The notes beneath the pieces are model-generated. The model saw nothing but the letters and a program-made list of their open reading frames with translations, searched no databases and was not told the DNA's origin. A DNA stretch of 64,000 nucleotides from Diplonema japonicum (lineage: Eukaryota; Protista; Euglenozoa: Diplonemea). Positions 1 through 64,000 of the stretch are shown here, in pieces; the stretch's first letter is position 1; each line of letters starts with the position of its first letter. The position numbers and the translations under genes are program-made. The DNA is taken from NCBI GenBank assembly GCA_964019335.1, contig OZ025651.1, forward strand, positions 372,001 to 436,000, read 5' to 3'.

Positions 1-1329
1 CCACACAGTTTTAACTATTTTGTTGTCGATATCTTCTTGAGTCGGGCGTCTCATGGGGGTTTCGAGGAGCTTGGAGGGTTGCAGGTGGCTTAACATGTCA
101 GTGTATGCAAATCGAAGTAAAAGGCTTGTCGGGCACGCTTTCAAGCTGTCGGAGAAGACCTTGTTCGCTTCGTCATACAAATCCTTCTCGAACAGGAAAC
201 GGCTCTGGACGTACCAGAAAAGAGGGATTTTCGACATGCAGATCAAGGCTTTCTTGCACATGGTCACGATGCGGTGTTTCAGAATGGATGGTTCCACAGA
301 CATGGGGTTCGACATCTCGTGGTTGACGAGGCGGTACCACAACGCGGCCTGCTCGTGGTCCTTTGTCACGGACGACCCAAGGGTTGTGGAGACGGGTATT
401 TTAATATCAGCAGGGTAATCAACCTCCAAAGGTCTTGCGCAGTACTGAGTGTCGAGTTGCAACACAAGCGGTGCGAGTGTTTCGTTGTAGTGGTAGAGGG
501 CTCGTTCGTGGGCGGTGCGGAGCGCTTCTGTTATTTTCATGGTGCCGACGGATTTTTCCCAAGCTTGGTACGCCTTCCAGGTCTCGGGGAGGTTTTTCAT
601 GGGGATCTTCAAACGGTCGTTATACGCCTTTCGGATCTCCTGCTGCACTGAGAACTCTGACCCTCGCTTGGAGAGGAATTTGATGTAATCGTTCCACAGC
701 AGGTCGGACTCGAAGTCATTCCCGACACGGTCCAAGCAGTAGCTGTACGCCTTGCGCGTCTCCGTGAACTCTTGGTACTTTGACACATAGTCTGTGTATG
801 CCTTCCAGACAGTGACATGCTGGTACTCCCTGAGTTTTTCTCGAAAGATTTGGTCAATTTTGGTCCGGTTGTCTTCCATGGAAAAGCGGTAGTCTTCTTG
901 GATGCTTGCAACGTACCCTACTATCGCAGTGGCGCAGGCTGGGAAAATAGATAGAATGCGCTTGTACACGTCCTCCGTGTCCTCCAGCTTGTAACGTCTT
1001 AGATCTCTTAAGATGAGGTCCCACGCTTCGGAGTCCCATTCGCAGTTGCCCACCCGTTTGAAGCAGGCTTCAACGTCCGGTGCTTTCTCGTACAGGCCTT
1101 CCCCTCTCCCGGGGCCCCACTTCGCGGCCTCCACATCTTGCAGCCCGTCTGCGAGCATCTTCTCGATTTTAATCTCGGTTTTCACATCTTTCTTCTCGTC
1201 CTTCACCTCCGCAGCAGCAGGTTCCCCACCGAACCGGACCTTTTTCCGCTCGCCTTCTTCTTTTGACGGCTCCGCCTCACGCTTTGACCCGATGCCGGGT
1301 TCGATCTTGACTTCTTTTTTTACCGACAT
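1..1329 (-). CDS. CSTF3: HAT-repeat protein, CstF-77/Rna14/suppressor-of-forked-like (3' end runs off window; absent from ORF track)
   Basis: Manual translation from ATG 1329 is open to position 1: ..WDSEAWDLILRD..VYKRILSIFP..KAYSYCLDRVGNDFESDLLWNDYIKFL..IRKAYNDRLKIPMKNLPETWKAYQAWE..QAALWYRLVNHEMSNP..RIVTMCKKAL..PLFWY..LLLRFAY. Motif order matches CstF-77 HAT repeats. Confidence 0.8.
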   Translation of the reverse strand, partial: MSVKKEVKIEPGIGSKREAEPSKEEGERKKVRFGGEPAAAEVKDEKKDVKTEIKIEKMLADGLQDVEAAKWGPGRGEGLYEKAPDVEACFKRVGNCEWDSEAWDLILRDLRRYKLEDTEDVYKRILSIFPACATAIVGYVASIQEDYRFSMEDNRTKIDQIFREKLREYQHVTVWKAYTDYVSKYQEFTETRKAYSYCLDRVGNDFESDLLWNDYIKFLSKRGSEFSVQQEIRKAYNDRLKIPMKNLPETWKAYQAWEKSVGTMKITEALRTAHERALYHYNETLAPLVLQLDTQYCARPLEVDYPADIKIPVSTTLGSSVTKDHEQAALWYRLVNHEMSNPMSVEPSILKHRIVTMCKKALICMSKIPLFWYVQSRFLFEKDLYDEANKVFSDSLKACPTSLLLRFAYTDMLSHLQPSKLLETPMRRPTQEDIDNKIVKTVW

Positions 1330-1476
1330 TTTTTCTCTTTTTTTTTTTTTTTAAAGGTCCCTCCCTGTGACCTGGGGTGTTGGTAAGATAGAAGGGTCTG
1401 AGGAAGGAGTATCCCCAAAAGGGCATGTAAGTACTTGGCATTAAATCTTCTTTTTTTTCTCAAGGACACGATTTTC

Positions 1477-2164
1477 TCACGGTGCAGGGGGCACGGGGGT
1501 TACCTGAACAGTATCTTGTCCCGCTGTTTCCGGTTTTGCCTCGCTTATGTGTCTCACCTCAGTTTCTTGCATTGCGTTTGCACCCTGCTCGTGGTTTGTG
1601 TTCTGTTCTCGCTCGTGGTCCGCACCTTGCTCATGGTTAGCTTGCTCGTGGTTTTGTTGGGGGTCAGTGTCCAGAGGCTTCAGGCGTTCAACAGACACGT
1701 CCCCTTCGTGCTTCTCGGTATGTTGTTCGGGGTCAGTACTTAAGTCCCCATTACGCCTGGGTTCAAGGACTCCATCTTTCGAGTCAGGATCCCCTATTGA
1801 TTTGGCCGCCGCTTTGCTTTCCAGCGCTATTTCTGGATTCACCATATCAGGTGCAGCAGTGAGCGGGGCTGGAGTTGGTACTCGCGTTGGGGACTGGGTG
1901 AGCAGGGTTTCCTTTTTTTTTTTTTTGGAAAAAAAAAAAAAAAAAAAACACACATACCGGGCTCACTTTTGCTAGCATATGAAACAGCATGAAAAGCACC
2001 AAACTGCCAACAACCAACACTGTTATCCTGCACAGGTTGATCCTTTCAGCAGGCGCGGCACCGCCCATTATCTTTTCCCGCATACCCCCGCTTGGTGCCT
2101 GGCTTCCAGTCCTCAACCCCGCAGGTGGAGGTGTGGGTGCTCTGTATGGTCTACTCGTCGCCAT
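1477..2164 (-). CDS. Hypothetical type II membrane protein (2 exons; intron 1912-1957)
   Basis: Exon 2164-1958 carries a TM helix (ITVLVVGSLVLFMLFHML). A 46-nt GTATGT..T-run..A-run..AG intron joins it in frame (AKVSP|ETLLTQ) to the 1911-1477 ORF with HEQ repeats. 3' end uncertain. Confidence 0.6.
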
Positions 2165-3054
2165 TGTATATTGTGTTCCTTTTTTTTTTTTTCTCTTTTT
2201 CTTCCACCCAACCTAATAACTGAAAATAACACTTTTGTACGATCTCTCAAGGTAAAGAAAGGAAAGTCGAAGATTGATTTAAAAAAAAAGATTTCTTTTT
2301 TTCTTTTGCATCAAGTCCTCACTCCCATACCAAGACGAAGGCTAATAGACTATGGTTGAAATGCAGAGAACACTAATTAGCACCATAGCATGGCCATCCA
2401 TAAAGTATAAAGGGCGTGGGAACAACTAAGAGAACAAGGGAAAAAAAAAACCCCCCTCCCTTTTGAAACAAAAGTAGTTCATGAGTCTATATAGGTCCCA
2501 GTTTTTATTCCCTCTTTTTTTCCTCTTGTTGCATTCATCATTACACAAAAAGACACCCGTACAAACAAAAGGGAAAAAAAAAAAAAAAAAATAGTGATTT
2601 ATTGCCTTACCAAATTTTACCAAATTCCGAATTTTCTGAGAAGAAAAAAATTGAGAGAGAGAAAAAAAAGAAAAGAAAAACGGGTGTTAATGGTTCACTT
2701 TGGGTTTAGTCGGTCGTCTTCCTATCATATTCCTCATTTGAATCACCCACTGCCCACTGCCGCTCTCATGTTACTTGGACCAGAGTTGCTACCAATGTAG
2801 CCATGGGCGAAGAAAATGACGAAAAGTGACATATTGCATAAAGTGACAGAATCACCTGGAAAGCAACCACCTCAAAGAAGCCTTTGTCAACTTCCCGTTT
2901 TGTATTATTATTATTATTATTCTTTCGCCTGGCTACCACCGCTTCAGCGTCAGGTCTTTCTTGCAAAAGAAACAAGAAGGACAAAAGAATAAGCAAATGG
3001 CACACCAACTACGTTTTCAGGGTTTCCCACCAGAATATCCCTTTCTCTTACACT

Positions 3055-4260
3055 TTAACGATGGTCCCACGGGTTGTGTGCAAACTCGTAGTCGATGTGG
3101 ACATAGGCACGGTTCACGTCGTCGGTCTTCTCAAGAACGATCTGAAGGGACTCGCCAATGTCGTGGGACTCCCTCAGGGGCATCTCGGGGGGGAGTACAA
3201 TGTCCACCTCCACCTGGTAGCCGTCCCCACCGAGCGCCACAGCACGCACAGTGTCCACGAAGAGAATGGAAGGGTGGTGGTGGCGGGCACACCACGTGAG
3301 CTTCCTGATGACCTCGGGAGGTGCAGACCGCCCAGACAGCGCCATGATCTGCTCGTACCCCGTTGTCGCCCAGGTGTGCATGATGTAGAAGGTGATCAGG
3401 ATGGCCGCAATGGGGTCGATGCTCATGAAGCCCGAGTACACAGCCCCAAAGGCGGCCGCAAGCCCGAAGGTGTTGCTGAGGACATCGTTCCGGTGGTCCG
3501 AAGCCAGTGCCTGCAGCGAGGGGGACCCTTCCTTGTGGGCATTGCAGTACACATAAAGACCCGCCTTCACGAGAATGACGCAAGAAATGAACACGATGGA
3601 GAACACATCAACCTCGATTTCCAGGTTCTGTGCAATCAGCACATCTGCAGCGTACTTCAGAAGCTGGAAGGACGCTGTGAACATGCAAGCTGAGAAGACA
3701 AGCGTCCCGAGGGGTTCGAAGGTACGCTTGCCAAGGGGGTACTTGTGCACGTTGTTCTCGTTCACAAGCTTGTTCGTGGCCACAAGGGTCACCCCAGAGA
3801 TGAGGTCCAAAACAGAGTCCAAAAGGGAGGCAAGGAAGGCAACAGAACCCGATTTCACCACCACAACTGTCTTCGCTGCCAAGATGATGATGTTTGCAAG
3901 GAGGGACCCCCGCACCCCGAAAGTCACGTGGCTTCCCTTTTCTTCCTCGTCCTCCTCCTCCACGAGGCCCCTGCGAACACGGTCACGGACAGTGTCCATC
4001 GCAATGAAGCTGTCGATGGCCTCGTTCTGCCCGATGTAGAAGTCCTTTGTCACCTCGCTGTTCGTTCTGGTGTCCACCTTGGGCAGCTTCCCTGCCTTCC
4101 CCCCTTCGGGGTTCTCGTTAAGACAGTGGATCGGGTTCGTCACAACAGGCTGGTACCTTGCATGATGCAGCAACAGCCCCTCGTCGCAGCTGCTGGGTGT
4201 CCTCTCCAACAGCACCACGTCATCTTCACTAGAAGGCACATTCCCCACAGGCTCCGTCAT
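3055..4260 (-). CDS. Cation diffusion facilitator, Mn-CDF (MTP8-11-like) transporter, copy 1
   Basis: SLLDSVLD (DxxxD), KYPLGKRTFEPLG, DHRND, C-terminal VEVDIVLP..ESHDIGESLQ..RAYVHIDYE dimerisation domain. Confidence 0.9.
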   Translation of the reverse strand: MTEPVGNVPSSEDDVVLLERTPSSCDEGLLLHHARYQPVVTNPIHCLNENPEGGKAGKLPKVDTRTNSEVTKDFYIGQNEAIDSFIAMDTVRDRVRRGLVEEEDEEEKGSHVTFGVRGSLLANIIILAAKTVVVVKSGSVAFLASLLDSVLDLISGVTLVATNKLVNENNVHKYPLGKRTFEPLGTLVFSACMFTASFQLLKYAADVLIAQNLEIEVDVFSIVFISCVILVKAGLYVYCNAHKEGSPSLQALASDHRNDVLSNTFGLAAAFGAVYSGFMSIDPIAAILITFYIMHTWATTGYEQIMALSGRSAPPEVIRKLTWCARHHHPSILFVDTVRAVALGGDGYQVEVDIVLPPEMPLRESHDIGESLQIVLEKTDDVNRAYVHIDYEFAHNPWDHR

Positions 4261-4914
4261 GGTTGTTGTTCGCCTTATTATTATCTTTTAAGCACAAATG
4301 GGGAGTGGGGGGGTTTTTTTTTTATTTGTTTAGGCGGGTATCCTAGGGCAGCATGTAAAGATAAGAATTATTTCAGTCTTTTCGTTCGTTCCTAGAAGAA
4401 ACAACTGCAAAGTTGGCAAAACAGTTTGCTTTATTTGGAACATGTTCACATAGGCAGCCGGTGGGACAGGAAGACAGAATACGCATTCCTTTTTTTTTTT
4501 TCTTATTGTGAAGGGAGTTTTCCCCTTAAAAAAGCTTGGCTCTCCGTGCCTTCGCTTGTTGCAATTTCGTTTCGTGAAATCAACCGGACAACACCTTCAC
4601 GCCTCAAGAACCAAGGACAAAAAAAAAACCCCCCCTCGGGCCGAACATGGCAAGAAATTGGTCAGTATTGAGGGGGAATAAAGATGGAATGAAAACAGAA
4701 AAGAAATGCGTGTGAAGAAAGGAACTGAACAATTTAAAAGGGGCGGTGGGGACGTCTGAGAAAAGAGTTGCCTCCAATGCCCCCAAAAAAAATAAAAAAA
4801 TAAATACCCACAAGGTAGCCAATAATAGAGAAGTGGTTCGCACTTCGTCAATTATTTCCTATTTGCTTCGCACCAAAAATCATATCATCTCAAGAAAAGA
4901 GCGCTGTCACTTCT

Positions 4915-4917
4915 TGT

Positions 4918-4949
<32 letters not shown>
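4915..4949. repeat. (TG)n microsatellite
   Basis: Visible tgtgtgtatgtgtg... run. Confidence 0.9.
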
Positions 4950-5361
4950 TTCCCCCTTCGTATTTTCACTCGCTCTTCACTCGCTGCTGAAAGAAGCCAC
5001 AGAGCAGCACAGAGAGGCTCAAAGAGTGAATGGAAGGGTGAATCAAGCCGACCACAGCCATAAATTAACTCTCATTGTTTGTTGGTAAGGCTGTTTTAAA
5101 AAAAGAAATACACCCCCCCCCCCATATTTCGTTGTAATAATAACTACATAATAATAAATATAAAAAAAAAAAAAGAAAGAAAAAAGAGTAGCGAAGGGAG
5201 AAAAAACAGAGAACGACTTCCATTTTACTAACAGAACAAATGGGTGGGACGTCTATGATTTTCTTTTTGGAAAAACACGACAAATCAACAATTAACTGAT
5301 GACTCGTGACCTTGTGACTGCAGCATGTCGGACAGTCAACCCAGGTTCACTCAAAAAAAAA

Positions 5362-6457
5362 CTCAAAGTACAGGACAAGCCCCCCGCTAGAGGGCCGCCC
5401 TATGGGAGGGGGGGGTCTATCTGTTAATACTCCCCTTCTGGAGCATTGCTTTCATCCCGATTGTGGCTGTGAGCGTCTTGCGGAGTCGTGTGATGCGATC
5501 CCGCTTGTAGGCGGCCTTCAAATCCATCAGCTTGTCGTGCGTGGACTGGGTAGCAAAAATGGGCCTCCTGGAGAAGCCTATAGCTGCCTTTCCTCCTATG
5601 GCGATGAGGGATTTCACCCTTTTCTGCTCATCCGCTGGGAAGGGGCGTCGCTTCTTCCGTGCCCTGCACGCTGCGTTTATCTTTACGATTAGGGCCTTGA
5701 TTCTGCGTGCCCTATCTTCCAGCAGGCCTCCTAATGATTTACCGGTCGTCCATTCGAAGTCAATGGCTAGCTCCACCGCCGACACCTCCGAGGCGGTGTC
5801 CTTCTCCACCTAGCGCAGCTGTGACAACCATTGTAGCAGCGGGTTCAGGTACTGGGACAGGACCCCACCCACTCCCTCGAGCTCGCCTGCTATCGGAACG
5901 GGGCATCTCTTTCCTACTACATTTCGTTCCCACGGTAGCGGCTGTGTGTTGACGTCCTCCTTCTGCACGAGCTCCACGTCCCGCTTCTCAACCACCACGG
6001 CCAAGTATCGTTGCAGTTTTTCCAGGTATGCAAAGGCATGTCCTCTCGGCAGTATTGCGTGTAGCTCAAGACACAGGGGCCATCCCGTCCTGTCGCGCAG
6101 CGGTTCCAAACCGTCCTGTGCCAGCTCGTCCCGTGCGCAGGCACACTCGTAAAGCTGATGGCGTAGTAAGGTTACCGTGTCCGGGTGTGGTGACTCACAC
6201 AGGTCACACCTGAACCCTTGTGTGCGTGGTACTTCCGTCGTTGGGACGTGGTCTATGCTGTCCCCGTCTTCCTCGGTGCCATCTCCTTCTGGTGCCAGGG
6301 GGACGCTCCTTTGACTCGTACCTGCATGCGGGCTAAGGTAGGGGACCCCTCCGGCGATCACCCGTCTCAGGCAGTAGGACATGAGTGGGTCCTTGGCTGT
6401 CTTCCACAGTTGGTTGGTTTTGGGATCCGCTCCCGCCTCCATCCCCTTCACTGTGCT
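5362..6457 (-). mobile_element. 5'-truncated non-LTR retrotransposon copy A (ORF2 C-terminal region; internal TAG at 5810-5812)
   Basis: Roughly 90% identical by eye to 60228-61359. Protein aligns with the C-terminus of ORF 44451-48476 (GMEAGA.P.TN..W, LRR.I.G, CD.C..H.L.EC, ELAID.E.TT..SL). Flanked by A9 and A13 on the + strand. Confidence 0.85.
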
Positions 6458-6664
6458 AAAAAAAAAAAAAGAAAATCTAAGATGAAGTGTTCACTATGTG
6501 GCATAATGCGCACAGTATGGGCTGAAGAAACCTTCCTTCCGTCATACCGGAGGCCCACCGACATCAGAAAATAAAACTCGCCCAATAACGAGCCTTTTCA
6601 CAAAAACATAAAATGTCTTTTAAATTTCGCAATTGCTGTCAAATAAAATAGTTCCCTTTTCTTC

Positions 6665-7870
6665 TTAACGATGGTCCCACGGGTTGTGTGCAAACTCGTA
6701 GTCGATGTGGACATAGGCACGGTTCACGTCGTCGGTCTTCTCAAGAACGATCTGAAGGGACTCGCCAATGTCGTGGGACTCCCTCAGGGGCATCTCGGGG
6801 GGGAGTACAATGTCCACCTCCACCTGGTAGCCGTCCCCACCGAGCGCCACAGCACGCACAGTGTCCACGAAGAGAATGGAAGGGTGGTGGTGGCGGGCAC
6901 ACCACGTGAGCTTCCTGATGACCTCGGGAGGTGCAGACCGCCCAGACAGCGCCATGATCTGCTCGTACCCCGTTGTCGCCCAGGTGTGCATGATGTAGAA
7001 GGTGATCAGGATGGCCGCAATGGGGTCGATGCTCATGAAGCCCGAGTACACAGCCCCAAAGGCGGCCGCAAGCCCGAAGGTGTTGCTGAGGACATCGTTC
7101 CGGTGGTCCGAAGCCAGTGCCTGCAGCGAGGGGGACCCTTCCTTGTGGGCATTGCAGTACACATAAAGACCCGCCTTCACGAGAATGACGCAAGAAATGA
7201 ACACGATGGAGAACACATCAACCTCGATTTCCAGGTTCTGTGCAATCAGCACATCTGCAGCGTACTTCAGAAGCTGGAAGGACGCTGTGAACATGCAAGC
7301 TGAGAAGACAAGCGTCCCGAGGGGTTCGAAGGTACGCTTGCCAAGGGGGTACTTGTGCACGTTGTTCTCGTTCACAAGCTTGTTCGTGGCCACAAGGGTC
7401 ACCCCAGAGATGAGGTCCAAAACAGAGTCCAAAAGGGAGGCAAGGAAGGCAACAGAACCCGATTTCACCACCACAACTGTCTTCGCTGCCAAGATGATGA
7501 TGTTTGCAAGGAGGGACCCCCGCACCCCGAAAGTCACGTGGCTTCCCTTTTCTTCCTCGTCCTCCTCCTCCACGAGGCCCCTGCGAACACGGTCACGGAC
7601 AGTGTCCATCGCAATGAAGCTGTCGATGGCCTCGTTCTGCCCGATGTAGAAGTCCTTTGTCACCTCGCTGTTCGTTCTGGTGTCCACCTTGGGCAGCTTC
7701 CCTGCCTTCCCCCCTTCGGGGTTCTCGTTAAGACAGTGGATCGGGTTCGTCACAACAGGCTGGTACCTTGCATGATGCAGCAACAGCCCCTCGTCGCAGC
7801 TGCTGGGTGTCCTCTCCAACAGCACCACGTCATCTTCACTAGAAGGCACATTCCCCACAGGCTCCGTCAT
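6665..7870 (-). CDS. Mn-CDF transporter, copy 2 (protein identical to copy 1)
   Basis: Translation identical to 3055-4260 from ATG 7870; the upstream ORF extension is low-complexity UTR. Confidence 0.9.
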   Translation of the reverse strand: MTEPVGNVPSSEDDVVLLERTPSSCDEGLLLHHARYQPVVTNPIHCLNENPEGGKAGKLPKVDTRTNSEVTKDFYIGQNEAIDSFIAMDTVRDRVRRGLVEEEDEEEKGSHVTFGVRGSLLANIIILAAKTVVVVKSGSVAFLASLLDSVLDLISGVTLVATNKLVNENNVHKYPLGKRTFEPLGTLVFSACMFTASFQLLKYAADVLIAQNLEIEVDVFSIVFISCVILVKAGLYVYCNAHKEGSPSLQALASDHRNDVLSNTFGLAAAFGAVYSGFMSIDPIAAILITFYIMHTWATTGYEQIMALSGRSAPPEVIRKLTWCARHHHPSILFVDTVRAVALGGDGYQVEVDIVLPPEMPLRESHDIGESLQIVLEKTDDVNRAYVHIDYEFAHNPWDHR

Positions 7871-8506
7871 GGTTGTTATTTGCTTGTTTTTGTGTACTCT
7901 TTTCAGTTTTCTTTTTTTGTTTTGTTTTTTTGCAGCGAAAAAAATTTGAGGAGTAATAAAAAAGGCGGGGGAGGACAAAAAAGGGGGAAGGGGTATATAT
8001 AAAGAAATGAGCCGCCCAAAAAACTCTTTTTTTAGGTTATTATTATTGTCTTTTATGCAGAGCACGATTTGCTATTTCGAAATGCCGTCGTTTTCTTTTC
8101 TTTTTTATTGTTCTCTTTTTTTTTCCCCCTTAAAAAAACTTTTAAAAAAGAGGCTGCATCGGACAAAATAAAAAAAAAAAAAAAAAAAAAAAAACAAAGT
8201 AAAAAAACAGATACATATTTTTTTTTTTTCAGAAGGACGTGTGGCCAGGCTGTAATAAAAAAAAAAACAAAAGAAAAGGGTCGGTTTTTAGCATTTTGTT
8301 TGAGCACACGGTATAAAAAAATCCTGAGGATAAATACTGCATGTTTGCCACTACTTTTTTTTTTTTTTTCCTCTTTTTTTCCCTTGCTCTTACAAGAAAC
8401 TGAGCAGTACTTGTTAAAATACAAAAAAAAGGGGGGGGGAAAGATGGGTAATAATTGTGTTTTTTTTTGCTTCTTTTTTTTTTTTTTTTTTTTTTGAAGG
8501 CAGGGG

Positions 8507-8540
<34 letters not shown>

Positions 8541-8578
8541 ACACTCATTTTTTTTTTTTTTTTTTTTTTTTCTGTTCT

Positions 8579-10913
8579 CTATACTTCCGGATCGACATGT
8601 TTCGTGGAGGAAGGAGATCTGCGTCCCTTGCTGCCTTCACTTTTCGGGCTTTTACCCCCTTCCTGTTGCGCTCCAGTATCCTCTAGCGGCTCCTTGATTA
8701 TAAGCCGGATAGTACCGGTGTGAGAAACAAACACGACGCCAGCTCCATTTTGATGACCAATGTAGTCCGATGTCGAAAAAATAGTCAGAACTCGCGCGTT
8801 CTTCGAGACCTTCAACCCGTCTGATTTTTCCTGGTGGGCTCGGAAGATGTATTTCAGGTTGTTTGTGGACAGAAAGTCGTCGACGGCTTTGGAACCAAAC
8901 ACGATAATGCCCTGTCCTCTCGGGTTCTCGCCGAACCCGTGTTCGTTAAGACCTTCTTCTGTCTCCGCTGGGTCAGACCAACAGCAGTCTGCAGCCATTT
9001 CTCGGCATAGCTGAATTTGCGGTGGTTCTTCTGGCCCGCATTCGAAAAATGTTTCAAATCGTGGGAAATGAAATGTATCGCGCAGACGGAACATTCTGGT
9101 GTCCGCACCACCGCCGAACCTTGGGATCCCCCCGTGCGTGCAGAAAATTGTATTGTCAATGACCGCAGTCAGAGGAAGCCATTTGAATGCACCGTTAATC
9201 GCCGACCACACGTTTTCCCCAAGAATTGTCCCAAACCTCTTGTGGCACTGTGCCTTCAAAGAACCATCCCCATAAGTGCGGATGTCCCCATTGACCAAAC
9301 GATCTTCGTGGTTCCCCCGGAGCAGAAACAACGATTTTGGGGAGATCGCTTTCAATGCGAACAGCATGGCAATACACTCAATACCATGCGGACCGCGATC
9401 GACGTAGTCACCTGGGTTTTTATTTTTTTATTTTATATTTTTATTTCACTCTTCGTCATTTTCTTCACTCACTAGGGGCCTCATTATTTAACGCGAAATG
9501 GCCATTATTTAACGCGAAACGGCCATTATTTAACGCGAAATCGCCATTATTTAACTAGTTAAATAATGAGATTTTGCAGTTAAATAATGGCCCTTCAGAG
9601 TGAAAAAATGGGTCTTGTCGTGGAAAAAAATGCACCCAACCCCTTGAAAAATTTTTTTGGGGTGGGGGTATTTTGACTATTTTTGGCCATCTGAGGCCAT
9701 TCCAGCCCTTAAAAGTGGGAATAAGTGCCTTACTTCCCCTTTAAATGCCACGGCGAAATAGCTACCCTGTATTACCTTAGGAAAATCCCCAAAAAGCTGA
9801 CCTGCGTGAAAAAAAACAGCAGTGAAAGCAGTGAAGAGTGAGTGACTCAAATGACGAAGAGTGAAATAAAACGACTTACTTGCCGCCAAATGAGCCATTA
9901 TTTAACACTCGTTACCCGTTTTTTTGCACTCGGGCCCTGCGGGCCCTCGTGCAAAAAATTCGGGAACTCGAGTTAAATAATGACTCATTATTTGTTGGCA
10001 ATAAATAGTTATTTGTTGTTGCATACCCAAAAACAGGAAATTATGAGGTGTGTATTTGATGTTCTTGAACAGAACGAGCTCGGAGAGGAAGTAGTGCAGG
10101 TCTCGGAAATTTCCGTGAATGTCCCCGAAAACATAAATAGGGGACTGTAGTTGGAGCTGCAGCGGTTCGGTCTTTAAATGGCTTGTAACCTCCGCACAGA
10201 GTGCTATGAGATGCCGGCCAAACGCATCGATAGTACCTGGCCGCTTCAGGTGTTCAAAGCTGCTCGCAAATGAATGCGTGAGGTAATCATATACTGACTC
10301 TGCTACATTGCTGCCATAAGGAGACACGGCACCTCCACCGGAACCTGGATTTTTTAAATTTTCTTTTAAATTTTTTTAAAAGAGACACACCCCAGCTATC
10401 TTGGAATGCTTTTAGAGTGTGTTTTGACACAATCCCGTTCGTGTTTGTCACCCGTTTTTCCTTCAACTGTCCTTTGTTCAAGGGTGCGGGACGCCGTTTG
10501 CCTTTTTGAGGTTTTTCCTCCGGCGGGGGTTGGGGTTCTTCATTTGAAGATGGGAGGGAAGCTTCAGATCCATTGTCCTCCATTCCCTCCAGTTCTTCAG
10601 ATAACATGATATTTTCCGAGTCGCCTGGAAATTTCCCGCACACAGGTGTGTCTGCTTCTCTATTATCTATCCTGTTTCTGCTGTCCATGAACAGTTTGAG
10701 AAGTGGGACTTTCTCTGCTCTCCCTTGTTTTCCCACCATGATTACGTGGTTCGCCATTTCGTAGTTGTCCTGCTTGTTCTTCGGGCTGCTCCCCTTCAGC
10801 TTCAACGCGGAATTCTCTTCCTTCAACCGCTCGACCTCTTTCATGTAATATTGCAGCTTTGCATCGGGTTCCGTTGGGATCTCTTTTTCCTTCACTTTTT
10901 TGAAGGCCGACAT
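8579..10913 (-). CDS. PPP-family serine/threonine protein phosphatase (3 exons; introns 10345-10390 and 9412-10026)
   Basis: Motifs GDIHG, LRGNHE, HGG, WSDP, RAHQ. Splicing 10026-9412 restores FLG|DYVDRG. Splicing 10390-10345 joins the N-terminal extension in frame (DSWG|SGGGAVSPY). Confidence 0.9.
9439..9986. mobile_element. Fold-back/MITE-like insertion(s) inside the phosphatase intron
   Basis: 35-nt inverted repeats at 9439-9473 and 9837-9871 (3 mismatches); 21-bp tandem repeats at 9482-9555; separate ~95-nt imperfect hairpin at 9892-9986. Confidence 0.65.
9482..9555. repeat. 21-bp tandem repeat (CATTATTTAACGCGAAAYSGC) x3.5
   Basis: Units start at 9482, 9503, 9524 and 9545. Confidence 0.9.
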
Positions 10914-10987
10914 TTCTTTTTTTTTTCTTCTGCTTCTTTGAGATGTGGGTACAAGAAATTCAAAAAAAAAAAAAAAAAAAAAAACCT

Positions 10988-11857
10988 TCACACCCTGTCG
11001 TGAGACGGGTCATGTTTTTCGCCCACAATACCAGCTGTTTCCAAGATATACCGGTCCACCTCGTGGCCCATGACGGCAGCCCGGTCGACCTTCCGGGAGC
11101 TATCGACAGAAGCATCACGGGACCCGATCCTCCGCTGAAATGTTTCATAGTGGCCGGCTGTTCCGACTCCATACACAGCGATACTCTGCACATGCACCTC
11201 AGGGTCATGAGAAAGAGGGACCGAGCAGTCGTAGTCAGGGTGATGCTCGAGGATAGCACAGGACTGCATATTGGAAGCGATTTGCAAAGGCCCGAGGTTA
11301 AGGTCACTTGGAACAGCAGTCGGGTTGGTGAGGTGCTGGATGACAAGTTTACGTCCAGACGCGGAAAATACAAATGGGACCGAACCAGGTTTCCACTTTG
11401 GATTGCAGATTGAAGGCCATGACACAACCAATGCGCCCAAAGTGCCTATCGGCAGGTTCAAGACAATTACCGTGTGAGCAGGGTATAGTCCTACCGTGGA
11501 AAGTAGGTTTGATTTGTTCAAACCACTTGTCTCTGAGTCGTATAGCTTCTTCCATTCAGATGATGGTCCTGGGATGTACCACCTTAAGTTTTGTAGTCCT
11601 GGTGCTGTTTGGTCGCTGGGCTCGTTTGAGAGACCTATGCACCGCCCCCTCCACCACCACTGCACGCCTTTTGCTCTTCCGCCGCCTACGACGCACGGCG
11701 GCGGTACAGCGAACCATCTTGCGAATTCCTTGTAGCTCATGCCTACCTTCTCCTTCCCCTCCTTCTTGAAGTACTCGAAGGCTGCGTTCTCCGCCTCCGT
11801 GTCCACGCTCACATCTTTCGGCCATTCCAGCTTCGTTTTTCCATTTTGAGCTCCCAT
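10988..11857 (-). CDS. TLDc-domain protein with probable N-myristoylation (MEAK7/TLDC1-like)
   Basis: Starts MGAQNGK; WKKLYDSETSGLN, GAL..W, PFVFS, IAVYGVG are TLDc-type motifs. Confidence 0.7.
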   Translation of the reverse strand: MGAQNGKTKLEWPKDVSVDTEAENAAFEYFKKEGKEKVGMSYKEFARWFAVPPPCVVGGGRAKGVQWWWRGRCIGLSNEPSDQTAPGLQNLRWYIPGPSSEWKKLYDSETSGLNKSNLLSTVGLYPAHTVIVLNLPIGTLGALVVSWPSICNPKWKPGSVPFVFSASGRKLVIQHLTNPTAVPSDLNLGPLQIASNMQSCAILEHHPDYDCSVPLSHDPEVHVQSIAVYGVGTAGHYETFQRRIGSRDASVDSSRKVDRAAVMGHEVDRYILETAGIVGEKHDPSHDRV

Positions 11858-12040
11858 TGTGTGGCTGTTCGTGTTTGTAAACAAATAAGGGAACGGGGGG
11901 GGGGGGGATTTCTTATAAAAAAAGGGGGTGGGTAATGGGGTATAGCTACACACTTAAAAAAGGAAGTTAGTCTTCAAAAAAAAAAAAAACCTCTCTTTTT
12001 TTTCATTTTTTATCTGCGTTCAAAACAATAAAAAATCTCT

Positions 12041-12078
<38 letters not shown>

Positions 12079-12179
12079 GCTAACGAGCTAACAAATAAGA
12101 AGCACACTTTAAAAAGGAATAAGAAAAGAGAGCGTGACACTAGCGGACGTAGCGTCAAGGCCATGGTGGACTTAGGAGG

Positions 12180-12843
12180 CTAACGCGGCTGCTGCTGCTG
12201 CTGAATGCCCTGCCCTTGCTGGACTCCTTGCTGGTTGGTGCCCTGCTGATAGTTAGCCCCTTGTTGGTAGTTCTGGTATTGGCCCTGGTTGGGCTGCTGG
12301 TACTGCTGGTTGTTTTGGTACTGACCCTGGTTGGGCTGCTGGTACTGCTGATTGTTCTGGTACTGACCCTGGTTGGGTTGCTGGTACTGGCCCTGCTGAT
12401 TGTTCTGGTACTGACCCTGATTGGGCTGCTGGTACTGGCCTTGATTGGGTTGCTGGTACTGTCCCTGTCCCTGGCCTTGGCCCTGGTTGGGCTGCTGGTA
12501 TCTGTTGTTCGCGTTGTACTGCTGGTTTTGCTGGTACCCCTGCTGGTTTTGCTGGTTTTGCTGGTCCTGAATGTGCTGCTGGTAGTCCGCGTTGTTGTTG
12601 ACGGTGTTTGGGGGTCTCTGCTGCTGCATGTTGGGCTGACCCTGCGGCTGCTGGTTGGGCTGCGGCTGCGTGTTGGGCTGACCCTGCGGCTGCGTGTTGG
12701 GCTGGTTCACATTGTTGATGGCCTCTTTCTCTGCGTTCTGCACAGGGACCACGTTGGGCGAAGCCTGCGTGGGGGGCGTCAGCGGAACTCCTGCACCGGG
12801 TTCAGTTGCTTTGTCCTGAGGAATAGGCTGCTGCTGCTGCTGC

Positions 12844-12877
<34 letters not shown>

Positions 12878-14140
12878 GCTGCTGTTGCTGCTGCTGCTGT
12901 TGTTGTTGCTGTTCCTGTTTACGCTGTTCTTCCTGCTTTCTCAGTTCCTGCTGGTGCTGCTCACTAGGCTGCTGCTGCCTCGCTTGGGCGTGCTGCTGCA
13001 TGGCTTCGTCCTGCTTCCTAATCTGCTCTAGTTTCTTCATCTCCATCTCCTTCTTCTCCTGTAATTCGTTCTCCCTTTCTGGTTAACACAACATACCATC
13101 TCGTCATTGCGCTTCTGGCGATCGGCATCACGGGCCGCTTTCTCCTCATCAATCTTGCGCTGCTTTGCGGCCTCTTCTGCGGCCTTCTCCTCTGGGGTCT
13201 TGGAACGCCAGTACTCCTTGTGTTCGTTGTCAAGGTGCGGGTTGTGGATGGGGTGGTGCTCGTCAGGACCGTCGTCACTGATGTGTATGCCCTGCGCAGG
13301 GGTCACCACCATGCTGTGGATGTCTTGGTTGTCAGCGAGGTGCCCAGTGGTGGCAGTAACCCCGAAGTACCACCCTAGCGGGAGGTCGATCTCGACAGAG
13401 GCACCGCAGTAGGTCTCGGGGCCGTTCCCTGTTGACAGCCACACCTCCACGATCTTGTTTTTGTACTGAACACGGGCGTTCACCACCTTTTTTTTTTTCT
13501 TTTTCCCCCCCTCTTGTCCCCCCCCTCAAACTCCATACATCAGTGACGGCAGTGTTGCGGAACTGATAAACGCATCGCAGAAGACCCTCGTGCAGAAGAT
13601 CGTTGTTGGTGTTCCACACACGGTTTTCACCACCGTTCTGTAATTATAAATTTTTTTTTTCTTTTTCTTTTTCCCCTCCCCTTCTTGTACCTTCAACAGA
13701 GTGACACTGGGGTTGTCCTGCGAACCATCGTTGTCGTAGGTGTCGAAGATGAGGGCGATCCCGTTAAAGTTGGAGGGCGAGCCCCAAAGGTCTCCGACAG
13801 TTTTCACAGGGTTCTCAACGTACCAGAAGGCGATGCCGTCGGCACCTGGTGAGCGGGGCCCGTGGATGCGGAAGCCCATAACAACCTGCCACTGAGGAAT
13901 GTTGTTGGGCTCGTCATTCCATAGCCACCCGTCTCGGCTTTGTTTGTCGGGTGTAAGCCGCACATAGTTGTCAGTCACTACAGTGTCGCCACCAAAGTCC
14001 CAGTAAGGAATTCCCCCCTGCCACCAATCCTGAATAAACGGAGGGGTCAGCGAATGATGATGAATAACTTCCTGCTCATAGGCTGACCACTCACAACTAG
14101 CCTGCGCCACCAACACTGCAACGGCAGCTAACCTCGCCAT
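12180..14140 (-). CDS. L-type lectin (ERGIC-53/VIP36-like domain) with coiled coil and Q/N/G/Y-rich C-terminus (4 exons; introns 13638-13690, 13487-13538, 13059-13096)
   Basis: Signal peptide MARLAAVAVLVAQASC; HSLTPPF, WDFGG, VRLTP, GADGIAFWY, FDTYDND, YFGVTATTGHLADNQD. Three GT-AG introns join four ORF pieces in frame. Confidence 0.85.
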
Positions 14141-14223
14141 CTTTTCAGCAGCTGCGGATAAATGTGATTCCATTTTGTTTGACAAAACGGAAAAAGGAAG
14201 AATGAGAACTAAAAGTAACAGTA

Positions 14224-14254
<31 letters not shown>

Positions 14255-14610
14255 GAGAGAGAGAGAAAAAAAAAGAAAGGTAGACAGAGAGAGAGAGAGA
14301 GCGAGAGAGTGCGTGTGTGCGGGAGAGAAAGTATAAAAAGAAACAACAAAAGAAAAAAAAAAGAAAACAACGCATTAATTGTAGGGGGGGGGGGGGGCTT
14401 TTCCCCCCCCCTCCCTCCTCTGTTTCTAGTTTACTATTTAAATGCAAAACGTAGGAAATAATTCTTTTTTTTGTTTTTAAAAGTATCACTACTTTTATTT
14501 TTTTAAAAGGCTTCCCTTGTTCCATCCCGTTATTAAAAAAAAGTTTCTTTTCATGGGAGAGAAGTGCTTACAGCGCTGCCAAACAAAAAAAAAAAAAAAA
14601 AAAAAAAAAA

Positions 14611-14655
14611 GAGGCATTTAAGGGTACCTGCGGTAGTGGCAGGACGCCTTGGTGG
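14611..14655 (-). mobile_element. ~45-nt 3'-terminal mini-copy of the SINE-like family
   Basis: Minus strand GGCGTCCTGCCACTACCGCAGGTACCCTTAAATGCCTC resembles the 3' end of the 62294-62577 copy; flanked by T-tracts. Confidence 0.65.
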
Positions 14656-15084
14656 AAAAAAAAAGCACAAAACATTGACCACAAAGATACTATCGGCAGC
14701 TTTTTCTTCTTTTTTCTTTTTTTTTTTTTTCTCTTGAGAGGAAATATACGAGTGAATAAAATAAATAAATAAAAAAAAACAAAAATAAATAAAAACCCTT
14801 CCCTTACGTTAGCAATTTTTCCTTCTTCTTCTTCATCTTGTTCTCTTTTTCTTTTTCTTTTTTTTTTTTCCGTCTGCTTCTTTTTTCTCTTCTATTCGAT
14901 GATAAAACTGGTTTCTCTCCCTCTCTTACTCTCCCCCTCCCCCTTTCTCTTATTTCTTCTTCTTCTTACCAACAAGCCAGAACACAGAAAGATCTCAGGG
15001 CACTCTGGAAGACACCTGAAGATATGAAGGGGTGGGACATGTGATCTGCAACAGAACAAAAAAAAAAAAAGAAGAAAAAAAACC

Positions 15085-16048
15085 CTACAGCCCAACAAAG
15101 GGAGGTGACTGTTCCGCGTCGTTCAGTGTAGGGGTAGGAGGCGATTCTTCTATAACGCCTGCATCGAGGAGGTCGTTGCCAAGTTTGGTGAGTTCTCTGG
15201 AGTTTTTCTTTGTGGGAAAAAAAAAAAAATATATGAGTTAAAGGAGGCCGGTGTTGGCGGCGCCCTGCACAAGAACTGTCTACTTGATTACAGGGGGCGC
15301 GCCGCGGCCGAGTTGTAGCTTCTTCTGCGTTCCGCGTCGTGTCCTTAATGCATGCGGTGTACAGCTCAACCCCAGCCGGTGCGTCCCGGGTAACCAAGAT
15401 TCTGCGCTCGTGCAGTTTGCTGCCTGTTCGTCACCCTGAGCATCTGCATTATGTTCTTCCACTCGGGCGCTACCGGTGATGACCGACGAGGAGGTCAACA
15501 GCGAACAACACATCTGATGTTTCTCTTACATTCTCATGTTATCCCCACCACCTGGCAAAAAAAAAAAAAAAAAAACTGCAAACATACCGCCTTCGGTCCG
15601 ACATTGACCGTCCAGTAAGCCTTCGTGAAACAGGGGTAGCAACGGGGATGATCTCTGGTGACTCAAGCGAGCCTGTAGAAGCGTTATCAGAGATGTTTTG
15701 GTCAGGGTTGTGGACAGCAGCGCCTAGAGGCGAGTCGCTGTTTTGTTTCATGGTAGCTTCAAGCCTAGAGCTGCCTCCCGAAGCAGCGCACGCTACAGTC
15801 TGGTTCAGTGTGGACTGCCAAAACTGGTTCCCTGTTCCCGATTCGCTCCCCCGCCGGCTCCTCTGTCCCGCCTCTTTTCTCTCCTTGTAAGCAATCGACC
15901 CGATTTTTCTGTGGTGATTGATCTCCCTACCCGCCACGCATTTCGAATATCCACCCGCCACCACTCCAAACAACAAGCTTTCGCCCCCATTAAGCGCAGC
16001 AATATTAGCTAGCCAACAACACGCAGGTGACTCCACCACGACTTCCAT
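15085..16048 (-). CDS. Hypothetical protein; intron 15197-15587 contains a SINE-like insertion; 3' end uncertain
   Basis: ORF from ATG 16048 to a GTATGT donor at 15587; CAG acceptor at 15197 continues the frame (RRR|ELTKLGNDLLDAGV..). Confidence 0.45.
15230..15556 (-). mobile_element. ~330-bp SINE-like interspersed repeat, copy 1 (intronic)
   Basis: Homologous to 40694-41011 (inverted) and 62294-62577; flanked by homopolymer tracts on both sides. Confidence 0.85.
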
Positions 16049-16327
16049 TTGGGTACAAAGAGTATGAAGGCAAGTTGTGTGTGGGGTGGGGGTGCCCTTT
16101 CTTTTTAATATCATTCGCGGTAACTTTTAAGGAGGGGGTGTTAAGACATACTAGGGAAGGGGGTAGGAATAGTTTTTTTTTTCCTTCTTTTCTTTTGTAC
16201 TGTTGCATTTTATTCTACACAGGAAGGGGGGATTTTTAAAAAAAGAAAACGGAGGGGGGGGGCGGGGGTCACAACACCAAAGAAGGAGAAAAAAAAAAGA
16301 GAAACAAAACAGTAACAAAAAGTAAGG

Positions 16328-18125
16328 TTAAATCTCCTTCACCCACTCGTAAGCCCCCGCGAACCGATCAGCCTGTAAAAAAAAAAAAAAACAAAAAATT
16401 ATTTTCCATTGAAAAAAAAACAACCCCCCACAAATACCATCTGGGCGAAAAATTTGATACCAACTATCGCTTCACTCATAAAAGTAATTGAGTAGCGGAG
16501 CTCCTTGATGCTGGCCTATGGGGAAAAAAAAGTTTAAAAAAAAAAAATACACATACAGATCTGCCTGACTTGAACAGACACCGAAGCTCTTTTACATTGC
16601 TGAGGAGATCAGAAGCATCTTGGGACCCAATGATTGTTGAAAGCGCCTTTTTGAGCTCATCTTTCGTGACCTCTGACTTGTTGTTACACAAGACACGGAT
16701 CAACAGTTCTGAGATGGCGGTGAGGTCCTGCGAGACTATTACTTTATCGATTAGCTGAATGATGGCTTCGTACGCGGCAAGACTGGACCCTTGCGCGACC
16801 AATGCCCAGATTGTATTTGTTGTATAAGCCGACCGAAGGAAGCGAACAATTGGAACACCGAAGAGGCTGTAGAAATCGCTTTGTTGCAGAGCAGCTGTTT
16901 GCCCGTCCTCGTCGGGAAGCCCAGCCAGGCTTTTGATAGCGCCTTCACCGAAGAGCCTTGTTAGCAAGTCCTGAAGCTGGGTTTGTGTTAAACCGCTGTT
17001 TTTTCTTCCCATTTTCATCATGACCCTGGTAACGACTTCCAAGCCTTCGTCAGAGATGCTTAGAACGCGAGGTGGTTGCCATTTGAAGGAATCCAGGGTG
17101 CCCGACCCGAAACTGGTAGAGTCCTCGAAGCAGTTCTGGATGACAACGTCGATTTCCGTCCCGCCGTAGGGATTGTAGTCATAGATGGACGCTCCTGAAA
17201 CAGGAACAATGACAATTCGTTCGTTTTCTATTGCGAACGATATGTCTGGTGACGCTGTGCCCCATACCTCCCCGCCCCCGATGGCGCCGTGGCAACCGAA
17301 GGAGAAGTTAAACCCGCATAGTTCCGGGTCGCTCGTTGTTATCAAACAGGTTCCTTTGCTGTACGCACCGTCGCAGCCCGGGAGAAGCGTGTTGAACGTG
17401 TGCCACTTCATCTTCAACTCCCCTGGCGCACCGTCGTTCTGCGAGATCAACGCCTTCCCAAGACACCCACTGTATGTTGTGTACAGTATAATATGCTCCT
17501 TCGTCGGGGGTAGCACAACGGGTTTGTTGCTAAACGGTGAGCAGTATATAAACCCTGATGGGATGCCTTCAAACTCGCTATACCGATCCCATTGTACTCC
17601 AAGTGGCAACGAAGCTGCGGTGATATCTGGTAAGGGTAGCGATGGGGCGTCTGGCTCAGACGAGGTATCGCTTGCATTGGACGATACGAGAACCTGTTTT
17701 CGAAGACGGGGCTGCGCGCCGAGCGTTCCAAAACCACGTTCCGAACCGGAGCTGCTGTCGTAGGCAAACGACCTGCCCGCGATGCCCATAACAGGGGATT
17801 CTTCTGCTTCGGATGTGTTGTCTCTGACCATTGCACGGATGCCCTGTTGTATAGGCCTTTTCGAGGCTTGGTTTTTCGCACGTTCTCGATTTTGTTGCCG
17901 TCTTTCTCTGTCGTCAGTGTCGTAGTCATCGTCGCTGCTGTGTATGCTTGCGGGGGGTGGCTTCTTGCCTATGTTTGCGGTCACGTCGCCCAGGTCCATC
18001 CCTGGCAGGTCTACATCGCTTTCGCTGTCGTCGAAGTTGTGTTTCGCACTCGACTCCACCTCGCTGCCTGTGTCTCCTTCGTGCCGAAACCCGTCTTCGT
18101 CCGAGCTCGAGTCGTCGAACTGCAT
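16328..18125 (-). CDS. Hypothetical protein with acidic/Ser-rich N-terminus (introns 16516-16556, 16373-16437)
   Basis: Long ORF from ATG 18125; two GT-AG introns extend the frame to TAA at 16328 (..GRS|ASIKELRY..FAQM|ADRFAGAYEWVKEI*). Confidence 0.7.
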
Positions 18126-18506
18126 ATTCTTTCTCCTCCTTTTCCTTCCCCCGTGTACACTATAGTGCGGGTTTTTTTTTTTTTTTCTTTTTTTTTTATT
18201 GTCAATACCTGCCAAAGGAAGGCAATCTATTCAGAAGACTAAAAAAAAAATAAACACGTGAGCGTGAAAACGAGGAGGGGGGGGGGGGGGGAGAGAGTAT
18301 TTCATTTTTTTATTATTCTCTGCTTTTTTCTTTTTCTTTCTTGTGGATCTCCCTTGGGCAACTAATAAAAAAAGGGGGGGGGGGGAAGGAAAGGAAAAAA
18401 AAAAGGGAGGAAAAAAAAAAAAAAAAAAAACCACACGCTTGTCACAGTAAAATAAAAAGGAAAGAAAACCATTTGGAAAAAGCCGAGGTAATGTGTGTTG
18501 GTTCCT

Positions 18507-20195
18507 CTATGCGGTCTGCTTGTAGTAGTACGAGGCGGCAACCGGAATGCCGACGAGGACTCCGAGCTTGGCGATCTGGGCAAAAACCCAGGGGAGGTTG
18601 GAAGACTGGATTGAGGAATCGACTGTCCAGGGGACGAACATCTTGGGAGCCGCAAAAGAAAGAGTGGCGACGAGGCCAGAGATGCGGTCTCCGATAGACC
18701 TGGGGGCAACGAAGTTGATGGCCCCGAGCATGCCGCTGACAGTGCCTGTCTGGGGGAACCACCAGATATCACGGGGGATGAGCTTGGAGGGGAGCATCTC
18801 GTAGTTAATAGCCTTGGCGTTGGACATCTCGTGGAGCCCCTGCTCGCCGTGGGTCCTGCCAAGCCCAGACAGCTTCCACCCACCCCATGGGGTTTCAGCG
18901 CAACCGTGCGTGTACAGGTGATCATTCAGAGTGGTTATACCTGTTTCAATCCTCTCCGCAACCTCCCTGCCAAGCTTCGTGTTCTCAGTCCACACAGAGC
19001 TGGTCAGAGCCAGGTCGCTGTCGTTTGCCATCTTGATGGCGTCGTCGACAGTCTCGAAGGGTACCAAAGGAATGATGGGCCCGAAGGTCTCTTCCTTCAT
19101 GATAAGCATGTCGTCCGTCGCGTTCGTGATGAGCGTAGCAGGGACGAACAAACCCTTCGAAGTGTCACCGACAGCTGTCGACTGAGCAGCGATGGTGGCG
19201 CCCTTCGCCACCGCGTCCTGCAAATGCTCCTCGACAACTACCTTCTGCTTCTTTGTCGAAATCGCACCGATGTCCGCGTCCGTCGTCGTAGGGTCGCCGT
19301 GCTTCAGTGCCGTCGTCTTGGCCACCATCAGCGCAAGGAACTTGTCATAAATCTTCTTCGCCACGTACACCCTCTCCACCCCACCGCAAGACTGTCCTGC
19401 GTTCTGGAAACCCGCCCACAGGATACCGTTTGACGCCCTCTCCAGGTCCGCGTCTTCCAGCACGACAGCAGGGTCGTTCCCGCCAAGTTCAAGCGACAGA
19501 GGAGTCAGGGTTTCCGATGCATCCTTCATGAGCGTCTTCCCAACAGGGACTGACCCGGTGAAGAAGATCTTGTTGATCCCATTCTCGAACATGAGCTTGG
19601 AGCACTGGCTCCCCCTCAGAACCACATGCTTGAAAAGCCCATCGGGCAGCTCGCCTGCCAGGATGCACTCCTCGATGAACTGTCCGACGAGAACCGACTC
19701 TGTCGCGACCTTAAGCAGCACAGAGTTCCCCGCCATGAGCCCCATGATGACCTCACCGAAGGGGATCGAGAAGGGGTAGTTCCAGGGGGAGATAATCCCC
19801 ACAACACCAACAGGCACGTGCTGCACGGTGTTGGACTTGTTGGCGAACAGGAGGTGTCCACCACCGATCGACTTAGGCCCCAGGACCTTCTCCGCAGAGG
19901 ATGCGTACCAGTCGATGGCCATCAGACAGGGCAGGATCTCCGTCTGCAGAGCATCCGCCAAAGTCTTCCCGTTCGACTCCGAGATGATCTTCGCACCCCT
20001 TTCAGCATTGGCAGCCAGGTAGCTCTTTATCTTGTAGCAGCACTTCGCCCTCTGCTTGAACGACATCTTCCTCCAGGTCAGTTGCGCCTCGCGTGCTTTC
20101 TTGAAGATTGCGGGGACCTCCTCGCTGGCAGTCATGGCAACCTTGTCGGGCAGCTCCTGCATCGTGGCAGGGTTGGTGGTGGCGACGAACGTCAT
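18507..20195 (-). CDS. NAD(P)-dependent aldehyde dehydrogenase with C-terminal hydrophobic anchor
   Basis: ISPWNYP, FTGS, LELGG, catalytic Cys in NAGQSCGG, EETFGP, PWGGWKLSGLG; C-terminal hydrophobic segment. Confidence 0.95.
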   Translation of the reverse strand: MTFVATTNPATMQELPDKVAMTASEEVPAIFKKAREAQLTWRKMSFKQRAKCCYKIKSYLAANAERGAKIISESNGKTLADALQTEILPCLMAIDWYASSAEKVLGPKSIGGGHLLFANKSNTVQHVPVGVVGIISPWNYPFSIPFGEVIMGLMAGNSVLLKVATESVLVGQFIEECILAGELPDGLFKHVVLRGSQCSKLMFENGINKIFFTGSVPVGKTLMKDASETLTPLSLELGGNDPAVVLEDADLERASNGILWAGFQNAGQSCGGVERVYVAKKIYDKFLALMVAKTTALKHGDPTTTDADIGAISTKKQKVVVEEHLQDAVAKGATIAAQSTAVGDTSKGLFVPATLITNATDDMLIMKEETFGPIIPLVPFETVDDAIKMANDSDLALTSSVWTENTKLGREVAERIETGITTLNDHLYTHGCAETPWGGWKLSGLGRTHGEQGLHEMSNAKAINYEMLPSKLIPRDIWWFPQTGTVSGMLGAINFVAPRSIGDRISGLVATLSFAAPKMFVPWTVDSSIQSSNLPWVFAQIAKLGVLVGIPVAASYYYKQTA

Positions 20196-20275
20196 GTTTG
20201 CTTTTTGATCACCTGCTGTGCTGGGATAACGGAGCTTTCACTTTGAAAAAGGGAAGGGTTAAAAAGAAAAGTAGA

Positions 20276-22915
20276 TTATTCCGTCCTGGTTCGTTTGTTG
20301 CGATGGATCTCAAGGGCGATGCCCTCCGCGTCGGTTCGTTGGTAGTAATGGGGAACAGCTTCGAGAAGCCATTTTGGAGATACTCGGGACACCGTACGGA
20401 CCCACTCTTTGGTGGTGTGGTAGACGTCTTGGTATAAAATGTGCTGCGGGGCTGATGAAGAATATCCAGTGGCTGCGAAGAGGGCCGAGGACGGGTGGAT
20501 GTGGACAATGGATGCATTCGCCAAAGTGGTGTACGTGGGCATAGCCGTATCAGAGGTGAGTGAGGCGACCTTGTCGTAAAGGCCGGTGCACAGGAGACGG
20601 AGGAGCTCCTCTGGGGTGGGTTTTGTTTGTTTCTGGGGCTTCCTGAAGGGGAGGAGCAGCCTGAGAAGCTGCCCCTTCGCATCGTCACATGTCCGCATGC
20701 ACCTCCCAGACACGAAGTTCGCTCTGCACCACTCCACAGACTTCCCTGCTTCGGTCCATGCCTCATATACACGCAGCATCGTTACGTGATCTCCTGTTTT
20801 ATCGTCGAAACGCCGTTTGGCTTCATCTGCTGCCTCCTGCATGCCCTTCGGTCTTACAAAGGGCTGGTGCTGTGTGGTCGCCATGGCTAGTACCGTTGTC
20901 ACAGCTTCTGCATGTCCCTCGTCATTCCCCGCTAGAAGTATCTTCGCCATGTGCGGCTCCAACGGGAACCCCACAGCGTCCCTCCCATGCAATGTGATCC
21001 GCCCACTCGTGTCCAGCATCCCCAAGCTGTAGCAACGAAGCAACGCGGATGCCAACACCTTCTCGTCAGGGGGGTCCATGAAGTCCAAACCGTTCACATC
21101 CACACCCATCGCTGCCAATGTCAGCACCATGCTGGAGAGATCTGTGCGCTGTATTTCAGGGAGGGATGCCTGCAGGAGGCCATTATAAGTAGCCTCGGTG
21201 TACAGGCGGTATACAATCCCCGGTTGCGTCCTGCCTGCTCGACCTGCACGCTGGTCTGCTGACTGCTTTGAAATAGGCACCACAGACAGCGTCTCTGCCC
21301 CAGCTTCGCAGTCGTATACGCGCTGCTTGGCGTACCCTGTGTCCACAACGAACACGACACCAGGCAGCGTGACACTGGCTTCCGCGATGTTTGTCGAGAA
21401 CACGATTTTTCGAATGCCCCTCCCGCCCTCTAGGGAAGCCTTTTGCTGATCGAAGCTCATTGCTGCGTAAAGCGGGAGAGGCTTCGCAGGCAAACCACGC
21501 AGTTCATGTTCAACGTCTTTGTACATTTCAGCAAACTTCTCGACAGCCCACTCGATCTCGTCTACGCCCGTGAGGAACACAAGCACATCCCCATGGGAAT
21601 CTTTCGCCTCTTTGCATATCTGAATGGCGGTGTCTACAGCTTCTAAAGGGTAGCTTGAGATCAGCTCCTGCGAGTGGAAGGTCTGGATGGGGTGGGTCCG
21701 TCCGGGGATGGTCAGGAGGGGAGCGTGGTTGAAGTAGGTGCAGAATTTAAGCCTGTTGAGCGTGGCAGAAGCGATGATGATACGGAGGTCGGGGCGGGAG
21801 GGGGAGGTGATGAGCTTCTTCAGTAGAGCGAAGAGAAGGTCGGTATTAGTGGTGCGTTCGTGTGCCTCATCGATCATGACCACATGATAGTTGTCAAGCG
21901 TAGGGCGCGACAGGATCTCTCGCAACAACACACCATCTGTTACGTACTTCACCCGTGTCCGCCTTCTGTCCACACAGTCGCCAAACCTCACAGAATACCC
22001 AACTACCCCACCTAGCCCACCACCCATTTCCCTCGCAACGAATTTTGCTGCCTCCACCGCTGCAACACGCCTGGGCTGCGCCACGACAACCGACCGGTAC
22101 CCATCCCCAATAAGGTACTGCGGTATCTTAGTGGTCTTCCCGCACCCTGTCTCGCCCTCTATCACGAGCACCCGCTGTGCTTTTATCAGTGATAGGAACT
22201 CAGCTTTCAGGTCTTCTATGGGAAGCCTCTCCCGTGCCTCCGTCTTGTAGTACACCCCGCCTGTTCCCGGTGCATCAGCTGGCGTTGCCGCCTCCGCAGG
22301 CTTGCTCTTCCTCGACATTTCTTTTCGAAGAAGGTCTGAAGCAGTTCTACCCGCGCGCAGCATACTACGGTAGGCAGGCGTGTGCCCAGCACGTGCCGAG
22401 GGGGGTTTAGGAGCTGTTTTGATGAAAGAAGGGAGACTGTCAAGGTCCGGAGTGCGTTGAATGGTCCAGTGAGGGCACCACGTAGAGGGGGGGAAAGGAT
22501 CTGCGGCGTGTGCAGGTGCAGGGGCCAATGATAAATGGTTTTGGATCCATTCATCCGCTTCTTCGGAAGCTTCTGCAATAGAAAAGCAGACAGGAGGGAG
22601 AGTGGCCGTGGGCTGCACGGCCGGCTCTTCGACTACCGCTGCTTCCGGTTCTTGGTTTTCCTTTTCTGGCGCTTTTTCGGGCATCGCGTCTGCCACCTTT
22701 TTCACACGCTCGTACACCTCACGTGCCATCGTTTCATCAGTGTCTGGGTCCTCTTCCACCAGCCTCTCCCTGAACTCATTATAGCTTTCAATGTACTTCG
22801 CTGCTAGTTCTACGACGAACTCGGCCACCACACCTACCAGCTCTTCGTCATGTCCTTCCAATGCCTTAGCCACTACCGGGAGTGCTGCCTGCAGCATCTC
22901 CGCAGTGGGTTTCAT
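20276..22915 (-). CDS. DEAH-box spliceosomal RNA helicase, Prp22/DHX8-like
   Basis: GETGCGKTT, QPRRVAA, DEAH, SAT, TNIAEAS, QRAGRAGRT, HA2/OB region (GDHVTMLRVYEAW, HIHPSS, TTKEW). Confidence 0.9.
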   Translation of the reverse strand: MKPTAEMLQAALPVVAKALEGHDEELVGVVAEFVVELAAKYIESYNEFRERLVEEDPDTDETMAREVYERVKKVADAMPEKAPEKENQEPEAAVVEEPAVQPTATLPPVCFSIAEASEEADEWIQNHLSLAPAPAHAADPFPPSTWCPHWTIQRTPDLDSLPSFIKTAPKPPSARAGHTPAYRSMLRAGRTASDLLRKEMSRKSKPAEAATPADAPGTGGVYYKTEARERLPIEDLKAEFLSLIKAQRVLVIEGETGCGKTTKIPQYLIGDGYRSVVVAQPRRVAAVEAAKFVAREMGGGLGGVVGYSVRFGDCVDRRRTRVKYVTDGVLLREILSRPTLDNYHVVMIDEAHERTTNTDLLFALLKKLITSPSRPDLRIIIASATLNRLKFCTYFNHAPLLTIPGRTHPIQTFHSQELISSYPLEAVDTAIQICKEAKDSHGDVLVFLTGVDEIEWAVEKFAEMYKDVEHELRGLPAKPLPLYAAMSFDQQKASLEGGRGIRKIVFSTNIAEASVTLPGVVFVVDTGYAKQRVYDCEAGAETLSVVPISKQSADQRAGRAGRTQPGIVYRLYTEATYNGLLQASLPEIQRTDLSSMVLTLAAMGVDVNGLDFMDPPDEKVLASALLRCYSLGMLDTSGRITLHGRDAVGFPLEPHMAKILLAGNDEGHAEAVTTVLAMATTQHQPFVRPKGMQEAADEAKRRFDDKTGDHVTMLRVYEAWTEAGKSVEWCRANFVSGRCMRTCDDAKGQLLRLLLPFRKPQKQTKPTPEELLRLLCTGLYDKVASLTSDTAMPTYTTLANASIVHIHPSSALFAATGYSSSAPQHILYQDVYHTTKEWVRTVSRVSPKWLLEAVPHYYQRTDAEGIALEIHRNKRTRTE

Positions 22916-23106
22916 CAGACAGCGTGTGTGGCCTATGAAAGATGTTGTCTTGTTGTGAAGAATAAAAAAACCAAAAAGAAAAAAAAAGAACGAGAGAGAG
23001 GAAAAGATACCTGGCCGCTATTTGGTTTTTTAATAACGTTGCCCCCCCCCCCCCCCCCCCCCCACCAGTAAAGAATATTGAACGAAAAGAAAGTAGAAAA
23101 AAAAAA

Positions 23107-23146
23107 GATGTCTTTGAGGGAACCTGCGTGTGACAGGATCGCCTAC
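23107..23146 (-). mobile_element. ~40-nt mini-copy of the SINE-like 3' end
   Basis: Near-identical to 56236-56280; between A-tracts on the + strand. Confidence 0.65.
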
Positions 23147-23251
23147 AAAAAAAAAAGAAAAAAAAAACAACAACACCCATGCTATCTCCGTGTAAATGGC
23201 AGTATTTTTTTTTTTTTTATAAGTGCACTTTTTCTTTTTTTTTTTGAATTT

Positions 23252-23503
23252 TCAAGCCTGGCTGACAACCTGCGTGCCTCCTTCGTGGTGGATGTGCAAC
23301 TCTCCTGTGATATTCACATGCACGTTCGCTGTTGATGGAACGTCTTTGCTTGTTGAGATCTTTTGCTTCTTCTTCTTCTTCTTATCCTTCTTCTCCTTGT
23401 GAGGTCCACCCAGATCGAGGTCCGCATCGATTTCCGCTTCGATCTCCTCAGAAAGCTCATCTAGCGAGGCATCCACCTCAGCCAGCACGTCAGCAGGAAG
23501 CAT
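23252..23503 (-). CDS. Small hypothetical protein (83 aa, acidic then Lys-rich)
   Basis: ATG after an A-rich leader like other genes here; non-homopolymer coding composition. Confidence 0.5.
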   Translation of the reverse strand: MLPADVLAEVDASLDELSEEIEAEIDADLDLGGPHKEKKDKKKKKKQKISTSKDVPSTANVHVNITGELHIHHEGGTQVVSQA

Positions 23504-23688
23504 TTTTTTTTTCCTTTTTTTTTTTTTTTGCTTGGCTGTTCATTTTTTTCCCTCATTTCTTCCGATTGCCCTCAGATGGAACGATTCTCAAAAGAAAAAA
23601 GATTTTCCAAAAGGCTTTCTAAATATGTGCTCTACAGTTTTCAAAAAATATCGCTAAAAGCACCAGATGGGCTTAGGAGTGCCACCCC

Positions 23689-23719
<31 letters not shown>

Positions 23720-23811
23720 ACACACACAGCAAGTCATTGGAAGGACCCGAGCACGTCTTGAACCATTCATTAACAAAAAACAAAGAAATGAAAAGAAGAA
23801 GAAAAAAGCTC

Positions 23812-24399
23812 TCACTTTTTCGCGTACGGGGGTGATGCTAGCGTGTTCTCCAAGTTGGCAAGCAAGGCAACAACCGATTGTTTCTCCAACTGAAAATCGT
23901 CTAGCTTTTTCTTCTCAGCCCCGTACTGCTCCGTCACGTAGTCCCGCTCCTGGTAACCCACTCTGTACAGAGGGATCGATAAGAGGAAGATGGAAAACGC
24001 AATCACGCTGCGCGTGTAGAATAGCCTCTGAGCGTACACCGACCTTGCGAAGGATGGAAGCTGGGATGCTGTAGTGATAGGTGGCCGGGAGCGTCTGAAG
24101 TACTTGTTGTTGAAAATCGTATTTTCTGGTTTCGCAGCATCCTCACCAGCGACGAAGGTCCCCCACAACGCAAAGGTGCCTGCAAGCCCCGCGGCTTGTA
24201 CTTTAACCCAGAAACCTCTGCTTTTCGTTTCTCGTTCCAGCGAGTCGACCTCCGCCTGCTGGTCCGCGATCAAGGGTCGGTAGGACGCTGCTGCTTGATC
24301 CAAGTCATCCATGATCGCTGCTATGTCGTTCCTGCTCAGCAGAATAGGTTTGCCGTCCTCCTCCTTGTGCAGACCCTTCTGGGTCACTATGAAACGCAT
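23812..24399 (-). CDS. Hypothetical membrane protein (2 hydrophobic segments)
   Basis: ORF from MRFIVTQK (ATG 24399). Confidence 0.7.
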   Translation of the reverse strand: MRFIVTQKGLHKEEDGKPILLSRNDIAAIMDDLDQAAASYRPLIADQQAEVDSLERETKSRGFWVKVQAAGLAGTFALWGTFVAGEDAAKPENTIFNNKYFRRSRPPITTASQLPSFARSVYAQRLFYTRSVIAFSIFLLSIPLYRVGYQERDYVTEQYGAEKKKLDDFQLEKQSVVALLANLENTLASPPYAKK

Positions 24400-24712
24400 T
24401 TTATTTTTTCTTTCCCCTTTCCTTCTCTCCCTCTCCCTCCCCGGTCTCGCCTGTTTTTTTTTTTTTTTTTTTTTTTTTTTTTGTTTTGCTGGAACAAGTA
24501 AACAAGCCTTTTTTAAAAAAAGAATTGTTATTGCAAAAAAAAAAAAAAGAGGATGGGGGCGGGTATTAAAAAAACTGGAAAAAAAAGAAAACGAAAATCC
24601 TTTTTTTATTATACAATAAAAGATAGGTTTCCCCCTCACATGTTTCCAGGAAGAGGGGAGGGGGGGGGTTAACTTTTTTGTCTGTTCTTTGTTCTTTTCT
24701 TCTTTCCCCTCC

Positions 24713-26557
24713 TCACCGCGAGTCGTCGGGCCCTATGAATGATTCATTAAATCGAGGGGCTTTTGAAACGGCGAAGGCTGGGGCCCTCCTGCGGTAGGAC
24801 TCGGTGGATGGCGAAGGCTGAGAGTAGGCGCAAGGCCCTGGTGAGGATACGTACCCTGGTGCAGAACCCCTTGCAACAACGCCATCGGGTGTGATTACAC
24901 GCATCGCAAGGTTGGAGGGTGCCAAGCCGAACTTCCACTGCGGCGACGACGCTTGGCAGACTGCTTCTTGAGTAGTGTAGTCACCCGGACCTGGGGAGTA
25001 TGTTTTTAAAGGAATGCGTGCTGCTTCAATGGCTGCTCTATGCCGGCTTCTCTTCTCTTTTAGTTTTTCTTTTTCCTCCCTGATTTCTTCCACTTTTCGG
25101 TTCTTCGACTCGATTTTTTCAACCGTCAGATATTTTTTGAATTCGACCACTTTCTTCATCCTAGCAACGTTGTCTACTCTATCCCGCACCTTGAGGTGGA
25201 TCTGGTTGCTGCGAAGTTTCTTTTCGTTCGCCTTCTTCTTCTGCAGAACTGCGAAGTGCTTTTCCTGCGTTAGCTTCTTTGAAATGATTTGATTTTTCCG
25301 TTCGTCGACAAGCCGCATCGCTTCCTTATAGACTATTTTTCTTCTTTTTTCTTTTTCTTCGTCTTGCGACCGCTTTTCCAACAACAGTTTTGATCTTGTT
25401 TTTTCAAAATCGTCCAATGCCATGTTGGCCTTGGCCTCTTTCTCGAGCGCTCGTGAGACTTTTTGCTCCCTTGCGGCAGCGGAGCGTTCTAGAGCAGCTT
25501 TTATCTTAGATTGTTTCATGGCTGCTTGTTCACGTCGCTCCTGCAATGCGTCTACACGCTGCTTATCTTGGAGGAGTTTTATCTCTTCAGTCCGCTCGAT
25601 CCTCCCTAATAGTTCAAGCCGCCTCCCTTCTTGCAGCATTTTGTTTTGCTGGTGGATTTGTTTTTGGCGTTCCTCGTTGACGCAGCTTCTGGCTCGGTTT
25701 TGTTCTTCCAAGGATTTCTTTTTTTCCTCGACCTGCTTCTTCCTTAGCTCTTCTTTTTGCTGGTGTGTCCTTTGTTTTTTTAACAACGCGGCCTGTTGCT
25801 GCCTCTTCTCGAGGAGTTTTTTCGCGGCTGAGAGTTTTTGCCGCACCGCGGTTTCGAGTTCATTTTTAGCAGATTCTTGACGCTGAGCGGCCTTCATTTT
25901 TTCATCACGTAATCTTTCTTGTTCGAGTGCCTGTTCACGTTGTTCTCTAATTGACGCTACTTTGCTTTCGTGAAGTAGCCTCTGTCTCAGCATAGTCTGG
26001 TTAGCGTCTACAAGTTTCTTCAGTTTGGATTCTTCCAATGCGAAAAGAGCAGAGGCTTTTCTCGATTTTTTTGATGTTCTTGTCAACGAAAGCTGCATCG
26101 AATGCTTGATGATGTTGTTTCGCTCTTCCATGAGCGTCTCGAGCTTCATCATTCTGCGGGTTTCGTAATGCTCGTAATGCGCCTTTGCGCACTCCGTGTC
26201 GGTTTTGCTTAATCTTTTTGTCCCGTTTTTCGAGTGTTCCATTAGGAAATATTCCAGGGGTTTGGAGACAATCTCCTCGGGGAGAATACCTAGTCTTAAG
26301 CAAGCTTCCATAGACCTCGGGCTGTCTAAAATTTTCCCTTCACTTTCGTTGATGTTAAGCAAGTTCACCTTCCCCCCTTCTATTATCCCTTCGTCGCACT
26401 CAACCGGCAATAGGACGCTCGGGTCCATACCCGTCATCTTAACTTGGACGGGTCCCGCCCATCTTGGAGGTACTTTTAACTCTTTTTTAGCGTTTTCCAG
26501 CCTTCTCGGACTTGCGGTTGCTGGTCGCTTTGTAATTAATTCTTCGCCTTCATCCAT
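24713..26557 (-). CDS. Coiled-coil protein with C-terminal PGPGxY (SHIPPO/STPG-like) repeats, probably flagellar/cytoskeletal
   Basis: Long K/E/Q-rich helical region; SPGPGDY, SPGPCAY, APAFAV..PRF. Confidence 0.7.
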   Translation of the reverse strand: MDEGEELITKRPATASPRRLENAKKELKVPPRWAGPVQVKMTGMDPSVLLPVECDEGIIEGGKVNLLNINESEGKILDSPRSMEACLRLGILPEEIVSKPLEYFLMEHSKNGTKRLSKTDTECAKAHYEHYETRRMMKLETLMEERNNIIKHSMQLSLTRTSKKSRKASALFALEESKLKKLVDANQTMLRQRLLHESKVASIREQREQALEQERLRDEKMKAAQRQESAKNELETAVRQKLSAAKKLLEKRQQQAALLKKQRTHQQKEELRKKQVEEKKKSLEEQNRARSCVNEERQKQIHQQNKMLQEGRRLELLGRIERTEEIKLLQDKQRVDALQERREQAAMKQSKIKAALERSAAAREQKVSRALEKEAKANMALDDFEKTRSKLLLEKRSQDEEKEKRRKIVYKEAMRLVDERKNQIISKKLTQEKHFAVLQKKKANEKKLRSNQIHLKVRDRVDNVARMKKVVEFKKYLTVEKIESKNRKVEEIREEKEKLKEKRSRHRAAIEAARIPLKTYSPGPGDYTTQEAVCQASSPQWKFGLAPSNLAMRVITPDGVVARGSAPGYVSSPGPCAYSQPSPSTESYRRRAPAFAVSKAPRFNESFIGPDDSR

Positions 26558-27472
26558 ATTTTTTCTTCTTCTTCTTTCGCCCCGCACCCCGTTTCACTTT
26601 TGCGAAGAATGTTACAATAAATTAAAAAGGAATAAATAAGAAGGAAAAAAAAATCTTTTTTAAAACGTTGGGATAAAAGGGCAAGGGGAATGAGGAGGGG
26701 GAAAGAGAGGCATTTCCCCCTCTCCCTTCCCCTTGCCCTTTCCCCATTCGCGATGGAAGGGGATATAAAAGGGGAAAAATAAATGGGGGGCAAAGAAGTC
26801 TCGTTTGCGTGTCAGCTTGTTCTTTTTCACTTTTATTCGTTGTTCTTTTTTTTTTTTTTATATATAAGTTTTTCTTCTTTTTCTTTTTTTTCGCAGGAGA
26901 TCGCATAGAAACTAATCAAATTTACACCAACTGGGAAAAAAAAAGAGGGAGGAGCAAGTATGCAAAATATTTTTGTAAGTATAAAAAATATAACCCCCCT
27001 ATTATTTGTCTGTATCTGGAGAAATCTTATGAAGAGGGGAGGATGAGAAGGGGGGGGGGGGGGGGGGGGCAAAGAGATTACCACTTCGTGCTCTTAATAT
27101 TTCTTCTTTTTTTTGTTTCTTCCCCCCTCTCCTTTTCCCTCATCTTCTTTCCGGGTTCTTAGATCTTCAAATTTTTAAAAAAGACAAAAAAAAAAAAAAA
27201 AAAAGAGACATTTAAAAAACAACAGCAATAAATGAAGGGGCCAGCACAATTGAATAAAAGGAGAGGGGTGTGAAGAGAGGGGGAGGGAACAAATGCCGCA
27301 GGAATGCCGGCAAAGGCCCTAGCTTAATTTAAAAAAAAAAACAAAAAAAAAGACAAAAAAAAAAAAAAAAAAAAAAAGCCCCTACCCCCACGTCTTCTTT
27401 TTTTTTTAAATAAACAAATGTCAACAACACCTTTGTTTCGTAAGCGGAAGAAGAAAAAAAAAAAAATCCTTT

Positions 27473-28828
27473 CTACAACATTGCGTAGTACACCGTGGCA
27501 TAAGTAGGAAGGAAGACGACCACGGAAGCTCCCAATGTGAACAACCCGAACCCACCTAAGAGGGGCTCCTTGTGGAAAGGCCATCTCCAGCACTGCGAAT
27601 CAAACAACGCCCACAACAAAAAACCAATCACAACAGGCCCGAAGGTTACAATCGAGGCCACCTCATGAGGGCTAAAAGGCGTGCTGTCCTTCTTACAAAA
27701 CGCGGTGAGAAGAAACACAGGAAGGAGTATACATGTTACCACATCATACGCAGCTTGCTCGGCAGTGGCCCATAAAGCCCCGGATAATGTTAAACTTCCT
27801 CGAAGATATTCCAATTTCTTACCTTCACACGGCGGTGGTGAATCGGGACCGTCCCAAGCACCTTTGTAAGTAACAGATTTTCCAAGCGTTTCCCTCCAAG
27901 TACCCCCTATCTTATCCAAGGGGAGACCAGTAGTCCCGTAATTACATTCGAACTTAGCATGATGAATATTGTGATACTGATCAGACTGCCAGTTGTCCTC
28001 AAACCCACTGTGCGACGCCGCAGGTGAGATCAGCGCGTGTATCAAGCACCAAAACGGGACAAACGGATGCAACCCTATAAAAAGCAACGCACCAGCACAG
28101 CTATAATAGTAAAGGTGTTCAATCGGGTGCATGCACAGCCCTGCGTAAGGCTCAATTTGAACGTTTCTATGATGCAGGGAATGTACGTACTTGTAGATTA
28201 CCCTGATGTGGATCAGACGGTGTGCACAGTAGAAGTGAAGGTCCCGCCACACCCCGACGAAAAGCGTCAGGAAAACGTTCAAAAACCCCGTGAAGGACAG
28301 CGAAAAAAATTCGTCCGACCTCGGGACGAGATTATTCGAGTACACGTAGATGAACGCACAGTCCCACAGAGCAGATTGAACTGCACCAAGAGAACTGTAA
28401 TACACATTGTGGAACAAACGGGATTTGGACGGGCCTTCAACCGTTTGTGAAAAGTTTCTTGTCGAAAACTTGAAGACGTAGATGGCAACGTGCCAGAATC
28501 CCACGAATATGTGCATTGTCCAAAAATGGATCCACATCCTGGAGAATACCAAGCTGAGGTGCATTTGTTTGGATTCTTGTGAGTCGAGGTCGTAAGGGAA
28601 GACGATGTACACGAATGCGGTCACGGCACACCAAATTGGAACAACGCTCCACAACCACTTGAAGGGGTTGAACATGTCTAGCAACCAGTTTTGCTGCCAG
28701 AGAATGGGTTGCATTGATGTGTACCCAGGTTCCTTCTCGTGGTCCACCCAAAGCGGGGCTTTGAAAAAGCTTCCATTTACGGTGCCGAGAAACCCTTCGA
28801 ATAAACCGATGCCTGAACGCTTTTTCAT
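27473..28828 (-). CDS. Sterol desaturase / fatty acid hydroxylase superfamily membrane enzyme
   Basis: His boxes HRLIH, HSLHH, HNIHH, plus HPIE and NYG; several TM helices. Confidence 0.85.
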   Translation of the reverse strand: MKKRSGIGLFEGFLGTVNGSFFKAPLWVDHEKEPGYTSMQPILWQQNWLLDMFNPFKWLWSVVPIWCAVTAFVYIVFPYDLDSQESKQMHLSLVFSRMWIHFWTMHIFVGFWHVAIYVFKFSTRNFSQTVEGPSKSRLFHNVYYSSLGAVQSALWDCAFIYVYSNNLVPRSDEFFSLSFTGFLNVFLTLFVGVWRDLHFYCAHRLIHIRVIYKYVHSLHHRNVQIEPYAGLCMHPIEHLYYYSCAGALLFIGLHPFVPFWCLIHALISPAASHSGFEDNWQSDQYHNIHHAKFECNYGTTGLPLDKIGGTWRETLGKSVTYKGAWDGPDSPPPCEGKKLEYLRGSLTLSGALWATAEQAAYDVVTCILLPVFLLTAFCKKDSTPFSPHEVASIVTFGPVVIGFLLWALFDSQCWRWPFHKEPLLGGFGLFTLGASVVVFLPTYATVYYAML

Positions 28829-29143
28829 TTTTTTTTTTTTTTTTTTTTGTGTTGTCTTTTTTTTTTTTTTGAGAAATTGAAAGGGGTGGAGAATGCAATC
28901 GACGGGTGGTGGGAGAGGGGGAAACAAAAAAAAAAAAAACAAAAAAAGTGCTATGTATATGTGTAGGTCGGTATCGCGTTGCATGGGTGTTCTCATTCTT
29001 CTTCTCTCCCCCCCCCATTTTTCTCCCATTTTTTTTCTTTGTAAAATAAAAAAAAAAATTTTTTTTTATAAAATGAAATAAAAAAAAAAAAAAAGAATAG
29101 GTGGGTTATTCTTTTGTTTGCGCAACGGTTAAAAAGAGGAGAA

Positions 29144-29202
<59 letters not shown>

Positions 29203-29532
29203 AAAAAAGCAATGTTGATTAGGGTAAATCCCACTTGAGGACTACCTTAAAAAAATTAAACGCTGTCACGATTTTCTTTTTTTCCCCCTTTTTTTCTTTT
29301 AAATTTTATGGAGAACAAAATATTTTTTTTTGAATGAAAACAAAAAAAAAAATGAAACGTAGGTTATTTTTCTTTCGCACTTTGGGGTTTTTTTTTTTTT
29401 TTTTAAAGAAATCCTCAAGTAAAACACTTCTTCTTCTTTCTATCTTTTTTTTCTTCAAAGCGCAAGGAAACACTTTTCTTCTTTTTTTTTTTCTGTCTCT
29501 CTCTCCCCTCCATGCTCCCCTTCCCCCCTTTT

Positions 29533-29569
<37 letters not shown>

Positions 29570-30013
29570 GGTGAAACAATAAAACAAACAAAAAGGCCGA
29601 CAGATATAAGAATGAAGAGAACGGGGGAAAAAAAAATAAAAAAGAAATAAATGAATCTTGTAGCAACTCATCAAAGAAAGAAAAAGAAAAAGAAACACAT
29701 CATATTTTTTTTTTTTAAATAAAAAAAGTGCTTCGATTCACAAGAGAATTTTCTATGGCACAAAAATAGAAAAAAAAAAGGTGAAGGGTTTAAAAATAAA
29801 ATAAAAATGGGAGGGAGAAACAGAGGAGGTTAATAATAAAAAAAAAAGGTTTAACAAAAAGAAAACACTTTGCACACACCTCCCCCCACTTTTTCTTTCC
29901 AACAAGCCAAAAAAAAAAAACAAAAGAAAACTTGGTACTACAACAGAAAGGGAGAGGTAGAAACACACTTTTCCCCCCCTCTTTTTTTTTTTTTTTTAAA
30001 TACGTGGCGCTTT

Positions 30014-32178
30014 TTAGCGTCCCCGTCCACTTCCTCTGCCAGAGGCACCTTTACCCCTACCAGACGCTTGCTTAGGTTCCTCAGGAATTGGTTCTGTTTT
30101 TTTTTTTCTTTTTTTTTTCTTTCCCCCTGTCAAACCTTCTGCTTCGTCATTGACCTTCTCAACCCTCGCTTTCCTCTCGGGCTCTGGTGGAGGGGGTGTG
30201 TATAATTGCTCTTGCAGTTCCTGCGTTTTTTTTCTTTTTTTTCCCTTTCCCTTCTCTCTTACCTGAGTGGAGACCCAATTTTTCGAATTAACGTACTCCT
30301 TGACGCCAGCTTCTTCCCAGCAATTGTGTGCAGGGCCATCCACCACCCATCTGTAGCTTCCTCCTCGCTGATCGTCCCAGATAATCTGAAAGAAAAATTC
30401 TTTTTCAAAAAAAAAAAAAAAAAAAAAATACCCTGCATGCGGCGTTCCCGTTCCGGATGACCGATTCCGAAGCAGTCCCGATCTTGGTCTCCGCGGACTC
30501 CCCCCAACCCCGTTTGGCGTAGATGTTGAAAACGCTGCCGTTCTGCGCCACCTTCAGGTTGATCTGCTTGCTCGGCCACGAACACCAAGTTATCAACGAT
30601 GAATCCTGTATTTCCCCCCTCTTTTTTTTTTTTTTTTTTTACACATACAGCATAAGGCTGGTAACGCTTTGCAGGGGTGAAACCCAAACCGACGGTCTTG
30701 TAGTTGTTATTCTGCTCCGCGATCGACTCCAAGAGAGAGGGAAGCTTCGACAAATGATAGTAAGAGCGGACACACAGCGACACGGTGGTGGTGTCGGAGG
30801 GCGCCACCTCATCGTGCGGCCATTTCGTACGCGACAACAGTTCAAGCCTTCTGTCGAGCGTCCAGTGATCAGACTTTGAGATCCTGTCACGCGGCTTCTC
30901 TGCCTCGAAGTAAAGGATGTCACTTGCGATGTACAGTGACTGCTGGCACCCCATGCCAACAAGCCCACCCCACCCCGCCTTCATCTTAACAAGCTCGCCA
31001 TCCAAAATCATAGTGTTGATGGCATTTGCTTCACCGTAAAGAGGTGCCTTGCCGCCCTCATATTCCACGTCTCCTATCCGAGGCTTGAACGTGTATATAA
31101 CATCCATTGCCTTCGGGACTAGGTAGAACTTCCCCTCGTCCATGTTCAGGAAATGCGGCGTGTAGACCAGTAGGTAGCGGCTCCCGTCTGTCTTCTTAAA
31201 GACCTTGTGGGAGTCTCCCTTCGGGACCTCGCCTTTCGGGTTCACGATCTTGCCGTCGACGTTTTGGAACGTGCCCACATCCCTCGTCCCTGGGAACCGA
31301 GGGTCGCCTCCCGAAATCTTCTCCGATAGAATTGAAAGAACATGGTGGTACTCCGCAATGTTATTTATAGGGATCAACCCGTGGCTTGGGACAGTGTGCG
31401 GGAGCGAGAATGAAAGAACCTTCTCACACACGATGTTGGTGTGGTGGACAGCTGTTTCCAGTAGCTTCGCCTCAGGGAGTGTACCGTCCACCCTTGTGAC
31501 AAGCCCCTTAACTCCGTTGAAGACGGAAAGCCGCTCGGCTTCGTTTTGGAGGTAGAAATCAAGCTGTTTGCTTGCATGGACTTTTTCTTCGCCCGCCTTG
31601 ACCGCGTTCTCAATGCAGGTTTCCTTGCTCAGTCCTGTTAAGTACAGAACCTGGCCAGGAGCCAACCCGTACTGTCCCAGTATGAATGATACATAGTGGA
31701 AGACAGCGTTGTTCCTGCAATGGATGTCGAGGAAGTAGCATTTGACCTTTGGGTCTTTGTGGGTTGCTTCTAGGACGCAGTCGAGTTCTTTGAGGGCGTC
31801 TTTGGTGTCGCCCCATATTGAGGTTGGTCGGTTGTCGAAGGAGGTCTTCTTTTCCTCCGTTGCGTGCTGTTTCGTGAGCCACGAGGAGTGGAACACCCCG
31901 CTGAACTGTTTTGCCAAACCTTTGCCCAACCCCACCACGCCCGACCCCGGGGCACCGAATATAATTATAACCGGTTTCTTGCTGCTTTTCTGGCTTTGGT
32001 AACTCGTAGGGAGCCAGGGTGTTGCCTCGGGGTTCATTGAGAACGAACCCATGGCTGCCGCCGCCGGCTGCCCGTACCCCTTCCGCGCCCCGCCCCCCCG
32101 GGCCGCCCCAGGCCCGGGCGCGAACGCCAGCGCGTTCGGGTTCAGCCCTTTGTCCTCCGGCGACTTTCCGCCCGACAT
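30014..32178 (-). CDS. CE1: Adenylate-kinase-like + mRNA guanylyltransferase fusion, Ce1-type (re)capping enzyme (introns 30606-30648, 30386-30431, probably 30221-30262 and 30094-30135)
   Basis: P-loop-like IIIFGAPGSG; GTase motifs FPG, KTDGSRY (KxDG), ILDGEL, YIASDILYF, GLGFTP; N-terminal PAM2-like motifs; introns restore the frame to a G/R-rich tail. Confidence 0.75.
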
Positions 32179-32349
32179 CTTTATTCCTTTTTTTCTCTTC
32201 TTTTTTGCCCTTTTTTTTGTGTTTATGTTAGTATTTTGCCATATACGAATGGAGAGGAAAAAGAAAAAAAGAGGGGGTAAAAAAAAAAGTACAATTTTAG
32301 ACGAAAAGGTGGGAAGAGGGAAGGGGGGAAATTAGAAATAGTTAGCTAG

Positions 32350-32381
<32 letters not shown>

Positions 32382-32498
32382 AACAATTGATATTTACTGT
32401 CATTTACACATGGTACAAGAAAAAAGAAAAAAAAAAGAAGAAGAAAGAAAAGGCTTCTAACTTTATTTATTTATTTATTTTATATTGTTTTGTTTTGT

Positions 32499-33071
32499 TC
32501 ACCCTTGAAGCTGAAGCTCAAGCTGTTCAAGGAGCGTTTCGTTTTGCGACATTAAACTGTCGATTTCCTGCTCGGCTTTAAGAAGGGCTTGGGTGTTGTC
32601 CTCACAAGAAGTGCAAACAGGGGCCTTCGAGAGAGCCTGTTGCGCGTTAAGCTCAGCAGTGAGGCGGGCAATTTCCCGTTGCTTAGTGACAGCCTGCTGC
32701 TCATGATGACGAAGCTTAGCCTTAACATCACGCAGCTGAGACTCTAAGGAGGTGTTGTCATCCTCCGCTTTACTAAGAAGCGCGATCATGTCTTCAAACT
32801 GTGCCATTGCCTTATCCCTCTCTCCTAGTATTTCTGTAACGTCTTCCTGCTCCGAGCTGCCGCACACACTGCTCAATTCACTTCTTAACAATTTTACTTC
32901 TTCCCGTAATTCCTCAACTTCGTCGCTCTGCCTTCTTAAGTAGGAAGTACCAGTTTCCCCCACACTTGAAAACAAAGTGCTTGCGTCTTCCCTCTTCTGA
33001 ATTCCCTTGTATAAAGAATCCACCAGCAGCCCCACCTCCTCCACCGCTTGGGAGCTACTAAGTGTTTTCAT
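32499..33071 (-). CDS. Coiled-coil hypothetical protein
   Basis: 190-aa ORF with heptad character. Confidence 0.7.
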   Translation of the reverse strand: MKTLSSSQAVEEVGLLVDSLYKGIQKREDASTLFSSVGETGTSYLRRQSDEVEELREEVKLLRSELSSVCGSSEQEDVTEILGERDKAMAQFEDMIALLSKAEDDNTSLESQLRDVKAKLRHHEQQAVTKQREIARLTAELNAQQALSKAPVCTSCEDNTQALLKAEQEIDSLMSQNETLLEQLELQLQG

Positions 33072-33905
33072 CTCCCCCCTTTTTTCTTCCCTTCAAAATG
33101 TATTTTTTTTTATTTTCGTTGAAACGAGGGGATAAAATACTATGTGTGCAAAGTATGTGTAGGGTTGCGAATGTGAAGGAAAGAAAGAAAGCTGCTTTTT
33201 TTTTTTTTTTTTTTCCATCCCCCCTTCTCAACAAAAAAAAAGAAGCAACTAGGCCGTATTTGTTACATGAAGGCGGGGGGAGAGGATTTCACCCCCCCCC
33301 TCCCCCTGAAACGGATAAAAAAAGACAAAGCGATGATTGTTGGTCACCGTTCCCAGTATGCGACCAGCCAAGGAGGCCCAGACTACATATTCTTCGCGAA
33401 AGGACTTTTTGAGGTTTGAGAGGGGTAAGGGTGGGACAACAATCGGCGAAAAAATCATTTTTTTTTTTTTGGAAAAAAAAAAAAGAAAGAAATACTGAAA
33501 CAAAAATTGATGAATGGGGCAAACTTGCGTTCGCCATTTGTTCCATTCCACCAGTATTCTTCCGCCCACATCCTATTCTTCCCCCTTCCCTGGGGATGGC
33601 GGTTCCCGTTCGCCATTACAAAAAAAAAAGAGAAAAAAATCCGGAAGGGAAATTCTACGGGACGCGGTCTGACGGGCTCGGAAGTTTTTCCTTCGGAGGG
33701 GGGAGGGGAGGGGAGTTTTTTTTTTTTTTTTTTTTCTTCTTTCTTCTTCTTTTTTATTTCTTTCATTTTCTGAAGCGCTGTTCCACAACGGTTATGGGTT
33801 TGCAAAAAGAAAAAAAAAGAAAAAAAAAAAAAGCTATTCATCAAAAAAAGCAGGGTCAAAGGGAGCCAAAAAAAAAAATGCTCTGGAAAGAGCACCTGTT
33901 ATCTC

Positions 33906-36900
33906 TTAATACCAATGCATAGCAGGCACATTTGTTTCAATATCCTGTAATAATAATAATAATAAAAAAAAAAATACCATCCCCGTTTTTCTTTTCCCTT
34001 TTCCATACCATTGGTAAGCTGCCTAGGGTGTATGCCGGGTCTTCGTGGGGAAGCACACGGGGTGTTTCACCGTTCCAAGTTTTAAACAATGCGAGCGCAG
34101 CACCCAAGGGAACATCAAGAGGGATATACTCACAAATGCTAACAAGAGCAGCGGTATCTGTAGAGGTCGAGGCTAGGTGGACGGCATCTGACAGCCCACT
34201 GGGCTTGAAAATGGTGTCGGCATCTGCTACAGTGTACCAGGTATTGCTTTTTCGTAAAGCTGCAACATCCACCTCGTGTATGCTTAAAAGGTCAGTGGTG
34301 TTGGATGTGCGAAGCTTAAGCAAGAGTCTGTGATAGCTTGACAGAGATGGGTCATGGACCGCACATGGTATGCCAGGTGCTTCAGCAAGAAGCATTTTAG
34401 TACCGAGCTTTTCGCACAAGGTGCACAGCCCTAACGCGAGATTCAAGGCGGTACCAAGGACGCTCTTGAACCTTTTTGTCTCGCTCCCTACTCTTCCGTG
34501 GAGCAGCTGCCCTGTGACCATCCCGATCTTGAGGCTCTGCCTCGAGCCAGATTCCTTGTAAACCCGTGCTGTAAACAGAATAGCTTGCAATGGATGATCC
34601 GTGCATTTTTTCGCCGCATTCCACGCCACATCAATACGAACCCCATTTACCTGTATCAATGTCGCCTTGCATCTGTCAACAGCATCTTCTAATATGTACG
34701 ATATGGTAGTCAAATGGTCGAACATGGTGTTGTCCTCCGACGGGAGCATTTCGAACGACGCCACGGTGCCGATGCAAGGGATCAGCTTTGTTCCAAACTC
34801 CGCTTTTGTTTTCGCGGAGACCGCTTTGGACGCGGAGATCGAGGACCCACCCCCTGAGGTTCTGCTGGCGATCGTCGCTTCCAGATCTTTAACCTTCGCC
34901 TGCTTCTCTTTCCATGCTTTTGTTTGAAGGTACGCCTCATTGCTGCGGCCTTTTAAGTCTTTCTGATACACCGCTACAAGATTCACCGTTCCGAATTCTT
35001 GCAGATCCTGTGAAGGGAACGGAATCTGTTCGCAGCCTTCCAGAACGTCGCGGTTGCATTCTTTTACATTGTCTGCCAGTGTCAGTACCATACCCCCGCA
35101 AGCGAGGGATTCTATAGCGGCTGCTTTCATGACTGTTGCACCGAAATACTCGACACGGTGGGTTAAAGGGTTTTTTTCCCATGCGACGGGTCCTGAGGCG
35201 ACTGCCATGCGTACGCGTAGGCCGCGCCAAATTAAATTCTCCGAGGAGAGTTTCTCGCTGCACAGCTCGATGTCCATCAGCTCGTCCATCCAGTCCTCGC
35301 GGATGAGAGAGCGCTGCACCTCGAAGCAAAAGCTCATCGCGTCCTCGAACGTCGGGAACGCGATCATAAATGCGTCCCCGATCGTCTTCACCTCGTACCC
35401 ATTGAAGTCGAGCATCTTTCTTCTAAACAGATTGTTGTGTTTAGCAAGCGCATCGCTCATCGCGTGCGGGTTTGTGTTCCACAGGAAAGTTGATTTCTGG
35501 ATATCGGTGAACACGATGGTGACGCAGTCTGTTTGCGGCGGTGGGATGTTCGACTGTATTTCGACTTCCTCCGTGATCGCCACTGCACGGACACCGTCGG
35601 GGAGGTATTTCATGTACTCGGAAAGCCTATCTGTGAGGTAGAACAGCGCATCGGAAAGCTTGTTGAACTCGAAGATGACGGAGCGTGTCTCCTTGATGCT
35701 CTCAAAACGAAGTTGCGTCGCCATGCTGATGGCGGACGTTAAGGGACGAACCGCGGAGCTCACCGTTAACCACAACGCACCTGATAGAAACAGCGAGAAT
35801 ATTCCCACACAAAGCCCTACAATGAGGAATTGCATTTTCGTTTCATCAGCTTCCTTTTGAAACTCCCTCAACGGCGCCATTAGTACAATCAAAATCGGCG
35901 GGAGTTCTGAACCGCAGCCAGACCCTCCTAGCACCATCCAACCCACTGAAAACATCTCGCTTCCATCTGACCATGTGCGGTACTGGGGTATTCCAATGTT
36001 TGATCCAGATAAATCGATTTCCTTCAAGAAACTTGTGACGTGGGGGTCTGCGTTGTTCTCCGTGAAATGGTCCATGTCACGCGAATTCGCAGGATGGGAA
36101 AAGAAGGCGAATCGTTTATCTCCGAACGCTTTCTGCGGGTGGTACAGCATAGCATACACGCTTCCTGTGTCGCCAACCTTCAATTCATTGAGCTGTTCGA
36201 TCAGTTCAGTTGCATCAACTACAGTCTGTATGGACCCAACTATCGCACCGTCTACGTTGTTTATCAACTCGTGATACGCGACGAGAAGCCCCTTCTTTTC
36301 ACGATGGCCGTGATCGTGAACAACCCAACATGTCGATTCGTTTGACAGCACGTAGTCTGTCCAGTAATCGGAATTTCTGATATCGTTGGAAGGGTCCAAG
36401 GGTCGAGTAACATTGTGCACTAGTTGGAATTGTTTTGTCAGGATGTACTTCGAAAGATTAGACGCTTTCTGTACCACATTAATCTCGACTGGGTAGATGT
36501 TCTCAATGTCTGTCTCTAAGTGTCGTAAAATCACCGCGTCACCATTGTCTGTGGCGATCAAGATCTCATATATGATATCGGTTGAGATAATATGAGCAGA
36601 GTGGTATGCACCCCAATACTCGAGCTGTTCAGGGGGTATTCCCATCTGCCCGTAGAGGGAGCTTGATGTTACTTTCACATTCATCATCAGTGCGTTCGAT
36701 ACGAATTTTGTTTTCTGCATTATCGTTTCGGTCATGCATGCGCTTGAGTTCACCATTTTTTCCACCACTGCCCTCGCCATGTCCTTCCCCAAGTGGTCGA
36801 GGGCAGCGTAGCCTACTGCTGCTAAGGAAGATCCCAAGACTACAACCAACGCCAGACATGTAAGGAATATAATGCTCCCCAATGGGAGTCTTAAGCTGGA

Positions 36901-36906
36901 AGACAT
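33906..36906 (-). CDS. Receptor-type class III adenylate/guanylate cyclase-like protein with a second degenerate cyclase domain (intron 33945-34008)
   Basis: Two TM helices around an extracellular domain; IVFTDIQKSTFLW, YEVKTIGDAFM, GLRVRMAV; second domain LKIGMVTG..GRVG; terminal exon DIETNVPAMHWY*. Confidence 0.85.
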
Positions 36907-37154
36907 TGGGTTTTTTTTTTTTTTTTTTTTTTTTCTTTTTTTTGTCGCAGTGCCCTCCCTTCCCCCGTCTTGCTTGTTCGTGAATTATTACGGAAAGGGA
37001 TATAAAAAAAAATAATATTTGGGGAATAATAAAGAAAAAAGATATTCTCTTTTTTTTTTTTTCTTGTTCGGTAATCTATCTACAATATCATGGGGATGAA
37101 ATGGGGGGGTATATAAAAAAGGAGAAATGAAGAAACTGAGAACAAAAAGAGGGG

Positions 37155-37188
<34 letters not shown>

Positions 37189-37344
37189 GGTTCGTCTTTT
37201 TTTTTTTTTTTCTTTCTCTTTTCTTTCTTCTCGTTGTTCTCAGGATCAAAAAAAAAGGGAATAACAAATAAAAATCAATATTTTTTTTTTTTCATTTTAT
37301 TTTCTCTTACCGCTAAGAAGCACTATTGTTTGCGACAAGGCCGC

Positions 37345-37401
<57 letters not shown>

Positions 37402-37448
37402 AATAGTGGAAACACATAGCTAGTATTAATGATTTCTATTAAAATTAA

Positions 37449-38885
37449 CCCTAAAGGCCCGGAGCCTATCTACGGTACCCCCCCATTTCGTTGTTGCTTT
37501 GAATACTCAAAAAAAGGGCAGCATGCAACCATAGGAAGGTGCAAGGAAAGGGTAAACGGTACTAAAATTTTCAATTCCAGGTGCCAGATTCAGATGAGAA
37601 CACTTAACTATGTGGTAAGAGGGGGGTTGAGGGGGTACTTTTTATGTCCGATTTTGGGGGGTCTTGTCGTGGGGGGTCCGTGGAGTTATGGCTGGGCTAA
37701 AAAGGGCAGCATTCAGCCCTATTTGGTGCCCTGAACTCTAGGATTGAGGTCAGTCTGGAGACTTTTTGGGGCTGTGGGATGAAAAAAGCAACTTGTGTGA
37801 AGCTCGGGAAGCCATAATTTTTGCCACATTCCCTGCTCTTCTTCCAGATTATGGAGGAGTTGCCAATAAAAAACGACCATGGTCCACTTCCGGGTTTTCA
37901 TATGCCGATCTCCAGTCCCCCGGAGCTGGTCTTGCCAGTCAGGGGTCGACAGCAAACCCTTAGGAGTCGACAGCACGCATGACTAGGTCCTGTGTTGTGG
38001 ACTTCTTGCTGAAAATGTTCAAATTCGCCATAACCGTTTGATGGGTCGCATGTAGCGATACCTTGATGCCCACCGAGTTGCTTTTTCGTGGCGCCATGAC
38101 TTTTATTGTTGTCGGGATAACACTGTCGTCAACAGACAACCACTTGCCAGGGTCCGCACAGTCCTACACCGGTTGACAATGATGTCAAGAAACCTGCGCA
38201 TGAGGTGCAGTTTCAGGCCTTCCAAATGTTTTCCAGGTTGTCAAAGGTGAGGTAGCGCTGTATGTCAACGAATCGGTTTGCTCATTTTCTTAAAAACCGG
38301 GATGGTTAAAGTAGAATTTGTTGTCCAGTAGCTCTTCATGTTCGGTGCCGAGCGTAAACCCATTAACAGGACCAACCCAAGCCAAATTTTGTACTCTGGG
38401 ATGGAAAGATTCAGATTCCGCTGTTTTTTTTGAATCGAAACGACCGTTCGTGGAAGAAACTATAAGCTCAAGGACCGCGTGTGCAAAGATTTAAAACACC
38501 CTCCTCATTGGCCGCTTCACCTAGAGGTGTCCTAAGCCCACCTTTTCACGGAAATGATATGTTTTGGGCCTTTGGGAGTATTTCTCCCACCCAAGCATCG
38601 TTTCTGGCCCCTCTTTGACCGCCTCATCGTCTTTTTCTTCTTTCTCTGACCAGTCGGGGGAGACTCACGTTTTCGCTGCTATTTTGACCATCTGATTTCA
38701 TTTTAAGCCAACCCTGCCGGTTTCAATTAAAACAAAACTTTTAACGCAAAATGTAGTTCCAAGACAAAATAAACTGCGCAACAATGCCATATTTTGAAGT
38801 CCAGGGGCCGTGTTCAAAAAAAAGTACTTAGCGAAAAAGCAAATTTTGAAATAAGGACAAAAACGTCCGCGCGGGCCTTTAGGGG
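37449..38885 (-). mobile_element. Decayed piggyBac-like DNA transposon
   Basis: TTAA on both sides (37445-37448, 38886-38889); 13-bp TIR CCCTAAAGGCCCG / CGGGCCTTTAGGG; frameshifted minus-strand transposase-like remnants (WLGLVLLMG, GKWLSVDDSVIP, PRKSNSVGIK). Confidence 0.8.
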
Positions 38886-38946
38886 TTAATGGGAAAAGGG
38901 TTACTACTGCGAAAGAAAAAGAGGAGGATAAAAGGGGAAAATAACA

Positions 38947-38983
<37 letters not shown>

Positions 38984-39074
38984 ACTGGCCGTTGTTTGTA
39001 CGTCCCCTTTTGTTTAGACAAGTCAAAGACTCGTTCTTGCAAAAAAAAAAAAAAAAAGAAAGAGCCACGCACCC

Positions 39075-40462
39075 TCACCCAAGCAAGCCTCCAAAAACAG
39101 GTAGGGGATCAGAGTGCACCACAGGCTGAGGCACCACCACCGCTGGCAACTGTTGCTGCATGGGTTCGGAGAAATCATGGCTGTGTGTACATTTTTTTTT
39201 CCTCCCCCCCTCGGGCCATACCTAAAGTACATGTCATGATCTGGGTCCTGTGCCATCGGGCAGTTGGGAATTCTGCAGCAGTGCCGGTAGGTTGTGTAAT
39301 GATACTCTTTATTTATATCGAAACAGTTGCCTTCCATTGGGCACCACGGGAGGGACGCAGCCTGCATCACCTGAGGGTCTTTTGGGGTATGGGACGGCGT
39401 GCACTTAGCAAGCCCAAGATCAACCCGTTGGAAGGCAGATGGGGGTACAGATGGAAGCGGGCTCGGGGTACTTATAGTGCGTGGTGGGTTATGCGGAATC
39501 GCCTCAGGAGCGGGGTTCACCACCTTCCACCCACCACCAGAGAGAAAAGATGTTTGATTATTCTCACCACCAGCGTATTCAGTAGTCTCTCCATCACCCT
39601 CATCCACCATGTACCCCTCTTCCTCTTCTTCTTCTTCCTCTTCTTCTTCCTCATATTCGTATTCACCTTCGACGCCTGGAAGCAACAAAGGCGATGATAC
39701 CGCTAAGCTTTCTTCGACTACTTCTCCTTTACTCCTTGCAGGGCTTGGTATTATAGGGACTTCTCGAGTTTTAACCTCGGGTGGTGGCGGCGGGGTGGGT
39801 TGTTTTATTTCTTTTTCTTCTTCTTCTTCTTCTTCTTCGTCTTCCGGTGACATAATCAATTTTTTACCGGCGTTTGCGGATAGTGAACGCGGTGTTTGCG
39901 GGTCGATTTTTCGAATTGTCAAGCTGTACTCCTCACCGGGGATGTATTCTTCAAACGATTTGAATCCTGATTCGTCGGCAGTCTTCGTAAGGTCGAGTGG
40001 TTCGCTGGGGTTCTCGTCAAAGAACAGTGCACGGTCTACAAGGGTGATGTTAGCAAGTTTTGGGTGGGAAAGAATGGTGACTAAAGGTTTTTGCGGGAGA
40101 AGTCTGACACAGACGTCCTTCTGTCTCCCTTCTACTTTTACAACGAAATAAACTCTGTTTCTACCGGGTTTCCCTTCTCCGCCGCCGCCGTCATCGTCCA
40201 CCACAACTCTTACCTTTTTTATTATTTTCTCCGTTCCCGCTTGGCTTAAAGGTGTTTCCCTTGGGCTCTCTGGTGTTCCCGGACGTTCTTCGATCACTGT
40301 GCTCCCCATTTCCTCGTCGGGTTCTGCACGGGCGGACTCTCTTCCCTTCGCTCTCTCCACAGCTTCACGGTATTTCATCCACAAGCAGGCCATCCATACA
40401 AGCGAACAACACGTGACACAGCTTAAGATTATAAACAGCAGCCATGGCAGATCTACGAGCAT
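39075..40462 (-). CDS. N-terminally membrane-anchored protein with acidic low-complexity region and tandem PBZ-like zinc fingers (intron 39181-39221)
   Basis: TM at N-terminus; CPMEGNCFDINKEYHYTTYRH and CRIPNCPMAQDPDHDMYFS|H, whose final His appears only after splicing. Confidence 0.65.
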
Positions 40463-40693
40463 TTTCTTTTTTTTCTTCTTTTTTTTTTATCTCAATGTAC
40501 CCCCATCAGAGGGAGGAGGAGTCACTTTTTTTTTTTTTTCTTTTTTTTTTTCTTGGAAAGAAAAAAACCACAAAAAAAAAACTAATAATAATAATAATAA
40601 ATATAAGAATATATAAAGTGTGTAAAAAAAAATAGTTATAAGCTTTTTATTTAAAAAAAAAGAAATTTCTCTTTTTTTTTTTTTTTTTTTTTT

Positions 40694-41011
40694 CAGGTGG
40701 TGGGGATAACATGGAAATATAAAGAAGTACATCAGATGTGTTGTTCGCTGTTGACCTCCCCGTCGGTCATCACCGGTAGCGCCCAAGTGGAAGAAGCAGA
40801 TGCTCTGGGTGGCGAACAGGCAGCAAACTACACGGGCTCAGAATCTTGGTTACCCGGGGCGCCCCGGCTGGGATTGAGCTGCACACCGCATGCATTAAGG
40901 ACACGACGCGGAACGCAGAAGAAGCTACAGCTAGGCCGAGGTGCGCCCCCTGTAATCAAGTAAATGGTGCTTGTGCAGGGTGCCCCCACCGGCTACCTTC
41001 AAATCATCGAG
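40694..41011 (+). mobile_element. SINE-like repeat, copy 2 (opposite orientation)
   Basis: T-tract, then CAGGTGGTGGGGATAAC...AAATCATCGAG, then T15; homologous to 15230-15556 and 62294-62577. Confidence 0.85.
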
Positions 41012-41024
41012 TTTTTTTTTTTTT

Positions 41025-41864
41025 TTAAAACCAGCATTTCTTATCCGTTCGAACCCACACAATTTCGTACCAGCTCCGAACCAAGTCCCGCGACGGATGG
41101 TGGATAAAAGGCTCCTTTTTGAAGTATTTCTTGAACAGGGTGTTCGGCGGTGAGCAAGGCTGCCATTTCATTGGACACGGGTGGCCCTCTCTGTAAATCG
41201 GACAAAACGAGTACTGGCGCATCAATGAAACGAAAGAATTAAAATGAACGGGCTCGAAGGGGTCTTCAAAATGTAGCTCGATGGCGATTTGCGAAACGGA
41301 GTTGAGGAGGTCGGTGGTGGGGGCACCGATGGTTTTAAGATGGTGAAATGCCTGCCATTCACAGCCTTCACAGTCAATTTTCAGGACGTCAATCGTCCTA
41401 TTGGTATTGTTCGAGATCGATAGAATTCCTGGCAAGGTGTCCATTTGAGGGGATGTTTTGTTTTTTAATCCGTTTAAGCCGATTTTCCAAAATTCTAAAT
41501 TATCGGCTAATACAGTTTTCCCCTCTGGTGCGAAGGATACATATGGGTCGAAGGCAGCCACGCGGCACCCGTGTTTTCTCGCCATGTGGAAGTCGAACTT
41601 CATGTGGCTCAGTTTCCGTGCCCCCACTGCCACAACGCTGCAGTTTCCCTTGCCCCGAAGGTTGTCCATGCAAACGAGTTTAGGGTACAGCTTCCCCCCC
41701 ACTTTGCTCGAATGCTGGCACACCCCTTTGCTTCCCTCTTCTATGTCGCCCAACAACAAGCTTCGAATATCTGATATCGCTTTCCTTTCCACCATCGACA
41801 CCGTTTCATTGGTTGTGATGGCTGCCGTGTAAATGACAATGAGCAGCAGTGCGTGGATGTGCAT
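41025..41864 (-). CDS. Secretory-pathway methyltransferase (Methyltransf_22/METTL24-like)
   Basis: Signal anchor; VVAVGA, GCRVAAFDP, IDVLKIDCEGCEW, QIAIELHF. Confidence 0.8.
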   Translation of the reverse strand: MHIHALLLIVIYTAAITTNETVSMVERKAISDIRSLLLGDIEEGSKGVCQHSSKVGGKLYPKLVCMDNLRGKGNCSVVAVGARKLSHMKFDFHMARKHGCRVAAFDPYVSFAPEGKTVLADNLEFWKIGLNGLKNKTSPQMDTLPGILSISNNTNRTIDVLKIDCEGCEWQAFHHLKTIGAPTTDLLNSVSQIAIELHFEDPFEPVHFNSFVSLMRQYSFCPIYREGHPCPMKWQPCSPPNTLFKKYFKKEPFIHHPSRDLVRSWYEIVWVRTDKKCWF

Positions 41865-42964
41865 TTTTTTTTTTTGACCTACACGAGGGTTAGAATAGTA
41901 CTGGCAGAATATTGAGGGAAAAAAAAAAAGACAATAAAAAAGTTTTTTTTTTCTCTTTTTCTCGCTCCCATTTTTTTGTTTTTGTTTTGTTTTCCCCCCA
42001 TTCGCAACTAAAGGAGAGAGAGAGAAAAATGGGGGGGGGGGGGGGGGGGGCGGAGGAAGTGGGAGAGAGACAGAATAACAATAAAAACAGAGAAAAAAGA
42101 GGAAAATAAAAACAAACAAAAAAACAGAAAAATGGGACAAACTAGAGGTTTGCAAAAAAAAAAAATAATATAGAAGGGTAACAAAGAACAGAGAAACAGA
42201 AGGAGGAAAAAAAAAAAAACTGCAAAAGGATTGGTTGGCTACCCGGAGAAAACAATAAACGGGGGGGGGGGGGGGGGGGCAGTGGAAATACAGGCTGAAA
42301 CGTATTTTTTTTTTTCTTCCTTCCGCTCAAACGTGCACTCCTTTCACTGAAGCAAATTGGAAGAACTGAAATGAGAAAAGAAAAAAAAAAGAGGAGAAAA
42401 ATAGAATAAACTGCACATTAATTCTCCACATGGTTAGGGGAAGGGGCGTTCTTTCTCATTTCTTTTTCTTCTGTGTTGTTTTCTTTTCTGAAGACAAAAC
42501 ACACGTGTAAAATAAGACTATTTTTTTACGTGGACAGGGAAGAGGGGGTGGGTTTAGACCCCCTCTTTTTCTTTCTATAGAATCTTCCAAGCAGTTACCA
42601 TGTATGTGTTCATATTTATTTTTTTATTTATTTTTTTTTTATATTATTTTTTTTTTTTTTTTACATTGTTCGAAGCTCTACTGTTCTGTCATTATTTTAA
42701 CAAAAAAAAAATGGGGCTTTGATTGCAACACCAAGTGGCGTTAAGTGTGCAACGAAGCATGAACTGTCTACTAAAAAAGAAATCAGAAGAAAAAAAAAAT
42801 GTTCGATCCTTTGAACTCTTTTCTTTTCTTCTTGACAGGAAAAAAAAATACAACTTTTTTTTTTTTTTTTTTTTTTTTTTTGAATCCTCCCGACATACGG
42901 CACAACGGAAAATAACAATAATGGGAGGTGCTCGCTGCAAAATAAGGAAAACACGGTTGAATTG

Positions 42965-42998
<34 letters not shown>

Positions 42999-43113
42999 AA
43001 ACAGGAGGAAAGAAGAAATTAGACAATATACACACACTAAGGAAGAGGGCGACATCAATCTTTCTTCTTCTTATTATTATTATTTTTTTTTTTAATTTTT
43101 TAAATTCTTTGTT

Positions 43114-43837
43114 TCACTGATACTGGTCAGGCTCATGCACCTCACCACCATAATGATCGGTAAACGCACCCGCGTCTCGCTCTTCTTCTTGTCTCTTTTT
43201 TTTTTTTTTTTTTTTTTTTTAATTTCCTTCCACATACATCGTAAAATTCCTTTTCCTGCTTACTTCTGCTCCTCATTCTCGAAATTGCAAAAACACTAGC
43301 AGCCATCGCCATGCAAAAAACCAGCCCCACTGCGATCCACTGTGTCGGGGAAGGCAGATCGTCATCTGACGAGTCAGGTGACATAGGGGTGACGATAGTA
43401 CCAGAGTTAGTAGAATTGTAGGTAGCTGAGACGAGGGCACCAATCGCTGGGCCTGCCGTCGTGTTGAGAATGTTGATGAGGTCATCTTCAGTACCTGTGG
43501 TGGCCACAGAAAGCCTCATATCGTATCGAATGTCCTCAAGGAAGACCGCGCCACGCGCCAGGGAGCTCCCGTTGCAGCTGTGACACACCACAAAATCCCA
43601 CGGTTGCGATTCTATACTCCGCGTGAACTGGCACAGGCCACTGCAGCTCACACTAGACTGTGCTGCAAGCTCGTCCGTGAAAACCTTTTCAATGGCCGCC
43701 CAATTGTCCCAAAACCCCGCCAGGCTGCCACCTATAAACACCATTTCCACCGGGTACAGATTAGTTGGGCTAGGGGCTGCACCCAACCCCACTCCTAAAA
43801 CCGACAGGAAAACCAGAATTCGGTGGAGTTTGCTCAT
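43114..43837 (-). CDS. Type I membrane protein, hypothetical (intron 43195-43237)
   Basis: Signal peptide, TM (WIAVGLVFCMAMAASVFAI), spliced tail KEFYD|RQEEERD..QYQ*. Confidence 0.65.
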
Positions 43838-44171
43838 TTTTTTTTTTTTTTAAAGTTTTCTTTTCTGCCCCCTCCTCCCCTTTCCCGCCTGTAAATAATG
43901 GTAATGAAATGTGTACAAGATAGGTAGAACTGAACGGGGAAACAAAGAGAGAGAAAAAAAAAAGGGGGAGGGGAAATTATAATCATGTACCAAATTTGGA
44001 CTTAATATTCAAACGGGGAAAAGTTCCATAATTTTATCTATTCGAAATACCAATTTTCATTTCCCATACTTAGTCCGAACTGGTACCATTAAAAAAAAAA
44101 AGAAGAAAAAAAAGAGAAAAAAAAAACACCAACACTTAAAAGCGTTACTTGAGGAAAACCGCTGCACCGAA

Positions 44172-44208
<37 letters not shown>

Positions 44209-44450
44209 AATGCTCGCAAACGCTGCTCTGACACAAAGTTTTGAGCGTTCAGGGGATTCTGACTTTGTTCATTATTTTCAGAACAACAAAAAAAGGGGTG
44301 GATTCGGTCCTTTATGGGTTATACAAATAAAAGAAAATCGAACTATTAAGGTGTTCCCACCCCGTCAAGGGACAAAAAAAAAAAAAAAAAAAAAAAAAAA
44401 CTCGATAAAATTTCAGTGTGCATGGGGGTGCTCACTGTTCAGGTAGAAAT

Positions 44451-47400
44451 TCACACTAATCGGTCACCGTTCTGCGGTTGCTGTCTGGTGCCTGCGGTGG
44501 CTGTTTGTCGCGATGAGATGGACGGCATCTGGGCGAGAAACACTGCTTGGAGTCGTGCTAGGTAGGGGGGGGTTTGGCTCGAGGAGAAGAGTGGTCTCCT
44601 GTCGTAGCCGTGTGCCGTCGGGCCCCCAAGATGTCGAAGGGTATGCACCCTTGATTTGGCGTTGGCGGGGAAGGCTGACCTTCCACAGCGTGCTGAGCAT
44701 TTCTGGATGCGACCCAAGATGTATCGCATCCTTGCGGCCTTCTCCGTGAGCAGGTCCTGATCGTCGAGGGGACCTATGAGTGACCGGCGGGTGGTCTGCT
44801 CATAGTCTATGGCGAGTTCCATTGTAGTGACGGAAGTTTTCTTCTTACCATCGTACCATCGTAGGCCTCTTAGCCACTTGAGGACGTTCTTCAGATGAAA
44901 GGTCAGGACCGCGCCTGACGCCCCGTTCGCCTTCAGCAACGCTTCCGTCGGAACATCATGTTGCCTCCCTGTCGTTACCTCATCCCAAGGGTTGGAGGTG
45001 AGCACTCTCTTGCTTTTTTCCGCTGCTCTGGCGTCACGGACCGTCACTACTTTCAGGAGGTATTGTTGCACCATCCTGGCACGTTCTTTCCCTGCTTTGT
45101 CGGCTCCTCTTGGGACTATCCCGTGAAGGGCTGTGGCAGCTGGGAGGCCTTCTCGCTTCACCTCTGCGTATTGCTCGCTTTCCAACACACTCCTTGCCGG
45201 CTCGCACTCCCACAGTGCATGCTCCGTCATGCTGGTCGTTGTCTGGGACCGGTGGTCGCAAACGTCACACGCTAATGCTGGGTTTTCCACACCAGGGCCA
45301 TCCAATTTTCTCCCCCACACCCTCGGGTGAGTCGTGAACACTGCACCACTAATGATGCGCCGCAACCTAAAGGACACCAACGGTCTCCGGGCCTGGAGCT
45401 TTTTCCACCAATAGTTCGTGGACGGGCACGCCCCTGCCTCCATCCCCACGAAGGTTGATCTCTTCTCGATCAGCCTCTTCGCAACTGCCGGTCTGATGGC
45501 TTGCCTCACTTTGTGAGCCACCGCTGTATCTCCGTGCAGGTCGGCCACAAAGGACCATCCCTTCCCCAGAAAGGGGAGCCATCTGTTCCGCAGGACTCCA
45601 ATCGGACCCATCACCTCATCGTCATCACGGTCCTGGTATAGACCAATGATCTCACCAACACGCTGCCGCAAACGCGGAGAGGCCAGGCTCTCCCGGACCA
45701 AGCTGTTTATCGTTCCGTAGATGACCTTCGACAGCGGATGTGGCAGCAGAACGCTCAGTACAGACACGGGGTTTCTCATCCCGAACTGGGGGCCCCACAG
45801 GGAGACCACTGCCGCTGTACACATCTTCTTCAGCTGGTCGTCCGAGGGTGCCGCATACGTTGCTCCGTACAGACACGACGGTAGCACAGTGCTCGTCAAC
45901 ATCGTCGACTTGTTCTCAAACCCTAGTGGCAAAGCTCCGAGACGGGTCAGGCGTCCCTCCGCTGCGTCCAGCTTGTCCAGCCTGTGATTCCCATCCATGC
46001 TCAGGTTCACGCCAAGTGATTTGATCTCCCCAGCTACCTTGAACGAGGAACCGGTGCATACTAAACTAGGGCCGATCTCGTTTTTCGTCGAGAATCCCTG
46101 CGACTTCTTTCCGTTGAGGCGCATCTCTGTCCGGTCCCCGAACTCGATCACCTTGTTGGTCGCCCTTGTCAGGACCTCCGCTAAACGCGCCAGGAGGTAC
46201 ACGTCATCCGCGTACGAAAGTGACCAAGCTCCTGGTACTTCCGTCATCACGCACTTCACCATCACCGACACCAAGGCGTTCACCATGATTACCGAGATGG
46301 GGCACCCTTGCAGGATACCATTCGTCACTCGGAACTCTGAGCCAACACCTGTCGGGAAACGGAATCGCCGCTTCAGGTTCGCATACATAGCTTTCAAGGG
46401 GGTCAGTATCCGCTCGTGCAAACCGAGATCTTGCATCAGGCCAAAAGCTATCTGCTGTGGGACTCTGTCGAAGCACTTGACAAAATCCAACGCAATGCCG
46501 TTGAGAGGGGTGCCTGTCAACAGCGCCTCTTCGAGCTGTGTACTGAGCTCCATCAGAATGCTATCCGTGCCTCTCTTCGGTCTGAAACCATGCTGAGAGT
46601 CGTCGATCCACTTCTCTTGCCACAGCGTGATGTCACGCAGCCTCGCACATGCCCACAGCCGATAGACCGCGCTCGTGACTGTGATCGGCCGATGGTTCAG
46701 AGGAGTCCTCTCGCCACCCTTCGGGATCAACGTCACCAGCGCTGTCAGGAGTGCTTTCGGCCACTTCCCTGTCGTCTCGACTGCGTTGAACAGCTCGGCC
46801 CAAGCATCCAGCAGTACTACCGGCATGGCACGCAGTTCCGCCATCCTCCATCCATCCACCCCTGGAGCCGTTCTCGTTGACTTCTTGGCCAACACCGCCC
46901 TCAGATCCTCTCCTGTAAGTGGTCGAAGTTCCATCTTCTGCGACACGATGTACTCCCTGTACCTCGTTCTAAAGGCGTTGTACTGCGGCTCTCCTCGATC
47001 CCCACCGTACAGCTGAAAAATAGGGTCCCACTCCTTGTGCATCATCTTGTCCATCTCTTCAAGATCTGCCGTGAGAACCCCGTCGCCTTCCACTGCCTGC
47101 GTTGCTGATGCCGTTGTGCCCTTCACGAAGGCGGTCACCCTCTTCCGTTCCTCCTTGAAGTGGGTGTTGATCCTCTCTTCATACTTCCTTTCACGCTCGA
47201 CCCTCGCGTCCTTTGCGATCACTCGCGCCAGAGCGGACAGGTCGTCGTCTAGGCGTTGAAGTTTGATGATAATCGTTTCAAAATTGTCCTTCATCAGACC
47301 CACCTCGCATCTCGGAAGCTGCGGGAGCTTCGCTAACACCTTTATAGCATTCGCCCAAGTCCTCAGCAGCTGCTCCGGCATGTTGCTTGCTAGTCCCCTG

Positions 47401-48557
47401 TCGAGCAAATCTTGGACTCCCGCAAGGATGTGCGAGACTTTCCGCTTCACCTCGGCGATGCACTTCTGCCAGCCCACTGCCGCACCTGTCGCCTCAACCA
47501 CAGATTTCGCCGACAGGCACTTCTCCTTTGGTTGTCGCGCCACGCTTCTCCCGACGTAGGCCCTCCGTCTCACCGCTGGCAGGTCCCCGATGCAGCATTC
47601 CTCCGAAACGCACGCTAACGTACTATACGCATCGTCAATGTCGCCGTCGCCCAGCTTCTGCGCAAATCCCCCGACCTGTAGCAGCTCAGCAACTCGGTCA
47701 CCATCAGCAGCTTCCATCGGCAACTCCCTCGGGACGAAGTATTTCCTCGTCATGCACTTGAGGGCCGGGATCCGGAGCTGGATTGAGAGGCAGCGGTGCT
47801 CGTTGGTGTAGACTGCGTCGTGTACCCACACCTTCTGTAGGCCTGCCGCCGCGATCGGGTTCAGCAGAACGTAGTCGATACGCGTCTTCGTGTTGGTGGC
47901 CTGCCTGGCAAAGGTGTGGCATGGTTCCACGCCATCCCTCTCGGCTTGCAGCATAGCAGCATCCACCCAATCGCTCCCCACCGCCTGTTGTAGCACTCCC
48001 GACTGTGACACCGCGGTGTTGAAATCGCCTGCCACGATGATCGGTACGTCACCGAGGACGCATCTCATCTTGTTCAGGACCTTATCCAGCAGAGCCTCCC
48101 GCTGGTGCTTGCCGTGACCGCCCGAGTGACAGTAGACTACGATCAGGTGTAACCACATATCTCGACCATCTAGGTTGATCATCGAGTGTACCCACCTGTT
48201 GTCGTCAGCTCTTCCTGCCGTATCTTTTACCAGAGCAGGTCGGCGTCGCTGCACCAGCAGACCCACCCCGCCCCTCTTCGCCTTATCAGGAGACGCGAGT
48301 CCATCGACCACGATGCCTGGTTGCGGGCTCCCCCACAACGCGCGATACCTACCGTCGTCCTCGACGTGTCTCCCAACCATCTCCTGACCGTGCTCCGTCA
48401 GCTTCACTTCCTGCAGGCATGTCACGTCGCTCCCCATAGCCAGGACCTCGTCAACCTTGTTGCTCAGGGACCCCACATTGAGTGTGGTGATTATGAGCGA
48501 ATCGGGGTCCCTGGCGCCACCCGACTGGACGTCCCTCCGGACGTCCCAGTCCGCACT
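44451..48557 (-). CDS. Retrotransposon ORF2: APE endonuclease + reverse transcriptase + CCHC-type finger; no AUG before the first APE motif, in frame with ORF1
   Basis: LIITTLNVGSL, CLQE, AGDFN, TRIDYVL; APGVDG, LIPK, RPIT, QHGFRP, LDFVKCFD, GILQGCPIS, YADD; CDVC..EHALWEC. Frame is open back to the ORF1 stop. Confidence 0.92.
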   Translation of the reverse strand, partial: SADWDVRRDVQSGGARDPDSLIITTLNVGSLSNKVDEVLAMGSDVTCLQEVKLTEHGQEMVGRHVEDDGRYRALWGSPQPGIVVDGLASPDKAKRGGVGLLVQRRRPALVKDTAGRADDNRWVHSMINLDGRDMWLHLIVVYCHSGGHGKHQREALLDKVLNKMRCVLGDVPIIVAGDFNTAVSQSGVLQQAVGSDWVDAAMLQAERDGVEPCHTFARQATNTKTRIDYVLLNPIAAAGLQKVWVHDAVYTNEHRCLSIQLRIPALKCMTRKYFVPRELPMEAADGDRVAELLQVGGFAQKLGDGDIDDAYSTLACVSEECCIGDLPAVRRRAYVGRSVARQPKEKCLSAKSVVEATGAAVGWQKCIAEVKRKVSHILAGVQDLLDRGLASNMPEQLLRTWANAIKVLAKLPQLPRCEVGLMKDNFETIIIKLQRLDDDLSALARVIAKDARVERERKYEERINTHFKEERKRVTAFVKGTTASATQAVEGDGVLTADLEEMDKMMHKEWDPIFQLYGGDRGEPQYNAFRTRYREYIVSQKMELRPLTGEDLRAVLAKKSTRTAPGVDGWRMAELRAMPVVLLDAWAELFNAVETTGKWPKALLTALVTLIPKGGERTPLNHRPITVTSAVYRLWACARLRDITLWQEKWIDDSQHGFRPKRGTDSILMELSTQLEEALLTGTPLNGIALDFVKCFDRVPQQIAFGLMQDLGLHERILTPLKAMYANLKRRFRFPTGVGSEFRVTNGILQGCPISVIMVNALVSVMVKCVMTEVPGAWSLSYADDVYLLARLAEVLTRATNKVIEFGDRTEMRLNGKKSQGFSTKNEIGPSLVCTGSSFKVAGEIKSLGVNLSMDGNHRLDKLDAAEGRLTRLGALPLGFENKSTMLTSTVLPSCLYGATYAAPSDDQLKKMCTAAVVSLWGPQFGMRNPVSVLSVLLPHPLSKVIYGTINSLVRESLASPRLRQRVGEIIGLYQDRDDDEVMGPIGVLRNRWLPFLGKGWSFVADLHGDTAVAHKVRQAIRPAVAKRLIEKRSTFVGMEAGACPSTNYWWKKLQARRPLVSFRLRRIISGAVFTTHPRVWGRKLDGPGVENPALACDVCDHRSQTTTSMTEHALWECEPARSVLESEQYAEVKREGLPAATALHGIVPRGADKAGKERARMVQQYLLKVVTVRDARAAEKSKRVLTSNPWDEVTTGRQHDVPTEALLKANGASGAVLTFHLKNVLKWLRGLRWYDGKKKTSVTTMELAIDYEQTTRRSLIGPLDDQDLLTEKAARMRYILGRIQKCSARCGRSAFPANAKSRVHTLRHLGGPTAHGYDRRPLFSSSQTPPYLARLQAVFLAQMPSISSRQTATAGTRQQPQNGDRLV
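48523..48551 (-). promoter_or_regulatory. Candidate readthrough-stimulating RNA hairpin 6 nt 3' of the ORF1 UGA
   Basis: Sense strand: UGA AGUGCG GACUGGGACGUCC GGAG GGACGUCCAGUC (12 bp, one bulged G). Confidence 0.55.
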
Positions 48558-50987
48558 TCAATTGAACTCGGTGTCGATGTCCTGGACAGCCAGGGGGGCG
48601 ACCATCGGGGTTAGCTGCTGCTGCACAGGTGTCCCGCCAGCTGCCGCGGCACAAAGGGGGGTGCTGTTGGGCATGATCATCGGCGTCATCTCCCTGCCTA
48701 TTCCAGCGGTGGGGACAAGGGCACCTGAGGCCGCTTTCTTGTTGCCCGGCTCGTCCTCGCACTTCCTCTTCCCGCCTGTCTTCCTTGCCGCTTTCGCCTG
48801 TGCCTGCATCTCCTTTTGGATTGAGCCCACCGCCTGTGCGAGGTTGTTCACCGCAGAAGCAATCACGTCCAATTGCTCCAGACGTGCAGCCATCACTCCC
48901 ATCTGCTCGCTCAGCGTTTGCACGTTCTGTTGCACGGACATCAACAGGTTGGCCGTCGACGCGTTCTTCCTCTCCATGTCGACGAGCCGGGCCTCCATGG
49001 TCTTCCTCTCCTGTTCGTTCTCCAGTTCCATCCTTCGCGCCCATTCCACGAACTGGTCGGTGGATGCGGTACCGGAGGTCGCAGATGGCGGTGCCGACGC
49101 CGGCGCCTGCATCACCGGTGTCGTCTGCGGTTTGCAGAAATGCGTCGACTGCCCAGACTGCTGCGCTTGCCCAGGCTGCTGTGTCTCGGTCGCTTGTGGT
49201 TGAGGTTGAACTCCCGGTTGGGGTGCTGCAGTTGGATTCGGTGCTGGCCCAGCTTGTCTTCCCCACACGGCGTTCGGCGGCAAGGTGAAGACCGGCGTGT
49301 TCTTCACCTCCTTCTTCTTCTTATTCTTGCCCACCCTCAGCAGGTCCCCTTCCATCGGCTGGATGGCCCACCTCACTCCCTGGACTGTCAACACCAAGCT
49401 CCTTGGTTCGGTCGTCGCAGTCACCACCCACGTCTGTCTGCCACCATGCCTGTGCAGCTTCTTCCTCACCGTTGCTGGCCACCCGGAACGGCTCAGCTTG
49501 CCCTCGAGCTCCAGCCCGTTCATTGCTACCGGGACTCCCTGCACCTCGTAGTGGGCACCCTCCAGCAGGTCTACGGCGGTCGCTGTTGTCTTCAGATCTG
49601 CATGGCGGTCCTTGAGGATCTGCCTTGCGGTGTTGAGTCCGTCCTTTGGCACCCGAACGCCGTACGTGACAGTCTTGCTCGATTTTTTCAGGGTCAAACC
49701 CCATCCGCCGATGTCATTCTTCATCTTCAGGGCAACCTTCAGAGCCGTGTTCTCCAGCCAGATCACTGGCAGCAGGTCACGCGCCTCCCAAGGCTGCCTG
49801 ACGAAAACGCCGTCCTCTCCGCTGCGCGTTAGGATCGCCTTAACGTCTTCCTTCTTTACCGTGATCGGTATTTCTAAAATACCGTCCTTCTTTCTGCCCC
49901 TCTTAGCGAGGTACCTCCCTGCGCGTTCTCTCAGCCATGCCAGCAGACGCGGCCGAGCTTTCTCGGCGTCCTGCGTCGTCTGCGCCAGGAGAAAAAGCTC
50001 TGCAGTGCACGTGGGCTCAGGCTCCTTCTCCTCCGTCTCCTCCATGTCCTCGACAGTCTCGCTAGTGGGCATTGCCGGGTCGCCGTGCCTTGCCGTCACG
50101 TACAGGCGCCTGTACGTCTTGCCACGTCCCTCGTTTGTCACCAGGAGGACCTCCGCCATCTTACCGCAGAAGTAGGGTAATCGTCCCCAGGAAACCACCG
50201 TCGCCGCTGCCGTCCCCTTCAGCCACTCTGCCGCCTGTCGCTCATCACCCTGCGGCACCAGGTACACCGCGCGCTCTTGCACCGTCTCCGGGCCCTGCCA
50301 CTCCTGCACGTGGACCTGCCACTCATCTCCATCGAGGCACCCCTCGACGGGCTTGCGTACTTCTTTCTTCTCGGGCTTCGAACCACCCTTGGCCACGCTG
50401 CGTAGAGGAATGGGGTATCTCGGCCTCGGCTCATACTCATCTGCGTCCGGCTTCCTCGCTCCTTCCTCCCTGCTGAGACACACGTAGTGGTCTCTCACAT
50501 ACCCTAGCCACAGCTCCTGTGTGGTCACCATCCCACCCACCGGCCTGGAGGTGGTGCACACCAGGCGGTCGTCCCGGACCGCGTACACACAGATCACGCG
50601 GCCCATGGCTCGCGCCAGGGCATTCACCGCCATCCGGTCTCCCCACGTCCCCGGAAGAGCCACCAGCCGCTGGTACTCCTTCCACGCCCCCTCCGGGTCC
50701 TCTCCAATCATGAAGGACGAGAAGTCCTTCGTCGCCAGGTCTGCCGCCACTGCCTCCCTTAGGGCAGCGGCCCCGTCTCGCGCTCCGTGCACCGCGTATG
50801 AGGCTGCCTCATACAAGCAGTCTCCCGGCCTCCTCCCCACGTCTTGGACCTTCCAGCCCATCCCCAGCCTGCCGGCTAGGTCGCCCACCGCTTCTCCTTG
50901 CCTGGTGGATTCGCCAGACCCCCCTTTTGGAGGAGCCTGCCCAGGAACCGCCCTCGTGGAGGCTCCACCTCGGCCTTTTGGTGGCAT
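48558..50987 (-). CDS. Retrotransposon ORF1: N-terminal OTU-like cysteine protease, central domain, C-terminal coiled coil
   Basis: PGDCLYEA..LREAVA..TWGD..NALA..ICVY..LWLGYVRDHYVCL (OTU Cys, WG and His-Tyr motifs); heptads near the C-terminus. Confidence 0.8.
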   Translation of the reverse strand: MPPKGRGGASTRAVPGQAPPKGGSGESTRQGEAVGDLAGRLGMGWKVQDVGRRPGDCLYEAASYAVHGARDGAAALREAVAADLATKDFSSFMIGEDPEGAWKEYQRLVALPGTWGDRMAVNALARAMGRVICVYAVRDDRLVCTTSRPVGGMVTTQELWLGYVRDHYVCLSREEGARKPDADEYEPRPRYPIPLRSVAKGGSKPEKKEVRKPVEGCLDGDEWQVHVQEWQGPETVQERAVYLVPQGDERQAAEWLKGTAAATVVSWGRLPYFCGKMAEVLLVTNEGRGKTYRRLYVTARHGDPAMPTSETVEDMEETEEKEPEPTCTAELFLLAQTTQDAEKARPRLLAWLRERAGRYLAKRGRKKDGILEIPITVKKEDVKAILTRSGEDGVFVRQPWEARDLLPVIWLENTALKVALKMKNDIGGWGLTLKKSSKTVTYGVRVPKDGLNTARQILKDRHADLKTTATAVDLLEGAHYEVQGVPVAMNGLELEGKLSRSGWPATVRKKLHRHGGRQTWVVTATTEPRSLVLTVQGVRWAIQPMEGDLLRVGKNKKKKEVKNTPVFTLPPNAVWGRQAGPAPNPTAAPQPGVQPQPQATETQQPGQAQQSGQSTHFCKPQTTPVMQAPASAPPSATSGTASTDQFVEWARRMELENEQERKTMEARLVDMERKNASTANLLMSVQQNVQTLSEQMGVMAARLEQLDVIASAVNNLAQAVGSIQKEMQAQAKAARKTGGKRKCEDEPGNKKAASGALVPTAGIGREMTPMIMPNSTPLCAAAAGGTPVQQQLTPMVAPLAVQDIDTEFN

Positions 50988-51086
50988 TTTGTCTTCGCGA
51001 CTTTTGATGTTAAAAACCCGAAACCCAGTGTTCCCTGGAAAAAAAAAACTGTACCCCTTTGTAAAAAAGGGTAGGGTAAAAACATT

Positions 51087-51593
51087 TCAAAAACCGTAAA
51101 TCTTATTAATCTCGTCGTCCGTGTACGCCGTCTTCTTGGGTTTTGACAATCGCTCTGCAGAGACCTTCATGACCTCCTGATCAAGCTTCACTACATCTTT
51201 CCTTTTGAAGGTGAATTTCGACTCAAGACGCTGGTGCTTCTCGTCTTTCTGTCGTATTGCTTCTGTGTATATTCGCTGCACAGACCCCTCTATCTCCTCG
51301 ACAGCCATTTTCTGCGGCAAGGCTGATGCGTAATACTTTTGTTTCAACTCTTTTGCCTTGACTTCCCTCCTCTTCATCTCAGCGCCATACTGCCTGTCGA
51401 TGCTCTCCTGTAGTCTGGCAGTGGAAATAGTCCTCGGGGCCTCTTCCTGATAAACCTTCTTCACCAGCTGTTCGTGCTTCTGCTCCTTCAGCCTGACCTC
51501 GTCTTCATAAAGACGTTTCACAGCAGCGTTCTTCTGTTCCTCATTCAACCGTTTTCCCTTTGAAGCGTTTGCATCCACCACACCATCCACCAT
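51087..51593 (-). CDS. Hypothetical helical protein with repeated (V)xRLY motifs
   Basis: AVKRLY, SIDRQY, SVQRIY, SAERLS repeats. Confidence 0.7.
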   Translation of the reverse strand: MVDGVVDANASKGKRLNEEQKNAAVKRLYEDEVRLKEQKHEQLVKKVYQEEAPRTISTARLQESIDRQYGAEMKRREVKAKELKQKYYASALPQKMAVEEIEGSVQRIYTEAIRQKDEKHQRLESKFTFKRKDVVKLDQEVMKVSAERLSKPKKTAYTDDEINKIYGF

Positions 51594-51710
51594 TTTTTTT
51601 TCCCCCTTTTTTTTTTTTTTTTTTTTTTATAAACCGCCTGTCAACACACTGTCACAGAATTTTAAAAAAAAAAAATTTTTTTTTTTATTATAAAAAGAAA
51701 TCTAATTTTT

Positions 51711-53450
51711 CTAAAATCCGAAAAACCTACAATCGGCAAAGAAAATCAACAGTTTATCACGGGCGGCCGTCAGGTTGGGGTTTTTGAAGTGGATGTAATG
51801 CGCCGTGCGGACTAGCAAGTCTGTGAAGGAGTGAGGGGACAGCACGCCGATGGGCCCGTCGGAAGGGAACAGCACTGCGGACATACAAAACGCCCTCTGC
51901 AAGACACGGCGCGATATTTTCTCGGGGAGGAAGTTCCGCGAGCGGAGAAACCCTGCGTAGTTTTCCAACCCACCTTTACACTCGTTGAACAACTTCTCGA
52001 TGGAAGGCAGCGCCACGTCGAGAATAAGAAGCGCATCTTGATCCAACTCAATACACCCGCCCAACGAATCTGGCGTACGTTTACAATTCAACAAAATGTA
52101 ATCCGTGAACAACTGTTGCAGTGGAACCGTGGGTTGCAACTGTTTTCCGACCCACGACAATTTTTCCGCAAGATCCTGAAGCCCCGTAACTGTGACATCC
52201 TTCGGGATATCCTTTTGGTGAAGCTTCTTTGAACAGCCACGTCTGTGATGATGCCCCAGGGCATCTAACGGTGACCGCAACAACCCTGCCTCCGTCAACA
52301 GCTTCATGAAACAATTCCTTGACAACACCATTGATGAAGGATCGCAGTATGCAGTGTAAATCGACAGTAAATCCTTCTCGATGTCATAGGTAGGAAGTGG
52401 GGGTTTAGAAGCTGTAGATGGTTTCTTCAAAGGCTTCGGCTGGACCGTACAGCTCGACCCCGCTTTGCGTAGAAACCTGTCCAGCTTCTCGGAATCCGTA
52501 ACACCGATTTCTTCAAAAAAATGGAGCAGCGAGACTTGAAAACCTACCGTGGCGTCGGTGCTGACAGAACACAGAGAAAACACCGACAAAACATCTATAA
52601 CATCTTGGTACAAAAACGTTTGGTTCTCCCCGTTGGCCAGGGCGTACCGAGCTGCTATGTCATCAAGGAATTGAGGGGGTTGCGGGATGCCGAACACCAA
52701 CATCATTCGATGCAAATTCTCAACACCAACCCCTCGTGAACGGTGTCTGACCATGAGATCTGAACCGCCTCGTGTGGAACATTCCCTGGCGTACCAGAAC
52801 CCGTAGAATAGCTTTGTGAGCTGTTCGTTGTATTTTGCGAGAAAGTCCAGAACACGTGGATGGGATATTCTTTCCAACGCTTTGTTACGCTGGGAGATCG
52901 CCTCGAGGCTTCCTAGTATCTTCGATGGGAGGTGATGGGTTATGAAATTGTTTACTTTTGTGAAGTCGATGTGAAGGGTGGACGATCCGCCCAGCTTCGC
53001 GTTTAGTAGGATCGAAACCAGCATTTTAAATGTGTTTTGCTGGATCTCCGCGCCGATTAGTTCGACTGGCATCAGTGCTGTTATCTTGTGCAAAGGTAAC
53101 ACATTGTCGCATATCGATTTTCTGAGAAATTTGCAGAACAGCGACCAGCCCATCACGTACTCGTCGCCGTCACGAGGTGCGCCCCTGCAAGCGCAGGCAC
53201 ATAGCCCGTTGAACGCCTCTGTCAGTAGTTCTTCGCTTTCGCAGCTGAGCTTTGTCTCTTCGGGGGCAAATGTGTGGTTGGTTGGGTCTGTTGTTGGTGC
53301 ATACACCCCAACAGAGCCTTCTCGTTGTGTCGACGCTGACCCCGCGCGGGTCCCCGACCGAGATGAATCCTCCAAAAAACTCCACCCTCGTAGATCAGCG
53401 GAGACTACAATACGATCGGCTTCTCTTTCAAGCACCACATGTGGAGACAT
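51711..53450 (-). CDS. Hypothetical protein with degenerate EF-hand-like helical repeats
   Basis: 579-aa ORF; e.g. LLSIYTAYC..LSRNCFMKLLTEAGLL. Confidence 0.65.
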   Translation of the reverse strand: MSPHVVLEREADRIVVSADLRGWSFLEDSSRSGTRAGSASTQREGSVGVYAPTTDPTNHTFAPEETKLSCESEELLTEAFNGLCACACRGAPRDGDEYVMGWSLFCKFLRKSICDNVLPLHKITALMPVELIGAEIQQNTFKMLVSILLNAKLGGSSTLHIDFTKVNNFITHHLPSKILGSLEAISQRNKALERISHPRVLDFLAKYNEQLTKLFYGFWYARECSTRGGSDLMVRHRSRGVGVENLHRMMLVFGIPQPPQFLDDIAARYALANGENQTFLYQDVIDVLSVFSLCSVSTDATVGFQVSLLHFFEEIGVTDSEKLDRFLRKAGSSCTVQPKPLKKPSTASKPPLPTYDIEKDLLSIYTAYCDPSSMVLSRNCFMKLLTEAGLLRSPLDALGHHHRRGCSKKLHQKDIPKDVTVTGLQDLAEKLSWVGKQLQPTVPLQQLFTDYILLNCKRTPDSLGGCIELDQDALLILDVALPSIEKLFNECKGGLENYAGFLRSRNFLPEKISRRVLQRAFCMSAVLFPSDGPIGVLSPHSFTDLLVRTAHYIHFKNPNLTAARDKLLIFFADCRFFGF

Positions 53451-53556
53451 CAAAATCCCTTTGAAAGATAAAAAAATTCGGGGGAATATGAAAAGAAAAA
53501 AAAGAGAGAGAGAACACTTTTTTTTTCTCTTTTTTTTACCCTCCCTCCCGCGTCTT

Positions 53557-55110
53557 CTAGATGTACTTTCTGATGAATCGTAGCGGCAGGAATAGTATTC
53601 TTCTGTTGATCAGTTTCGGGTTTCGGAACATGTCGGCGAACGATGCTTCTGGGTCCACGCACCCGAAAACCCATTTTTTAAACAAAGAAAGTTTTGGAGG
53701 GTCCAAGTTGTTGTGGAGGTAAGTCTCTGTCACGAGATCGGGGTGGGGCTGGTACCACGTAGGCTGGTCGAGAACGAGGTCTTTATGCGGGTTGAAACGG
53801 TGGTTGGCAAGAAGCTCTTCGCCGTCAGCGATCCTACGTGTGGTCACCACAGCCAGGGCGGGGACGAGCAAAAGGAACTCGGTTTCGTAAACACGAGACG
53901 CACCTTTAAACGAACCCCCCCACCTCGCGTGGTTAATGGACGTGGATGTCGCTTGCATTTTGTCGCGATCGTCCAGGTTTAACGATTTTTCAAGAAAATG
54001 CTGGGTTCCACCCGACATGAAGCCTTTTAATGCAGGGTCGGTTTGGTAAGGTAAATATGGCAGCAAGTCAACCGGGAAAACCGTTGGTATGCTGACAGGA
54101 ACGAACATTACATTAGGGTCTTGCGTCGCTCCGCAATGATTCACAACATTTCCAGATGAAAAGCCGTGGTGTGCTCGCTTGCCTATGACGGACTGAAAGG
54201 CCCTTCGCTTTGCCCACTCCTTCGGGGGTAAAAACGGGACCAATCCCCTGTTGAGCGTCCACCTCGAGTAGAGGTAGCGTAATACCGGCATCCAGTTCTT
54301 CCTGAACTGTTTTTGAAGATCGCTGCCCACATCCGGGTCGTACCCTGTCATGTACTCCCGAAACTGTTTGTGGTACTCTGTTTCGGCAACCTTCAGTTCC
54401 TTATCAGTAGCATTCTTCTCGCCAAATACGTGGATATACCTTTCCATGTCAGAATCGATGATTGCGTTTTCCAAATCCAGTCGGTCGAAGTGGATGTAAG
54501 GAGATGCTCTGTTCGGATTGCCTTCGCTGTCTGTTGCCCAAGCGCGTAACATTTTGTGAGCACCTTGCCACACCATGCCGGGTACCAGTGTTGCGACCGT
54601 TCCTGTTTGAATGTCGCCTTTTGCGAACAGACCGTTTCCGTGTTTGAAACTGTGGTCCACTGTTGGGAGAGAGGATGGCTTTACTTCGAGGGAGAAGCCC
54701 AGGTGGTTGGGAAGCCTTGCCTCCTTTTCCGCCCGCAGAGCTTGCTCGATTTGCTTGAGGAGCTTTTGATGCGATGTCCTTGAGTCTGTGTACGACTCAC
54801 CTGGCGACGCCATTTCTCGTTTCTCGAATTCTCTGATGTGATGGTCTGTGATGGATACCCCTTCCGTTTCTAGTTCCCTCATCCTCAGGCATATCCCAAC
54901 CCTGATCCAGTCTCGTCTTGATTGCACTGTCGATGCTATCCGTAGTATATTCCGCCACCGAAGCTTTCTGCACAATTTCAGGAAGTTCGCCATCCTGCCC
55001 GATGGGTTCGGGTCCCATGACTGTTTGGTTTTCATAATTTTTGTGCCGTCGGGGTTCGACACGGAGGCCCGCTGGCCCACCGTGCACATAAGAAGTGGGC
55101 TTCTTTTCAT
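53557..55110 (-). CDS. SET-domain protein, SETD9-like
   Basis: KPSSL..GNGLFAKG.I..GTVATLVPG; GNVVNH; PNVM; VVTTRRIADGEELLANHRF; PTWY. Confidence 0.7.
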   Translation of the reverse strand: MKRSPLLMCTVGQRASVSNPDGTKIMKTKQSWDPNPSGRMANFLKLCRKLRWRNILRIASTVQSRRDWIRVGICLRMRELETEGVSITDHHIREFEKREMASPGESYTDSRTSHQKLLKQIEQALRAEKEARLPNHLGFSLEVKPSSLPTVDHSFKHGNGLFAKGDIQTGTVATLVPGMVWQGAHKMLRAWATDSEGNPNRASPYIHFDRLDLENAIIDSDMERYIHVFGEKNATDKELKVAETEYHKQFREYMTGYDPDVGSDLQKQFRKNWMPVLRYLYSRWTLNRGLVPFLPPKEWAKRRAFQSVIGKRAHHGFSSGNVVNHCGATQDPNVMFVPVSIPTVFPVDLLPYLPYQTDPALKGFMSGGTQHFLEKSLNLDDRDKMQATSTSINHARWGGSFKGASRVYETEFLLLVPALAVVTTRRIADGEELLANHRFNPHKDLVLDQPTWYQPHPDLVTETYLHNNLDPPKLSLFKKWVFGCVDPEASFADMFRNPKLINRRILFLPLRFIRKYI

Positions 55111-55258
55111 TTCTTTTTACCTCCTCCTTTTTTTCTTTTTTTTTTCTTTTTTTTTTAACTCCCTTTTTTTTGTTTCCCCCGTTTCCAGAATTTTAAGAAA
55201 ATGGACACAATTTTTTACGTAACAAAATAATACGAGGGGGGAGGAGGGGGGAATGTTC

Positions 55259-55891
55259 TCAGACTGACCTGCAGTCTGCCTGGCCAAAAGATGTATTGCT
55301 CCCCATCCTCGGGACTGCTAGCATTTGATTGAAGGAGGACTCGCCCATCGAATCAGACAACGGCCGGCCGTGTTTAGCAGATCCGTGACGAGGCGACTGA
55401 AGGGAAGCATCGTATTTAAACTTTTTAGCACGTTTGCTGTACGGGTAGATGAGGACGAAGGGGAGGAGGAAGATGGTGTAGCCGAGTAGTGCGCCAAGCA
55501 GGATCAGCGTGGCGGCTGAGGTGGAGGAAGAGGAGGAACAGGCTGTCTCCCTTGCCACAGGGGGCTCTTGAGGTGTAGGTGTTTTCTTGCATATTTTGAT
55601 GATTTCTTCTTCAGTTGCGACATCTTGCAAATCAGAGAAGACTAGCCCACCCCCAACCCCCCAGTAGCACCCCCCCACATCGGGAGCTCCCACTGCAGTT
55701 TCATTGACCTTATGCACAGCTTGTGACCCACCTAGGTAAGCGGCTCCTATTTCACAGTCTTTCCCACTCCCTGTTCTCTCCCACCCCTGGGGGCAGGCCC
55801 CGTACTTCCATCTTATAAACTGGGGGTCACCGAAAGTTGCCCCTACACACAAAACACAAATATTCAGAACAGATATATGAAACGGTTTCAT
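55259..55891 (-). CDS. Type I membrane protein with small Cys-rich extracellular domain
   Basis: Signal peptide, C..C..GCY..IC, TM helix. Confidence 0.7.
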   Translation of the reverse strand: MKPFHISVLNICVLCVGATFGDPQFIRWKYGACPQGWERTGSGKDCEIGAAYLGGSQAVHKVNETAVGAPDVGGCYWGVGGGLVFSDLQDVATEEEIIKICKKTPTPQEPPVARETACSSSSSTSAATLILLGALLGYTIFLLPFVLIYPYSKRAKKFKYDASLQSPRHGSAKHGRPLSDSMGESSFNQMLAVPRMGSNTSFGQADCRSV

Positions 55892-56235
55892 TTTTTTTTT
55901 TTTTGCCTCTTCCGACGAGTGTAGGGGGATGGACTGTTTGTTTTTTGCTGTCGGGTTGGGGGGGAAAAAAGTGAACAAATAACTTTTTAAAAAAAAAAGG
56001 TAAAAGGAAAAAAAATGGAAAAAGGGGGGGGGGGGGAGGGAGGGGGATAGGTACGATTAAATAAAAAACCGTGCATAAAAAAAAGAGGTTCAAAAAAAAA
56101 ATAGAACAAAGAATTTTTTTTTTCTTGTTTATTTCTTCTTACATTTACGCGCAAACCGATGTAAGATTTGCAAAGAAATAGGAAGAAGAAAACATCAACA
56201 AAAATTTATTAATAAATCTCAGCTCAAGAAAAAAA

Positions 56236-56280
56236 GATGTCTTTGAGGGAACCTGCAGTATGTGACAGGATCGCCCCCCC
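56236..56280 (-). mobile_element. ~45-nt mini-copy of the SINE-like 3' end
   Basis: Near-identical to 23107-23146; similar to 14611-14655. Confidence 0.65.
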
Positions 56281-57102
56281 AAAAAAAAAAAGAAAAGAAA
56301 AAAAGAATAGGAAAAAAAAAGGAGAGGATTTAATAAAGAGAGGAAGGAAAGGGACTCAATGAAATCGAGAGGGGAGAATATGAAGAAAGAAATAAAAAAA
56401 AAAAAAGGGAAAAAGCTTAATAACATCAGGAGGGTACGATAGTCATTCTCCTCCTAACCCCCGCCTAAACACCTAAGAAAGGAATCCATCAGAGATTCGA
56501 TTTCTATTTCTTTTTTCTTCCTTTGCCACAAAGAGAACCTCTCTCGTAGCTAAACGGGGCTAGATAGGGGAAGGAGGAAAAAGTACACCTGTGGATTCTG
56601 TTTTTTTTTTTTCCCCTTTTTTTTTTTTTTTCTTTTAAATTTTTGCGATTGTTAATAGTAAGTTTGTTGAGATTGCGAATGAGCGAGATATGTTCGCGGT
56701 GTGCTAGAAAAGAGGTTCTTTTTTTTTTGCCCCTCTTTTTTTTTTTTTTTTTTTTTGCCCCCTTTCCCCCTTCTTTTTTCCTTTTTTTTTTCTTCTCTGG
56801 GAGTTGTCGTATTTTTTGAACGCTATGTATGAGATGGAGGGGAAGGGGCAAGAAAGGGAAGAAGGATACACAATTGCTTTTTTTTTCTCCTTTTTTTTTT
56901 TTTCCTTTATATAAACATCCCCTTTCTATTATAAAACAGTTTTTTTTTTGTTGTTGCTAGGGGAAGAAAAAAAGAAGAGAAAAAAAAAAAAAGCAATAAC
57001 CGTCCGAAAGCAATTTTTCCTACCCCCACTGCAGCATTCACATACATAGAAGAAAAAAAAGAAGAAATAGCGAAGGGAGGGGAAAAACCGGGAATAATAA
57101 TA

Positions 57103-57134
<32 letters not shown>

Positions 57135-57183
57135 CACACCGCTTTTTCTTACCTACTATTCTAGTTTCGTTTGAATTTGAATT

Positions 57184-59775
57184 CTATCTGCAGTAATATC
57201 TAACCGAGAAGCCACGTTCTGTGACAGCTTGGTCGGAAGATAGAAAGATAAGACCATCGCGCCCACTAGTGCTGTAGTCACTGGATCTCCTTGTGTTGAT
57301 GCCTGTGTGCTTCTTGAGCTGCCTTGTCGTCCCACTGGAAGAGTCGTAGCTATAAAGGGTAACAGAGTCGTAATCCTTCTCTGTGAAGGCCCACGAGAAG
57401 GCCATCGTGAGGCGGTTGTTGCAAACAATCCTCCAGCATCGCCCTTCGTAGTTCTTGTAGTGCGAGTAGGTGATGTCCCCATAGCTCTTTGCGTACACTG
57501 TGGACATCGTCTTGCAGAAGTTCGGTTGCGAAACAATCCGTGGGGCAGGGGTCGGGACCATTGTCTTACACTCCCATGACATTTCGAACCCTTGATCTGT
57601 CACAGTGTGGTCCGACAGGAACTCCACGATGGCCCCACCCCGCACTGTCTGTGTAGCGGGCGGGGTGTTCCCGGACTTCCTCCACTTCTTGGACCCCCCG
57701 CCGTACAGCTGCACGAAGTCGTACCCTTGCTCAACCCTGAACATCGACCATGAGAGCGACACCTCCTCCTCCCCGGAGCATTCCAGGTACCAGCACATCC
57801 CTTCATTGTTGCTGTAGTACCTCGCGTTGGGGTGCTTCAACGTGCCCCTTTCCCCAGTGAGGGTCATCGTCCTTTTGCACGTCGACGGGAAGTTAACCCT
57901 AGGCGCTGGGGTCGGGGGCGGCGTTGCTGGGGGCGAGCGGGTCGGGGGAGGGGTTGAAGGAGGGCGAGTGGTAGGCGGACGGGTGTTGGACGGAGGCTGC
58001 GTCGCACCACCTGCCCCATCCCTCTCGTAGGCCGTGGTGTGTAACTCGCATTCGTCGCCCGAGCACTCCGAGTAGTAAGGGACATTGTTGGCACCACCGT
58101 TGGAGAAGTGGCTGGACCCACCCCTGCAGTCGAAGGCCCTCTCGTTCGAGCAGTAGCACGTGCGCTCCCTCATCCCGTTTGCGTTCTTGTTGATGCTGTT
58201 CACCTTCTTCAGCCTGAAGTCCCTCGTCTGCGTCATGTAGGATGACCTCCTCATCACGAAGTCCGTTGAGTCCGTCACCGTGAGGCGCACTGTGTTCATT
58301 CCGTCACGAAGGTCGGACCCCCTCACAAGGATGTCAGTGCACGCAGTCGTTCCGGTGCACAGGGTGCGCCCCTGCAGCTCCCAGCGCAGGCTGACTTCGC
58401 CCCTGTTCACAAATGCACGGTTCGCGTGGAGTCTGATCTCCCCGTTGGCCTCGACGTAAGCAACCTCGTCGGGCAGAGGGCACGATGGGAACGTGATCGA
58501 GAAGGTGGGTGTCTTGTACATGTAAAGTGTGCCCTGCTCCTGGCACACGGGGCACAGCTTCTTCTCGCTTAAAGTCAACATCAAGCACTCAGGCAAGGGA
58601 CGGTACCAGTTCTCGTAAACGCACTTCTGTGTCGGGTTTCTGGGCACCTTCCCAGCGTCGATCAAGTGTTGCCAAGGAAGGTTGTTGCGCAGAGAGGGCG
58701 AGGCGCAGTTCGCCCTGCTCCCTGAGTTCGGTCCGTTCGACCCGTAGCTGTACTCGTCGGCAAGGTTTAGCCACGCGTGGGCCAGCTCGTGGTACATGAT
58801 GGCCCCGAAGGTGTCTCTGTTCGAGCCACGGGTGTAGAAAGCGGCTGTCTTGAACCCAGAGCAGTCCCCACATGCGGCACCACCGTAGTTGTCTGAGTTT
58901 ACAAGCACCAGAGCAACCACGTTTTTGAAGTTCTCGGACTTGGGCTTGGCAGGGGTGAGTTCAGCGAGGTTGAGCATTTTCTGCTTGTCGCAAAGCAACA
59001 GGCGGCCGCTGTAGTAGCAGTCCAGGTTGTCGTTGACGAAGATCCTGTTGTCGATGTCGGCACCACTCTCGGGAGAGGGCTGGAACACAGAGAAGACGTT
59101 CACGACGGGCTGGTAGCGGAACATGGGGCTGTTGCTTTCGTACACGGTACCAGGGGGGTTCGTGAAGAGCATCATCATCTCGGCGACGTGCTGGTTCCAG
59201 AGGTTGCGCTCACTCGATCTGTAGCCGCCTGCCAGAAGGACGATGTTGTGGACTTCAGATGCAGGGCCGGCACGGTGTTCGACACGAGGGATGGCGCCCT
59301 GCGTGGACAGCGTAGTGGCGAGCCTTCGTGTGACACCTATGTTGGCAAATATGTTGCTGACACTGTCAACATCACACTTGTAAGCTGAAGAGAGGAACAT
59401 GGTGGGGATCACAATGCGGTGCATTCCGTGCTCCAACTTGAGGACGGTCCCTTCGGCTTCCTCAAGCAAGGGGTTCCTGAAGCGAAGGGTGTACATGGAA
59501 CCTTCACCATTGCACAGAAGTGACATCCACATCTGGTCCGGGCCCGTTGACCCGTCGCGTGTGTCGCCTTCCTTCCAATCGTCAAGTTTCGCAAGCCAAT
59601 CAACCATGCTCTCACCGTCCTTCCGTTTGTGCCCTTTCACAACGGTCACGTCCTCAGCTCCGGCAGAGATCGTGTTGTCCGTCATCTGCATCGTCACAGT
59701 GCGTACACTCGCATCGTCCCCTGCAGACACACCGCCCAGCGCCGTTGCCAGAAGCAACACCGTAGTGCCTCTCAT
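57184..59775 (-). CDS. Secreted M64 (IgA-peptidase-like) metalloprotease with Pro/Thr linker and two CUB domains
   Basis: Signal peptide; IVLLAGGY, SPESG, VLVNSDNYGG, HELAH..NLADEY, YRP..CLM..LCPVCQE; CUB motifs YSNNEGMCW..E.GYDFV..FLSD.TV..GF twice. Confidence 0.85.
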   Translation of the reverse strand: MRGTTVLLLATALGGVSAGDDASVRTVTMQMTDNTISAGAEDVTVVKGHKRKDGESMVDWLAKLDDWKEGDTRDGSTGPDQMWMSLLCNGEGSMYTLRFRNPLLEEAEGTVLKLEHGMHRIVIPTMFLSSAYKCDVDSVSNIFANIGVTRRLATTLSTQGAIPRVEHRAGPASEVHNIVLLAGGYRSSERNLWNQHVAEMMMLFTNPPGTVYESNSPMFRYQPVVNVFSVFQPSPESGADIDNRIFVNDNLDCYYSGRLLLCDKQKMLNLAELTPAKPKSENFKNVVALVLVNSDNYGGAACGDCSGFKTAAFYTRGSNRDTFGAIMYHELAHAWLNLADEYSYGSNGPNSGSRANCASPSLRNNLPWQHLIDAGKVPRNPTQKCVYENWYRPLPECLMLTLSEKKLCPVCQEQGTLYMYKTPTFSITFPSCPLPDEVAYVEANGEIRLHANRAFVNRGEVSLRWELQGRTLCTGTTACTDILVRGSDLRDGMNTVRLTVTDSTDFVMRRSSYMTQTRDFRLKKVNSINKNANGMRERTCYCSNERAFDCRGGSSHFSNGGANNVPYYSECSGDECELHTTAYERDGAGGATQPPSNTRPPTTRPPSTPPPTRSPPATPPPTPAPRVNFPSTCKRTMTLTGERGTLKHPNARYYSNNEGMCWYLECSGEEEVSLSWSMFRVEQGYDFVQLYGGGSKKWRKSGNTPPATQTVRGGAIVEFLSDHTVTDQGFEMSWECKTMVPTPAPRIVSQPNFCKTMSTVYAKSYGDITYSHYKNYEGRCWRIVCNNRLTMAFSWAFTEKDYDSVTLYSYDSSSGTTRQLKKHTGINTRRSSDYSTSGRDGLIFLSSDQAVTERGFSVRYYCR

Positions 59776-60227
59776 TGCTTTGTGTATGTGGAAAAGAAAT
59801 TCTGGAGGTGACGTGTATGTGTTTTTAAAAAAAAAAACAGAAATAAATATATAAGCGGTCCTTTATACACTATTGCACATCAATAAAAATTGTTGGTATA
59901 AAGAGGAGGAGGGTGGTCGGCTCAAACCGAAGTCTTTCCTGTTAGAGCGGCACTTTTTTTCTTCGTTTGAAGATAAAATAAAAATGGGGTATATGTCCGT
60001 GGTACAGACCGAAGATACGGATTCCATTCATAGAGGAACACCTATCCACTACCCACCCAGACTAGGAACGCAAAAAAAAAAATAATTTTTATGACTATAT
60101 GTCTTTGTTGTTCGCACGAGCAAAAAAGGTTTTTAAAAAGCTGCGAAGGTTTTTTGTTCGGCACAAGCTGCATATAGTTATAGAATCATTTTTTGAAAGA
60201 TAAATATTTGTAACAACAAAAAAAAAA

Positions 60228-61359
60228 CTCAAAGTACAGGACAAGCCCCCCGCTAGAGGGCCGCCCTATGGGAGGGGGGGGGGGGGGGGGGGGGGGGTCT
60301 ATCTGTTAATACTCCCCTTCTGGAGCATTGCTTTCATCCCGATTGAGGCCGTGAGCGTCTTGCGGAGTCGTGTGATGCGGTCCCGCTTGTAGGCGGCTTT
60401 CAATTCCATCAGCTTGTCGTGCGTGGAGCGGGTGGCGAAAATAGGCCTCCTGGAGAAACCAATAGCTGCCTTTCCTCCAATGGCGATGAGGGACTTCACT
60501 CTTTTTCTCTCGTCCGCTGGGAAGGGGCGTCGCTTCTTCCGTGCCCTGCATGCTGTGTTTATCTTTACGATGAGAGCTTTGATTCTGCGCGCCCTATCTT
60601 CCAGCAGGCCTCCCAATGACTTTCCGGTCGTCCATTCGAAGTCAATGGCCAGTTCCACCGCCGACACCTCCGAGGTGGTGTCCTTCTCTACCCAGCGCAG
60701 TTGTGACAACCATTGTAGCAGCGGGTTCAGGTACTGGGACAGGACCCCGCTCACTCCTTCGAGCTCGCCAGCTATCGGAACGGGGCATCTCTTACCTACC
60801 ACATTTCGAATCCACGGCAGCGGCTGTGTGTTGACATCCTCCTTCTGCATGAGCTCTACGTCTCGTTTCTCAACCACCATGGCTAAGTATCGTTGCAGCT
60901 TCTCTAGGTACGCAAAGTCATGTCCTCTCGGCAGAATCGCGTGCAATTCCAGACACAGGGGCCATCCTGTCCTGTTGCGCAGTGGTTCCAAGCCGTCCTG
61001 TGCTAGCTCTTCCTGTGCGCAGGCGCATTCGTAGAGTTGATGGCGGAGTAGGGTAACCGTGTCCGGGTACGGTGATTCGCACAGGTCGCACCTGAACCCT
61101 TGTGTGCGTGGTACTGTCGTTGTTGGGACTTGGCTTATGCTCTCTTCGACTTCTTCGGTGTCGTCACCTTCTGGTGCCAGGGGGACGCTTCTTTGGTTCG
61201 TTCCTGCATGCGGGCTAAGGTAGGGGACCCCTCCGGTGATAACCCGTCTCAGGCAGTAGGACATGAGCGGGTCTTTGGCTGTTTTCCATAGTTGGTTGGT
61301 TTTGGGATCCGCTCCCGCCTCCATCCCTCTCACTGTGTTCCTCTCGTTCGCCAGCGACG
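60228..61359 (-). mobile_element. 5'-truncated non-LTR retrotransposon copy B; intact 341-aa ORF 61324-60299
   Basis: Homologous to 5362-6457; flanked by A10 and A33 on the + strand. Confidence 0.85.
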
Positions 61360-61393
<34 letters not shown>

Positions 61394-62093
61394 ATTCATC
61401 CGAGGATTAAGGGTTTGGTATTTTTGCCTTAGCCATCGTCGTTCTCAGTTTTAGGAGAGCGAAAATCACGTTTTGCAAATGAGCAGGGTCCAGGGTTCCA
61501 AGTTGCTTCATTCCATTGCGTAACATTGTTGTACAGTTGGCTAAAAAAAAAAAAGAAAAGAAAGAAAAAAAAAGCACCAGTCTACCTAACCAGGCAGTTA
61601 AAAGAAAAAAATAGGGGGCTGGGTAGAGGGAGAACGGGAGCGTTTCTTTTGTTCTTCTTCTTTGAGTTTCTGTATTTTCTCTTTTTGTAAGTTCACACCC
61701 CCACCGAGCCATACTCGGGGGTTGGGTGAGTGGATGGGGGTTTTATTTTTTATTTTTTCTTTTTTTTTCTCTGTTTACTTCGCAGATTTATGACTAGCAA
61801 ACAACTTCTTTCAACCGCTAATTGTTAATCTACGGACACAGAGGGAAAAGGGAAAAAATGATACAAAAGGGAAAACAAGGAGTGTGGCCTTATGATTCAG
61901 TTTCTTTTCTCTTTTCTCTCTTTTCTCTATTTTTTTTTCTCCTTTCCCCCCCCCCTTTTTTTTCCCCCGTCAACCTTCAAAAATCTGCTCAGCGCACATG
62001 CAAATGCGGCAATGTAAAGCTGTCTCGACTCCTTTTTTGTCACAGTTCATTAACATATTATTGTTTTTTTTTTTTTTTCTTGTTCAAGAGAGA

Positions 62094-62126
<33 letters not shown>

Positions 62127-62293
62127 GACTTTAAAATGCTCGACCAAAGGGGGAGAAAAAAAATAATAACAAACCAGCAGACAAGGAGTTTCCCCTCCTC
62201 CCGCCGTATTCATTACTCACTCTCCCCTTTTTAAAAAAAAGATAAAGATTTTGAAAAAAATCTCGGGGCAAAAAAAAAAGAGAAAAAGAAAAA

Positions 62294-62577
62294 GAGACTA
62301 TTTAAGGGTGTCTGCAGTTTGTGGCAGGGCGCCCTGCTCAAGCATCGTCTAGGTTTACAAGGGGCGCGCCTCGCTTATATGTAGTTTCTTCTGCGTTCCG
62401 CGTCATAACCTTAATATGTGCGTGCAACTCAACCCCAGCCAGAGTGCCCCTGGTAACCAACAGCATCGTTCTTCCACTTGGGCGCTACCGGTGATGACCG
62501 ACGTGGAGGTCAACAGCGAACAACACATCTGATGTACTTCTTTATATTTCCATATTTCCGTGTTATCCCCACCACTC
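62294..62577 (-). mobile_element. SINE-like repeat, copy 3 (internal deletion, more diverged)
   Basis: Shares GTGGTGGGGATAAC..GAAGTACATCAGATGTGTTGTTCGCTGTTGACCTCC with the other copies. Confidence 0.8.
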
Positions 62578-62687
62578 AAAAAAAAGAAGGGGGGGGGGGG
62601 GGGGGGGGGCGTCTTATGACCGGGGGAAGGTTTTTTCACTTCACATTTCTTTTCTCTTTTTTTTCTTCTTTTTTTCTCATTCAGTAT

Positions 62688-63119
62688 TCAAGCTGTGGAC
62701 TCCGGCATGAACTCTCTTATTTCATGGTGTGACCAAGACTTGTGCTCTGTAGTCTGAGAGCAGGACGATGGCGCGGCAGTGGTCAATGCCATCTTCAACA
62801 TGTCAGGAGGAATAGCGGAATTGAATTGGGTGCCGTTACCTCCATCAATGAGGGGGGAACAGAAAGGCACGGGTGGAACCTTGGATTCGTCACAACTGCT
62901 GCTTCTTTCGTTTGTGTAGTTGTTTTCATCGAGCACACCCAGCGTAACCTTGCTACCACCGGGTGTTGAACATGTGGCATCACTCTGAAGCATTATGGGC
63001 TCCCTGTCCTTGATTCTATCGGTCAATGCATCGACTGTAGATTGCGCTTCTTTGGCAGCTTGCGCAGCATTCACAGCAGCCTCGGCAGCGGACATATCTT
63101 CCCTTAATATTTCGGCCAT
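62688..63119 (-). CDS. Hypothetical protein (143 aa)
   Basis: ORF from MAEILRED after a T-rich leader. Confidence 0.55.
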   Translation of the reverse strand: MAEILREDMSAAEAAVNAAQAAKEAQSTVDALTDRIKDREPIMLQSDATCSTPGGSKVTLGVLDENNYTNERSSSCDESKVPPVPFCSPLIDGGNGTQFNSAIPPDMLKMALTTAAPSSCSQTTEHKSWSHHEIREFMPESTA

Positions 63120-63164
63120 GTGGGTGGGCGAGAAAGAAAAAAAAAGTGAATTTAATGGGAAAAA

Positions 63165-63198
<34 letters not shown>

Positions 63199-63230
63199 AA
63201 ATCCCCCACGTAAGTGAAAGGACGTCCCCC

Positions 63231-64000
63231 TCAGTCAAGCTTATCCTTCACCACCTCTCGATTCTTCAGAAGCATGTTTTGCCAAATCTGAGCTTTTCTA
63301 ACGTGTACCGCGTCTATACTGGGGGCTCCGTCCATTCGGTTTCTGCTCGTTTTTTGTATCGTTTCTCTCAAAAACAGAGCGTCGGACTCCAGCGTATCGG
63401 TGTTGGTGCCCCAAAGAAGCTGCCGAGCAAGAAGCGCTTTATCCATCTTAGCTTGGTGGTGGTCCTTGGTGGGCTCATCATCCGAATAGCTGGCATCGGT
63501 GTCGCCAGTTGTGGAGAAGCAGCGTTGCAGTGATTTTCTCGGCGCAGCTGAGGGTTTTTTCGGTTCTTTGGGTTTCTGTGCCCACCATTTGTACTGTGTC
63601 TTTTGTTCCTTTTTGCTTACACGGGTTTCCTTGACTCTGTCAAGCCCAGCACGGAGAGAGTTTGCTGCGTCAACGGCCGACATGCTTTTCAAGGTCCGCC
63701 ATGCAACAAGCTCCTTGGGAACATCCTCTGCTTCTGTTACTTTTAAAGGGTGCAACATTTGGTAAGACACACAACTGGGAAGGCTTCCTACCAACGAGGC
63801 CATTGAGACAGACCCTGCGGATAGATCGGTGTCGCCAAAGAACTGCATCATTTTCGCTTTGAGAACGTCGTCTAGAGTTTGCGCGGTTCGCTCTGGCGGG
63901 GCAACGAAGAGCCTGTTGGTCTGGTATTTCTCGTTCCTTTGAACCTCCGCTACCACGCGACGTTCGGGGTTCCTTCTCGCAAAACCATTTCTTAAGTATT
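63231..64000 (-). CDS. Hypothetical protein, 5' end outside window
   Basis: Frame open from the window edge to the stop at 63231. Confidence 0.7.
   Translation of the reverse strand, partial: YLRNGFARRNPERRVVAEVQRNEKYQTNRLFVAPPERTAQTLDDVLKAKMMQFFGDTDLSAGSVSMASLVGSLPSCVSYQMLHPLKVTEAEDVPKELVAWRTLKSMSAVDAANSLRAGLDRVKETRVSKKEQKTQYKWWAQKPKEPKKPSAAPRKSLQRCFSTTGDTDASYSDDEPTKDHHQAKMDKALLARQLLWGTNTDTLESDALFLRETIQKTSRNRMDGAPSIDAVHVRKAQIWQNMLLKNREVVKDKLD

Follow-up and report, generated by a model that had tools for sequence, protein, structure and literature searches.

The window analysed here, a 64,000-nucleotide stretch of Diplonema japonicum DNA (assembly GCA_964019335.1, contig OZ025651.1, positions 372,001 to 436,000), carries on its minus strand a full-length non-LTR (LINE-type) retrotransposon, the family-A element (Table 1). 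We placed its ends where identity among genomic copies stops, at 44374 for the 3' end and around 51048 for the 5' end. The 3' end is common to at least 40 copies, most of them 5'-truncated (truncation points at 48639, 48436, 48388 and 48382), defining a dispersed multi-copy family. Seven copies do not differ at all over 501 bp, which indicates recent amplification; in this marine protist the element is a young mobile gene present in many copies. The APE endonuclease precedes the reverse transcriptase (RT) within one ORF, as in APE-type non-LTR retrotransposons (LINEs), and a search for an RNase H domain gave no Pfam match in the element. The element is probably active.

Table 1. Features of the family-A element in the window
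Feature	Position	Strand	Basis
Family-A non-LTR (LINE-type) retrotransposon, full-length, 6,675 bp	44374..51048	-	Ends of identity with other genomic copies
ORF1, 809 aa from ATG, C-terminal end ...DIDTEFN	48561..50987	-	ORF list and translation
OTU-like cysteine protease domain, ORF1 aa 55-165	50493..50825	-	Pfam PF02338, E 6.8e-7, above curated cut-off
Single in-frame UGA between ORF1 and APE-RT frame, context AAU UGA A	48558..48560	-	Sequence
Spacer AGUGCG, 6 nt, between stop and hairpin	48552..48557	-	Sequence
GC-rich 12-bp hairpin with a GGAG loop and one bulged G (5' arm 48551-48539, 3' arm 48534-48523)	48523..48551	-	Folding
S-G-G motif just 5' of APE	48516..48524	-	Junction alignments: corresponds to M-G-G (B), M-S-G-G (C, D)
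APE endonuclease, first motif TLNVGSL	47856..48485	-	Pfam PF03372 Exo_endo_phos, aa 25-234, E 2.5e-11
First in-frame AUG of ORF2 frame, 3' of APE motif 1	48435..48437	-	Sequence
Reverse transcriptase	46005..46727	-	Pfam PF00078 RVT_1, aa 611-851, E 3.3e-19
ORF2 terminator TGA (TGA AUU)	44451..44453	-	UGA serves as a normal stop codon here

A sequence-only reading of this DNA had described ORF1 as ending in TEFN-UGA, with the same frame continuing into the APE domain, and both statements are borne out. Past the UGA the ORF1 frame runs for 1,368 codons without a stop until the terminal TGA, and the joint ORF1 and APE-RT frame of 2,179 codons holds exactly one stop. The post-stop frame begins with SADWDVRRDVQSGGARDPDSLIITTLNVGSL and goes on to the Exo_endo_phos and RVT_1 domains, the RT matching the R2 and LINE-1 ORF2p structures (phmmer, E 2e-15 to 7e-12). 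Intact ORF1 was found in at least six copies, with open frames of 820 to 863 aa. As that reading also held, the ORF2 ‘start’ of the program-made list is a GTG (48476-48474) within TLNVGSL, and the first AUG lies 3' of this motif. A protein begun at this AUG would be devoid of the first endonuclease strand, including its conserved Asn. Between the ORF1 stop and APE motif 1 there is no AUG in family A, and no restart codon of the sort that SART1- or L1-type coupled translation would call for; near the motif we found only the weak near-cognate codons AUA and AUC.

On the minus strand the junction reads GAG TTC AAT TGA AGT GCG GAC TGG GAC GTC CGG AGG GAC GTC CAG TCG GGT GGC. Folding recovered the GC-rich 12-bp hairpin previously noticed six nucleotides after the UGA, with a dG of -22.8 kcal/mol and a z of -3.05 (2 of 200 dinucleotide shuffles fold equally well). 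The inner half of the stem is made of two copies of the self-complementary hexamer GACGUC, coding DV..DV (Asp-Val). Regarding the stop itself, a one-off nonsense mutation can be set aside: TGA is present at the junction in 12/12 copies of family A, 13/13 of family B and 4/4 of family C, none of them with a sense codon there, and all twelve family-A copies are without an AUG at the junction. At the stop, no alternative letter is listed in four public runs, and a variant about 95% identical in another organism's run has no change listed at the stop or the hairpin.

The hairpin fared less uniformly among the sister families. Family B, with 73% nucleotide identity to A, forms a structure in the corresponding position (dG -25.8, z -4.68) whose outer stem is CAUGAAGA/UCUUCAUG against GACUGG/CCAGUC in A, with a 1-nt register shift, a comparison of two lineages only. 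In its inner stem both hexamers read GACAUC, so that two pairs are lost and not compensated, and family C shows a weak small hairpin only and no convincing structure. The hairpin is kept in B, and its outer stem there may have changed by compensation. Family D and its 88% subfamily carry CAA UAG CAA UUA, unchanged, an exact match to the TMV-type (type I) context UAG-CAA-UUA (PMC2754532, PMC13517186). A GG motif is conserved in the four families 10-15 residues before APE, where relatives have 2A. The spacers from the stop to this GG (12 codons in A, 14 in B, 10 in C and 9 in D) are not alignable, yet the stop is in phase in all of them. The post-stop segment of A and B gave an uninformative dN/dS of 0.64 over 24 codons.

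We then find the same arrangement across the clade, in line with the stop's position and frame being conserved in related families. In 11 of the 14 related lineages of this genome, ORF1 is separated from the APE-RT frame by one in-phase stop, an excess over the expectation of one third (binomial P = 7e-4). For the ten lineages tabulated, there are no stops in the ORF1 frame of the spacer, while the other frames have stops in almost all cases. The clade is not uniform: in three related lineages ORF2 occupies a different frame and starts at an AUG of its own. A recognised leaky-stop feature accompanies the stop in 10 of the 11 in-phase lineages, the exception being family C. UGA-CU is found in L065 and L062/75 (UGA CUG and UGA CUC) and in L071, whose UGA-CUA corresponds to the type II context UGA-CGG/CUA of plant viruses (PMC2754532); L066 and L072 have UGA-C. 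These type I and II contexts belong to sister families and not to the window's own copy. UGA-A is shared by A, B, L067 and L068, with a stable hairpin also in L067 (z -5.28, spacer of 8 nt) and only a long-range stem, unscored, in L068. Besides, post-stop codons gave dN/dS values of 0.18-0.21 between L071 and its 86% subfamily, where a control frame counted 0-1 synonymous versus 14-16 non-synonymous changes, and of 0.29 between L062 and L075, with an in-frame 2-codon indel. In these two lineages, which have no conserved AUG, the post-stop codons evolve in the ORF1 frame as coding sequence under purifying selection.

The best explanation for this junction is that programmed readthrough of the UGA closing ORF1 probably yields the APE-RT protein, as the sequence-only reading had proposed; the genomic copies, the family-B hairpin, the leaky contexts, the phase kept across the clade and the post-stop constraint all argue for it. 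Most ribosomes would stop at TEFN-UGA and give abundant ORF1 protein, while a minority would decode the UGA by a near-cognate tRNA, probably aided by the hairpin, which from six nucleotides downstream would sit at the ribosomal mRNA entrance. The ribosomes reading through would proceed in frame into APE-RT, with a low ORF2:ORF1 ratio like that of gammaretrovirus gag-pol. We infer that readthrough occurs, as well as its efficiency and the fate of the fusion protein. An element obtaining its copying enzyme only in this way would resemble some retroviruses, unlike the LINEs studied so far.

UGA-A does not belong to the classically leaky tetranucleotides, and ORF2's own terminator is UGA-A as well; hence, the case for family A depends wholly on the hairpin. 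At 6 nt, its spacer also falls short of the minimum of 8 nt in MuLV, VEEV, SINV and CTFV (PMC13517186). Family A has several features of type III-like readthrough (a stop plus a 3' RNA structure): a single stop, a same-frame ORF, no usable start, and conservation of stop and phase. Gammaretrovirus gag-pol (in MoMLV, UAG, an 8-nt spacer and a pseudoknot) has the same single in-phase stop between structural and polymerase genes. Gammaretroviruses, alphaviruses and Colorado tick fever virus (CTFV) likewise carry a stable RNA structure shortly past the stop, the last two with extended 3' stem-loops (Firth et al. 2011; PMC13517186), and the small fraction of fusion protein made in the viral systems is the outcome to be expected here. 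In contrast to MoMLV, the alphaviruses and CTFV, the diplonemid case concerns a non-LTR retrotransposon with UGA-A, a simple 12-bp hairpin and a spacer short of 8 nt, and it is known from sequence alone. Among LTR elements, Candida albicans Tca2 (gag-UGA-pol) and soybean SIRE1 (env-like ORF) also rely on stop suppression for a downstream ORF (PMC4700185, PMC5580714, PMC7385966), but they differ in replication cycle and in gag/pol architecture.

The alternative that survives best, although we regard it as unlikely, is termination-reinitiation or coupling, in which the 40S subunit would stay on the RNA after the UGA and restart a few codons on, at an AUG in B-D or, in A, at a codon other than AUG, with the hairpin holding the ribosome as reported for SART1. 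B, C and D have a conserved AUG where the M(S)GG motif aligns, 8-13 codons past the stop, which would allow reinitiation in those families, and ORF calls from public transcriptomes begin at this AUG; A has UCG there, and its S-G-G motif could mark a protease cleavage site or the place of an ancestral ORF2 start. The three relatives with an AUG in another frame point the same way. Both SART1 (UAAUG coupling) and human and mouse L1 (unconventional reinitiation or IRES) have a bicistronic LINE RNA as here; a structure 3' of the SART1 UAAUG junction, near the ORF1 stop as in family A, influences ORF2 initiation, and the human L1 ORF2 start is considered AUG-independent (PMC3894237, PMC5009743). 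However, ahead of APE motif 1 the most recently amplified family, A, offers AUA and AUC but not a single AUG, and has neither an overlapping stop-start nor a multi-stop spacer but a single stop, with phase and leaky context conserved across lineages. Reinitiation would not need the phase to be kept, yet 11 of the 14 lineages keep it with stop-free spacers, and it leaves unexplained the TMV-type and UGA-CU contexts and the coding constraint that L071 and L062 show from the very first codon past the stop. Moreover, reinitiation after an ORF of 809 codons is judged improbable (review PMC3894237).

A separate ORF2 mRNA seems improbable. The host appears to trans-splice a spliced leader (SL), and an SL acceptor or an internal promoter near the junction would make the in-frame stop incidental; a pyrimidine-rich tract followed by AG does lie 24 nt 5' of the stop. 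In family A, such an mRNA would still have no AUG before APE motif 1, and we found no splice joints across the junction in four public runs (contigs, library type unspecified). The five 5'-truncated family-A copies inspected all start with T-tracts and share no common leader, and phase conservation and leaky contexts would again be left unexplained.

That no mechanism operates, the stop and hairpin being there by chance at an ORF boundary or the UGA being recoded (as selenocysteine or a reassigned sense codon), is very improbable: the inner stem does come from a duplicated self-complementary hexamer that also codes Asp-Val, and human L1 ORF1 and ORF2 are likewise in phase without readthrough, but three independent lineages whose structures have z values from -3 to -5, and an outer stem re-created in B with a different sequence, speak against chance. 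The UAG of family D rules out selenocysteine as a common mechanism, and UGA as a general sense codon is ruled out by the UGA that ends ORF2 and by the presence of only one UGA in the 2,179 codons.

Returning to readthrough, its fusion product of about 2,180 aa may be cut at the conserved GG by the element's own OTU protease. Families A-D (36-59% identity) share the motifs G[DE]C[LF][YF]EA and H[YF]V, with the catalytic Cys and His motifs invariant. The OTU fold with catalytic Cys and His is also that of the arterivirus PLP2 and tymovirus PRO polyproteins, where cleavage takes place at small residues (typically GG) at a domain boundary, for which the conserved GG before APE in A-D is a candidate site. 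Trypanosome L1Tc/ingi and metazoan CR1/L2/Rex1-like non-LTR elements bear 2A (StopGo) sequences instead (Odon et al. 2013, PMC3708506; PMC3894237), N-terminal in the published cases, either in ORF2 or in a single ORF, and a leaky stop upstream of 2A is not described in PMC3894237. Related families of this genome have such D(V/I)ExNPGP-like motifs directly 5' of APE (L062, L065, L066, L067, L071, L072, L073, L075 and the L070/L064 types), and in L065, L066, L075 and L067 the 2A (NPGP/HPGP) lies in phase past the stop with no AUG between. In contrast, the motif is absent from the translated frame 5' of APE in family A, as it is in B, C and D.

We tentatively extend this, as a doubtful reading, to a retrovirus-like gag-pro-pol programme in a LINE: the readthrough polyprotein would be cut by the ORF1 OTU after (M/S)(S)GG, 10-15 residues before the endonuclease, OTU and GG functionally replacing 2A StopGo. 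If so, the clade would amount to a naturally occurring collection in which recoding and processing modules are interchangeable at a single junction: leaky stops of four kinds, paired with either 2A or a protease. The replacement is suggested by the distribution of the domain, since an OTU homologous to that of family A was found only in the 2A-less families A-D, and L068 has an OTU too, but in ORF2, directly after the in-phase UGA, where other families have 2A.

The non-LTR retrotransposon of the window, which we call family A, lies on the minus strand. By comparison with its other copies in the genome (62.5 Mb in 132 contigs), we placed its ends at 44374 and ~51048, giving a total of 6,675 bp. 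At least 40 family-A copies have the same 3' end and many are 5'-truncated, which is the usual LINE pattern. Twelve copies span the junction between the two ORFs, seven of them 100% identical over 501 bp, and both ORFs are intact in several; these near-identical copies and intact ORFs point to a young family that is probably active. Long T-tracts are found immediately 5' (on the element strand) of truncated copies (window 48382-48639, L012, L025, L028 and L029), which fits insertion into T-rich targets. The anatomy proposed by the sequence-only reading, with an ORF1 end, an in-phase continuation, a GTG called as start, a late ATG and a hairpin, was correct in every part. The peptide read after the UGA is SADWDVRRDVQSGGARDPDSLIITTLNVGSL, and the hairpin downstream has a dG of -22.8 kcal/mol and a z of -3.05, with equally good folds in 2 of 200 shuffles.

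Features of the family-A element and its ORF1/ORF2 junction
Feature	Position	Strand	Description
ORF1	48561-50987	minus	809 aa, end ...GAG TTC AAT TGA
ORF1 stop TGA	48560-48558	minus	from sequence
OTU protease domain	ORF1 aa 55-165	minus	domain match; cysteine protease
ORF2 frame	to TGA 44453-44451	minus	continues 1,368 codons in ORF1 frame
Exo_endo_phos	aa 25-234 of post-UGA continuation	minus	Pfam
RVT_1	aa 611-851 of post-UGA continuation	minus	Pfam
Mechanical ORF2 start	GTG within TLNVGSL	minus	ORF listing
First in-frame ATG of ORF2 frame	48437-48435	minus	3' of TLNVGSL motif
Hairpin	48551-48523	minus	12 bp, one bulge, GGAG loop, 6 nt past UGA

The stop is not a one-off: TGA was found in 12 of 12 genomic copies of family A and in all copies of its sister families B (13/13) and C (4/4), which rules out an isolated nonsense mutation. 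Besides, contigs ~95% identical to the window, from a public run labeled as a different organism, span both the stop and the hairpin, and no change is listed there. Family B, with 73% nucleotide identity to A, has two additional post-stop codons and forms an imperfect rod that is longer than the hairpin of A (dG -25.8, z -4.68), whose 9-bp main stem (CCAUGAAGA/UCUUCAUGG) is unlike the outer stem of A (GACUGG/CCAGUC) at nearly all positions. The inner stem of A consists of two self-complementary GACGUC copies; B has GACAUC twice, which leaves two positions unpaired. Hence, across the two lineages available for this comparison, pairing is kept overall, though not through strict position-by-position covariation.

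We then placed family A among its relatives, found by searching the genome at the protein level for the APE domain, and took junction stretches of 0.3-3.8 kb from representatives. In 11 lineages, just one stop separates ORF1 from an in-phase APE-RT frame: A, B, C, D (a further sister family), L065, L066, L067, L062/L075, L071, L072 and L068. The exceptions were three lineages (the L070 and L064 types, and L073), in which ORF2 lies in a different frame and has its own AUG. In-phase junctions thus make up 11 of 14, against an expected one third (P = 7e-4, although this is not a strict probability because the lineages are related). The spacer between the stop and APE motif 1 ranges from 24 to 107 codons and is mostly unalignable across lineages; its ORF1 frame is stop-free in all ten tabulated lineages, while the other two frames have stops in almost all. 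Additional junctions sought in contigs C81 and C11 were both deletion derivatives and added no lineage.

Some loci departed from this arrangement. We rejected a set of supposed families with a single 2,036-2,185-aa ORF1-2A-ORF2 fusion, as their Cys-rich ORF1 is read in a different frame and the AUG of ORF2 overlaps the ORF1 end; L077, counted among them, is an indel mutant. In L063, L064, L069, L070 and L078 (open frames of 1,947-2,185 aa), the ORF2 frame is open for hundreds of codons upstream, across the other-frame ORF1, and this upstream part looks like an alternative-frame reading of purine-rich coding sequence. L026/L050 (contig C19 of this genome, ~508,280) is a family-B deletion derivative in which ORF1 codon ~95, within the OTU domain, is fused to the FMGG junction at a CATCTT microhomology, and looks like a product of template switching or recombination. 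Finally, the L065-family copy L092 (contig C113, 146810-147120) carries a second in-phase TGA five codons past the first (AAA CGA to AAA TGA) and is probably a dead copy.

Regarding the stop contexts, a known readthrough-favouring feature is present in 10 of the 11 in-phase lineages. Family D and its 88% subfamily read CAA UAG CAA UUA CAG, unchanged even though the two differ by a 6-nt in-frame indel immediately 5' of it. TMV and BNYVV use CAA-UYA following UAG as their type-I signal (PMC2754532), and CAAUUA is functional in mammalian cells as well (PMC13517186). The stop reads UGA CUA in L071 and its 86% subfamily, UGA CUG in L065, UGA CUC in L062/L075, UGA CAU in L066 and UGA CAG in L072. 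A, B, C, L067 and L068 have UGA A, with stable hairpins in A, B and L067 (in the latter 16 bp, an 8-nt spacer and a z of -5.28), and only an unscored long-range stem in L068. The exception is family C, with just a weak small hairpin 6 nt past its stop. Overall, six lineages have C as the base following the in-phase stop and five have A; G and U do not occur there. Three lineages with APE domains only ~40% identical, A (48561-48572), B and the L071 family, end their ORF1 in a common [DT/PD/QD]EFN ahead of the UGA; this may mark something conserved at the recoding site, either in the C-terminus or in the nascent peptide.

A coding signal was also detected in the sequence that immediately follows the stop. 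In L065, L066, L075 and L067, a 2A-type peptide (e.g. LVEDGVEPNPGP) lies in phase past the UGA with no intervening AUG, and a 2A peptide works only if it is translated along with its upstream residues. Over the first 50 post-stop codons, L071 and its 86%-identical subfamily differ by 8 synonymous and 5-6 non-synonymous changes (dN/dS 0.18-0.21), compared to 0-1 synonymous and 14-16 non-synonymous in a shifted control frame, and the sole AUG in this segment is not conserved. L062 and L075 give a post-stop dN/dS of 0.29, with an in-frame indel of 2 codons, and D and its subfamily are 97% identical over 78 nt post-stop while their ORF1 tails differ at 12 of 35 codons. On substitution patterns and 2A placement, at least two relatives show an ORF1 frame that is apparently translated from the first post-stop codon. 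The A/B segment, with a dN/dS of 0.64, is too short and structure-constrained to be informative.

The 2A/StopGo-type motif (..G[DI/V][EH]PNPGP or ..EPHPGP) was seen directly 5' of APE in L062, L065, L066, L067, L071, L072, L073, L075, L063/L070/L078 and L064/L069, mostly after an in-phase UGA; in three lineages it falls within the short N-terminal leader of an other-frame ORF2 with its own AUG. In L071 (389-638) and L072 (contigs C58 and C42), the first ~30 post-stop codons are strongly hydrophobic and membrane-anchor-like (LLRPLFLFLFALVTLITL; LSLPIIIIISLSIIDLLTF). This stretch separates the leaky UGA from the 2A motif and evolves under purifying selection (dN/dS ~0.2).

The way in which LINEs get ORF2 translated from a bicistronic transcript has long been an open question. 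The earlier proposal that the RT arises by programmed UGA readthrough, helped by a 3' hairpin, is supported by the comparative evidence, and we consider it fairly probable. One could argue instead that ORF2 is reached by reinitiation at a downstream AUG, which is possible in families B-D. The strongest argument against readthrough is that these three families keep an AUG (B, FMGG; C, AAMSGG; D, AGMSGG) where A reads QSGG. There are parallels in SART1, in which downstream structure affects ORF2 initiation, and in human L1, which initiates ORF2 independently of an AUG (PMC3894237, PMC5009743). Reinitiation, however, leaves unexplained the conservation of phase, the leaky stop contexts, the constraint immediately after the stop and the success of the AUG-less family A. 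An organism with a spliced leader could conceivably make ORF2 from its own trans-spliced mRNA, but that of family A would still be without a start codon; no joints were found at the junction in four public runs, and T-tracts rather than a leader head each of the five family-A truncations inspected. A search of the window for the Dinoflagellate/Perkinsus spliced-leader pattern found no occurrence. Splicing out of the stop was rejected on the lack of joints in four runs, weak evidence given contigs of unspecified library type. UGA reassignment or selenocysteine is excluded by the single UGA in 2,179 codons, the UGA terminator of ORF2 and the use of UAG by family D.

If readthrough produces the RT, the 2A-less families may separate their proteins in another way. 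An OTU domain homologous to that of family A was found only in families A-D, which have no 2A, and the four share invariant Cys and His catalytic motifs in it. A-D also have in common a GG motif, a candidate cleavage site, 10-15 residues ahead of APE motif 1; in the relatives the 2A cut falls 8-18 residues ahead of it (52 in L067). In L068 (contig C11, 168650-170150, minus strand; 1,640-aa open frame), a Cys-rich ORF1 ends in UGA-AAC and is followed by an in-frame OTU and then APE-RT, so the protease lies on the ORF2 side, directly past the in-phase UGA. This restriction to 2A-less families and the OTU position in L068 suggest that the OTU protease may part ORF1 from ORF2 after readthrough. 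Family A is the hairpin-type, 2A-less, OTU-bearing variant among these LINEs with an in-phase stop.

All searches used the two sides of the stop as separate pieces, with the sequence taken unrepaired and as it stands rather than as a consensus. In the public data, a protein search with ORF2 yielded two Trinity ORFs of EukProt identical to the ORF2 of families B and C, with the conserved AUG called as start. Somewhere, then, these elements are transcribed; the matches show transcription, not mechanism. Protein searches with ORF1, whole or restricted to the OTU region, gave no matches, and therefore no single public transcript with both ORFs was found. A metagenome scan with the APE alignment gave distant matches only (25-41% over short segments), and none offered a usable junction.

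Gammaretrovirus gag-pol and several RNA viruses are established cases of readthrough with a 3' structure (PMC13517186), and in-frame stops are known in the LTR retrotransposons Tca2 and SIRE1 (PMC4700185, PMC7385966). A 2013 review of LINE ORF2 translation covers coupling, reinitiation and IRES, and not readthrough (PMC3894237). In the limited collection of literature searched, we found no described case in non-LTR elements. Amber suppression with a pseudoknot has reportedly been proposed for the L1-like ATLN-L/Ta11 LINEs of Arabidopsis, and would be a precedent if correct. Readthrough here would thus be recoding of a known type in an element class where it is not established. About 12 LINE families of this genome, young and closely comparable, have a single in-phase ORF1/ORF2 stop; they differ in the stop signal (TMV-type hexanucleotide, UGA-CU, or UGA-A plus hairpin) and in possible protein separation (2A peptide, possible OTU/GG cleavage, or none). 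Short and naturally diverse, their junction cassettes are suited to reporter assays. If the interpretation is true, gag-pol-style stop suppression reaches non-LTR retrotransposons and a diplonemid-like protist, and the readthrough signals of a deep-branching eukaryote become comparable with viral ones.

Elsewhere in the window, positions 3055-4287 and 6665-8071 (minus strand) hold long ORFs of 410 and 468 aa, both ending in DYEFAHNPWDHR and then TAA; they are either duplicated locally or members of another repeat family.
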